Virus record (IMG/VR): IMGVR_UViG_3300004184_000006
Coordinates: 8,993-72,992 of that record
DNA from: a virus
Direction: 5' to 3' (one strand)
Length of the DNA stretch: 64,000 nt
Below the pieces are notes generated by a model. The model worked only from the letters and a program-made list of their open reading frames with translations. It had not been told where the DNA came from and did no database searches. The translations under genes were made by a program, and so were the position numbers. Positions 1-64,000 of the stretch are shown here, piece after piece (the first letter of the stretch is position 1; every line of letters begins with the position of its first letter).

Positions 1-9200: not shown

Positions 9201-12200
9201 TCACACAGGTATTTTTAATCGAATTGCGTAACATCGCTACGTTATCCAAGCCCTTGAATACTGATATTACCCGCTCGATACCATCAATACTAACGTCTTC
9301 CTCATCTTCACGGGTACAAACGATTTCAAGGAAACTATCCGCCCCAGCCGCGCCCATCATGAGGTTATTAACCTTATCCTGACCGACTGACAAAGAAAGC
9401 ATTGAGTAAACTTCTAACGGGCTATTAGTTATCGGTGTCGCAGTGAGCAACAGCACGCCGTCATTAAGCGGTGTTTTTCCGCGAATAACCCACAGCTTAG
9501 CCTGTGCATCAATAGCCCGTTTAGCGGCTTTTGGCATGGACAAATATTTAGCTTCTTTGGTGTTGGTAGCGGTTGACGCGTTTTTAAGTAAATGCGCCTC
9601 GTCAATAACAATTGAGTCAATGCCTAGGTCTTCCAAGTTTGGCACATTCGACTTTTTATCATTCAAAACCGTAGTGATTTGCGTTAAAAAATACTTAACC
9701 TTTTCATCGGTCTTTTTATCGCCTGTCAGTTGAATACTGTCATCGTTACGGCGCAAGTAGTCGTAATATCCCTCAACACTTTCAACCTTAAGCCTAATCA
9801 TCTGGAACGCTTCATAGGTCATGAATATCTTGCTATGATTGTTTTCCATAATGCGGCTTAAATCAACAGCGTATTCGCTGGATTTAACAGACTCATTGCC
9901 GTCTTTATCAGCACGCAAGCCGATAAACAGCGTGTTATCCATTGATTCATACGCCTTGCCCGCCTCTTTTTTCCAGTTGGATAAGGTGCTGCTTGGCACT
10001 ACGAACAGGGTTTTGCTTTTAACGCCCATGTTGTGAGCATATTGGACGGCGGCTAATGCAGTGAAAGTGTTGTGAGTGACAACAAAGTCATCGGTAACAT
10101 AAAGATGGTCGGGTGCATCAACTGAGATACATTGAGCAGGTTTATTGCCGATTGATTTAACTTTTTTGATGTAACGGATAGGCGAATACTTAGTTTTTGG
10201 CAAAACTTTATCGCGCTTTCTTTGGCAGTAGAACGGGTTAATATCGCCGCTTAATTTCAGTGAAACAGTGTAGTGCAAGGCACAATAAACACGCTTGCCA
10301 TCAATATCAACGTAGGACGGTAATTTTTCTGTTATGGTCGCATTGCCGCCCAAACTTTGAGCGATAAATACCACGCCATCGGCTAACTGTTTTGATGAGC
10401 TTGAAAATTGTACCGTGATACCGTCTTTTGAAACGTAGCCGTCTGTGTCCATTAATCCGCGTAGCAGTTCAATTCTATCGTCTACACTTGATAGCAGGTA
10501 ATCAGTTGGAATGAATTTAGTTAGCGAGCTTGCACCATCTAAGCCATAGTCATTTAATGCTTGTCTTACGCTGTTTTTAACGCAACTAGATAACTTTGCT
10601 ATTCCGTAACGGGTGCAATGCGTTTCTTTGTTGTTTTTATTGGTGTTTAGTGAAACATCATCAGGTAATAACCCGCTTAACTTTTCAGCAATATCCAAAT
10701 CATCATTGCAAATTGTTAGTGAGATAGATTTATGCGTTATATTACCATCACCAAGTATAACGCCTAGCGCGTACGGGTGAATTAGCAATTCACCGCGACT
10801 AGAGAACTCAACGGGTTCAACCATAGGAATTGAATAATTAACCGTGCCATTATGCGGCAAGAAAAGGGATTGCCTAATCTCATTAAGGCTCTTAACTTGG
10901 TAGCCCATACGCCCATCTTTTGGGAACGGTATCAAGCCTTTTTTAACCTTGCCTATGTAGTTTCTATCAACTTGCGTTCTAACTGCCCACAAGTGTTCAT
11001 CGCAACATTCACTTTTTGCGCCATCATTAAAAGTGACTTCAAAAATCTCTTTTTCGCCTTGCGGATAAACGCCTGTAACTTTCGTAGGTTTGCCATTAGA
11101 TCCGATAACGTAATCACCAACCTTAATGTCACCCATTAATACCCATCCATTAGGCGTTAGAATCTTTGCATCTAACGGATTTGCTTTACCTAGTCCGACA
11201 TCAAACCCATTGACACCCTTAAATTCCCGCGACATTTGACGCACGAATGAGCATTGATAACCATGTAGCTTAAGTGCTGGATTCATGCCTGCAATGTTTA
11301 ATTCAGCTTCATCATCAATAGGTCTAAATTGTAGCTTGCTTGCATCGGTAGATTGCTGATTTAACCGCGCTTGAATATCAGGACGCGCCTTAACCCATGA
11401 ATCAAATTGCGTATTTGCAGTAACTGCCATTTTGCGCAATTCTCGCAGGGCTTCAATGTCACTTAAGTTATCGAACTTTGTACCGCCTGTACTTAGAGTA
11501 CGCTTAACAAGGTAATCACCGAACCGCTTATTAAGCTTGTCCTGATCGCTTAACTTGCTACCGTTAATTTCAATATCAACAACTTTTTGCCCTTTGTCAT
11601 TAACAACAATCATTGCATCGGGGTGTACGAACTGCTTAACAAACTCCAGTTTTTCTTCTGCGGTCACATAGGGACTAAACAAGGTAAAGTTCATTTGCGT
11701 TACATCTATGGTGTCAACGCGCTTTAAGGCCTCTGCACGTTGCCATGACAGCTTACCGATTAACTCATCATTGCCCTGTGCTTTTTCAATATCAGCATCT
11801 AACTTGGTTAAAAAATCAGCCAAGTTACCGACAAAATAATCATCTGCTTTGATGATGCTTTTCCCGTCACCCGATACACAGTAATCTGTACTTTCAAACT
11901 CGTTAAAATCATCACCTAACGCGACCTTGGCATCATCAAGGCTAATCCATTTTGACTTAGCCTTGTACATCATGCCTTCAAAAGATTTATCAGCGTCAGT
12001 GGCCTTTAATTCAATTGATGACACCTCGCCACGCCAATACTTGGTAAAGCCAGTTTTCATATCGTACTGGTTGCGCACCGATTTAAGCGCATCCTTGACC
12101 GAACTGCCAAGGCTTGATTTTGGGCTTTTTGCCAGCTTAGCGATAACCTGAATTTCAGTGGATAGCGCGGGATACTCTTCAAGGTAATTGAAGCCGCGTG

Positions 12201-13728
12201 TACCAACATGCTGCCCAATGGCTTGCTGCATGGACATTGCCACAACGGTTGCCTGCCAGTATTTTTCCTGCTCGCCATCGTCTAAACTGGATTTAATCTG
12301 ACTGGTAACTCCGCGCAACCATGCTGGAATATCCAAGCCGCGTGATGTGTTGCGCATGAACTCAGATACAGCATCAACATCTTGCCATGAAACCTTGCTT
12401 TCAAACGCCGCGTAGGGTGTGTCGCACTTGGACATAACCTGACTAGCAAAATTACTATCCTCATTATGTGGTAACGCTTCCCATGTGCCGTTTTTATAGC
12501 GCAATGTTTGACCTGACTGAATAACTGTATCGCCATTTTTATAAACAATAGGGTCGGTTTCAGTGGTATTAAGCAATGCCCAATCAATGCGTGAAGTCGG
12601 GAACTTTTTAAGCATCTTTGCCAGGTCTGGCATGGTTGCACTATTGGTTACGCGGTCGCGCCCCTCTGGGCTTAAATGGTGGGCATTAGGGTCTTTAGCG
12701 ATAAAGTCGCCCAGTATAAAACGCTCATTCGCGCCTTTGTACCAGTGGCCATCTAGGAACGTGTCCCATTGCACTTTTGCATCAATCAGGGTTTGCGGGG
12801 ATTGCTCGCGCACTTCGGCAATCTTTTCAGACGCTTCTTTGCTGAATTTGCGGAATACAATAACGTCCGTCATGGTATCAGCCGCCGCCGTGCCGAACAC
12901 CTCATTAGGCAAGCGATACGCACCTAAGAACTCGGCCATTAAAGAGGCTTTTTGTCGCACTGATACGCTTTTGGCATCCAAGCCAGTGACTACGGACGGG
13001 GGGACGATAAACGCGGCCAAGCCACGCGGTTTAAGCTTTTCCAGCGAGCGCAAAATGAAATAGCCCTGTAGGGTTTCTTTTTGGTATTTTGGATCGTGCA
13101 TAAAGTTATCGCCACGCGCCGATAATTCGCCGAATGGTACGTTCGTCACTACCGCATCATAAATTTCATCGGGGTTTGCTGCTGCCACCTTTTCAAACGG
13201 GGCAATCGTTGTGCTGTAAAACTCGTTATCATTAACAAGCTTTTGTACCATGCCGCTGGTTTCCGACAATTCCACCGCGTCAATAACTGAGTTTTTGGGG
13301 CTTGTTGCTCCAAAAATACCAGTACCACCACACGGGTCGAGTACCTTACCACCACTAAAGCCAAGCTCAGACAATAATGCCCACATACCTTCGGCTATAG
13401 GCGTAGGGGTGTAGTATTCGTATTGGCTACCTTTCATGCCGTCCGCGCCTGTCAATGCCCCGCCTTGACCTGAATACTTGGCCAATACAGCTTTATCAGC
13501 ATCGGTTACTTGATAATTTTCGTTTTTAACCTTGGCAAGTATTAACTCAGCGGCAGCGTTCGCGGCTTTGCGCTGCTTAGGCGTGCGCTTATCGTCATAC
13601 TCGTACAGGTGTGCGGTTGATACGCGCTCAATTTCAAGGGATTCAATCAATAGGTTTTTGAGTAAATCAAAGGCATCAAGCCCAGATTTAACAGACAGAA
13701 CAGCGGTTTTTAGCGTTTGGGTATTCAT
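6217..13728 (-). CDS. darB: DarB-like defence-against-restriction protein (N6-MTase-like domain + SNF2-type helicase) containing an intein
   Basis: YEYYTPTPIA, VLDPCGGTGIF, VVTNVPFG MTase motifs; GFDVGLGK|T Walker A, IVIDEAH, LLLTATPITNSP, QQRNGRGQRQGN helicase motifs. Confidence 0.9.
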   Translation of the reverse strand: MNTQTLKTAVLSVKSGLDAFDLLKNLLIESLEIERVSTAHLYEYDDKRTPKQRKAANAAAELILAKVKNENYQVTDADKAVLAKYSGQGGALTGADGMKGSQYEYYTPTPIAEGMWALLSELGFSGGKVLDPCGGTGIFGATSPKNSVIDAVELSETSGMVQKLVNDNEFYSTTIAPFEKVAAANPDEIYDAVVTNVPFGELSARGDNFMHDPKYQKETLQGYFILRSLEKLKPRGLAAFIVPPSVVTGLDAKSVSVRQKASLMAEFLGAYRLPNEVFGTAAADTMTDVIVFRKFSKEASEKIAEVREQSPQTLIDAKVQWDTFLDGHWYKGANERFILGDFIAKDPNAHHLSPEGRDRVTNSATMPDLAKMLKKFPTSRIDWALLNTTETDPIVYKNGDTVIQSGQTLRYKNGTWEALPHNEDSNFASQVMSKCDTPYAAFESKVSWQDVDAVSEFMRNTSRGLDIPAWLRGVTSQIKSSLDDGEQEKYWQATVVAMSMQQAIGQHVGTRGFNYLEEYPALSTEIQVIAKLAKSPKSSLGSSVKDALKSVRNQYDMKTGFTKYWRGEVSSIELKATDADKSFEGMMYKAKSKWISLDDAKVALGDDFNEFESTDYCVSGDGKSIIKADDYFVGNLADFLTKLDADIEKAQGNDELIGKLSWQRAEALKRVDTIDVTQMNFTLFSPYVTAEEKLEFVKQFVHPDAMIVVNDKGQKVVDIEINGSKLSDQDKLNKRFGDYLVKRTLSTGGTKFDNLSDIEALRELRKMAVTANTQFDSWVKARPDIQARLNQQSTDASKLQFRPIDDEAELNIAGMNPALKLHGYQCSFVRQMSREFKGVNGFDVGLGKANPLDAKILTPNGWVLMGDIKVGDYVIGSNGKPTKVTGVYPQGEKEIFEVTFNDGAKSECCDEHLWAVRTQVDRNYIGKVKKGLIPFPKDGRMGYQVKSLNEIRQSLFLPHNGTVNYSIPMVEPVEFSSRGELLIHPYALGVILGDGNITHKSISLTICNDDLDIAEKLSGLLPDDVSLNTNKNNKETHCTRYGIAKLSSCVKNSVRQALNDYGLDGASSLTKFIPTDYLLSSVDDRIELLRGLMDTDGYVSKDGITVQFSSSSKQLADGVVFIAQSLGGNATITEKLPSYVDIDGKRVYCALHYTVSLKLSGDINPFYCQRKRDKVLPKTKYSPIRYIKKVKSIGNKPAQCISVDAPDHLYVTDDFVVTHNTFTALAAVQYAHNMGVKSKTLFVVPSSTLSNWKKEAGKAYESMDNTLFIGLRADKDGNESVKSSEYAVDLSRIMENNHSKIFMTYEAFQMIRLKVESVEGYYDYLRRNDDSIQLTGDKKTDEKVKYFLTQITTVLNDKKSNVPNLEDLGIDSIVIDEAHLLKNASTATNTKEAKYLSMPKAAKRAIDAQAKLWVIRGKTPLNDGVLLLTATPITNSPLEVYSMLSLSVGQDKVNNLMMGAAGADSFLEIVCTREDEEDVSIDGIERVISVFKGLDNVAMLRNSIKNTCVIKTAKDVGDQIIVPEADTAIQDLQLGDDIIDMLKDYKGAFRYAIDSLNTAKNDPSKNRGDQQAFVRTMEKFDLTVELMAHPFNLLKNMELLVMDSELDDRATFFTFPKEQLALAKQVIEKFNSKKIKSVRPRMNPYTRDGAITDNISKTDEVTGTIKEWIELNIESYLIDSDTRIVIDTMETLEITAFEDLADTEGLTLNCTIPPKIAALLDNVSKEIMNPRGMVKDGDTVKKSSVVKQIIFCDILATHNKIRRLLTQKCGIPASKIATVTGKTNNEADDILDVQNGFNADGDDNKYQIILANKKAEVGINLQIGTQAIHHLTIGWTPDSLQQRNGRGQRQGNRTAKVNIFFYDADGTFDKQKRSMVERKGDWIGSLMSDQSTNKIDVQGGMSREQMEALMESVGDKDAMERYQENLQAKEAEARAKSTRERQLINLTTIAKQTEWLQANPTAVAYVQAALNDLNNLTLARDKIKKREAKTETAKIKNASALSDLNDSIRVLEEKIDGSCDFFKIDYSGEIDKSYPDAIGAGIIVREVKNWSYNTKGKSFLEILKGYDYIRYDITSGGPIATQWQDNKTMAEGMIESSVKAVETQAADKGAFPASIARAIANGTGVILAGIPIVVGAFVLDADDTEEAPSFNIVTEVSKDYANVIYVYDFKKGGMASSNNFRLHAANIASVKVILPDDNGYTDMCKRAAKLEDTQAYATESGVKLYSDYSSEVSGYRTKAQKFVFYSKSYTLPPPYFSIILNDTLATTPLLKKIAKEQSKVVKVVDTTSSRYDVKVSVDKSLTLADSGKSYVSGISELDIIAALMHYAKAHGLTIGEDDFVGIDAGFKDRSYGFLDDIMEKYFDYSPVIPALEEAVKSVNKVADIEPFVHEHLLKELSFLSPEIADKMVKSGNYAFRIIEKASKALVDSEIDKLTPVFEKILLNAGFPATDHEMIVYAIKRIITSTYMTNPARESSIAGKLAGNLNAANQIMKAAANAGVLPNE
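10069..11184 (-). mobile_element. Class 3 intein (372 aa) with LAGLIDADG homing endonuclease
   Basis: Starts ANPLDAKILTPNGW after GLGK; CCDEHLW block B; AQCISV block F; ends VVTHN/T; YALGVILGDG and LLRGLMDTDG LAGLIDADG motifs. Confidence 0.92.
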
Positions 13729-13754
13729 AACTAGCCTCGTGTGTAATTGAGGCT

Positions 13755-13794
13755 AGTTTATAGGGGTGTTAGCGGGTGTTTTATTGGGTTTTTA
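13755..13794 (-). promoter_or_regulatory. Late promoter 2 (darB operon)
   Basis: TAAAAACCC (13794-13786), 25 nt, TAAACT (13760-13755). Confidence 0.75.
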
Positions 13795-14209
13795 CAGTGT
13801 TGATATGCTTCTCAATTACAATCCCTATGTGAGCTACCACGCTAGGACATAGACCACCACCTTTCGGTAAAAAATACCCGCCTTTAGGTGAGAAAATTGA
13901 CCGCATGGATTGAACTATAAAAGAGCTGTCTCCATCGCTTTGCCATATCGCGCTTATCAAGCGGGTAACGCACATGACCCACTCATGTGACTCCAAGTGC
14001 GAACAGTTGATAAATATCTCATAGGGCTTTCCATTGAGATTATTAATGGTTATGTACATAGCACACTCTAAACCAGTTGGCTTAATTTTGTAGGTGTAGC
14101 CCTGTAGCACATCTTCGCGGTCTGGCTTTGGGACGGCAATAACGACCACTTCTTTTTTATCGCCTGCCACCGCATAGCCTGTAATTTTTTTAGTTATTGC
14201 CTTAGTCAT
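13781..14209 (-). CDS. Stand-alone TSCPD-domain protein resembling the N-terminal part of class II ribonucleotide reductase subunit NrdJb
   Basis: KKITGYAV...VLQGYTYKIK...MYITIN...PYEIFINC...TRLISAI...IFSPKGGYF...PSVVAHIG follows the NrdJb pattern; no C-terminal Cys-rich tail. Confidence 0.75.
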   Translation of the reverse strand: MTKAITKKITGYAVAGDKKEVVVIAVPKPDREDVLQGYTYKIKPTGLECAMYITINNLNGKPYEIFINCSHLESHEWVMCVTRLISAIWQSDGDSSFIVQSMRSIFSPKGGYFLPKGGGLCPSVVAHIGIVIEKHINTVKTQ

Positions 14210-14364
14210 TTTTTGCCGCCTTTATAGGCTTTTTTATTCAAATGTTCCCAGTGCTTCTTTGGCTTTTTCTTTAATTCGATTGGCTTAATATCACAATAGT
14301 GATGTCTTAAAAAAAAGGTTGTTTTTGGATATTGCTGATAAGGGAATCCATTAGCTATGCTCAT
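14206..14364 (-). CDS. Small basic hypothetical protein (52 aa, below ORF-track cutoff)
   Basis: MSIANGFPYQQYPKTTFFLRHH...KGGKK; stop overlaps next ATG (ATGA). Confidence 0.5.
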   Translation of the reverse strand: MSIANGFPYQQYPKTTFFLRHHYCDIKPIELKKKPKKHWEHLNKKAYKGGKK

Positions 14365-14551
14365 TCTTTACCACCTTGATAGTGTGCGTTAGTAGTGGGC
14401 ATTCAGCGTGCCTTGTATCTGCATCAACATTGTCCTTAATAGGCAAGTCCTTATCTAAGTAACAATAATACAAATACCCATTGGTTTCATGAGAAAAAGG
14501 GCATTTATGACACCCGCTGGAAACTATTACTTTTTCTGGCAATTCACTCAT
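14351..14551 (-). CDS. Small Cys-rich hypothetical protein
   Basis: CHKCPF...YCYL...RHAECPL, a common small phage Zn-binding pattern. Confidence 0.6.
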   Translation of the reverse strand: MSELPEKVIVSSGCHKCPFSHETNGYLYYCYLDKDLPIKDNVDADTRHAECPLLTHTIKVVKNEHS

Positions 14552-14766
14552 GATTGCACCTCTGAAACCGATATTGTTAATTCAATTGCAATATTGGCAC
14601 GGCTGCTATTGCTTTTTATGCCGCTAATGTTGTTTAGCTTGCCGCACCATTCTTGGCAGTCTTCTTTATCAGCCCACAATTGTTCGCCTAAAAATCCTTT
14701 TAATGGGTTTTTAGCTTCACATTTTTCTCTGATTATGTACAGGGTGATTGATGATGGGTTTTGCAT
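14548..14766 (-). CDS. Hypothetical protein
   Basis: 72 aa, AAGGA RBS, ATGA coupling to next gene. Confidence 0.6.
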   Translation of the reverse strand: MQNPSSITLYIIREKCEAKNPLKGFLGEQLWADKEDCQEWCGKLNNISGIKSNSSRANIAIELTISVSEVQS

Positions 14767-14805
14767 TTTTGAAATCCTTAAGCGTGGATAAAAGTGATAA
14801 GCGTA

Positions 14806-14871
14806 TGGTGTTGTGGCAATACTTGCTTAAGGCACTTTAACGCGGGTAATTAATCCGCGTACAGCCACAAC
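14806..14871 (-). ncRNA. C4-like antisense RNA no. 2
   Basis: GTTGTGGC/GCCACAAC closing stem + ACCA, two inner hairpins, loop CTTAAGCAA complementary to downstream GCTTA/GCTTAAG at the RBS; TGnTATAAT promoter at 14887-14879. Confidence 0.65.
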
Positions 14872-14887
14872 GAGGTAAATTATAACA

Positions 14888-17173
14888 TCAATCCGTAGAA
14901 TAAATAACGCACTTATTGGTTAAATTCCCCACCAATGAGGCTGGGTGAGTTGCCGACGGTGATAAATTAACCGATATATCAGACCAAAAAACAAACGCAT
15001 TATTATCTGGACTCCAAGCTCTGTGAAGGTAAGTATTGGCAGAATTAACAACAAATGATACCTGCTCCTGTATCGACTGACAGACACCATAAACTGAAAT
15101 AGATTCAATGCTGGCAATGGCTATACTATCCTGTCCCTGCCACGATAACCCTGCGGCATTAACAACAATAGAGCCTACCGCGCCGCAATAATTATCCTGT
15201 ACTGAAATACCTATGGCATTAATGATAATGCCAGTCGAAAGCCCTATTGCCTTTGCGCTCTGAGATTGCTCAGACTTACCTATAGCATTAACAGCAGTGT
15301 ACGAAACAGAACTAATAGCACGCGAAAACTGAGATTGTTCAGACTTGCCTACGCCACTTACAATAATTCCTAATGATGATCCTATTGCTTTTGTGCTTTG
15401 ATACTGCTCAGACAGGGCCGTAGCATTAACGATAATAGATGAAACTGTGCCTATTGCTTTTGTGCTTTGCGCTTGAATAGAACTGCCTACGACACCAGAT
15501 AATGCAATTGTACCAATTGCGGTAGTCGATTGCGCCTGCTCAGATTGCCCAGCACTATTAACGCCTAAAAATGCAACCGATGCTAATGCTTTTGATACCT
15601 GACTTTGTGCCGAATAACCAATGCCGTTTACATTCGCAAAGATAACAGAGGCTACCGCGCTTAAGCCCTGTGTTTGTTCTGATTTTCCTATGCCATTGAT
15701 GGCTAATGACGCAACATTAGGAGAGGCTTGTGTACTTTGTTGCTGTAAGCTGTTACCAACACCGTTGCAATTAACCAAGCCTGTGGCATAAGTAGATTGT
15801 AATTGCGTGCTATATCCTATTCCACTACTTCCTGCCAATGATACCGTGCCAATTGCGCTGGCTACCTGAGATTGATTACTTTGACCTGTGCCATTAATCG
15901 CAAGGAATGATAATGAACCTACGGCGGTAATATTTTGGGCTTGATTACTGCTACCTATTCCGCTAATAGTGGCAAAGGAAACGCTGCCAACAGCCTGCGT
16001 AACTTGCTTCTGACTGCTCGCTGAAATACCACTAACGCCTGAAAAGCTAACCGATGGAACGGCTCGCGTATCTTGCTGCTGCCAGCTCTGCCCTGTACAA
16101 AAAACACTTAATGTTGCTATTGAAGCTATAGCACTGGAGGCGTGCCGCTGATTGCTTACCGCAATGCCGTTAAGCATTAAATTAGCAACAGAGCCAACCG
16201 CGTTTACTAATTGACCCTGCTCTGATTTTGCTACGCCATTAACCGTAGCAAATGACAATGAGCCTACGGCATAAGATGCTTGTTGTTGAACACTGCCCGC
16301 AATGCAGTTAATTGTTAAATTAGCAACAGAACTTACAGCACTAGACGATTGTTTTTGCTCTGACTTTGCTACGCCATTAACGGCAATAGATGAAACGGTG
16401 GCAACAGCACTAGATAATTGACTCTGAACGCTTAATACTGAACCATTAACACTAATAGGACCGCTGGATGGTAATGATGGAACAAAGGTTTTATATGGTT
16501 TAAAAACCTGCCACGGATTAGCTGAAATGCTTTTAATTTCAGATAACGATAGCTCTCTATTCCATACTAAAACTAAATCCAGTTCACTTTGGCAATACTC
16601 GCTAGCATGTCCGAAGCCAATATCAAAAGTTCGTGCAGTCCACGTTCCGCTAATAATGCCCGTTGGAGTTTGAACCACCCCATCTATATAAGCTTTACCG
16701 ACCGTACCGTTTTTTGTAATAACAATGGTTTGCGGTTTTCCCGCAACAACTGAACCTGTCGCAGAAAATTGTCTATCCGCATCAGATAATGTACTTCCCC
16801 ATATCTGCTTATTGGTCAGATTAGATGGTGCGTAGACTGTAAAGTCATCGCCCATTCCAAAAAGTGACTGTGCATTTTGATCAACAGCTTTGTAATTCTG
16901 AATAACAAGAACAGTAAAGTTCTCGCTATTTATTGGGGTATTAGATTTTGATAATCGATAGGCTGCATTAGCGAATAACTTGCCATGCAAGCCATTTGAG
17001 GACGATGGAGTTGCGGCTGTACCTGTTAATACCGCTAATTCACCGTTCACGGCATTTCTAACAATGCCGTTTTGCAGGTTTACAGCAACTAAAAGTCCTC
17101 TGCCTAGTCCTGTAGTAATAGTGTTTACATAGGCTTTAGGTTGTATACGCCGTTTATTATTAACGGGAAACAT
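14888..17173 (-). CDS. Fibre/adhesin-like protein: N-terminal LamG/ConA-like domain plus about 21 repeats of about 23 aa
   Basis: IVITKNGTVGKAYIDG...LDLVLVWNRELSLSEI (LamG-like); repeats xVNGxGxSxQxQxxxAxxSVxxx. Confidence 0.7.
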   Translation of the reverse strand: MFPVNNKRRIQPKAYVNTITTGLGRGLLVAVNLQNGIVRNAVNGELAVLTGTAATPSSSNGLHGKLFANAAYRLSKSNTPINSENFTVLVIQNYKAVDQNAQSLFGMGDDFTVYAPSNLTNKQIWGSTLSDADRQFSATGSVVAGKPQTIVITKNGTVGKAYIDGVVQTPTGIISGTWTARTFDIGFGHASEYCQSELDLVLVWNRELSLSEIKSISANPWQVFKPYKTFVPSLPSSGPISVNGSVLSVQSQLSSAVATVSSIAVNGVAKSEQKQSSSAVSSVANLTINCIAGSVQQQASYAVGSLSFATVNGVAKSEQGQLVNAVGSVANLMLNGIAVSNQRHASSAIASIATLSVFCTGQSWQQQDTRAVPSVSFSGVSGISASSQKQVTQAVGSVSFATISGIGSSNQAQNITAVGSLSFLAINGTGQSNQSQVASAIGTVSLAGSSGIGYSTQLQSTYATGLVNCNGVGNSLQQQSTQASPNVASLAINGIGKSEQTQGLSAVASVIFANVNGIGYSAQSQVSKALASVAFLGVNSAGQSEQAQSTTAIGTIALSGVVGSSIQAQSTKAIGTVSSIIVNATALSEQYQSTKAIGSSLGIIVSGVGKSEQSQFSRAISSVSYTAVNAIGKSEQSQSAKAIGLSTGIIINAIGISVQDNYCGAVGSIVVNAAGLSWQGQDSIAIASIESISVYGVCQSIQEQVSFVVNSANTYLHRAWSPDNNAFVFWSDISVNLSPSATHPASLVGNLTNKCVIYSTD

Positions 17174-17175
17174 AA

Positions 17176-17712
17176 TTAGGCGTTAGTGAAAGTGATTGCT
17201 CTATAAGATACTACACAACCTGTGCCTAATGCCGCCCCACTGTTGTTTCTAATGACTACGCTAAATGCGTCTGGTAATGCCCCATTGCACAATTCACTTA
17301 GCTTAAACAACTTCTGAATGCGTTGAGAAGTAATGACATAAGGCACGGCAATAGGCCCCAACATGCTGTTTGGGTCTGACATTGATGCTATCCCCTCTGT
17401 CCCTGTCGGTAATGTAGTTGTGCCGAAGTTGCCGCCGCAAAGCCACGTTGTACCGCCGTCTGTAGACATCCAAGGCACAATATATACATAAACAGCTTGA
17501 TCGTTAGCAGGCGCGGTTGCTGCTGTTGACAAGTCTACGGTTATCTCATAATCGACTGCAAACGTACCTACAGCAATATTACTCACTCTAGCCGATTGCC
17601 AGCCCGCATAAGGTGCGGTCGTGTCAATGGCTAAAGACTGCAAGTTGGTCACAGTCAGTACAGTATATGTACCATAGGCTTGATTGACTGTGGTCATGGC
17701 AATAATCCCCAA
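17176..17712 (-). CDS. Putative virion fibre component
   Basis: Thr/Ala/Gly-rich, beta-rich composition, in fibre cassette. Confidence 0.55.
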   Translation of the reverse strand: MGIIAMTTVNQAYGTYTVLTVTNLQSLAIDTTAPYAGWQSARVSNIAVGTFAVDYEITVDLSTAATAPANDQAVYVYIVPWMSTDGGTTWLCGGNFGTTTLPTGTEGIASMSDPNSMLGPIAVPYVITSQRIQKLFKLSELCNGALPDAFSVVIRNNSGAALGTGCVVSYRAITFTNA

Positions 17713-18281
17713 ATATCAGATAATTCTTGTATGCCGATTACCCCCTGAACAGTATAAATAACAGCTGTTACTGGCCCTGTTGTTGCTGGCGCATTAGCAA
17801 ACAATATTTCAAGGCGTGATGATAATCGTGTACAAGCATTCAAAACAGTAACACCGCCAGCACCACCTGCACTAAGATTAGCTCCTAATGTGCCAGATGG
17901 TAAAGCAATAACAGCGTCTCTCAAACCTGCTCTGATACCTGCTTTAGACGCATCAATAAATTCTCTTCCACTAATAATATTTTGGAAGTTGAATTGTTTG
18001 ATACCAATAATAAGCGCACGATTAGTTTGTATAGCTGTGCCGTCTGTAGTGTCTGTTGGCGTGTAAGCCGTCCATGTCACTGCATCAATAATTGCATTAC
18101 TAGGGGTTACTGTGTTCCACCCAATAACAGGTGTTACAGGTTTCCCGTTGTAATAATCAGCGATGACTTGCCAGTTTTCGGTTGCTATTGCCTCCTGAAG
18201 CGGTTGCCCTGCTTGTGATAGTGCAACCATATCTACCCTAAGTGCTGCTCTTTGCGTGCTATTTAACATTACTACTCTCAA
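17694..18281 (-). CDS. Putative virion fibre-associated protein
   Basis: 195 aa, overlaps next gene in the cassette. Confidence 0.55.
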   Translation of the reverse strand: MRVVMLNSTQRAALRVDMVALSQAGQPLQEAIATENWQVIADYYNGKPVTPVIGWNTVTPSNAIIDAVTWTAYTPTDTTDGTAIQTNRALIIGIKQFNFQNIISGREFIDASKAGIRAGLRDAVIALPSGTLGANLSAGGAGGVTVLNACTRLSSRLEILFANAPATTGPVTAVIYTVQGVIGIQELSDIWGLLP

Positions 18282-18345
18282 CCATGTGTATAGATTAACT
18301 TGCCGTCTGCAATCGATTAATAATCAGTTGCTTGGTAAATTTTCA

Positions 18346-18987
18346 TTATTTATCAACTTTAACAGTCATTTGACCAATAGCAATCGAAAAGGTGTTGGTG
18401 TTAAGTACAGATTGCGCAACGGTAAAGCCGCCGTACCGTATTAAGTTACCAACAGTCGCGGCATCGTAAAGTGCAAAACCCCAGATTTTTTCGGGGTCAG
18501 TTGTCCAGTTGGCGTTGGCCTGCGTCCAATTGATCGCTCCGTTATTAGACGTTGTTCCAGTTGTGCCGCTTGAAGCTGTCGTTGTGCCTGCGCCTTGTGT
18601 GCCTGCCCACGCCGCCAAAGTCCCAGCAACCGCTACCCTAGCATACGCACCGCCAGATACCTCATTCATGGCAGTGTTAGCTGCCAGTGCCGCTGATTGC
18701 TCAGTCAAAACTGCCGTGCCATCGGTAATCGCTTCATCTGTTACACCCAAATAAGATGGCGCACCAGCGGCTGTTGTACCCCCTGTTGTTACCTTGTAAA
18801 GATGATTGGCTCCATCGGCTGTTACAACACACACGGTATCATTCAAAGCATACAGTGTTGAACGCGCTACCGTGCCTTTTGTACATTTAAGCAATGCCAC
18901 ATAGAGGTTAGACACAGGTGTATAAGCTTGTCCGCGCAATTGCGCATCAATAAGTCTGTTTTTTTCGTAATTTGATATAGCTGTCAT
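18346..18987 (-). CDS. Small phage fibre subunit
   Basis: ISNYEKNRLIDAQLRG...LYVALL...EVSGGAYARVAV...FALYDAATVGNL, a widespread phage fibre family pattern. Confidence 0.7.
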   Translation of the reverse strand: MTAISNYEKNRLIDAQLRGQAYTPVSNLYVALLKCTKGTVARSTLYALNDTVCVVTADGANHLYKVTTGGTTAAGAPSYLGVTDEAITDGTAVLTEQSAALAANTAMNEVSGGAYARVAVAGTLAAWAGTQGAGTTTASSGTTGTTSNNGAINWTQANANWTTDPEKIWGFALYDAATVGNLIRYGGFTVAQSVLNTNTFSIAIGQMTVKVDK

Positions 18988-18988
18988 G

Positions 18989-19408
18989 TTAATAAATTCC
19001 TAGGTTAAAAATGTATGATTGTGTTGTTGTTAAATCGCCGTGCAAATAAAACCCAACTAGCGTATCAGTTGCCAAGACAAAGCCGTCTGTCGCTACCTGC
19101 AATGGGGTTCCTGTTCTTGTAAGTGTTTTTATCACCGTGCCATCTGGCTTTTTTATATCCAGAGTGGCAATGGTTGTTTCGAGTGATGTGCCGAAAGCTG
19201 CTGTAAATACGGTATAAGTTCCAGCGGGGAGCATAAACTCATCGACCAACAATGGTGAGACACCAGCAACCCCACGATTTAAGGCGCGGCTGTTGTAATA
19301 ATTACCCGCATCACCCTTGTCGCCTTTGTCACCTTTTATGCCAATATTAACCTGTGCCATTACAACGGTTTTTCCTCCGTCTGGAGCTTGAACTAAAAAC
19401 TTGCTCAT
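18989..19408 (-). CDS. Fibre protein with short collagen-like stretch
   Basis: GIKGDKGDKGDAG. Confidence 0.6.
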   Translation of the reverse strand: MSKFLVQAPDGGKTVVMAQVNIGIKGDKGDKGDAGNYYNSRALNRGVAGVSPLLVDEFMLPAGTYTVFTAAFGTSLETTIATLDIKKPDGTVIKTLTRTGTPLQVATDGFVLATDTLVGFYLHGDLTTTQSYIFNLGIY

Positions 19409-19725
19409 TGAGTAATTGACCTCACTACGTTAATTGTCGCTGTCTCTGTGTGCCTTACCACGCCACCTACAATTTCCTTTAAATCCCAGCTAAGCAAGCC
19501 AATTGGCCAGCTACCAGTTCCGTCAGTTGCCGTAATCGTAAACGTGCCAGCGGGCGAACTTAAAACTGCTATCGTCAAAGTGGCTACCAATTTATCACCC
19601 TTTTCTCTAACTTGAGAGGTTAGCGTAACGCCCGATAGTGACTTTGGCGTTACGCCGTCATTCTCAAGATACTGGCAAGTCAAAACAAATGTTTCACCCC
19701 TTTTTATCTCGATAGTTTCTGGCAT
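19405..19725 (-). CDS. Fibre attachment/adaptor protein (BppU-N-like beta sandwich)
   Basis: IEIKRGETF...SLSGVTLTSQVR...WDLKE...TETATINVVRSIT. Confidence 0.6.
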   Translation of the reverse strand: MPETIEIKRGETFVLTCQYLENDGVTPKSLSGVTLTSQVREKGDKLVATLTIAVLSSPAGTFTITATDGTGSWPIGLLSWDLKEIVGGVVRHTETATINVVRSITQ

Positions 19726-19727
19726 TA

Positions 19728-20087
19728 CTAAGCGACTCCCTCAATTTCAGCCAAGTCTGCACATTTGATGCAGGCGGCTTTTAATGCCGCATCAAGCAGG
19801 CTATCACCACTTATCACCTCACGGCTTAGTCGGTCTACCTCGGCTTTAATCTTTGTGAATACGCCAATTGCACCTAGGGCATCGTGTATGCCGTTGGCTA
19901 TTTGCTGAAATAGGTTTTGCTCTGCTTCGGGAACCGATACCGACTCACCTAGCTTCTTAAGGCATACGATTACCTCGCTTTGCGATGATCTTTTGTCCGA
20001 AAAAGTAAGTTTTCCACTGGCGATTTTAGATAAGTTATCGGCAATAGTTTTTTGTAATGCTCTTTTTTCACTAAATGACAATGCCAT
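19728..20087 (-). CDS. Hypothetical protein, DdrA-like by size and position
   Basis: 119 aa immediately after darA; internal LSFSEKR/LTFSDKR repeat. Confidence 0.45.
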   Translation of the reverse strand: MALSFSEKRALQKTIADNLSKIASGKLTFSDKRSSQSEVIVCLKKLGESVSVPEAEQNLFQQIANGIHDALGAIGVFTKIKAEVDRLSREVISGDSLLDAALKAACIKCADLAEIEGVA

Positions 20088-20090
20088 GAC

Positions 20091-23000
20091 TTATGCCGCC
20101 TTTTTCAGTAGTTCGGTTAGTAAATCGGCCAGCTCATTAAGCTGTGTGTCGTATTGCTCCATGAGTCCAGCGGCTTCTAATTTTCCAGCCAGTTCATCTA
20201 ACTTGTCATTGAATACCGTGTAGTCGGTTTCACCCCGCAACGCTTCAATATCGGCATCGAATGAGTTTACAGGCGTTTCGACTACTGGCAACTCTGGTTG
20301 TGGCTCTGGTGTTGGTGTTGGTGTAGGTTCTGGCATATTAGCCCTCTTGTTTTCCAGGTCATAAGCAAGCTGACTGGCAGTTTTAATCTCAGTGCCTAAC
20401 AGAAGGTTAGTTGAGTAAATGGCATTATCGGTCAACTGTCTTTGCCATGCGCTGTTAGTTGGCGACCACTTAAAGCCGCTTGATTTTAGCTTGGCAATCA
20501 TCTCTCTATCTGGCTTGGTGTCGAAATTAACTCGTAGCCTGTCATCGCCATAATCAAGGTCAACCGTGCCGCCGTCAAAGTCGTAGCTAGTTTCACGATC
20601 ACCGCTTGCCGCCATTGATGCTGATAATTCACGTTTTTTAAGTTCATCAATACGGTTTTTGGTGTTTTTGATGGTGGCGTTGTTGTTGGTTAGCTCGTAA
20701 GCCGCATAGCCGTTAGCCATCCCATCCTTCCATCGCTCTGAAATATCCAGCTTAGATGCTTCCGCACCAAAGCCCGCGTCAGTCAACTTAGCGCGTTTTT
20801 GGTCATCGCTTAGCGTTTTGCTTTTGATGATTTTATTAACGGCTTTCATGCGGTCCTGCATTCCCTGCAATCGGCTTAGCTTAAGTTCTTGCTGTTGGAT
20901 TTCAGTTAGCGGTTTGGCGGGTTCTACTGCTGCCGCTGGCACTACCGTTACCGCTGGTTTTGTTTTCCAATCAGGAAAATCACCCTCAACAACTTCCGAT
21001 TCAACAAATGAGGCATAAGCGTCATCAATCTGGCTTTTAATCTTGCCGATCTCGTCGGTCATGATGTTTTCAGGCGGACGGACAGCACTGCCCTTGCTGT
21101 TAATGCTGATTGCCGCCTCGCCATTGTCGTTAATTTCAACATAGCCAACCACACCCCCATCTTTAGTGCCAAATTGACCGACCACGCCATTTAAGACTGA
21201 ATCAAAGATACTTTCACTAACAGCACCGTTAAAATCGCCCCATGACACTACACCATCATGCTGTTTGATTATTTTCTCGATAATCCACGCGGTTCTGGTT
21301 TTTTCTGATACTTGGTCAATATCAAGGGTTTCTTTTTCGTCGTCGTCATCATTGACGGCTTCAAACATTGAGTAAAACTCAAATGGTATGGGTATGCTCT
21401 CAGAACCCTCAGTGAACGCCACCAATTCATAAGCCTGTCTGAGTTTTTCAGGCGTTATGTTTTTGTTCTTTGTTAATCCAGCATAAACATCCGTTTCGTC
21501 AAGTTCGCTATCAATGCCAAAATAATCACCTACCAACAGCATTAAATCGGTATCTCTATGTCCGTCAATAATAGCTTTTTTGACTTCTTCGTCTGACATT
21601 GTAGGCGTGGTTTTATCCATTTCAGGATAAACAGCCGATTGCTTACTTAAAAACTCATCCACAACAGGCTTAATCACATTAGCCACGAATGCTTTAACGT
21701 CCAAGTCGAAAGGTAGCGCAAAACCCCATGATTTAAGGTCTTCTAGGGTTTTGGTTGAGTCGAAGTGATTGCGATTAATGCCAGTCGTTTCATCCATTGT
21801 TTCAAATGTTACTTTATATCCATATCTATCTTGAACTTCAATTTGCACCCAGCTATTGTTATCAAGCACTATTGCTACGCCTTGACCTGCAAGTGTCTCT
21901 TGCCTTTCAAACAATGGATTTATAGATAATATTTCAGCAAAAAAAGCTTCTTTTACACTTTCCATAATCGCCTTTAAAGACTTATGCGCAATATCCTTAA
22001 TTTCATGACTTGTCGGATTAGCCGATAAATAAGCAATCGCTTTTTTCTTAATCGCTGCGCTGATATTTGCGGCTTCGATGTTCGACTTGGCAACGGGGTC
22101 TATGCCTTGAGCTGGTTGTGCAGGATTTATTTCGCCTTTAATCTGATTAATTTCTGGTATTTCACCGTTATTTATATTAATAAGCATATCTACAATTGCT
22201 TTATCAGGTGTTTCAAACGAAGCAGAGTAATAACTATTACCTTCATTATCAACAAATCTTATGCTGTAATCTTTTGATTTTGGTGAGTAATTGCAAGTAA
22301 ATACCGCGTCAATCATTCTGTATCTGAATGATATTGACTCGTCGCTAATTGTTTTTAGCTGCTCATTTCCAGAGCTAACAACAGCATCAATCATATTTTG
22401 AACAATGTTTTTTTGCTCAGATAGCTCTGGGGAAACCTCTGGATTAACTACCTCCTCTGGAAACCCATTACCATAATCAACACCATAATCAGGAAAGTTA
22501 GGATCGTCCTTAATAGCTACAACCTCATTATCAATATCAAGGTATTCAGTACCATCTGCACTTTGCCAATTGCCATCTTCATTGCGCATTATTTCAACAG
22601 TGCCGTTGTCTGGATCGTTATAAGTATGCGTGGCAATAAATCCGCCGCCAGCCGTAGCAGGGTTAATGACTTGCTCAACCTCTTTATCATCGGCGGCTTG
22701 CTTAGCTATCTCATAATCAGCTTGTGCCTGTGCCAATTCTGATTCCAGTGTACCGATTTCGGTTTTTAGGTCAGTGATAGCCTGATTTTGCTCGGAAACT
22801 TTCCCGTTTGCACGCTGGAACGCCGCGCTGTTCTTTTCTGCCAGAATCATAATGCGCTTTGCTACATCCATAGGCTTTAAATCTTCGCCTTTTTCTGGAG
22901 CAACAATGATAGTAATGTCCTTTTTATTCAGCATCCACTTCCATGCAATAACGGTATCTGCTGGGGTTATTTTTGCAGGGGTTGAATCTGGGTTGTGAAA

Positions 23001-23930
23001 AACGATTGAAATTGTCTGCCCATCGGTTAGATTGAACAGTGCGGTAAGCATGGTAACGCCGTCTTTTTTATATGGCCCGATAATCTGCGGCGATGCTTCG
23101 CCTTCTGCTGGCTCAGCTACCTTTAACTCAGTGCCAGCACGATTAAACGCTCCACGCACCACGCCCATTCTGCGCTCCAATTGAGCATAGGGCATATTCA
23201 GAGAGTCAAGGAATGCGCTTTCTGGCAACATGCAGTCGCCATAATCATGATAAATGTCGTCTGCATTAATGGAATCCAACAGCAAGCCGTCATCTTTATC
23301 AATAGCCTGCATTTCATAAACGATGCGAGCGGTAGTTGTGCCAATCGGCATACCTTCTGGAGTCCAGTGAATCTGTTTCATTTGTTCGATCTCTGTAATT
23401 GGTAAATTATCGGCGGCAATCGGCTTGGTCATATCGCCGTGCTTAAGCCATTGCTTGAATTGTTTAATCGTTAGTTCAACCATGCTATGTAATCCGTTCC
23501 AATCACGGCTATAACTCAACTGGTAATCACTTTTTGCAAAGGATTCACCAAGATAGCAAAGCATTACCTTGTGTTCGTCGAATTTGCCATTGACGTATTG
23601 GTTAATCACATAAATACGGTCTGATTGCGGGTAACTGCCGATAAAGCAATCAAGATGATCGCCGTCATTGCCAGTTGTATTAAGTATGTAGCCATAATTA
23701 GCGGCCAATCTACATGCCCAGCTTTTGCCGTTTTTGTCTACGCCAGTTCGCAACGAGTATTGCGGTTGCTCAATGGCAATGCGTAACCCGTGCAGGTTGA
23801 ACTTGCCTTTTTTATAGTTCCCAGCTTCAACTTGCTTATCAGTTGGCAATGGCAATGGGTTATTGCCAAATGCCCCACTGTGGGCAGCGTTGTCTATTTT
23901 TATGAATGTATCTGAACTAGGAGCTGCCAT
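20091..23930 (-). CDS. darA: DarA-like polyvalent virion protein (inorganic-pyrophosphatase-like N-domain + DarA N-domain + inserted domains + DarA C-domain)
   Basis: NYKKG...YGYILNTTGNDGDHLDCFIG...FDEHKVML (InPase-like); LTDGQTISIVFHNPD...WKWMLNKKDITIIVAPEKG (DarA-N); helical C-terminus LEAAGLMEQYDTQLNELADLLT. Confidence 0.8.
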   Translation of the reverse strand: MAAPSSDTFIKIDNAAHSGAFGNNPLPLPTDKQVEAGNYKKGKFNLHGLRIAIEQPQYSLRTGVDKNGKSWACRLAANYGYILNTTGNDGDHLDCFIGSYPQSDRIYVINQYVNGKFDEHKVMLCYLGESFAKSDYQLSYSRDWNGLHSMVELTIKQFKQWLKHGDMTKPIAADNLPITEIEQMKQIHWTPEGMPIGTTTARIVYEMQAIDKDDGLLLDSINADDIYHDYGDCMLPESAFLDSLNMPYAQLERRMGVVRGAFNRAGTELKVAEPAEGEASPQIIGPYKKDGVTMLTALFNLTDGQTISIVFHNPDSTPAKITPADTVIAWKWMLNKKDITIIVAPEKGEDLKPMDVAKRIMILAEKNSAAFQRANGKVSEQNQAITDLKTEIGTLESELAQAQADYEIAKQAADDKEVEQVINPATAGGGFIATHTYNDPDNGTVEIMRNEDGNWQSADGTEYLDIDNEVVAIKDDPNFPDYGVDYGNGFPEEVVNPEVSPELSEQKNIVQNMIDAVVSSGNEQLKTISDESISFRYRMIDAVFTCNYSPKSKDYSIRFVDNEGNSYYSASFETPDKAIVDMLININNGEIPEINQIKGEINPAQPAQGIDPVAKSNIEAANISAAIKKKAIAYLSANPTSHEIKDIAHKSLKAIMESVKEAFFAEILSINPLFERQETLAGQGVAIVLDNNSWVQIEVQDRYGYKVTFETMDETTGINRNHFDSTKTLEDLKSWGFALPFDLDVKAFVANVIKPVVDEFLSKQSAVYPEMDKTTPTMSDEEVKKAIIDGHRDTDLMLLVGDYFGIDSELDETDVYAGLTKNKNITPEKLRQAYELVAFTEGSESIPIPFEFYSMFEAVNDDDDEKETLDIDQVSEKTRTAWIIEKIIKQHDGVVSWGDFNGAVSESIFDSVLNGVVGQFGTKDGGVVGYVEINDNGEAAISINSKGSAVRPPENIMTDEIGKIKSQIDDAYASFVESEVVEGDFPDWKTKPAVTVVPAAAVEPAKPLTEIQQQELKLSRLQGMQDRMKAVNKIIKSKTLSDDQKRAKLTDAGFGAEASKLDISERWKDGMANGYAAYELTNNNATIKNTKNRIDELKKRELSASMAASGDRETSYDFDGGTVDLDYGDDRLRVNFDTKPDREMIAKLKSSGFKWSPTNSAWQRQLTDNAIYSTNLLLGTEIKTASQLAYDLENKRANMPEPTPTPTPEPQPELPVVETPVNSFDADIEALRGETDYTVFNDKLDELAGKLEAAGLMEQYDTQLNELADLLTELLKKAA

Positions 23931-23960
23931 GATGTACTATCGCCTTAATATTGTGACGAT

Positions 23961-24000
23961 ATTTTAGGCATTATGAGAGGGGTGGAATGATGGGTTTTTC
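23961..24000 (-). promoter_or_regulatory. Late promoter 3 (darA operon)
   Basis: GAAAAACCC (24000-23992), 25 nt, TAAAAT (23966-23961). Confidence 0.8.
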
Positions 24001-24015
24001 TTTTTCAACAGACAC

Positions 24016-24046
24016 AAAAAACCGCCTTGTTATCAGCGGTTTTTTT
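24016..24046. terminator. Intrinsic terminator upstream of late promoter 3
   Basis: AAAAAACCGC...GCGGTTTTTTT. Confidence 0.7.
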
Positions 24047-24081
24047 AATATGTTAGTGATTTTTTATTATCACTTACGCCA

Positions 24082-24621
24082 CTAAGCGGCTTTTTTTTCA
24101 GGATCAACCAGCTTAGCCGTCTCCTCTTTAACAATGGCAATCTGCTCTTTAAGACCATCGCGCTTTTCAGTCAGTTGAACAATCTGCTGTTTTTTTGACG
24201 TGGTTGTACTGGTGCGTGGCGTTGGGTCTTTCTTTTTAGCCATTGCCGCCTGAAACTTGGTGCGGCCAGCATTCATAATGCCGATAATTTCATCAACCGC
24301 CTTTTTCTGGTCATCCTGATTTTTAATAGGGGTGATCTTTTTGTTAATCACCACCTGAAAGACATCGCCGCTTTCTTTGATTCTGAGTACCAAAGATTGA
24401 GAGTCCAGAAATGCAATAGCAATCTCTCGATACTTAACGCCATTGGTACGTTTAACCTTGCTTATTTCAGCACTGGCGGCCTTTTCGTCTTCCTGCATGG
24501 TCTTGTTGCCAGCGCGGGTAAAGATGCCTGTAATCTGCTTTAGAGCCTTAGCCGCACCCTGTTCTGTTGCCAAGTCCGTCCATGAGAAAAGCGGGGTTTT
24601 GTCGTGTTTTACTGTATTCAT
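24082..24621 (-). CDS. hdf: Hdf (homologue of DarA fragment)
   Basis: VKRTNGVKYR...FLDSQSL...SGDVFQVVINKKITPIK, basic coiled-coil end; directly upstream of darA. Confidence 0.75.
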   Translation of the reverse strand: MNTVKHDKTPLFSWTDLATEQGAAKALKQITGIFTRAGNKTMQEDEKAASAEISKVKRTNGVKYREIAIAFLDSQSLVLRIKESGDVFQVVINKKITPIKNQDDQKKAVDEIIGIMNAGRTKFQAAMAKKKDPTPRTSTTTSKKQQIVQLTEKRDGLKEQIAIVKEETAKLVDPEKKAA

Positions 24622-25136
24622 TAGATTGGATTTCCTGTGTTTCCGCCGCCCGTTTGAACGCCACTATGCTTGTGTGCCGAACCTACGCTCACGCCGTTAT
24701 GTTTAAGTGTCGCGCTATTTATTGCTACATTGCCAGTTGCATTGATTGTCAAATCGCCTGACAAGGTAACGGTCAAATTAACCGCATTAAATGCCATTTC
24801 AGCATCGGCAACCAACTGTATGTTTTGATGGTGGAATCGCCGCCATCCGACATCGTTACCCGCTTTTGGGCAGCGATACCCAACTATGACGGGGTGGTTC
24901 TGATCGCCGTTGATAAACTCTACCCATATTAAATCATCGGGCAACAGTTCAATCTCAGTTGGCACAGTGCCTACCTTGGTTCGCGACTTATCACCAAGCG
25001 GGTAGCATATTTGCGCCTCTGGCAATACATCGCCGCCGTCCGTTATTTGCGGTATTTCTACCCGCGCAAGGCGAGTTGCCGCATCGTACACGCGAACTAC
25101 GGCGGGGTATTTGCCTAAAAACTGCTGTTCGCTCAT
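24621..25136 (-). CDS. Baseplate central spike (gpV/P1 gp5-like)
   Basis: OB-fold motif LIWVEFINGDQNHPVIVG and C-terminal HKHSGVQTGG metal-binding tip. Confidence 0.85.
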   Translation of the reverse strand: MSEQQFLGKYPAVVRVYDAATRLARVEIPQITDGGDVLPEAQICYPLGDKSRTKVGTVPTEIELLPDDLIWVEFINGDQNHPVIVGYRCPKAGNDVGWRRFHHQNIQLVADAEMAFNAVNLTVTLSGDLTINATGNVAINSATLKHNGVSVGSAHKHSGVQTGGGNTGNPI

Positions 25137-25140
25137 GCTA

Positions 25141-25389
25141 TTAAGCGGCCTTTGACCGTAGCCACATTACAGCAACACTGATTGCCGCATCTAGTACGCA
25201 CTCAAACACATCACCAAAAATGACTCTCAGGTCTTTTTTTACCTTGGCGTGCTTTTCGGCATTTGATAGCCCTGCTAGGTTTTCTGAGTCTTTAACAAAC
25301 ATCCGCACATCATTCCATAACCGCGCACCCAGTACGCCTTTCGCTAACTGGCTGATTGCCGCCTGCTTTAATTCAGGTATTAATTGCAT
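25141..25389 (-). CDS. Small protein of the lysis cassette
   Basis: ATG at 25389 coupled (TGATG) to the lipoprotein ORF; hydrophobic C-terminus. Confidence 0.55.
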   Translation of the reverse strand: MQLIPELKQAAISQLAKGVLGARLWNDVRMFVKDSENLAGLSNAEKHAKVKKDLRVIFGDVFECVLDAAISVAVMWLRSKAA

Positions 25390-25508
25390 CAAAACCTCAC
25401 ATCAATAATAGTAATGACAGGCACATCAAATGCACCTGTCTGAATATCGGATTGCGTTGTAGCACAGCCGCTAAGTAGTAAAGCCAGGCTATACGCCCAC
25501 TTTTTCAC
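25389..25508 (-). CDS. 39-aa lipoprotein, spanin candidate (absent from ORF track)
   Basis: GTG start; MKKWAYSLALLLSGC lipobox, then ATTQSDIQTGAFDVPVITIIDVRF. Confidence 0.65.
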   Translation of the reverse strand: MKKWAYSLALLLSGCATTQSDIQTGAFDVPVITIIDVRF

Positions 25509-25734
25509 TGGTTGCAGCCGTTAAATAGGCGTTCACCGCGCCGCCTAGGGTAGCCAATCCGTAGGCGATAGAGTTTAAATCGGTTTCTGGAATTTCGATA
25601 TTGCCAAACTTTAACCCCGCGCCGATGATAATTAGTAGTGCGTTCATCACCAACTGTCTGTTCTTCCATGCTGCCGATGACTTAAGGCTTTCGCCTGCTT
25701 TTAATGCGTCTAACGCTAAAAATATTTTTCCCAT
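25489..25734 (-). CDS. Putative holin
   Basis: 81 aa, two hydrophobic segments, directly after endolysin. Confidence 0.55.
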   Translation of the reverse strand: MGKIFLALDALKAGESLKSSAAWKNRQLVMNALLIIIGAGLKFGNIEIPETDLNSIAYGLATLGGAVNAYLTAATSEKVGV

Positions 25735-25743
25735 TTAATACAC

Positions 25744-26340
25744 CTACTTCAATAATTTGTAATACTTTTTAAAAAGGGCGATACGGTTATCTAAACCATG
25801 TGTCCTACCGTTTACCCGCTTAGTCACAGCGGTAATAACTTCCACTCGATCCCCTTTGTCGCAAATTGGTAAAATCTCTTTGATATGGAAAAACCAAGCG
25901 GCTGATAACAAGGGGTATTTAGTGGCAACCAAATCAGGATTTTTAACTAAATTGTCCATAGTTATATCGCTGAATAACCTGAAACTTTCTTTTCCAGTTA
26001 GCTGAATATAACCTTTTCCAGAATAGTGAAAGCCATCGCCGCTCGCTTCATTGCCGTTGCCCATGCGGTTAGCGTAAGCAATATTAGCAATCCGAACTGG
26101 CTTGCGAGCGCATTCATTGGCTAATTGACGATTAAAGTATTTAGGAAACACCTTAAGCAAGCCCTCTGCTGAATAGTTAAGGTTTTCTCTAATAGCAGTA
26201 AACCCAGCACTTTCGTGATGACACTGACTTAAAAAGTGTGCCAGTCGCAATGGGGTATTGATTTTGAATTTATCAATGACGGCGGGCAATTCTGCCATTA
26301 CCGATTTAGGGGCAACGCCCTGTAGTCCTTCGATGTTCAT
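25744..26340 (-). CDS. Glycoside hydrolase family 19 endolysin
   Basis: RLAHFLSQCHHESAGF...ENLNYS...GKGYIQLTGK...SAAWF...VTKRVNG. Confidence 0.92.
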   Translation of the reverse strand: MNIEGLQGVAPKSVMAELPAVIDKFKINTPLRLAHFLSQCHHESAGFTAIRENLNYSAEGLLKVFPKYFNRQLANECARKPVRIANIAYANRMGNGNEASGDGFHYSGKGYIQLTGKESFRLFSDITMDNLVKNPDLVATKYPLLSAAWFFHIKEILPICDKGDRVEVITAVTKRVNGRTHGLDNRIALFKKYYKLLK

Positions 26341-26369
26341 GCTAATACCGATAGTTTTTTGTTAGCGGT

Positions 26370-26409
26370 ATTTTATGGTGACTTTTGTAGGTGGAATGGT
26401 GGGTTTTTC
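26370..26409 (-). promoter_or_regulatory. Late promoter 4 (lysis operon)
   Basis: GAAAAACCC (26409-26401), 25 nt, TAAAAT (26375-26370). Confidence 0.8.
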
Positions 26410-26413
26410 CTGA

Positions 26414-27307
26414 TTAACTCGCTACATCCCCTAGCCATAATTTTGTATATTGCTCACTACCACTTGAGTCTAGGCCGCCCTCGAACACATGAGCTGCTGT
26501 AATAACTGCATATTGACCAACGCCCTGTATGTCTATCACATCTCCCGCACAAATACGGGTATCAAAGGCTATTTTATTAATCTCCTTACGCCTTACCAGT
26601 ACGCGCCCCATGTTCTGTAACTGCCTTTCATCCTTATTGGGTACAAAGGTAGATTTGCGGGTTTTTGTCTTGTTGCCATAAATGAAATTGCCGTTATCAT
26701 CAATCGAGTAAAACGTAGGAATTTCATGACGCTCTAAAAATCCGCTGTCAAAGTCCTTTACTGAGCTGTTTGGCAAGCTCATGACAGGGGTTTGCTTCAT
26801 CAAATCCTGCAATCTGAACAATGCCATTTTGCCATTTTTCCACCGAACAACCGCACCTTCTTCCTGTAAGGTCTTGGCAATATCAACCGTAGGATAATGG
26901 CCTGCATAGCAATAAAATCGCTTCACTGGCAGGTCGTTGTCGATAGCCTTTAAGGCTGCCCCGCTTGCTCGATAAATAGCCTGTATCGTGGTTTTTTCTT
27001 TGAGTATGGCGGTCTTTAGAATGAATGAAGCCTTGTAGACAGACTCCAGATAGGCGAATATCTCAATGAATGACATCTCATGTTCGCCTTGGCTTTGCCT
27101 GCCCGTTGGGGCTGCTGACTTGACGATATAAAATCGGTCGCTACCTGCGGTTATTGTTTGCCCTTCTGATAACAGCTTTCGCAATTCATTATCCACGCGA
27201 ATGATCGCGTGCAATGTAGCAGGAATGGGAACTAGGTCTGAACGCAGGACGGCTGATTTTATTAAATCGCCGCGAATTTGTTTACCGTTCGATGGTATTA
27301 GTATCAT
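26414..27307 (-). CDS. Baseplate hub protein (P1 gp6-like)
   Basis: 297 aa, LRSDLVPIPATL start, LQEEGAVV, VITAAH; near spike gene. Confidence 0.55.
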   Translation of the reverse strand: MILIPSNGKQIRGDLIKSAVLRSDLVPIPATLHAIIRVDNELRKLLSEGQTITAGSDRFYIVKSAAPTGRQSQGEHEMSFIEIFAYLESVYKASFILKTAILKEKTTIQAIYRASGAALKAIDNDLPVKRFYCYAGHYPTVDIAKTLQEEGAVVRWKNGKMALFRLQDLMKQTPVMSLPNSSVKDFDSGFLERHEIPTFYSIDDNGNFIYGNKTKTRKSTFVPNKDERQLQNMGRVLVRRKEINKIAFDTRICAGDVIDIQGVGQYAVITAAHVFEGGLDSSGSEQYTKLWLGDVAS

Positions 27308-27467
27308 TATTCACAGCAATAGGTTCAAAATCAGGGCAGTCTGCCGCCCGTTTCCCTTGCCCTTGCCCTTGGATAATCACCTTATCGGTTGTAAATACCT
27401 GAGTATGCTTAACGCAATCCATTTTTACAGGGCATGAGCCGTTAGTACAGAAAAACCTGCTTTTCAT
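27282..27467 (-). CDS. Small Cys-rich hypothetical protein
   Basis: FCTNGSCPVKMDC...CPDF. Confidence 0.45.
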   Translation of the reverse strand: MKSRFFCTNGSCPVKMDCVKHTQVFTTDKVIIQGQGQGKRAADCPDFEPIAVNNDTNTIER

Positions 27468-27576
27468 TGGTAACGCCTTTTTTTCCAGTTGCTATATGTC
27501 TTTTCACGCCCGCTAAATATAAAAAATATCAGCGTACAAAAGAGCAATACTATGAATATTGCAGTAGGGAAAAGCC

Positions 27577-27990
27577 TCATAAAATACTCACGACTGAGCA
27601 TGAAAAAGCCTCGCGCTGCATATTCATCTCACACTGATTTATATCGCCTTGTATCTCAGCAACCGACCGACCGTAAACATCAACACCCAATGACCGACTG
27701 GCCTCAAGCAATACGGCATTTTCTTTCTCAACGTAATAGACAAACAGCGGGCTAATAATCGACCACTCACCAAGACTAATATCGGTTGCGCTGGTTATCG
27801 CTGGATATGGCGTAGGTGGCACAGGAGCAGGTACGGAAATTGGAATCAATAAATGCACGTCCAATGCCGCGTACCCCTGATAAAAGCGCACAGCCTTTAA
27901 AGCAACGGCGGTTAAATCAGGAGTCTCAAGCATATTACCAGCTAGATGCTCTTCCATGTACCGCGTTACTAAATCAGCTATGGTAGCCAT
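27577..27990 (-). CDS. Head-tail adaptor-like morphogenesis protein
   Basis: EWSIISPLF...EKENAVLLEASRSLGVDVYGRS; coupled to tube gene. Confidence 0.5.
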   Translation of the reverse strand: MATIADLVTRYMEEHLAGNMLETPDLTAVALKAVRFYQGYAALDVHLLIPISVPAPVPPTPYPAITSATDISLGEWSIISPLFVYYVEKENAVLLEASRSLGVDVYGRSVAEIQGDINQCEMNMQREAFSCSVVSIL

Positions 27991-28499
27991 TAGATGAACT
28001 GTGATGTAGCAGGGATGGTTTCACCGAAATAGTGATAGAACAATGTGCCGCTAATCATCAATGCTTGACTGCGGTTTTCCCAGTCTGTATCGGGGCTATC
28101 TGGCACAAAGAAACAGCCAGTGTAGCGTTTGCCGCCAACATGACGATCAGGCGTGCCGTGATACGCGATACAATCAAATTTACCCGCATTCTGCCCGCTG
28201 GTAGCAAGAATATCCAAGAAAGCCTGCTCAATAACATGCTTTTGCGTTTCGTAAAATGCCAAAGGCCCTTGCATTGCAACTTTTTGTTGTTGCTTTTCCC
28301 ACCGATTAAAGCCAACAGGCATGGCTAGGTCAATTTCACCTGCCGCGCCCGCTTCTGCCCAAGGGCATTGCTTGGTTAAAACCCACAGGCTTTCATGACC
28401 TGCAATCTGTAAAGAAAAATCGGATGATATGGCGACCTGCCCAGCGGCAACTGACCTGTCATATAATAGTTTGGCATCGCTTAAAGAATTGTTCGCCAT
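27990..28499 (-). CDS. Tail tube protein, P1 BplB-like
   Basis: 169 aa; ISSDFSLQIAGHESL resembles the N-terminal region of P1 BplB. Confidence 0.65.
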   Translation of the reverse strand: MANNSLSDAKLLYDRSVAAGQVAISSDFSLQIAGHESLWVLTKQCPWAEAGAAGEIDLAMPVGFNRWEKQQQKVAMQGPLAFYETQKHVIEQAFLDILATSGQNAGKFDCIAYHGTPDRHVGGKRYTGCFFVPDSPDTDWENRSQALMISGTLFYHYFGETIPATSQFI

Positions 28500-28518
28500 G
28501 TTTAAATCTCGCTTATGT

Positions 28519-28719
28519 TTAATGTTTCATGCAATTTGCAATCGTTTTGCAAATATTGTTAGTTCCGCTTATCACGCTGTTTAGTCGGTCTAAAACCTCC
28601 TTAACCAGCTTGTAATCGCCTTCTTTGTTCTTTTTCCACCCTTCGTAGGCCTTGCTATTGAATGCCTTATCGACAATGCTCATAGGTAATTCCAATGCGC
28701 TATTTATCGGGGTATTCAT
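28519..28719 (-). CDS. Tail assembly chaperone C-terminal part (frame open upstream to 28815)
   Basis: 66 aa from an ATG with no clear RBS; frame overlaps the end of the preceding gene. Confidence 0.5.
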   Translation of the reverse strand: MNTPINSALELPMSIVDKAFNSKAYEGWKKNKEGDYKLVKEVLDRLNSVISGTNNICKTIANCMKH

Positions 28720-28744
28720 GTACAGGCTAAGATTAACTACTGCG

Positions 28745-29518
28745 TTAATTTGATCGCTTAGCCAGCTCTCTCGCTGACTTCGATAAACAGGAATGGGGGC
28801 GAAATCGTGTTGGCATTAAATCCAACTCACCCCCTTGCTCATCGCTTGTTTTTGCGGGTAATACGCAAATTCCGTACTGGTCAAAATCAATGGAAACCAT
28901 GTGGTCCAGTTTTGGCCTATGGATTCGATAGGCCAGCATCAATGTCTCAAAATCGCTATCTGGATAGGCTAGAAAGGTATTGATGCGATTCTCTAGCCAG
29001 TTGTCCAAGTCCTGTTCTAAATCAAATTTAACGGGCTTTTCATTTTCAGCTATCAGTTGCGCAGCCATACCGCCGACCAACCAGTGCAAGTAACCATCAT
29101 GGCTAAATGAGGTAGTAAGGCGTTCAATTGATTCCGCCATTGCGCCTGTCAAGTGCTGGATAAACCATTTATCACCGCCGTGTTCACCCAACTCAACGCG
29201 GGTAAAATCAGGCGATAGGTTTAATTCAAAGTCCAGATAGTCATGATAAAAACTATTGTTGCTTGCAGGGAAATTAGGGCCATCCAATCTGGTGTAGGAC
29301 ATATACCAACTAACCGCTGTTATGCGCTCCTGAGCTGTCCAATTAATGGGGTCATCATCAACACCCTTAACTGACTTAATCGCATGTCTTAGTAACTGTG
29401 TCGTGGTGGACTCAAGTTTGGTGGCATCAATGCCAGCTAATTCAATCGCTTGGTTAAAGGTCAATTCCTTTAGCTCTATCGTGAATCGGTTGGTGCGCAA
29501 TTGAGGTAGGGTTATCAC
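28745..29518 (-). CDS. Tail/baseplate assembly protein (PmgB-like)
   Basis: 257 aa, first gene after a late promoter, within tail module. Confidence 0.55.
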   Translation of the reverse strand: MITLPQLRTNRFTIELKELTFNQAIELAGIDATKLESTTTQLLRHAIKSVKGVDDDPINWTAQERITAVSWYMSYTRLDGPNFPASNNSFYHDYLDFELNLSPDFTRVELGEHGGDKWFIQHLTGAMAESIERLTTSFSHDGYLHWLVGGMAAQLIAENEKPVKFDLEQDLDNWLENRINTFLAYPDSDFETLMLAYRIHRPKLDHMVSIDFDQYGICVLPAKTSDEQGGELDLMPTRFRPHSCLSKSARELAKRSN

Positions 29519-29550
29519 AGGATTCCGTTACTAAGGTTTGGATTAGCAAC

Positions 29551-29590
29551 AGTTTAATGAATGGATACATGGATAAATGGCGGGTTTTTC
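29551..29590 (-). promoter_or_regulatory. Late promoter 5 (tail operon)
   Basis: GAAAAACCC (29590-29582), 25 nt, TAAACT (29556-29551). Confidence 0.8.
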
Positions 29591-29605
29591 TTTTTTGGCG
29601 GGCAT

Positions 29606-29632
29606 AAAAAAACCGCCGTGAAGCGGTTTCTT
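29606..29632 (-). terminator. Intrinsic terminator after antirepressor
   Basis: AAACCGC...GCGGTTT hairpin with T-run on minus strand. Confidence 0.7.
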
Positions 29633-29645
29633 TAGTTTGATTAAG

Positions 29646-30335
29646 CTATGCAACTGCTTCCAGCTTGGCTACGCGATAGCGTTTTTCAAAATACACCTGT
29701 CCCTTCCCTGTGATAAGTGTTTTAAAGCTTGGGTGCGATACGCCGTTATTATCAACGTGAGGCGTTTGCTCAATGGAAACCAGTAGCCCCCTGTCAATTG
29801 CGCTTTGATACGGGCGGTTGTTTGCCATTAAGAATTTATCATTGCGTAGCAGCATGAACAGCCTATTCTGGCCTGTACCGATAACCTTGGCGAAATCACC
29901 AACTGATACCTTGCCATCGGTATTGCGCACCGCTTCGGCAAACTCAACTTTTGGCTTGTCTGATTCTATTTTTAATTGCAGGGATTGTTTTTCGGTTTCT
30001 GATTGCACTAATGCAGTAAGTGCTTCAAGGTAGCTTGTGGGTAGTTTTGGCTGTACGGCCTCAAGCTCTAGCCATCTATCAACTATAGCCGCCCTATATT
30101 TGACTGAATAACCGCTAACCAGAATATCGCATTCTCTGCGCGGAAGGTTAAAACATGGTAAATCCTTGTTTTGCTTTGATTTATAAGAGCCGCGAAAAAC
30201 CGCGTGTCCTATTTCAAGCTCATCAAGCATTTTGCGAATATCGACAAGAACCTTGTCATGGTCTTTTTCTGTCAGCTTAGCAATCTCTAAAGATGACATG
30301 GTTTGTGTGGCCGTGGTGCTTAGTAAATTTTGCAT
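29646..30335 (-). CDS. ant: Phage antirepressor (Rha N-domain + KilAC/ANT C-domain)
   Basis: TMSSLEIAKLTEKDH...LVSGYSVKYRAAIVDRWLELE; DKPKVEFAEAV...GQNRLF...TLITGKGQ. Confidence 0.88.
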   Translation of the reverse strand: MQNLLSTTATQTMSSLEIAKLTEKDHDKVLVDIRKMLDELEIGHAVFRGSYKSKQNKDLPCFNLPRRECDILVSGYSVKYRAAIVDRWLELEAVQPKLPTSYLEALTALVQSETEKQSLQLKIESDKPKVEFAEAVRNTDGKVSVGDFAKVIGTGQNRLFMLLRNDKFLMANNRPYQSAIDRGLLVSIEQTPHVDNNGVSHPSFKTLITGKGQVYFEKRYRVAKLEAVA

Positions 30336-30372
30336 TTGATAACCTTTTGAACGATAGGTTGTTGAACGATAG

Positions 30373-30426
30373 TGGAGTACGGAGGTCCTTGTTCAAGGGA
30401 TTTTCAGCCGCTAAGCCTATCCGTAC
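30373..30426 (-). ncRNA. C4-like antisense RNA no. 1 controlling the antirepressor
   Basis: GTACGGA/TCCGTAC stem + TCCA, loop CTTGAACAA and GATAG segment complementary to tandem CTATCGTTCAA targets (30372-30362, 30357-30347); TGnTACAAT promoter at 30441-30433. Confidence 0.75.
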
Positions 30427-30448
30427 AGGTTTATTGTATCACTAAAGC

Positions 30449-31234
30449 TTATTTTTTGTTTCTAAATTTAGACCAATCATCTTTATCAATGGCTGTTAAT
30501 GAATTTAGCTTAATTTGCACGGTTAAACTGGTAAAGTCGCCGTTCTTATCAACTGGTGACGCGGTGTCAAAGCTAACGCTCTCGATTACCATAGGGCTTA
30601 TGGTCATGCCCTTATAATTCAAGGCAATCATTACAGGTGACTTAGAAGGCAACAGCACATTAATTGCATCCTCTTTGCCTTTTATGCCATCAATACCCCT
30701 GCTTAATAGCGTGGATTGGTCAGCTAGTTTTTGTGGAAGCGACCATGCCATAATTTGCGACAGTGGTGACATAACTTCCATCTTTGGATCACGCCACGCC
30801 CTAAAGAACAGGTTTATCGGGTAATCTAAAGGCGGCATTCCACTGAAAACTTGGACGCTGTTCAGTTTTGTAATGCCCGTGCGCCCCTCAAACTGCTTAA
30901 GGAAGTCACCTGCTTCTTTGCCAGATTTTGACTCCTTACCCTGCAATGCATCAACAACGGGTTGCAATGCCCCGCTTTGTAACATCGCCAAGAGCATGGG
31001 GGCTTTAGATTCAGCCCCCGAACTTTCAAAAGGCGATTGCCAGTTCAAAGAAACACTTAACTGTGCGCCGTCCACTAGCGGTGCTTTTACAGTTATGTCC
31101 TCAGTCCCTTTGGGACGCTTACCATCACGATCAACCTCATAGATAGTAGCAATCAAATGAGGCGATAAGCCATCCCACAACGAACTCAGTGCTGGAGTAG
31201 TAGGCTTATCTTGTTGACCGTTTTGAACTGGCAT
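30449..31234 (-). CDS. Tail tube initiator-like protein (P1 Tub-like)
   Basis: LNWQSPFE...ITKLNSVQVFSGMPP...MVIESVSF. Confidence 0.6.
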   Translation of the reverse strand: MPVQNGQQDKPTTPALSSLWDGLSPHLIATIYEVDRDGKRPKGTEDITVKAPLVDGAQLSVSLNWQSPFESSGAESKAPMLLAMLQSGALQPVVDALQGKESKSGKEAGDFLKQFEGRTGITKLNSVQVFSGMPPLDYPINLFFRAWRDPKMEVMSPLSQIMAWSLPQKLADQSTLLSRGIDGIKGKEDAINVLLPSKSPVMIALNYKGMTISPMVIESVSFDTASPVDKNGDFTSLTVQIKLNSLTAIDKDDWSKFRNKK

Positions 31235-31240
31235 AAACCG

Positions 31241-31945
31241 TTATTTCAAGCCAGTTTTAACGCGCATACGCATTGACTTAGCTCGCTTCATCATCGCGCC
31301 CGCGCTATGGCTTTTCATGCCAGCTTTGCGGATTGCCGCTTTTTGTGCGCCTGACAAATGAACAGAACCGCTGATACGCTTGTTAATGCGTACTTTTTTG
31401 CCGCCGCGAATCACTGTACGTTTTTTGTACACTGCATCAAGAATTTCATCTTCAACGCTACGCGAACCCGCCTTATCAAGAAAAGCGAATGAGTCCATAT
31501 CGTCACCCGCCGCGTCGTCATCTGGCAGTTCTTCAATGAGCAAATCACGAACACGGTTAGCCGTTTCTTCGTCATCTAGTACATTAATCGCATCAGCCTC
31601 ATCAACGCCGTGTAACAGCATATAATCAACTGCAAACCCAGCAACAATATCAAAAGCGTCAGCTTCGTCTTCGTCGATTTCGCCATTTTTGTTAGCATCA
31701 ATAATGCCGATAAGTAATGCCTGCAATCTGTCTGCAAACGTCTCGCCTTCTGCTAACGGAACATCCGCGTCTGCCCATTGCTGGATAGCCGCCGCCGCTT
31801 TCAGCTTTAAGTCTGAAACAGCATAATCCGCTACGCCATCTAAAAATGGCTGTTCTTTTTCTTTTTTACCAGTGTCACAGCCATCCAAGATAGGCTTATC
31901 CTTTCTTAGTAGTCTGGCTCTGGCTTCTTCCGTTAAAAATCCCAT
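31241..31945 (-). CDS. Prohead core/internal protein (P1 gp21-like), acidic body with very basic C-terminus
   Basis: Acidic centre; tail KKRTVIRGGKKVRINKR...LSGAQKAAIRKA...KRAKSMRMR; next to sheath. Confidence 0.55.
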   Translation of the reverse strand: MGFLTEEARARLLRKDKPILDGCDTGKKEKEQPFLDGVADYAVSDLKLKAAAAIQQWADADVPLAEGETFADRLQALLIGIIDANKNGEIDEDEADAFDIVAGFAVDYMLLHGVDEADAINVLDDEETANRVRDLLIEELPDDDAAGDDMDSFAFLDKAGSRSVEDEILDAVYKKRTVIRGGKKVRINKRISGSVHLSGAQKAAIRKAGMKSHSAGAMMKRAKSMRMRVKTGLK

Positions 31946-31948
31946 CTG

Positions 31949-33805
31949 TTACACCAATGTTTGAGTTAGGTAAATTTGTCTGGTCGTGCCGACAAAGCAG
32001 GGGTAAATGTTTATGACAACCGCATCAACCAGTACGCCATGCGGTGCAACTTCATAGGCAAAGTAGTCAGTCGCAAATGACGGATTAGTTTCGCTTGGTT
32101 CAGTCACCCAGCCAGCGGCATATAAGTCAGCTCGCATTTGATGCAGGAACTCACCCATTTTTTTAACAACGGTATTGATGTCTTTTTGCAGAATGTCTTT
32201 ACCGTAACGGGTAATTCTTTCCTGTACATCAACCGACATATCAATGACTGAGAATAGCTTGCGCTTGCTGTTAGATACCGCCGCGCCTGTTAATGAGTCA
32301 AAGAATACATAACGGAATCCGCCTGTGTAAGTCTCACCAATGACAGGGTTGATATGCGCCTTTGCCAAGTCGTTTTTATCAAAGTTTGTAACCTGAACAA
32401 GTTGCGTGATGTTTTGGTTGTACAAAGGATAATCGCGCCCTGCAATCGGGTTTTTCTTATTTTCACAGTAGCCACGCGCGTTTTTCATCGCGTTTCTACG
32501 ACATGCGTAAGCAATCAGCAACGTGGCCCTACCAATGATGGTCTTGCCATTAATACCTGTTGGATCGGTCAACTTTAAAGGCGACCAATAAGCAGGCACT
32601 AAATCGGATGATTCGTAGTTGCCACCGATGTTCAATTGCTCATAAAACGCAATAGCGGCATCTTTTGTTAAGCTACCTGAAATATCAATCGCCAGAATAC
32701 GGTTTGTGTCATACGCCAACTGGACCAATTGAGCAATCAAAGCGGGGGCTTGTGAGCCGCCAGAACTGATATAGCCGTAGTTCAGGTTAGTGTTGTGCAA
32801 CAAGACACGCGCTGCCGAATAATCGGCTGTCGTGTAGCCTGTACCGCCCTCAGTGAAGCAAACCAGCACGCCAGATTTTGACCATGCAGGTTGACCGCTG
32901 ACACCATACCCGTAAGCTGGAGAGCCAACAGGAATACTGGTAATGGTTGCACCAACACTAACCTCTACCGCGTCAGTTTGCTGACTAACAACATCAGGAA
33001 GGTAAATGGAGTTTTGATAATCATCAAGTGCCGCTGGATCAAGTGAGCCAGTGAAGTCATACAGCGGGTTATTGTCTTTGTCTTTAATAACGAGACGAAT
33101 AACACCGTTGGCCGCGCTTACACCGCCTACCCGTTTATCTTCGGCATGAATTTCACACTGAATGCCGTCGTTAAAGCACTCAAGATGCTTAATGGCTAAA
33201 AGATAAGGCGTTACTGGAATAGTTGTTACTGCCGACCATGCAATAGGGTTAGCAATACTAATAGTAGGGGCAACTGTATAGCCTGTGCCGCCCGCTGAAA
33301 TAGTCACGCCAGTAATAACGCCAGCCGTAGCGGTAATAGTACCCACTGCGCCCGTGCCAACACCTGTAAAGGTCAGTGTTTGACCTGTCACATAGCCCGT
33401 ACCACCATTAGTGATGGTAACGGATGACTGAACAACGCCAGCAAGCACGGTTGGCGTTAGAACAGCTCCAACACCCATAGTCGCTACAGCATACTTAACG
33501 ACCGCCGAACTGGTTACTAACCGCTGAACGACTGCCTCATACGCACCTTTGTTCAAGGCCTCTATGATATGCACCCACGCTTCATTTAGCGCGGATAATC
33601 GCATAGTTTCGCCTTTGCCTAATTTCTTGTAGGCATTAGACCGATTAACAGCAAACGGTTTGTCTATGCGACCGCGTGTCAATCGACACATGATCGCAAA
33701 GTTTTGGTCATAATTATCAACCGTTGGCGTTTCTGAGCGATCTTGGAGCGGGTTGTACTGGACACCCGACTCCGCGCCTAATTGTCTAACAAATGATACT
33801 GTCAT
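31949..33805 (-). CDS. Contractile tail sheath protein (P1 gp22-like)
   Basis: 618 aa; FVRQLGAESGVQ, RGRIDKPFAV, LAKAHINPV, FFDSLT, GTTRQI. Confidence 0.8.
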   Translation of the reverse strand: MTVSFVRQLGAESGVQYNPLQDRSETPTVDNYDQNFAIMCRLTRGRIDKPFAVNRSNAYKKLGKGETMRLSALNEAWVHIIEALNKGAYEAVVQRLVTSSAVVKYAVATMGVGAVLTPTVLAGVVQSSVTITNGGTGYVTGQTLTFTGVGTGAVGTITATAGVITGVTISAGGTGYTVAPTISIANPIAWSAVTTIPVTPYLLAIKHLECFNDGIQCEIHAEDKRVGGVSAANGVIRLVIKDKDNNPLYDFTGSLDPAALDDYQNSIYLPDVVSQQTDAVEVSVGATITSIPVGSPAYGYGVSGQPAWSKSGVLVCFTEGGTGYTTADYSAARVLLHNTNLNYGYISSGGSQAPALIAQLVQLAYDTNRILAIDISGSLTKDAAIAFYEQLNIGGNYESSDLVPAYWSPLKLTDPTGINGKTIIGRATLLIAYACRRNAMKNARGYCENKKNPIAGRDYPLYNQNITQLVQVTNFDKNDLAKAHINPVIGETYTGGFRYVFFDSLTGAAVSNSKRKLFSVIDMSVDVQERITRYGKDILQKDINTVVKKMGEFLHQMRADLYAAGWVTEPSETNPSFATDYFAYEVAPHGVLVDAVVINIYPCFVGTTRQIYLTQTLV

Positions 33806-33807
33806 TG

Positions 33808-34209
33808 TTATTTAGCCTTGGCTTTTACACCTGTTGTAACGCCGCTTTCAACTACTGGATCGACCACTGGGTCAACCACGTCTAACACAGGGGCGGCATC
33901 TTCCATTAAGCTGATTTCAATCAACGCCTCGCGTCGATTTAGCTCGGCGATTGCCTCTGCATCACTGACAAAGCGGTGTAGCTCGTCAATAGATGCAAAA
34001 TTAATCAGCGTGCTTTTGCCGCTGTCGTCATAACAGGGTGTTAAATGCACACCTTTGAAAACGACAGGGAAATCAGCCAGATTCGTCACCGTAAGCGACA
34101 AAGGGAAGCTTTCTGGAGAAAATGACTTGTTGACGCTTTCACTTGCACTAATGCCAGCAAGTGCCGCAAGACCAATAATCAGAGAGATTTTTTTATATTT
34201 TGTATTCAT
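33808..34209 (-). CDS. Hypothetical structural protein
   Basis: 133 aa between capsid and sheath genes. Confidence 0.55.
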   Translation of the reverse strand: MNTKYKKISLIIGLAALAGISASESVNKSFSPESFPLSLTVTNLADFPVVFKGVHLTPCYDDSGKSTLINFASIDELHRFVSDAEAIAELNRREALIEISLMEDAAPVLDVVDPVVDPVVESGVTTGVKAKAK

Positions 34210-34210
34210 G

Positions 34211-35962
34211 TTACTTCATACCTGTCAGCGTCAATTTAGCGAAAGCTAACGCGCTTTGTTTGTGTGGGTTTACACGCATGAAGTCTTTGCGGAAATAATG
34301 AACACCGCTGTCAGCATTCTTTGTTTTCCCGACTTCAATCATGATTGGCGAAACTGACTGACCAGCGACCAAACCTGAGCGAGCAACATCTTGAGATTGA
34401 CCGATTAACAGAACTTCTGCACTGGTAACTCCGCTGCTGGTAGTTTCTGGTTGATCTGGGTCATAGTAGACTTCAAACTGACCATCAAGAGTACCTAAGC
34501 GATAGATAGATGCACGCGCTCTGATACCAGACGGAACAAAACGACCACCCATAACCAGATTATTTAGCCATGCTGCAACGGTTTTGTTTACATACAAGTG
34601 AGTTACGCCCGTGACGTTAGTTCTTACCGCCATATCTTGAGACGCTACCGCCAAAGGAATGGAAATGTCCTGCATGTTTTGTCCACGAGTTTGTGCGCCC
34701 GTGTCTAACCACAAGCCCATATCCCATGTGTACGGGTAGCTTGCTGCAATACGTCTTGCATACTGCAATGCAGATTTATGATCTTCGTTACCAAGCTGTA
34801 ACTGCATTGAACCCATCAGGTTAGACATTGAGTCCAGGCCAACTTCTCGCGCTAACTGTGCGCTTGCATCGATACCAACGGTAACATTACCGCGTGTTAC
34901 ATTAGCTAGAAACGTGTAATCAGTAGCGATTAAATCAATTTCAGAAATCAATTCAGGCTGTCTGTTGAAGTCAATTTGACCTTCTACCAAAACAGCTACG
35001 CCCACATCAAGATTAGGTGTTGAAGTAAGCGAATACACACCTGTGTCGTTGTTGATCGTACCGCCGATTTGATAAGTAGTGCTTGCCAGCGTTACCGAAC
35101 CACTGATAGTCGATGATGTGTCGGTTTTGCTAATTTCTTTAGCGACTGGAATACCGCCAACATAAACAACCGCCTGACCTTTAACCAGCTTTGCCGCAGT
35201 CGCGCCATTGGCTACTGTTTCGCATGTTTCGCTGGTTAATTGCACGCTGGTAATTTGACCAGCATGAGTACCTACGCCTAACGCTACAGTGTTTGCCGCT
35301 GTTGAAATTCTGTTGCTTTTGAAAAAGCGTTTACCAGAATGTACGCCATCCATGTTTTCATTGGCTGCATAACCACCGTTTTTTAGGTGCGATTGATGCT
35401 CAACGATGATTAACTTACCTTCACCCGATTGAATATCAGTAGGAACCTGCATAATCCAAGGAATAGCGCATGTAAATGTGTTTTGCAATGAAACGATTGC
35501 GCGATTAATCTGCAATGAGCCGTTGTCTGGCGATACGTTGGTCGCGCTGTCCAAGAAGCTGTCAGTAAATCCCGTTGCAATTTGAACCTTGCGCTGACCT
35601 TCGTGTGTAAACTGATATGCAACATCGACCGCTTGAGCGATTAAGTCAGGAGAAGGCTCTTGACCGTGTGCATCTTCATAACGAGTGATTGAGTCCAGCA
35701 ACGCCGTAGTTAAGCGCAACCGATCACCAGGATCCAGTTCTTCGTAAAGTTTTGATAGCTTTTCAGGCATGACGATAGAGCCGTGACCAGCAATAGACTC
35801 ATTGATTGCTGTGTTCGCGGTCTCTACGCTGTCTAAAAAGTCGCCTGTGTTGTTTACCTCGCCTAATTTTGAGGTATCACGCAAAGAAGAATAAAAGGCA
35901 ACCGCCCCAGTCTTCATGCTTTCAAGATTAGTTTTTCGCGGGGCTTTAATATGTTTACCCAT
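34211..35962 (-). CDS. Major capsid protein precursor (P1 gp23-like)
   Basis: 583 aa, first gene after late promoter; IYRLGTLDGQFEVYY; N-terminal propeptide-like region. Confidence 0.8.
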   Translation of the reverse strand: MGKHIKAPRKTNLESMKTGAVAFYSSLRDTSKLGEVNNTGDFLDSVETANTAINESIAGHGSIVMPEKLSKLYEELDPGDRLRLTTALLDSITRYEDAHGQEPSPDLIAQAVDVAYQFTHEGQRKVQIATGFTDSFLDSATNVSPDNGSLQINRAIVSLQNTFTCAIPWIMQVPTDIQSGEGKLIIVEHQSHLKNGGYAANENMDGVHSGKRFFKSNRISTAANTVALGVGTHAGQITSVQLTSETCETVANGATAAKLVKGQAVVYVGGIPVAKEISKTDTSSTISGSVTLASTTYQIGGTINNDTGVYSLTSTPNLDVGVAVLVEGQIDFNRQPELISEIDLIATDYTFLANVTRGNVTVGIDASAQLAREVGLDSMSNLMGSMQLQLGNEDHKSALQYARRIAASYPYTWDMGLWLDTGAQTRGQNMQDISIPLAVASQDMAVRTNVTGVTHLYVNKTVAAWLNNLVMGGRFVPSGIRARASIYRLGTLDGQFEVYYDPDQPETTSSGVTSAEVLLIGQSQDVARSGLVAGQSVSPIMIEVGKTKNADSGVHYFRKDFMRVNPHKQSALAFAKLTLTGMK

Positions 35963-36012
35963 TTTATTTACCTGTGTGTGTGAAAATTTGAGGCCCTTTG
36001 TGGGCTAGGTAA

Positions 36013-36052
36013 ATTATGAGCGGGTGGTATACGGGCAAAATGCGGGTTTTTC
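36013..36052 (-). promoter_or_regulatory. Late promoter 6 (capsid operon)
   Basis: GAAAAACCC (36052-36044), 25 nt, CATAAT (36018-36013). Confidence 0.8.
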
Positions 36053-36067
36053 TTTTTCGATGGGCAT

Positions 36068-36095
36068 AAAAAAGCCCGTGCTGTGACGGGCTTTT
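36068..36095. terminator. Intrinsic terminator upstream of late promoter 6
   Basis: AAAAAAGCCCGT...ACGGGCTTTT. Confidence 0.75.
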
Positions 36096-36160
36096 GTTTC
36101 TTTATCTCACGGCTTGTATTCAAGCCGTTAGATTAGGCGGCAATGTCTTTGTCAATAATA

Positions 36161-36550
36161 TCAAATATAAAAAGCAAGTGACTCAAGCACTGACCACACG
36201 CCGATACCTGCTAAGCACGCCAACCCTATTATGAATGAGGCTACCTGAACGCCATATAGAAGCGTAGGGCTTTTGATTTTAACTCCAGTTGGCTTGATAA
36301 CCTCGCTCTCAATAGTAATTCTGCTTATGTTTACCGAGGCCCATGTTGACAATATGCTGATAAAAAACAGCACAATGCCCGTTATGTAAGCGATTGCCAG
36401 TTGATAGCAGTCAATGCCGCCGTCCTTGGCCAGTATGAGTAGCATGGCCAAGCCCGCCATTGATAAGTTCATGATGCACTTATCTTGCTCAATATTTATT
36501 TTGTGCCACGCCAAGCACCCCGCGTGATGTAGTGATGTTTCTCTGTCCAA
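36161..36550 (-). CDS. Three-TM membrane protein (moron-like)
   Basis: Three hydrophobic segments; TTG start with GGAG RBS. Confidence 0.55.
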   Translation of the reverse strand: MDRETSLHHAGCLAWHKINIEQDKCIMNLSMAGLAMLLILAKDGGIDCYQLAIAYITGIVLFFISILSTWASVNISRITIESEVIKPTGVKIKSPTLLYGVQVASFIIGLACLAGIGVWSVLESLAFYI

Positions 36551-36567
36551 TGTAAAACTCCAATTAG

Positions 36568-38076
36568 TTATGCGACATCGGCAAACAAGTCACCGACCTT
36601 TGTCATTAATGACTCGACCTGTGATCCTTTCCCGCTTACTTCGCTTTGTATATATGCAACGCCCTCAAGAAAAAGTTGTGCTATCGCATCCCAACTATCA
36701 GGACTAGATAGTCCCTGCCTTCTCATTTCTTCTTTACTTTCTATTCTGTACCTAGCCCTTTCATCAAAATGATACGGGATGCGTGACGCTTGGTCTAAAA
36801 TCTCTTTGCGACACGGCACATCTGCGGCAATGCCTAAACGCCCCTCTTTAGCCGCCCGTGAAGCGCAAACAATAGCTTGACTTCTTAAGTTAAAAAAACG
36901 CTCTCTATTGTTATTCTGAAAACACGGCTTACCCCAATAAACCCGCTTAATATCTGGTAGCCCAAGTGTCTCTAATTGCTGACAAACAGCAACCCCCATG
37001 CCGCCAGCATCAACGATAGTGGTGCAATTTTCTAATTCAGCGGTTGCCCTAAAAATATCTCCCGTTAAATCCTGAATGTTTCGCGTGTTTGACCATATCG
37101 GCACTGAAATAATCTGTACACGCCGTGCATCCGAGCCTGTATCACCATAACCAGACACTAACGCGACAATCGCTACCGATTTATCACGGTATTCACCCGC
37201 CCCAACGTCCACCGACATAATCACGCCGTAAGCATCCGATTCACGCATGACGTTACGCCCAAAACACGCCTCAATCTCTTTTCTGCCTAACAGGTTGCCA
37301 TCTGTTTTATCGGGGAACTGCCCTAATACCTTAATGGTGTACTCAATTTCAGTATATTCGAGCTTCTTTTCACGGCAAAAATCCAAAGATACCCGTGGGG
37401 ATTCCTCTGAACTCATCACAAAGGTATTCCATGCCCCACCCTCTTTTTTACTTAATGAGTGATGGGTATCGTAAAAATACCCGCTTGATTTAGTTGGCTG
37501 ACTGGTTAATAACATACGGTTTCGTTTATCAGTCAACGCGCCCGTTAGCACCTTATAATGCTCATCTGGAATACCCGATGCTTCATCTGCAATAAGTAAA
37601 TACCAATCCCTGTGTTGCCCTGCTAAATTCTCACTGCTACCACGCGGCGCGGTCTTAGCAAAGATGAACCATGTTGCCTTGAATCCAATAACATAAACTC
37701 GTTCTGCTTCAATAACAAAATACTGACATACCCACGCATGGGGAGTTTTTTCAACGTGGTTCTTAATGTCGTTTATTTCTTTCCAAGCAATATTGCGCAC
37801 CTGTTCTATTTTAGGTGCTGTTAGCATGGTATTTGAACCGTGATAGCACAATAAATGCCATAACGCCGCAACCGCTATTAATCTGGATTTACCTATACCA
37901 TGCCCTGAACTAACCGAAGTACGAGAGCCAACAGGGACTACAGAATTATTCAAATCATATTGTTGCGGCGTAGGTATTGTTCCGCATACTTCAATTGAAA
38001 AGGCGTTTAGGTTATTAGCATACCTTTTTACAAATTCAATATAACGAATATCACTAAGGATTGTTTTTACTGCCAT
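36568..38076 (-). CDS. terL: Terminase large subunit (P1 PacB-like)
   Basis: TSVSSGHGIGKS Walker A, LIADEASG Walker B, LTSQPT, SVDVGAG nuclease Asp, SPDSWDA. Confidence 0.92.
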   Translation of the reverse strand: MAVKTILSDIRYIEFVKRYANNLNAFSIEVCGTIPTPQQYDLNNSVVPVGSRTSVSSGHGIGKSRLIAVAALWHLLCYHGSNTMLTAPKIEQVRNIAWKEINDIKNHVEKTPHAWVCQYFVIEAERVYVIGFKATWFIFAKTAPRGSSENLAGQHRDWYLLIADEASGIPDEHYKVLTGALTDKRNRMLLTSQPTKSSGYFYDTHHSLSKKEGGAWNTFVMSSEESPRVSLDFCREKKLEYTEIEYTIKVLGQFPDKTDGNLLGRKEIEACFGRNVMRESDAYGVIMSVDVGAGEYRDKSVAIVALVSGYGDTGSDARRVQIISVPIWSNTRNIQDLTGDIFRATAELENCTTIVDAGGMGVAVCQQLETLGLPDIKRVYWGKPCFQNNNRERFFNLRSQAIVCASRAAKEGRLGIAADVPCRKEILDQASRIPYHFDERARYRIESKEEMRRQGLSSPDSWDAIAQLFLEGVAYIQSEVSGKGSQVESLMTKVGDLFADVA

Positions 38077-38078
38077 AT

Positions 38079-38678
38079 TTAATTAATCCATTCACCACTT
38101 TTTAATTGCGCCAATCGCTCAGGTAATTCATCGCGTTGTTGTTGTATTTTTTCAAGCCCTTCTTGTAGTATTAAATCCAATTCATCTAGCGAAACAACCA
38201 TATCAACATCTCCCGATACCTCAACAGTTTGCGCTGGTCTTCCAAAGCCGCGATCCAGTAATTCTTTACCTGCTTGTATTCTTTCGCTTATGCGTGGAGG
38301 CTCATCTGATTCTACTGTGCAATTTAAAACTGACACGAAAAAATCTATAACATCATCACCATATTGCGCGGCATACTCTTTCATTGAACGCGTTAGCTTG
38401 TTGGGAGAACCAGCAGGTCTACCCATACTCACAGGTACTATTTTTTTTGGATTTCCGCTAATTGACTCCTTATTATCCCCTGTGCGTTCGTGTGCGTTTT
38501 TCGCTGGTTCTGTGCGTTTTTTTTCGCTTTTCTTTACCCATCCTTCTTTAGTTGAACGGCGAGATACGGTAGTATGGGAAACGCCTAAAAACCTTCCTAT
38601 CGATACATAATCTTCCTTGCTAGACCCCTCCCATTTTTCCCTTGCTTTTGCCCACTCATCGCTTGATAATTTTGCCAT
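38079..38678 (-). CDS. terS: Terminase small subunit
   Basis: N-terminal HTH (IGRFLGVSHTTVSRRSTKEGW), GRPAGSPNKLT, ELLDRGFGRPAQ; directly upstream of terL. Confidence 0.75.
   Translation of the reverse strand: MAKLSSDEWAKAREKWEGSSKEDYVSIGRFLGVSHTTVSRRSTKEGWVKKSEKKRTEPAKNAHERTGDNKESISGNPKKIVPVSMGRPAGSPNKLTRSMKEYAAQYGDDVIDFFVSVLNCTVESDEPPRISERIQAGKELLDRGFGRPAQTVEVSGDVDMVVSLDELDLILQEGLEKIQQQRDELPERLAQLKSGEWIN
38481..38518. repeat. Three phased TGTGCGTT octamers inside terS, candidate pac-region sites
   Basis: Copies start at 38481, 38491 and 38511. Confidence 0.45.
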
Positions 38679-39355
38679 TAAATTACCCCAAATTCATGAA
38701 GCCGTCTCTTTGCTAAAATATAGGCATTACTAGCCAGTTCTGGAGTTTCAAAATAACCTAAATGCTTTAGTTTTTTATCTATCCCTATAACGGCTTGAAA
38801 TTTATTATGACTTTTTTTAAAGCTAACACCAAGAAAGCCAGTTTTATTATTTTTAGCGCATCTTCTTTGGTTTTGCTGATTCTCAGCATGATTCGCTAAT
38901 CTCAAATTAACCATCCTATTATCGTCTGTAATTCCGTTAATATGATCTATTTGTTTGTCAGGCATAACGCCATGAATATAAAACCATGCCAATCTATGTG
39001 CAAAATATTGTCCATAATATATTCCAATAACTAAATAACCTTTTCTATTAGACGATGCTACTTTACCGCAATATTTTGAGTTCCATGTATTAAATCCTCT
39101 TTCACTTGCAAAATGATGTAAAGGTCTTTTTTTCCAAATAAAAATACCTGTATCTTTGTTATAATCTATACATTCCTTTAGATAATCATGTGTTATTTCA
39201 ATTACCTTTTCTTTTCTTACAATTTTTTTTCTATTTGCGGATATTTTTTCCTTATTTTTTATTCTATATTCCGCATTTTTGGCAGATATTTTTTCTTTGT
39301 TGGCAATTCGATATTCTTTTTTTGCTATAGCCTTTTCTTCTTTTGTCTTAGCCAC
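38678..39355 (-). CDS. HNH endonuclease with C-terminal AP2-like domain
   Basis: AHRLAWFY...IDHINGITDDNRMVNLRLA...N; TGFLGVSF...HLGYFETPELA; GTG start after AGGAGG. Confidence 0.88.
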   Translation of the reverse strand: MAKTKEEKAIAKKEYRIANKEKISAKNAEYRIKNKEKISANRKKIVRKEKVIEITHDYLKECIDYNKDTGIFIWKKRPLHHFASERGFNTWNSKYCGKVASSNRKGYLVIGIYYGQYFAHRLAWFYIHGVMPDKQIDHINGITDDNRMVNLRLANHAENQQNQRRCAKNNKTGFLGVSFKKSHNKFQAVIGIDKKLKHLGYFETPELASNAYILAKRRLHEFGVI

Positions 39356-39878
39356 GCTTCCTCCTTTCAAGGATGCTCATATCAATCTGCTTGGCTTTTA
39401 ATGGCGCACGGCTTTTTGTTTCCCTGCTATGAAACCTGTAAAACATTGGGTTAGTCTCCCAGTCAACACGAGCAGTTGAAATAAGGTTGATAGGGGTTGA
39501 TTCTGTGGCCTGCCTAGCATAAAGCAACGCAGATTCTAAGTAATGAAAGCAACCGCTTTGAGCGAATAACAGAATATGTCTTGCTGACTTATATGCACTG
39601 GTATCTTTGCTTTGAAACGCATCGTTATACCTGCCCATAATTTCATCAATTAGGCTTGCCTTGGCGGTTTTTTGTAAGTGATATTTTGAGACATCCTTAA
39701 TAGCTCTCTCAATGCTGTAGACAGCCTCTTTATAGTCCTGATTAGCTGATTTAAGTCTGCCATCAATTCCGCCGCACGTTAGCTTCTTAAATGCTTCCGC
39801 CAAACAAAATGGCAGGCTGAATACATTGCTGACACCAAACGGATCGTACTCGCCAAGTTTAGAATAAGGACTGCTCAT
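39348..39878 (-). CDS. Hypothetical protein
   Basis: 176 aa, coupled to both neighbours. Confidence 0.6.
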   Translation of the reverse strand: MSSPYSKLGEYDPFGVSNVFSLPFCLAEAFKKLTCGGIDGRLKSANQDYKEAVYSIERAIKDVSKYHLQKTAKASLIDEIMGRYNDAFQSKDTSAYKSARHILLFAQSGCFHYLESALLYARQATESTPINLISTARVDWETNPMFYRFHSRETKSRAPLKAKQIDMSILERRKRG

Positions 39879-40774
39879 TAATTACCCCCATCTATTTTAA
39901 AAATATCAACATTAACGCCTGTTGATTTCTTTGCAACATCACGAAAACAATTAAATCGTCTTAATTGAGAATTAATTGATCCTGACTCCATCGCAAAATC
40001 ATCAACAACCCTTACTAGAGATGCTCCAGATTTAATATCATTGTCAAAATCTGGATTTATATCCCTTACCTTATCCAATGATGATTTTATAACACTGGCA
40101 TATTTAATTAATTCATTTGCAACAGTGCCAATAGTTATTATTTTACCATGAATAACCCGCATGACATTCATTTGCTCAATAGTATTATGCTCTAATTGGT
40201 CATATATCCATGCGCCAATCTGTCTATCGTTTTTAATATCAATATCTGTTTCAAAGTCATCTGATAATCCAAGCAAATAATCGGCTGCTACTTTGTATAT
40301 GGTTGCCGCGCCTCTGATAATCTTAATGTCTGGAATAAGTCCGTCGGTACAATGCTCAAACTGACAGAGTTTTTTTTGGCTAATTCCCAGTAATTTAGCC
40401 GCCTTACCCTGGCTCATACTGCATAACTCCTCGCGGGCTTTTTTCATTCTATAACCAATAATTACCAGCGAATCCTTACTTACAGTGTCGCCATCCTTGC
40501 CCTTTTTTAATTCAAGAATCTTTGCTTTTCGCTTTGCTAAATCCAGTGTTGGAAGGAACGCCTCATAATCGCTTGCAGAGCATCTTATTAAAAATCCCGA
40601 TATTTCTGAGATGGTTATCTCACTGTTAGATATACCCACTTTTTTATCTTCTTTTTTAAGATATTTTGATTTTCTATCGGCTCTAAATTTATCAACAGCA
40701 TACCCAATCTTTCCGCTGCTGCTTTCAATAAAATAACCTTGTGATTCTACAATTGTAATGCTTGACTCTGCCAT
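39878..40774 (-). CDS. XRE-type HTH protein, candidate late transcription regulator
   Basis: IGYRMKKAREELCSMSQGKAAKLLGISQKKLCQFE...AADYLLGL. Confidence 0.7.
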   Translation of the reverse strand: MAESSITIVESQGYFIESSSGKIGYAVDKFRADRKSKYLKKEDKKVGISNSEITISEISGFLIRCSASDYEAFLPTLDLAKRKAKILELKKGKDGDTVSKDSLVIIGYRMKKAREELCSMSQGKAAKLLGISQKKLCQFEHCTDGLIPDIKIIRGAATIYKVAADYLLGLSDDFETDIDIKNDRQIGAWIYDQLEHNTIEQMNVMRVIHGKIITIGTVANELIKYASVIKSSLDKVRDINPDFDNDIKSGASLVRVVDDFAMESGSINSQLRRFNCFRDVAKKSTGVNVDIFKIDGGN

Positions 40775-40954
40775 TATTTTAACCCTCTTGATTATTATTG
40801 ATTTTTTCTAATGTTTTATCTAAATCCAATCTATCTTGATACTTTATTTTTAATATCTCAATTAAGCTATCAATAGTATCTTCGTGATCTCCGATGATAA
40901 AACCGCTATCACCTTCCTTTAGGTGGTAGCGGATATTTACAGAAAACGAACTCA

Positions 40955-41197
40955 CTACAAGGCCTCAAAATCGCTGTTTAAGGCGTTTTCTTTATCAGTC
41001 GGTGCATTGAGCTTATCCAGATAGCTTTTAATCGCCTGAGCGTCGTATTGTGCCTCCATAGCATCAAAAAACTCATCGACCGCATCATCTAGTGCAATAC
41101 TGGCTTGCTGAACCCCTTTTTTATCAACAACTGCATTATTAAAATTTTCTTGAGCGATATTCAGCGCATTACGCGCTTTTTCTACTCTATCGGTCAT
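40955..41197 (-). CDS. Hypothetical protein
   Basis: 80 aa, ATGA coupling. Confidence 0.55.
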   Translation of the reverse strand: MTDRVEKARNALNIAQENFNNAVVDKKGVQQASIALDDAVDEFFDAMEAQYDAQAIKSYLDKLNAPTDKENALNSDFEAL

Positions 41198-41727
41198 GCT
41201 TCACCTCGATTAATCATGCTGTCCCTTATGTGAGTCCTGCAATTCGCCGCACTTTCGCCAATCCATTTATCGGCATTCCTTAACGCTATGCCTTTGTGAA
41301 AAAATAAGTATTTCCCCTTGGCCTTGACGTTTAGCATCTCACCCTGTGCCGAAAAGTATTCATGCGGGCATAGCTCTGACAACATGCACTTGTAATTTCC
41401 ATCCACCCCGTACCACTCGCAAAAATAGTTATTCAGCTCTTTCGCCGCGTAAATATCACGACCATCCGCGCCGTATCTGCTGATAAATTCACTGGGATCG
41501 GCAATCAGCTCATCAAAAAATCGTCTCACTATGTGCTTAAAATCAGCATACCTATCACTCGCCCCATCTTCTGTTTTCTTGATGTTTCGGCGACGTATAG
41601 CCTGATGGTCTGATGGTTGCCATAAAAGCCACCAGTTACGACGACCAATCACGCCAAGCAGATGCTCGACAGTACCCGAATAAATAACCCCAACATTGGG
41701 GCGTTCTGATTGATACGTTTCTATCAT
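41194..41727 (-). CDS. Hypothetical protein
   Basis: 177 aa, ATGA coupling. Confidence 0.6.
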   Translation of the reverse strand: MIETYQSERPNVGVIYSGTVEHLLGVIGRRNWWLLWQPSDHQAIRRRNIKKTEDGASDRYADFKHIVRRFFDELIADPSEFISRYGADGRDIYAAKELNNYFCEWYGVDGNYKCMLSELCPHEYFSAQGEMLNVKAKGKYLFFHKGIALRNADKWIGESAANCRTHIRDSMINRGEA

Positions 41728-41930
41728 GCTACCTCCACGCTCATTACTTCCTCGTAAACCTGCATCTCTAATTTGTGCTTAATCGCACCATTCAGCCTTT
41801 CAAAAGCCATTTGCACAGAGTCCCATTCGCTAAAAGTCACATTGATTTTGTGCTTGTGGGCATACGCCATGATTTGACGTAGCGTTGGGGCAGGATGTTC
41901 TTTTGGGTGGTTTACAGTAATCGTACTCAT
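41724..41930 (-). CDS. Hypothetical protein
   Basis: 68 aa, ATGA coupling. Confidence 0.55.
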   Translation of the reverse strand: MSTITVNHPKEHPAPTLRQIMAYAHKHKINVTFSEWDSVQMAFERLNGAIKHKLEMQVYEEVMSVEVA

Positions 41931-42826
41931 TGCTTAACTACCTCGATTTGTTGTTTTGCATTAGCCAGAATATCCCGTTTATGAGCCTGTGTTTCTCTAT
42001 TACGAGCCATAATGTCCTGTTTTATTTCTTCCTTTGTTGCTACAATTTCCTTAGACGGGCAATCATTCACTAGCCCTAAATCAGCTTTAAGTTCTGACAA
42101 CACAGACAATCCTAGTCCGCTTGTTTGCTTCAACGGCTTGGCAATGGCTTTTTGCTCCTCGTAGTGTTCTGGCAAAAACTCATCCCAGCCGCTTTGCACT
42201 AAATGTTCATAAATTGGTCTCACCATCTCTACGCATTGCTTGGTTGATGAAGTCTTGAACAGAAAAGAATCAAAGCCTTCTGACTTGGCAACTGCAAACA
42301 CCATCGGGTGTTGATAGCGACTTGCAATACCGCCTTGTCTTGGCACTGAGTTAGCAAGGATGTTTACTATTTGCTCAACAGGGAGTGCGTCAGACTGAGT
42401 GGCACATATTTTTCTAAATTCAGGTAATGATGGCGGCCATTCATAGGCTTTTAAAATCAGCACATCAAAACCGTGCTTAATATGCCCAACTGTCATTCCA
42501 GCTAATCCAGCTTGCCAAGTTTTTGCTGCATCGGTTAAAAATCCGTTTTCATCCACTGCCTGCCCTAAGTGCGAATGCCATTTATGCCCGTAAATTGATA
42601 ACATTCGTTTCCAGACATGCGCTATGATCTTGTCGCTGGGCGGTTGAGTCGATGTACTCTCGCCGCTCACTGGCTTCGATTCGTTCAATGCCTCGCTGTG
42701 CTTCATCGACGAGTGAAGGTTTTCTACCAGTGACAGGATAGGTTTCATTGTTTCGATTTTTTGTGGCATAATTCTCACCGTTATTTTTTGAATTGATTTT
42801 TGAGCCTCGATTGGTGTTCGCTGCAC
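41927..42826 (-). CDS. Replication protein P-like helicase loader (true start probably near 42600-42700)
   Basis: VWKRMLSIYGHKWHS...WQAGLAGMT...WPPSLPEFRKIC; follows the initiator. Confidence 0.65.
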   Translation of the reverse strand: MQRTPIEAQKSIQKITVRIMPQKIETMKPILSLVENLHSSMKHSEALNESKPVSGESTSTQPPSDKIIAHVWKRMLSIYGHKWHSHLGQAVDENGFLTDAAKTWQAGLAGMTVGHIKHGFDVLILKAYEWPPSLPEFRKICATQSDALPVEQIVNILANSVPRQGGIASRYQHPMVFAVAKSEGFDSFLFKTSSTKQCVEMVRPIYEHLVQSGWDEFLPEHYEEQKAIAKPLKQTSGLGLSVLSELKADLGLVNDCPSKEIVATKEEIKQDIMARNRETQAHKRDILANAKQQIEVVKQ

Positions 42827-43538
42827 TATCGGGGCTTTTTTGTGCCTGTAGTTTTTTGTTTCTGCTTACCCAGATTTTTACAGTGGCTTTCCAGCTTTTC
42901 ATTTTGTTTTTAGCAACCATCCAGCCATTCGACTCGTAGTAATTCATGAAGTCACCCGCGTCTATGTGTGATTCAAGACCCTCGGTCACGATGAACTCAA
43001 TAACCTCTGTCAGAGTTGGCGGCTTAAAAATTTCACGCTTAGGTTTTTCAATTTTCTCTTGCGGCGATTTATCGCCTATCTCTTGATTTTTAATATCTGT
43101 ATTTGTATCTGTATTTGTATCTGTTTCTTTATGGTTACAATTCCGTTGTAACGTTTCGATAACGTCCGTTGTAACGTTCGCTATAACGTCCGTTACTTTT
43201 TCCCTGTTTTTCCATCTTGCCTCGGCTGATTTCTTGCCAGCGTCGGATGCTTTGGTTGATTTTTCTCTAACTTTTTCTAAATCAGCCTCAATTCTTTTGT
43301 GAAACCACATTCCGTTATCGTCTACGTTAAAGAAGTGTTGTAACGTTTCGATAACGTCCGCATAACGTTCGTTACTTATTCGCGTGATTGCCTTAATGTG
43401 TTTTTGGTTAATCGGCTTCCCTGTTTGCCAATAATTCATGATTAAAAGCAGGTACGCACCATGCTCATCAGTCTCTAAGTGCATGGTGTCCGACAGGTAA
43501 TCAGCAACATAGAGCTGGATGTATGGTAAAGCGGCCAT
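42582..43538 (-). CDS. DUF1376/YdaU-family replication initiator
   Basis: LPYIQLYVADYLSDTMHL...EHGAYLLLIMNYWQTGKP...HKRIEADL; internal iterons; FMNYYESNGW C-domain. Confidence 0.85.
   Translation of the reverse strand: MAALPYIQLYVADYLSDTMHLETDEHGAYLLLIMNYWQTGKPINQKHIKAITRISNERYADVIETLQHFFNVDDNGMWFHKRIEADLEKVREKSTKASDAGKKSAEARWKNREKVTDVIANVTTDVIETLQRNCNHKETDTNTDTNTDIKNQEIGDKSPQEKIEKPKREIFKPPTLTEVIEFIVTEGLESHIDAGDFMNYYESNGWMVAKNKMKSWKATVKIWVSRNKKLQAQKSPDSAANTNRGSKINSKNNGENYATKNRNNETYPVTGRKPSLVDEAQRGIERIEASERREYIDSTAQRQDHSACLETNVINLRA
43085..43376. repeat. Replication origin: iterons plus AT-rich tract inside the initiator gene
   Basis: TAACGT at 43149, 43160, 43172, 43184 and 43341, 43352, 43363; exact 24-bp repeat at 43145-43168 and 43337-43360; AT-rich ATCTGTATTTGT repeats adjacent. 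Confidence 0.75.
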
Positions 43539-43717
43539 AATTACCCCCAAACCGCATTAGGATTAACGCGGCATTTTGATTTGTGTGTTGCGCTAAACCT
43601 TGTGTCATTGCATCTAGGGCAAATTCTCATCCCGACCGATACATGACCGACGCCAATAGCCTCTCTTTTCGCTATTGCCATGTGGTTTCCCATTTGTGCA
43701 ACCCTTTTTTTAGTCAT

Positions 43718-43960
43718 TTAGTCACCCACTACAAAGGAATACTTGCCATTAAATTTCTTGCACTTACGCGGGGCTTCGTCACTCAATGGGCGACCACCAA
43801 GCTCATAGTTAAAAAACGCCGAATTGATGACGATTGACTCTCTTTGGGCTAGTTTTTCATCCCATACGGAACAGGTCCCGTTATCGCCAAAATCGTCATA
43901 ATGCCCATTGCTGGAAAAGCTCTGGCACTGCCCGCAGGTTACTTCTGCCAATTCGCTCAT
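43718..43960 (-). CDS. Small Cys-rich hypothetical protein
   Basis: VTCGQCQSF...GTC...PRKCKKF. Confidence 0.55.
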   Translation of the reverse strand: MSELAEVTCGQCQSFSSNGHYDDFGDNGTCSVWDEKLAQRESIVINSAFFNYELGGRPLSDEAPRKCKKFNGKYSFVVGD

Positions 43961-44097
43961 ACCGCACCACCAAAAACATCATCCAGCGTGGTGTTAGCTC
44001 CTTTTTCAATTTCGTCTGCCAAGTATAAAATCGGTACGATGACGGCGAAAATGAACAGCGATAGCGACCAAATGCCTAACTTCATTAATGGATTCAT
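43957..44097 (-). CDS. 46-aa membrane peptide (below ORF-track cutoff)
   Basis: MNPLMKLGIWSLSLFIFAVIVPILYLADE...; ATGA overlaps at both ends. Confidence 0.5.
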   Translation of the reverse strand: MNPLMKLGIWSLSLFIFAVIVPILYLADEIEKGANTTLDDVFGGAV

Positions 44098-44288
44098 ATT
44101 GCCGCCTTATTTCTTGCCAATTTGCGCAGACGTTTTTCTTCTGCCTTGGCGTTAAGTTCTTTGTTTTTTGTTTTTGATGGTCTTGGCGGCTGTCTTTTAT
44201 AAAAGACGGTCCCGCGCATGATTGGCGTAGCAAAGACTGACCTCATTAATGCCATGTGCAGCCCTATTGCTTTTCTGTCGATTTTCAT
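44094..44288 (-). CDS. Small basic hypothetical protein
   Basis: GAGG RBS; Arg/Lys-rich AKAEEKRLRKLARNKAA. Confidence 0.55.
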   Translation of the reverse strand: MKIDRKAIGLHMALMRSVFATPIMRGTVFYKRQPPRPSKTKNKELNAKAEEKRLRKLARNKAAI

Positions 44289-44430
44289 TTCAACACCTCA
44301 GTTTTCAGTAATTTCATAACAGCGATTAACGCCCTCTTCTTTGCTTTTTCGATAAGTAGCCGTGCGATTACTACTTGAATTTCGATTCCTATCGGGAGGT
44401 ACGGCATTCTTCTATTAGTCAAGTGCATGG

Positions 44431-44670
44431 TTAATCCTTGATTCCAAGTGCGATTAATACCGCCATTATGCGTTCTGAGTTTTCACCACGCTCCAGGTCG
44501 AGTTCACGATATAAACGCCCTAGGTGAGCCTCTACTGTGTTTTCACTGATATTCAAATCACGCGCGATACCTTTGTTTGATTTGCCCATACAAACAGCAA
44601 CCCAAACATCTATAACGCGCGGCGTAAGTCGCTTGTATGACTTCAAAATATCTTCTTCGATTACTGCCAT
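44431..44670 (-). CDS. Stand-alone LuxR/GerE-type HTH regulator at the cII position
   Basis: LTPRVIDVWVAVCMGKSNKGIARDLNISENTVEAHLGRLYREL. Confidence 0.85.
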   Translation of the reverse strand: MAVIEEDILKSYKRLTPRVIDVWVAVCMGKSNKGIARDLNISENTVEAHLGRLYRELDLERGENSERIMAVLIALGIKD

Positions 44671-44761
44671 TGTCTTGCTCCTCTTTGGGGTTTCCCGTTA
44701 ATGAATATTGCGTAACGGTTAAGTGGAATTGTTGGTTTTTGTAAAACGCCTAGAATATTTG

Positions 44762-44998
44762 CTAAGCGTTTAGAGAATTTATTTTTGGACGCAATGATTC
44801 TTTAGCTACTAAGCCGTTACATGATTTTTCTAAGGATTCTGCGTAGTTGGTTTCACCAGTGTATTCAGTTCTAGGGGGTTTTCCGTTCTTATGCCATTTC
44901 ATTACAGCCTTGCCAGACACGCCACAGGCTCTACCTATAGCGTCATAGCTTCCAAGGATGTCCTTAACTTTCGTTAGGTTTTCTGAGTATGTGTTCAT
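44762..44998 (-). CDS. cro: Cro-like repressor
   Basis: GSYDAIGRACGVSGKAVMKW...PRTEYTGETNYA; divergent from cI. Confidence 0.8.
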   Translation of the reverse strand: MNTYSENLTKVKDILGSYDAIGRACGVSGKAVMKWHKNGKPPRTEYTGETNYAESLEKSCNGLVAKESLRPKINSLNA

Positions 44999-45030
44999 GA
45001 ATAAATCCGATTTAATAAAAAACAGTGCAA

Positions 45031-45106
45031 ATATTAGAACCAATAGTTACCTTTTGTCAAGAACTGATTATTACCATGCTTTAGCGTAAACTGAACCAAT
45101 GGTTAC
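45031..45106. promoter_or_regulatory. OR region: PR (TTGACA-N18-TAATAT, minus strand), PRM-like -10 TAAACT, three operators
   Basis: GAACCAATAGTTAC 45037, GAACTGATTATTAC 45061, GAACCAATGGTTAC 45093. Confidence 0.8.
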
Positions 45107-45797
45107 TGATAATGAAAAACAAGCGTTTTCTAAACGATTAAACGCAATACTCGATAAAGCAGGAGTCCCGCCAAAAGGAAAGGGACGACAGCTTGAGCTT
45201 GGAAAAATGTTCGGGGTATCTGATAAAGGTGCTAGAAAGTGGATAGAAGCCGAAGCAATACCAGCCATGACAAAGCTGACTGAGATAGTCGCTAGGTTTA
45301 AAGATACTGGCGTTACTATCGAATGGTTATTGACTGGAAATGACGCTTATTCGCCAAATCAGACTTTTGAAATAGCTCCAAGACTAGCGATTGCAAAGAG
45401 AATACCTATAGTCGGAACGGCTAAACTGGGTGATAACGGATATTTTGTGGAACTGGAAACACCAACAGGATTTGGCGATGGATTTATCGAACACGCAACA
45501 CGCGATGAAAACGCCTATGCGGTCCGTTGTGTCGGTGATTCGATGAAACCAAGGATTAGAAACGGTGAATTCGTGATCGTCTCACCGAATCAACAACCGA
45601 TTAGTGGCGATGATGTGTTGATTCGGGATAAATCAGGTCGGGTGATGGTGAAAACACTGCTTTATATTCGTGATGACAAAGTTCATTTGCTGTCGATTAA
45701 TGAGGCGCATCCACCACAATACATTGAGTTGTCGCAGGTTGAAATTATGCACTATGTCACTGCGATTGCCCCAAAGACCGCGTTTATTCGTGAGTAA
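45099..45797 (+). CDS. cI: CI-like repressor (HTH + S24 autopeptidase)
   Basis: FSKRL...LGKMFGVSDKGARKW...IEWLLTG; VRCVGDSMKP, VMVKTL, LLSIN. Confidence 0.92.
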   Translation: MVTDNEKQAFSKRLNAILDKAGVPPKGKGRQLELGKMFGVSDKGARKWIEAEAIPAMTKLTEIVARFKDTGVTIEWLLTGNDAYSPNQTFEIAPRLAIAKRIPIVGTAKLGDNGYFVELETPTGFGDGFIEHATRDENAYAVRCVGDSMKPRIRNGEFVIVSPNQQPISGDDVLIRDKSGRVMVKTLLYIRDDKVHLLSINEAHPPQYIELSQVEIMHYVTAIAPKTAFIRE

Positions 45798-45924
45798 TAT
45801 TAGAAAACTGCATGATTAGACTGGCTCGAATTGTTAGCGTATTGGGAAAAGCGGGCGAATAATTGACAGCATGGCTATTTGCAGCCAAACTAACTTCTTT
45901 TAAACTCAGCTAACTGGCAACACT

Positions 45925-46848
45925 ATGACCCCAGCCTCCTTTCAGATTATTTATGATGGTTCGGCACTAGAGAATCATGAAATGGATGTGAATGACCTTG
46001 CCCCTGCATTATTGGCTATTGGTGGCTTAATGGAGGAAGTAGGTAATAGCCTGTATGGTGAAAAATTTAAAATATCTGTCAGCGTCAAAGGATCATTTAA
46101 AACAGGTTGTTTTGGTGTCGAGATGATTGCTCATGCCAATAGCCTTATCCTTGAAGCCATTGATATATTTAATAATGCCAACACCACGGCGGTATTAAGT
46201 GCAGCAGGTCTTATTGGTTTGGTTAAATCATCAGGCGGCACATTGATTGGGTTTTTACGTTGGGCAAAAGGACGCAAGGTAGCCAGCACAGAAGTTATTA
46301 GTGACGGCATAGTCAGAGTGTTCATTGACAGTGAACATTATGATATTGAGCAAACCGCTTTGGAAATGCTCAAAAATTACAAAATTCGTAAGGCATTTGA
46401 CGCATTGATCAACGTTCCCTTAAGTAGGGATGGCATAGATTCATTTGCTGTTATTGACCCGCAACACCCACAACAGCCAATTTTGCATATTGAACGTGCA
46501 GAAGCGAATTACTTTGTCGCTCCTATGCCTGCTGATGAAGAAATTAACGACCAGACAACCATCGTTAGCCTGCAAATTATCAGTGCGGCATTCGCTGAGG
46601 GGCACAAGTGGAAGTTTTCCGATGGAACATCAACATTTTATGCGGAAATTTTAGATGAAGGCTTTATCCAGCGCGTACAAGCCAGTCAGGAAGTGTTCGC
46701 TAAAAATGACATCCTAAAAGTAAAACTGCATATTAGCCAATGGCTCACAGGACGCGGAATGCGCACCGATTACACCATAAAAGAAGTTATTGAGCATCGC
46801 TTAGCGCAACGACAAATTGATTTGTTTGTGCAATTACCACCAGAATAA
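45925..46848 (+). CDS. Uncharacterised cargo protein in the immunity region (rexAB position)
   Basis: 307 aa, IYDGSALENHEMDV...WKFSDG...FYAEILD; own TTGACA-N17-CAAACT at 45863-45891 and a downstream terminator. Confidence 0.7.
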   Translation: MTPASFQIIYDGSALENHEMDVNDLAPALLAIGGLMEEVGNSLYGEKFKISVSVKGSFKTGCFGVEMIAHANSLILEAIDIFNNANTTAVLSAAGLIGLVKSSGGTLIGFLRWAKGRKVASTEVISDGIVRVFIDSEHYDIEQTALEMLKNYKIRKAFDALINVPLSRDGIDSFAVIDPQHPQQPILHIERAEANYFVAPMPADEEINDQTTIVSLQIISAAFAEGHKWKFSDGTSTFYAEILDEGFIQRVQASQEVFAKNDILKVKLHISQWLTGRGMRTDYTIKEVIEHRLAQRQIDLFVQLPPE

Positions 46849-46874
46849 TTAAAAATTATTTCACCAACCTAACC

Positions 46875-46900
46875 AAACCAGCCTAACCGCTGGTTTTTTT
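46875..46900 (+). terminator. Intrinsic terminator (timm-like)
   Basis: AAACCAGC-CTAACC-GCTGGTTTTTTT. Confidence 0.75.
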
Positions 46901-46920
46901 GTGCCTGAAAATCTAGGTAG

Positions 46921-46984
46921 GTAACTTTTTGTGCCAAAAGGTAACTTTTAGTTCTTGACATTAAGTAACTAACAGTTCTATACT
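46921..46984 (+). promoter_or_regulatory. OL/PL: TTGACA-N18-TATACT with three operators
   Basis: GTAACTTTTTGTGC 46921, GTAACTTTTAGTTC 46941, GTAACTAACAGTTC 46965 (reverse complement of OR consensus). Confidence 0.82.
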
Positions 46985-47013
46985 TTACCCGTGCTTGAGA
47001 TTATTCAAATACG

Positions 47014-47024
47014 GCTCTTTAACA
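47014..47024 (+). promoter_or_regulatory. boxA antitermination element
   Basis: GCTCTTTAACA about 25 nt after the PL start, preceded by a hairpin. Confidence 0.7.
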
Positions 47025-47035
47025 TCGCTAAACAG

Positions 47036-47510
47036 ATTCAAATACATTGCTTGTAATCCTTTGCGCCCAACTAAATGATTTAGTAGGTGTATCAATCCGA
47101 AGATGGATAGGCAACCGCATTACACACTGGTGTTTGTATCGTCACGGACGAATAGAAATTTAATCGCTACCCATTCTAGCGGGTGGGTAGTGAGATTAAG
47201 TTTTTAAAACATAGTCGATGCGCGATTATGCTTATATCTAGCCCACTGGCGACGGTGGGCATTTTTTACGCTAAACAGAATAACAAAAGACTTAACTTCC
47301 AAGATATTTGCTTGGTATCTATGTAATAAAAATTTCACAGGGGTCTCTAATCCTTGACTAATTTAGCCAAAAGCTAAGTTAGATGGGTCACGGTTGCAGG
47401 CTCAATAAACTATCAATCCATTCTAGGCCTGTCCCTGACATATTACGCGGCTTAATGATGGCAATCCCTAGAGACTTAAAAGGTGTAGGGAAAATTGATG
47501 GAGCAACCAA
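47036..47510 (+). ncRNA. Long structured PL leader (several RNA domains, one terminator at 47241-47267)
   Basis: About 560 nt without ORF; nested stems 47039-47131, long hairpin 47156-47202, multibranch domain 47341-47508. Confidence 0.45.
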
Positions 47511-47549
47511 ATCACAATTCAATCACATTATGAAGTATTAGGAGACATT

Positions 47550-48449
47550 ATGTTTTTCAAAAATCTAAGCGTGTTCAGATTAACTGAGCAGTTTGATCGC
47601 ACTGCCGATGAGCTGGCAGAAAAATTACAGGCATTCGCATTTAAGCCGTGCGGACCTCATGACGAAGTATCGGCGGGGTTTGTGCCTCCTGTTGGTAGTG
47701 AGTCACTGATTCACTCAGTAAGCGACTACATGATGGTTTGCCTTAAAAAGCAAACCAAAGTGTTGCCGTCATCAGCAGTGACGGAGGCCTTTAGTGAAAG
47801 ATTAAAATCGCTTGAAGACGAACAAAAAAAGTTATCAGCAAAAGAGCGACGCGAGCTAAAGGATGAAGTTGTTTTTGAATTGCTCGCAAAGGCATTGACG
47901 ACCTCAAAGCTTATTTATGCCTATATTGATGTAAATAGTGGTTTTATCGTCATTGACTCAGCATCCAGTGGCGTAACAGAGGACATACTTAGTATGTTAC
48001 GCCGAAGCTTGGGGTCGCTGCCGTGTACAGCGTTAAATCCTGTTTTAAATCCGTCAGTGGTAATGACTGATTGGCTTAATGCAGGCACTTACCCTCAATT
48101 AGTTAATATTGATATGGATGCGGTTTTCAAGTCAGTAGACGACGAAGATAAAAGCGTTATTAGATGCAAGCATCAGGAGATGTTCTGCGATGAAATTATT
48201 GGCCATTTAACTGCGGGCAAAATGGTTGCAAGCATTGCACTTACTTACAACGACCGCATGAGTTTCATGCTGGATGATACGCTGACCATTAAAAAACTGA
48301 AGTTTCTTGATGCTGTTTACGATGACGTATCGGTTGACGACATTGAAACACCTGAACAACGCTTTGATGCCGATTTTGCAATTATGACGGGGGAATTAAC
48401 GCCACTTATTAATGCAGTGATTAGCTGGTTTGGCGGCATCGTAGAATAG
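47550..48449 (+). CDS. rdgC: Recombination-associated protein RdgC
   Basis: MFFKNLSVFRL...FKPCG...GFVPP...KVLPSSAV...IKKLKFLD...FDADFAIMTGEL. Confidence 0.95.
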   Translation: MFFKNLSVFRLTEQFDRTADELAEKLQAFAFKPCGPHDEVSAGFVPPVGSESLIHSVSDYMMVCLKKQTKVLPSSAVTEAFSERLKSLEDEQKKLSAKERRELKDEVVFELLAKALTTSKLIYAYIDVNSGFIVIDSASSGVTEDILSMLRRSLGSLPCTALNPVLNPSVVMTDWLNAGTYPQLVNIDMDAVFKSVDDEDKSVIRCKHQEMFCDEIIGHLTAGKMVASIALTYNDRMSFMLDDTLTIKKLKFLDAVYDDVSVDDIETPEQRFDADFAIMTGELTPLINAVISWFGGIVE

Positions 48450-48490
48450 CCGCTAAATATACATGGTCGGCATATCCGACACAACACCAC

Positions 48491-48517
48491 AACCGCTGAT
48501 AGCAAGGCGGTTTTTTT
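48491..48517 (+). terminator. Intrinsic terminator
   Basis: AACCGC...GCGGTTTTTTT. Confidence 0.7.
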
Positions 48518-48937
48518 ATGTCTGGAGTTTTTTATGCTTGGAAAAATTCACGGCTTCAAATTTTCACAACGCCGCCGCCGAAACCATATTTTAACGTGGC
48601 TTTCAACACGGTCTTACCAATCAGATTTACACAGGGTGACTTATGAGTGACATAAAACTAGATGAACATGAGCAGTCTTTATGCAAAGACGATCCAATTG
48701 ATAACCCGATTCCAGACTGTATTGTAATAGCAGCAATACTTATTCTTATCTCGGCTTTCATGTTTTTACCAATGGCAATATTCGGAGGTGAGTGATGTAC
48801 CAAACCATAGCAGAGCGCAAAAAATTGGCCATGCACTTAGCTGGTCTGGACCATAAAAACAACCCAGTGAAACATTATAGTCCGCCATATATTGAACGGA
48901 TTATTTTCGTGTCATTGATAGCTTTGATTATTGCGTC

Positions 48938-49927
48938 ATGAAACCGATTGAGCGGCCCGACGGTGAGAGACAAAAGGCAACGGGCTTTGATATTGCCAAG
49001 TTCAAGGCAGCAATGGCGGATAAGGGCATTCCAGTAAAAGAAGATTATTTAAGCAATGGCAAGGCGTACCGACTTGGGGAAATTGACCATAAAAACGGCG
49101 TGCTTCCAAGGTATCAAGATAATGCAAGTTACATGGATGGCTGGAATAGCTACGAGCCGATAATTATCGCGCGAACCGTAGGCGGTAAAAAAAAGCAATA
49201 CTCGCTCGCAGAAGTCACTTATCACCATAAATTACCAGAATGGTATTCAAGCATTTCGGATGCCCTTTATTACTCACGGGTAACTGAAAACACTTTGTTT
49301 ATTGACAGGATAAATGAGCATCACATAAAGCTTGGTACATTTGAAGAAAAAATAGCGCGTGATTCCCTGATTAAGCCCGATGTTAAGCGACTTTATCAGT
49401 CAACGATAGACGGCGGTATATCAACATCAACAGACGGCGGCATTACTTGGCTTAACGGCGGGGTTATGAGTTCGTCGCTCATTCCCGTTATTGAGCGTCG
49501 AATCGAATACCTTGCTGGCACTTCATATAGACGATGGATAACAGTCGGGCATAAGGCTACCGAGGCTGAGCTTAAAAAAGGCTCATTAACAAAACTAAAG
49601 CCGCCACCACCCACAAAGCCCGCTGAGTTCAATGAGTTTGAGTGGTGGATTAGGCACATAAAAAGCAGCGAGCGAGCGGGAAACACGTTAGCACTATCAA
49701 AAAGAGTCGATGACTACCCTCAGGATGAGCAGGAATACCTGCTTAAAAAAAGCAGTTGCTTTAATGAGTGGGAGCTTGAACAGCTACACGCCAATAGAGA
49801 GCTTTATTATAGCGACTATGGCGAGGTTATTGGATGGCGATGCCCCTGCTATTACGCAAGGCTTTCAGCACACCAAAAAGCAGTTAAACAATACGAAAAG
49901 GCCCTTGAAAAGTGGGCAAAACTTTAA
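48938..49927 (+). CDS. Hypothetical protein
   Basis: 329 aa in early operon, upstream of recT. Confidence 0.65.
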   Translation: MKPIERPDGERQKATGFDIAKFKAAMADKGIPVKEDYLSNGKAYRLGEIDHKNGVLPRYQDNASYMDGWNSYEPIIIARTVGGKKKQYSLAEVTYHHKLPEWYSSISDALYYSRVTENTLFIDRINEHHIKLGTFEEKIARDSLIKPDVKRLYQSTIDGGISTSTDGGITWLNGGVMSSSLIPVIERRIEYLAGTSYRRWITVGHKATEAELKKGSLTKLKPPPPTKPAEFNEFEWWIRHIKSSERAGNTLALSKRVDDYPQDEQEYLLKKSSCFNEWELEQLHANRELYYSDYGEVIGWRCPCYYARLSAHQKAVKQYEKALEKWAKL

Positions 49928-49942
49928 ATTTAGGAGTTAGTT

Positions 49943-51196
49943 ATGTCAGCAGTAATGAAACAACAACAGCAACAACAAGCAACCGCGCTTGCACCGTTAG
50001 AATCATTAAAGCGGTCCCTGTTCCCGCAAATTAAAGCTCTCGTCCCTGATGATGAGGCTATGGCAAAGTCACTATTTGCATCCGCTGTGCGCCTTGCCAG
50101 TGACCCAAAAATCATGGCGTGTACGCAAAACAGTATTATCAATTGCTTTACCCGCGCCATTGACCTTGATTTAAACCTAGACCCTGCCTATGGCGAGGTT
50201 TATTTCATCCCTTACAAAGACTGGCGTGACGGTAGCGTAACAGAGCTAACCGTACAGCTTGGTGCAAAAGGTCTGGCAGCTATGGCGCAAAGTCTTGGCG
50301 GCTGGCAAATACAGATTATTCCCGTGTTCAACTGTGACACTTACGAGGTTAAAAAAGTATTTAAAAATGGATGGATGGAAACGGAAACCACCCTTGAATT
50401 TAACGAAGCAGAGCGTGAGCTGCACATACATGACCAAGCATGGGTTCACTTGAACCTGCGGGCCATTGTCGCCACCGCACGGCGCAAAGAAAATGGTGAG
50501 TGGGTAACAATCAGTCTTGAGCCAGCGATTACACGGAATGAAATTGAACGTCGTCGCATGATGTCAAATAATCAAAAGTCATACCCAAAAATGGAAGCTG
50601 GTAAAAGGGCCAGACTAGAGAGCGGTCTGCCCATAGGCGTATGGCAAGATCATTATCTGGCGATGGCAGAAAAAACCGCATTAGCGGCAATGGCCAGAAA
50701 ACTGCCGAAAAATAAAGGCACTGAAAAACTGTTGAATACGCTTAATAGCGATGCAATTGACTCTACATCAACCGTTATTGATGACAGGCAGGTTGCTTTG
50801 CCAGTCCCTGCGAATCAAGACAAACCCATCGAGCATCTTATTCCTGCTCCTGAACCTGCACCTGCACCTGATTCAGTACAAGATCACTCTTCACGCGACG
50901 AAATGGCCGATGATGCTGAATTTACCGATGTGCAGAACTTTGACAGCCCTGTCAATGTTGACATTGAAACGGGTGAGATACTTGCTCAGTCGGGCGGTGA
51001 AAAAACCGCCGATGATGTGGCCAATGAGGTTATAAGCAAGCCGCTAATCACATTTACCGAAGAAAAATACCTCAAAGGCGCGTTGGCTGCCTGCAAAAAC
51101 AACAAGCAGTTGACAGAGCTTTGGGAAACGGTCCCCGCCGAACTGCAACAAAAGTACCAAGAGCAGTTTAACGAACGCCAGGACTTGATGCGCTAG
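49943..51196 (+). CDS. recT: RecT-family single-strand annealing protein with long acidic tail
   Basis: CTQNSIINC...LDLNLDPAYGEVYFIPY...QLGAKGL...WQDHYLAMAEKTAL...KLP. Confidence 0.85.
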   Translation: MSAVMKQQQQQQATALAPLESLKRSLFPQIKALVPDDEAMAKSLFASAVRLASDPKIMACTQNSIINCFTRAIDLDLNLDPAYGEVYFIPYKDWRDGSVTELTVQLGAKGLAAMAQSLGGWQIQIIPVFNCDTYEVKKVFKNGWMETETTLEFNEAERELHIHDQAWVHLNLRAIVATARRKENGEWVTISLEPAITRNEIERRRMMSNNQKSYPKMEAGKRARLESGLPIGVWQDHYLAMAEKTALAAMARKLPKNKGTEKLLNTLNSDAIDSTSTVIDDRQVALPVPANQDKPIEHLIPAPEPAPAPDSVQDHSSRDEMADDAEFTDVQNFDSPVNVDIETGEILAQSGGEKTADDVANEVISKPLITFTEEKYLKGALAACKNNKQLTELWETVPAELQQKYQEQFNERQDLMR

Positions 51197-51245
51197 TTAA
51201 TTGACCTAATCAGCCCGCAGACGCGGGCGCAACCAAGGTAATGCA

Positions 51246-51452
51246 ATGGGTAAAAAAATAATCATTCACTCATGTGAAAATCAAGCTGAAATGCTTGATA
51301 TTGCCAAGAACTATATTGGTGATAATCCTGTCGTGCAGTGCAAAAGCAATGGGTATCATGGATTGGTAGCAATAATGCGTAATAACAAGTATGTGGGCAG
51401 TGTTCAGGAGTCCAGTGTATCAATTATTTTTAAAGGTATTGAAAATGGATAA
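51246..51452 (+). CDS. Hypothetical protein
   Basis: 68 aa, AAGG RBS. Confidence 0.5.
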   Translation: MGKKIIIHSCENQAEMLDIAKNYIGDNPVVQCKSNGYHGLVAIMRNNKYVGSVQESSVSIIFKGIENG

Positions 51453-52485
51453 TAACAACCAAATTGCTGAATACAGCAAAACTGAAGCTGAATTGAGCGC
51501 GTTGCGAGAAGTTTGCGCGACAACGGTATTCGATGTCAAAACACCTTCTGGTATGAAGCAAGCTGTAAGTTTACGCGCTAAGGTGCGTGGACTAAGAACA
51601 AGTGTTGAAAAGTTACGCAAAGAAACTAAAGCTCCTGTTTTGGCTCTTGGAAAGCTTATTGATAGCGAAGCCAATAGAATAACTAACGCGCTTTTCGATT
51701 TAGAAAAGCCAATTGATGGTGCTATAAAAGCAGAGGAATCGCGCAAGGCGGAAGAAAAAAAGATTGAAGCTGAACGGGAGGCCAAGGTTCAAGAATGGTT
51801 TGATTCTATTAATCAGATACCAATTTGCTACATAGGCGTTTCATCACTGCTAATTAAAGAAAAAATTGAATGGCTTAGCGGCAATGACGACCTACATCCT
51901 GATTTGTTTAAATCTCGACTTAATGAGGCAAAAGCAGCAATACTATCAATCATCGAAAAGCTAACGGTTATGCTGCATTTTGCCGAGAAAGGCGAAAATG
52001 ATAGAGCCGAACTTGCCGAAAAAACCAAACAGCTTGATGAGCTGAGTGTTAAGCCCGATCCAGTCCATGAATCAACGGTATCAGTTGATAGTGTTACCAA
52101 ACCAGCGATTGTTAGCAATGACGATTATCAAGATACGATGTTCGGCCTGTCAAATAGCCAGCTAACGTTTATCAGTACCATTCAAAACTCCAGTGATGTT
52201 GCGGTTCGTAACATACGACGCATGGCAGGTGAATTACTTGCATTGCGAACTTCTTATGAGCATCTTTTATGGCTAACCACATCAAGGCCGATTGAGACAG
52301 CCCCAAGGCACGGTAAAAACATCCTGTTATCAAATGGCAGAATATGGAAACAGGGCTATCACCATGATAGCGACGGCTGGATAGGCGTTGATAAACCTAC
52401 CCACTGGCAACCACTGCCAAACACACCAATGCCTCAGGCTGAGGAATCTAACTTAAAAATCGCGGATGACGCGCTAGGAATGTAA
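51445..52485 (+). CDS. Coiled-coil phage protein with C-terminal DUF551-like segment
   Basis: LRTSVEKLRKETKAP...IDSEA...LEKPID; PIETAP...PTHWQPLP. Confidence 0.65.
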   Translation: MDNNNQIAEYSKTEAELSALREVCATTVFDVKTPSGMKQAVSLRAKVRGLRTSVEKLRKETKAPVLALGKLIDSEANRITNALFDLEKPIDGAIKAEESRKAEEKKIEAEREAKVQEWFDSINQIPICYIGVSSLLIKEKIEWLSGNDDLHPDLFKSRLNEAKAAILSIIEKLTVMLHFAEKGENDRAELAEKTKQLDELSVKPDPVHESTVSVDSVTKPAIVSNDDYQDTMFGLSNSQLTFISTIQNSSDVAVRNIRRMAGELLALRTSYEHLLWLTTSRPIETAPRHGKNILLSNGRIWKQGYHHDSDGWIGVDKPTHWQPLPNTPMPQAEESNLKIADDALGM

Positions 52486-52722
52486 ATGACTGTACACAGA
52501 GATATACCAGAAGTGATTGAAAGATGTAAAGAAAGCACATCGGTTTTGGCAATTTTCCAAGCACCAGAACCACATAAGTTTAATGTACTGTTTGCTGATA
52601 CCGTGCAAACAACAAAAGACATTAAAGCTGGTCATGACGATAGAGGCAATAAGCTGATTTGTATCGTTAATGTGGGTGATGGCATGGCTGAGTTGGCCGA
52701 AAAATTGAAGGCAGAGATATGA
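52486..52722 (+). CDS. Hypothetical protein
   Basis: 78 aa, coupled to ssb. Confidence 0.55.
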   Translation: MTVHRDIPEVIERCKESTSVLAIFQAPEPHKFNVLFADTVQTTKDIKAGHDDRGNKLICIVNVGDGMAELAEKLKAEI

Positions 52723-53147
52723 GCAATGTCTTTAGTTTTACAGGCCGCGTAGGTCGTGACGCGGAGGTGAGGTATATCCCGTCAGGTGCGGCTGTTTTGA
52801 ATGTGAACGTAGCACATGATGTTGGTTATGGCGATAGAGCGCAGACGATATGGGTAGAGTGCGCGGTATGGGGTAAGCGTGCCGAAGGGCAGCTTGTAAC
52901 GTACCTTAAAAAAGGTCAGCAGGTTTTTGTCTCAGGGGAATTGTCACAAAGCACATACAAGGCCAATGATGGCACTGAAAAAACCAAGCTGGTTTTAAAT
53001 GCCAATATCCTTGATCTGGTCGGCAGCAATGCGCCGCAATCACAAGCCGCGCCGCAATCACAGCACCATACTGATAGAACCCCATCGCCTAATGCACCAC
53101 CAAGAGATAATTTTGATGAGCCATTTGATGGCGATATGCCATTTTAG
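52719..53147 (+). CDS. ssb: Single-stranded DNA-binding protein
   Basis: FTGRVGRDAEVRY...VWGKRAE...YLKKGQQVFVSGEL; acidic DGDMPF tail. Confidence 0.93.
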   Translation: MSNVFSFTGRVGRDAEVRYIPSGAAVLNVNVAHDVGYGDRAQTIWVECAVWGKRAEGQLVTYLKKGQQVFVSGELSQSTYKANDGTEKTKLVLNANILDLVGSNAPQSQAAPQSQHHTDRTPSPNAPPRDNFDEPFDGDMPF

Positions 53148-53210
53148 GAGTCAGTTGTTAAGTAATCCTTAACAACTCAACAACCAAGCCCTGCTAGTCG
53201 GGGCTTTTTT

Positions 53211-53540
53211 ATGTCAAACAAGAGGCAATTTATGGCTGAATCGCTAACAACAAAGCAAGCCGCCAAATTTTTGGGCTGTCACGAAGACACAGTTTATAAG
53301 CTGGTTCGTGAGGGTAAAATTAAGGCCTGCAATATCGGGCGTGGGTATCGTTTTTTAATAGATGACCTAAAAGCGCAATTTGATTATGCTATCAACGGCG
53401 ATAACAGCAACGTGGTTGATTTTGGTAAACGCAAACTGGAGGATAAAAAATGCCAATCTATCAACGCGGGGAAACGTGGTGTCTCGACTATACCGACGCA
53501 AGCGGGAGGCGAGTACGCGAGTCTGCTGGGACTAAAATAA
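53211..53540 (+). CDS. xis: Excisionase (HTH_17-like)
   Basis: LTTKQAAKFLGCHEDTVYKLVREGKIKA...YRF; overlaps int. Confidence 0.8.
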   Translation: MSNKRQFMAESLTTKQAAKFLGCHEDTVYKLVREGKIKACNIGRGYRFLIDDLKAQFDYAINGDNSNVVDFGKRKLEDKKCQSINAGKRGVSTIPTQAGGEYASLLGLK

Positions 53541-54478
53541 AAAAAGAAGCACAAGAGTTACTCAATAAAAAAGTAGCTCAGGTGTTTGAAGAAAAGCGGC
53601 TAGGCATAATAACCAAGCCGCGTTACACATGGCAAGAGGCGGTTGTTCGGTGGCTATCTGAACAATCGCACAAGAAAAGTATTCACGAAGATAAAAACCA
53701 TTTGCGTTGGCTTCATCCACATTTGCATGATACCAAACTGGACGAAATCAATAAAACCATGATTGATAATATCAGGCTTGCCAAGCTGCAAACAGGCGTA
53801 GCGAATGCGACTGTTAATAGAATGCTGGCGGTTTTGAGGTCGATATTGAACAGGGCTAAGGATGACTGGGAGTGGTTAGATAACACGCCACGCATTAAGG
53901 CAATGCCGATTAAATCAGATCGGGTTCGGTGGCTAACTAGGGCGGAAGCTGAAAGGCTTATGAGTGAGTTGCCTCCACACCTTGAGGCAATGGCGCGGTT
54001 CACCCTTGAAACGGGGCTGCGTGAATCTAACGTGGTCAACTTGCAACGCTCACAGATTGACATGATTAGGCGGTGTGCGTGGATTCATGCTGAAAACTCA
54101 AAGAGTGGCAAGGCGATACCCGTCGCACTAAGTAAAGAAGCCTATCGCATAGTCAGTGAGCAATTGTCGGTAAATGAAACCTATGTGTTCACCTACGAAA
54201 ATCACCCCGTTACCCGCGCCAATAATCACGCATGGCGTAAGGCACTAATCAGGGCGGGTATTAAAGATTTTCGCTGGCACGATTTAAGGCATACATGGGC
54301 TAGTTGGCACGTTCAGAATGGCACGCCGTTGAATGTGCTTAAAGAGTTAGGAGGGTGGTCTGATTTATCCATCGTCATGCGTTACGCGCATTTATCCAGT
54401 GAGCATTTATCGGGTTATGCGGACAATGCAGGTGGGCTATGTGTCACAAATCCGTCACAGTCTGCAAAAAAGGCGTAA
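53450..54478 (+). CDS. int: Tyrosine integrase
   Basis: TGLRESNV, K(SGK), WHDLRHTWASW, LGGWS, RYAH catalytic residues. Confidence 0.95.
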   Translation: MPIYQRGETWCLDYTDASGRRVRESAGTKIKKEAQELLNKKVAQVFEEKRLGIITKPRYTWQEAVVRWLSEQSHKKSIHEDKNHLRWLHPHLHDTKLDEINKTMIDNIRLAKLQTGVANATVNRMLAVLRSILNRAKDDWEWLDNTPRIKAMPIKSDRVRWLTRAEAERLMSELPPHLEAMARFTLETGLRESNVVNLQRSQIDMIRRCAWIHAENSKSGKAIPVALSKEAYRIVSEQLSVNETYVFTYENHPVTRANNHAWRKALIRAGIKDFRWHDLRHTWASWHVQNGTPLNVLKELGGWSDLSIVMRYAHLSSEHLSGYADNAGGLCVTNPSQSAKKA

Positions 54479-54683
54479 ATCGTTTTTGTAAGTGCATGAT
54501 TTTTAAAGCCGATGGGCGGAATCGAACCGCCGACCCACACATTACGAATCTTATACTTATTAAATTAACATAACATAATCAATAACTTGCGGTTATCGCC
54601 ATTCCTGCAAACCCGTCACAAGCCGACACAACACGATACGACCATAATGCAACCCTACGACACTGTGTCACAAATTTGTCACA
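54440..54683. other. attP: core = 3' half of tRNA-Thr(CGT) (54508-54549, minus strand) flanked by arm-type repeats and an IHF-like site
   Basis: Reverse complement ATTCGTAATGTGTGGGTCGGCGGTTCGATTCCGCCCATCGGC; TGTGTCACAAAT(CC/TT)GTCACA at 54440 and 54664; AATCAATAACTTG at 54577-54589. Confidence 0.88.
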
Positions 54684-54784
54684 CCTAAGATTATTTAGTT
54701 TATGGCTCGCGTGAGTCATAAAGAAAATTATTTTAACCAACGAACCCGCTATATGCGGGTTTTTTATTGAGCATAGGAAAGAGA

Positions 54785-55021
54785 ATGACATTTCAGGCAA
54801 TTGTTAGAGAAAGAGAGGATGGCGATTTTGATGTTATTGCTGCAATACAAGTAAGTGGCTTGCAAGATGAGCTAAATTACATCCCTACCCAGTGGGCGAA
54901 TGAGATTATCGAGTACATGAATAAATGCGCTCCAAATGAAACATTTTCCACGCTTGAACTTGAAAATGTGACGGATGTTATTGAGGGCGACTTAACGGGT
55001 ATTAATGATGGTAAACGGTGA
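54785..55021 (+). CDS. Small acidic hypothetical protein
   Basis: ATG 54785 after purine-rich RBS. Confidence 0.55.
   Translation: MTFQAIVREREDGDFDVIAAIQVSGLQDELNYIPTQWANEIIEYMNKCAPNETFSTLELENVTDVIEGDLTGINDGKR

Positions 55022-64000: not shown

Follow-up and report, generated by a model that had tools for sequence, protein, structure and literature searches.

We observed that the leader of an anti-restriction operon in a P1-like phage probably encodes a structured antisense RNA of ~66 nt, which lies 5' of the operon that it would control and which we read as C4-like. Judging from a related locus described below, an RNA-pairing switch at this place is well supported. From its design we infer a promoter that fires, release of the RNA (with its ACCA tail, and perhaps by RNase P acting on read-through transcripts), action in trans and a timing within the life cycle.

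The DNA studied here, called the window, is a stretch of 64 kb out of a 72,992-base IMG/VR virus record whose completeness is estimated at 85%. The element is named E1 (14887-14767, minus strand) and its sister element E2 (30441-30336, minus strand). The suffix "e" denotes the RNA element of a locus, as in L003e, L251e, L005e and L006e. Genes resembling PmgG, PmgB, Ulx and DarB, together with tail sheath and tail tube genes, mark the carrier of E1 and E2 as a P1-like phage on its gene content. DNA runs from freshwater sediment contained the phage sequence, and three metatranscriptome runs gave sparse contigs (depth 2-5, with neither strand nor transcript ends) over parts of 12000-17000. One contig piece corresponded to 14397-14696, and the contigs carry no information on the E1 RNA.

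Architecture of the E1 element

Every feature listed in the original prediction was found on the minus strand, with all quoted letters right, and the observation of E1 is confirmed (Table 1). The promoter has an extended -10 box and no recognisable -35. Seven letters separate the -10 hexamer from the closing stem, the first G of the stem being 8 nt past the hexamer, and a spacing of about 6-8 nt is common to E1, E2, L251e, L005e and L006e.

Table 1. Coordinates of E1, E2 and the neighbouring genes (window positions unless a locus is named)
Feature	Position	Strand	Basis or remark
Stop TGA of 761-aa tail-fibre-like ORF	14890-14888	minus	directly before extended -10
Extended -10 TGTTATAAT	14887-14879	minus	sequence and pattern search
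Closing stem, 8 bp, GTTGTGGC with GCCACAAC	14871-14864 with 14817-14810	minus	sequence
TGTA, then hairpin 1 CGCGG-ATTAATTAC-CCGCG	14859-14841	minus	sequence
TTAA, then hairpin 2 AGTGC-CTTAAGCAA-GTATT	14836-14818	minus	sequence
3' ACCA	14809-14806	minus	sequence
Predicted small RNA, ~66 nt (closing stem to ACCA)	14871-14806	minus	fold and topology
Recognition sequence CCTTAAGC, apex of hairpin 2	14832-14825	minus	perfect complement of 14783-14776
Target 1 TACGCTTA	14805-14798	minus	directly 3' of ACCA
Target 2 CACGCTTAAGG	14786-14776	minus	overlaps AAGGA
Shine-Dalgarno AAGGA of 72-aa ORF	14779-14775	minus	sequence
ATG of 72-aa ORF	14766	minus	sequence
72-aa ORF, first of operon	14548-14766	minus	no family match
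66-aa Cys-rich ORF	14351-14551	minus	64% identical in L003
52-aa ORF	14206-14364	minus	
142-aa TSCPD/NrdJb-like ORF	13781-14209	minus	
DarB-like gene, 2503 aa	6217-13728	minus	BLASTP vs P1 DarB E 3e-53, over helicase part
Ulx-like gene	5817-6242	minus	PHROG Ulx-like anti-restriction 1.6e-19
E2 TGATACAAT	within 30441-30336	minus	
E2 closing stem, 7 bp, GTACGGA/TCCGTAC		minus	sequence
E2 RNA	30426-30373	minus	
E2 GTTCAA targets	30367-30362 and 30352-30347	minus	
Antirepressor gene after E2, 229 aa	29646-30335	minus	PHROG Ant, 4.7e-61
E2-type RNA of L003	L003 1470-1523		
E2-type RNA of L251	L251 1554-1501		

The apex of hairpin 2 consists of the anti-Shine-Dalgarno letters CCTT followed by four specificity letters, and all 8 of its 8 letters are complementary to GCTTAAGG within target 2. 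This octamer was not found at any other ribosome-binding site (RBS) of the genome. In target 1, GCTTA (14802-14798) pairs with TAAGC of the apex, and ATAC pairs with GTAT of the 3' strand of hairpin 2 if a 2-nt bulge is allowed. A spacer of 11 letters lies between the two targets, and a first target stands at the same relative place in E2, L003e and L251e.

The minihelix of tRNA acceptor stem and T-arm is the rule for a substrate of RNase P. Hairpin 2 of E1 abuts the closing stem as the T-arm abuts the acceptor stem, and ACCA follows the stem. ARAGORN did not find a tRNA-like gene.

Fold statistics and the role of chance

The core of E1 (65-68 nt) folded into a closing stem and two hairpins at -23.3 kcal/mol (z = -3.3), and 2 of 200 shuffles equalled it. 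This fold is taken from energy alone, since the E1-core pattern gave 0 matches in viral contigs and no second example of the scaffold was found. For the 112-nt leader we used dinucleotide shuffles, looking for a closing stem around 30-70 nt and for complementarity of the part inside it to the final 25 nt. An 8-bp closing stem arose in 70 of 5000 shuffles, and the stem together with an 8-nt complement between interior and RBS in 0 of 5000. E2 was weaker than E1 in the same test (14/5000) and in its fold (z = -1.0). The core of L003e had z = -0.8, so that neither core was stabler than its shuffles, and the minimum-energy fold of L003e departed from the fold in the model described below.

Single features of E1 were not exceptional. 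The motif TGNTAYAMT was expected 11 times in the window and occurred 7 times, so the extended -10 alone is not significant, and a two-hexamer promoter scan did not call the E1 promoter. Upstream complements of at least 8 nt were seen at 10 ORF starts genome-wide, and complementarity alone is common. A crude descriptor of a stem with a double target matched E2 and three look-alikes in coding regions (4 overlapping hits); it missed E1, because the first target of E1 matches over 5 contiguous letters only. The non-significant motif, the common complements and the three look-alikes speak for inverted repeats that arose by chance in a short intergenic spacer, or for a protein-binding site at the DNA level with no function as RNA. 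We consider such an origin very improbable in the face of the 0 of 5000 shuffles, the compensating changes at L003 and the same design, in different letters, in five other elements. The weight rests on the combination of features and on the comparative evidence, not on any single feature.

The operon behind E1

By its gene content, the operon that E1 heads is of the DarB/Ulx anti-restriction type, with ORFs of 72, 66 and 52 aa followed by the TSCPD, DarB-like and Ulx-like genes. The expectation that E1 would stand before an operon of a kind other than antirepressor was borne out. The three tiny ORFs and the NrdJb-like gene, to which the operon had been thought to be confined, are indeed present, but the operon continues into the 2503-aa DarB-like gene and the Ulx-like gene. 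These last two are likely to be its main cargo.

The 66-aa, 52-aa and 142-aa ORFs (13781-14551) are linked by overlapping stop and start codons. Overlapping or nearly abutting ORFs of the same strand run from the 72-aa ORF to at least a 97-aa ORF at 3732, with a sole gap of 52 nt, before the DarB-like start. A predicted, conserved hairpin at 13756-13731, also found in L003, sequesters the GAGG in front of the DarB-like start, so that translation of this gene may depend on upstream events.

The DarB-like protein has SNF2/ResIII and Helicase_C domains (Pfam), and a LAGLIDADG intein is inserted between GLGK and TFTALA, in the first helicase motif. A methyltransferase domain was not confirmed by Pfam at 1e-3. 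P1 has the same gene order, darB and then ulx. There, the 76-nt spacer before darB contains just a predicted sigma-70 promoter, and the C4 model matches once in the complete P1 record, at immI.

E2, a sister element in front of an antirepressor gene

A second module with other recognition letters had been proposed for the same phage, and E2 is that module: it stands before an antirepressor gene. The architecture used earlier for the comparison was also found as described, namely TGATACAAT, stem, hairpin, TCCA and two targets, the second adjoining AAGG. Hairpin 1 of E2 is weak. Hairpin 2 is CCTT-GAAC-AAGG (CCTTGAACAAGG), followed by TCCA, and its apex is CCTTGAAC. The leader carries two ATCGTTCAA targets within a repeated CTATCGTTCAA; after the second copy come AAGG and the ATG of the antirepressor.

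E2 lies between the PmgG-like and PmgB-like genes, in the region that holds immI in P1. In the 30 relatives that we read out of 80 PmgG-like loci, the next structural gene came directly after PmgG, with no insert of an RNA or ant gene.

The E2-type RNA and E1 share the spacing from promoter to stem, the three-way fold and the tandem targets, whereas their first hairpins and closing stems are unrelated in sequence. In alignments, E1, E2 and L003e have in common the hairpin-2 motif CCTT-NNN-CAAG, tandem targets that match it and an ORF that begins with ATGCAAAA. When E1 and E2 were aligned locally (TGTAC to CAAG inclusive), 11 of 2000 shuffles matched the score, which is weak. The alignment would fit, weakly, an E1 that is a diverged paralogue of E2 with an outer stem added around a GUAC...GUAU core.

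A re-keyed relative of the E1 locus

We found one relative of the E1 operon, at L003, in a record that is 24% complete. Its DarB-like N-terminus is 91% identical to that of the window, and the search with this N-terminus returned this one viral locus and none in genome contigs. The head of the L003 operon has TGCTATACT, a short extra hairpin (16 nt) and then an RNA that is nearly identical to E2 and unlike E1. L003e is followed by TTGTTCAA and then by CACGTTCAAGGATTTTCAA-ATG-CAAAACCCA, and it occupies exactly the place of E1 before the DarB-like operon. Where E1 has the 72-aa ORF, L003 has an unrelated ORF, sulfotransferase-like and 203 aa long, whose start matches the first ~10 codons (MQNPSSI) of the former.

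Between E1 and L003, mean column identity is 80% over the part that runs from hairpin 2 to the start codon. The apex is CCTTAAGC in E1 and CCTTGAAC in L003, and the RBS target is GCTTAAGG in E1 and GTTCAAGG in L003. The apex block CCTT[A/G]A[G/A]CAAG differs between the two at two letters. The 18-nt target block ATCCACG[C/T]T[T/C]AAGGATTT is identical but for two letters, which are those opposite the differences in the apex. All 8 of the 8 pairs between apex and RBS target are thus kept in both loci, two of them through changes on both sides.

By our own count, the odds that two substitutions would fall at those 2 of 18 positions with the right letters are ~1 in 1400. A shuffle control for co-variation reached 120 of 500 and is uninformative with two sequences. 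We regard these compensating changes as the key evidence for the proposed RNA pairing, and they support the earlier reading of E1 as an RNA switch in which a hairpin apex would pair with a first target in its own leader and with a second that lies on the RBS. An E2-type apex at a DarB-like operon would fit a re-keying of E1 in the genome that carries both modules.

Other elements and the search for relatives

Two covariance models of the E2-type RNA were made here, R1 (built from E2 and L003e) and R2. A search with R1 added L251e, from a further virus record, as the third member (27.8 bits, E 3.6e-5). In L251e, hairpin 1 is conserved and hairpin 2 differs. Its loop ACCTTGA matches TCAAGGT, 7 letters past the RNA, and a weaker TTAAGGG stands at the RBS of an ORF with a GmrSD_N domain. 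Among E2, L003e and L251e, 43 of 43 cells were paired and 6 of 15 pairs were changed on both sides, as reached by 2 of 500 shuffles, in an alignment that is model-fitted and favours structure.

The record of L251e also holds L005e, which lies before an Ant homologue and has a 6-bp closing stem, two hairpins and GCCA. L006e, again before an Ant homologue, is a three-way RNA of 77 nt that is followed by an intrinsic terminator and then by an 8-nt target. On the predicted fold, the terminator between its stem and its target implies a discrete small RNA. At E<=1, Rfam gave no match to the elements of the L251e record or to L006. An NCCA follows the closing stem in 3 of the 6 elements (ACCA in E1, TCCA in E2, GCCA in L005e); the others are L003e (GTTA), L251e (GCTA) and L006e.

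With filters off and E<=10, R1 detected E2 in the window at 82.6 bits, along with chance hits and without E1. A match at window 7-61 (13.3 bits, E 0.36) was rejected as coding sequence. Over 92 loci, R1 detected L003/L250 and L251 only. For R2, 50 virus records were searched in full (43 from the 80 PmgG loci and 7 from Ant loci), with 0 hits. BLASTN of 13700-15000 had no match in phage and plasmid collections.

Relatives of the operon's small ORFs were also searched for. Those of the TSCPD ORF came from two loci, both in unrelated phage with a split NrdJ and without an RNA element, and none were found for the 72-aa ORF. The 66-aa Cys-rich ORF has three further loci, in cro-like early operons; the RNA module was not found upstream in the two of these that were read (L267 and L268).

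Pattern scans were also carried out. A viral scan with AAATCCCTTNNNCAAGG gave at least 118 stretches, and of 119 matches examined L003 alone had the architecture. The 37 stretches from a metagenome scan with AAGGATTTN{4,5}ATGCAAAACCC were all judged to be chance on reading. So were the four matches of a hairpin-1 pattern in genome contigs, all of them coding (recA-like and others).

Relation of E1 to C4 and CI

C4-type RNAs are textbook regulators of phage antirepressors, and the principle of the antisense RNA switch has been known since 1990. E1 had been described as C4-type. Its topology and logic bear this out, but membership of the family does not follow, as the check with Infernal and the Rfam C4 models was negative for E1 and for E2. 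RF01695 had no match in the whole window at the gathering score (45 bits), and at E<=10 none in 800-nt slices around E1 and E2 or in the whole virus record. As a positive control, it gave 68.8 bits on P1 c4. The predicted E1 RNA matched no family of Rfam, RF03163 (c4-a1b1) included. Among 50 related virus records, RF01695 matched 9, one with a second, sub-threshold match. The first ORF past the match codes for an antirepressor or Rha-like protein in 5 of the 9 cases; in the other 4 it belongs to no named family.

The C4 of P1 and P7 (immI operon c4-icd-ant; RF01695, clan CL00128) and E1 both belong to P1-like phage, and each stands at the head of the operon that it silences, silencing being a prediction for E1. 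Folded alike, the two have the same three-way topology of a closing stem with two hairpins, and the recognition sequence of C4 is in the loop of hairpin 2, as in E1. The targets of E1 mirror those annotated in P1, where a2 comes immediately 3' of the RNA and b2 covers the RBS of the first small ORF. Specificity by a few letters and a 3' tail of the CCA type are also common to both.

The differences are as follows. The closing stem has 17 bp in C4 and 8 bp in E1 (12 with the inner GUAC/GUAU). C4 has separate elements a' and b' for a2 and b2, with a' in the 3' junction, whereas E1 has no 3' junction and uses one recognition element for two like targets: target 1 repeats the core of target 2, and the hairpin-2 apex and the RBS target pair in the manner of b' (in the hairpin-2 loop) and b2. 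E1 also lacks a 5' leader and the upstream a1/b1 decoy, for which there is no room because the -10 box is only 8 nt before the stem. Finally, C4 controls icd-ant, whereas E1 precedes an operon of the DarB/Ulx type, and it is E2 that precedes an antirepressor.

PMC5320573 describes C4 as silencing its own icd-ant operon in P1, with a 5' end that RNase P makes from a longer precursor. It also reports multi-copy C4-like sRNAs in Acinetobacter baumannii, several of them differently keyed in one genome; these match Rfam C4, whereas E1 does not.

PMC4825925 describes the CI RNA of P4 as a short RNA, processed from the transcript that it controls, whose seqB pairs with the like sites seqA and seqC. 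P4 is compared here by description only. On that basis, E1 shares with CI the use of one recognition sequence for two like sites in the same transcript, but the CI sites flank the RNA and lead to termination of transcription, whereas both E1 sites are downstream and the second is on the RBS. It is conceivable that E1 works as CI does, with pairing at the two sites causing premature (Rho-dependent) termination and not mainly a block of ribosomes. The CI/seqA/seqC logic (PMC4825925) speaks for this, as does target 1, which has no Shine-Dalgarno sequence and cannot act directly on ribosome binding. Target 2, however, overlaps AAGG near the start codon in E1, E2, L003e and L251e, as b2 does in P1. 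Moreover, both targets here are downstream, whereas seqA is upstream of CI, and a scan found no terminator-like site in the E1 leader. We hold this alternative to be decidedly unlikely.

We thus read E1 as a C4/CI-like antisense autoregulator on a different and smaller scaffold. None of the literature matches listed linked C4 antisense with darB and anti-restriction. What seems to be new here is the scaffold outside RF01695, the placement before an operon of the DarB/Ulx type (and, in a relative, before a GmrSD_N ORF), and a natural pair of re-keyed orthologous leaders.

A model for E1 action

On this antisense reading, transcription from the extended -10 would begin with the base that opens the closing stem, or beside it, and the RNA would fold into a three-way junction in which the closing stem encloses the two hairpins. 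With its anti-Shine-Dalgarno CCUU and four specificity letters, the apex of the second hairpin would then pair with a leader site directly past the RNA and with a like site that covers the RBS of the first ORF. Pairing at the latter should block initiation of translation at the 72-aa ORF, and the genes behind it would be lowered as well, through translational coupling and polarity across the overlapping ORFs. A CCUU in the apex of E1, E2, L003e and L251e fits such a translational block.

The RNA, once released or outliving the mRNA, would accumulate and bind the leaders of later transcripts at both sites. Since RNA and operon share one transcript, negative feedback of the kind that C4 exerts on icd-ant should follow. 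The anti-restriction operon would then likely be kept low in the prophage state.

Release of a free E1 RNA is not evident, because there is no terminator between the RNA and its targets and no 5' leader. Judged by the -10 box, a transcript from the own promoter is predicted to begin with the closing stem and need not lose a 5' leader, and a precursor with a 5' leader for RNase P would arise only by read-through from the tail-fibre gene. Involvement of RNase P would thus be confined to read-through, and the timing could be one of silencing in the prophage or of a burst on infection.

These points bear on another explanation, in which E1 is a purely cis-acting 5' leader. Its apex would form a long-range pseudoknot with the RBS and set a fixed or condition-dependent (e.g. 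temperature-dependent) translation, with no free RNA. The coincidence of the predicted start with the closing stem would agree with this, as would the fact that a terminator between RNA and targets was not found in E1, E2, L003e and L251e; L006e, on the other hand, has one between its RNA and its target. The three of six elements without NCCA can be cited in its favour, but its occurrence in the other three compares with an expectation of ~1 in 64 per element. The co-variation fits pairing in cis as well as in trans. A single apex acting in cis would hardly account for two like targets, and the closed three-way fold resembles the released C4 and CI RNAs. On balance, we think a cis-acting leader unlikely, and prefer the antisense RNA.

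Possible cross-talk between E1 and E2

E1 and E2 had been proposed to be non-cross-reacting, a claim that our data do not support. Their apexes differ at 2 of 8 letters, and in a crude short-duplex model that ignores the RNA folds the E2 apex bound the RBS target of E1 (-8.9 kcal/mol) better than its own (-7.6 kcal/mol). With the same model, the E1 apex gave -12.7 kcal/mol on its own RBS target and -5.6 kcal/mol on that of E2. On the first targets, both cross combinations (E1 apex on that of E2, E2 apex on that of E1) gave -1.8 kcal/mol. Whole-sequence duplexfold matrices were uninformative. By these estimates, the E1 RNA should be blind to the antirepressor leader, the E2 RNA may touch the anti-restriction leader, and a one-way link from E2 to E1 is possible.

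Significance

We tentatively propose that E1, E2, L003e and L251e could be members of a so far undescribed family of antisense RNAs that are small, promoter-proximal and tRNA-minihelix-like, and which would serve environmental P1-like phages as portable and re-keyable translational locks. The key would be CCUU plus 3-4 letters at the tip of a hairpin, with matching tandem sites. The cassette, including the first ten codons, would be placed before antirepressor, DarB/Ulx and GmrSD-type nuclease domain operons and re-keyed when two copies share a genome. This would give several partly insulated circuits, one of them gating counter-defence.

C4 logic would here be carried by a different and smaller scaffold, missed by Rfam, at the head of an anti-restriction operon in a P1-like phage. 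Model-based annotation would accordingly miss a share of phage immunity RNAs, as the phage of the window and the three related records G001, G003 and G004 carry such RNAs without a match to RF01695. If the reading is true, the lock would be a natural and easily re-keyed one, in which two letters of the apex and two of the target switch specificity between two relatives, and expression of the counter-defence functions DarB and Ulx would be gated by an antisense RNA.

Small RNAs in related virus records

Record G003 was found to carry a third E2-type RNA, i.e. one that matches the covariance model made from E2 (the sister RNA module before the window's antirepressor gene, Ant) and the E2-like RNA of L003. 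Hairpin 2 of this RNA (ACCTTGA) differs from that of the other E2-type RNAs, and its target (TCAAGGT) matches. The ORF that it heads is of 193 aa and has a GmrSD_N domain. A different small RNA precedes the antirepressor gene of the same record.

CGTTCAA, which is complementary to the core of the E2 apex, was also seen in the window, 5 nt before the ATG of a 523-aa ORF (553-2124). This may well be chance, since the 7-mer occurs 16 times in the genome.

Small RNAs with a predicted three-way fold were observed before two antirepressor homologues (L005 and L006). The apex or junction of each is complementary to leader sites, and an intrinsic terminator then comes 3' of the L006 RNA. Neither had an Rfam match at E<=1. 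In a related provirus (record G013, loci L256 and L261), we observed two matches to RF01695, the Rfam C4 antisense RNA, on one strand and 2.3 kb apart (57.8 and 37.2 bits); the ORF after the first showed no PHROG match. In two further virus records, the RF02932 motif lies approximately 350 nt upstream of an antirepressor homologue; this too may be an RNA that controls ant.

Features of the window and of related virus loci
Feature	Position	Strand	Basis or context
Third E2-type RNA	L251 (record G003) 1464-1570	minus	covariance-model match, 27.8 bits
Predicted three-way small RNAs	L005 2416-2500; L006 2366-2490		directly 5' of antirepressor homologues
Betaproteobacteria-1 RNA motif, RF02932	L007 and L008, 2028-2154		Rfam, 57.5 bits
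CGTTCAA site	window 2128-2134	minus	7-mer search of genome
Shared first-codon stretch	window 14736-14766; L003 1561-1590	minus (window)	alignment of leaders
66-aa Cys-rich ORF, CHxC...C...C	window 14351-14551	minus	conserved in other virus records
Stand-alone TSCPD/NrdJb-like ORF	window 13781-14209	minus	inside anti-restriction operon
Hairpin over DarB-like start	window 13731-13756	minus	8-bp, CTAGCCTC...GAGGCTAG
Intein in DarB-like helicase	window 10069-11184	minus	inside ORF 6217-13728

The anti-restriction operon

The first ORFs of the operon in the window (72 aa, without family) and at L003, its sole relative found (203 aa, sulfotransferase-like), are unrelated but have the leader and the first ~10 codons in common (MQNPSSI and MQNPTSI, respectively). 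ATGCAAAA is also the beginning of the Ant gene of E2. From these sequences, a cassette boundary seems to fall inside the first ORF.

The Cys-rich ORF is 64% identical to that of L003 and 45-53% identical to those of three other virus records, where the homologue belongs to an operon of early type and is preceded by a 74-aa ORF that resembles cro. No reductase gene was found among the ORFs neighbouring the TSCPD/NrdJb-like ORF, unlike at L001 (a locus of an unrelated split-NrdJ phage), where the homologue comes after a 720-aa reductase ORF.

Pfam and BLASTP against P1 DarB showed that the DarB-like helicase contains an intein, which bears a homing endonuclease of the LAGLIDADG type. The intein splits the first helicase motif between GLGK and TFTALA; P1 DarB is uninterrupted at this point. 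The GAGG immediately 5' of the DarB-like ATG is sequestered by the predicted hairpin, of which L003 keeps a 7-bp version (~3601-3630). This hairpin is a candidate for a second layer of translational control.
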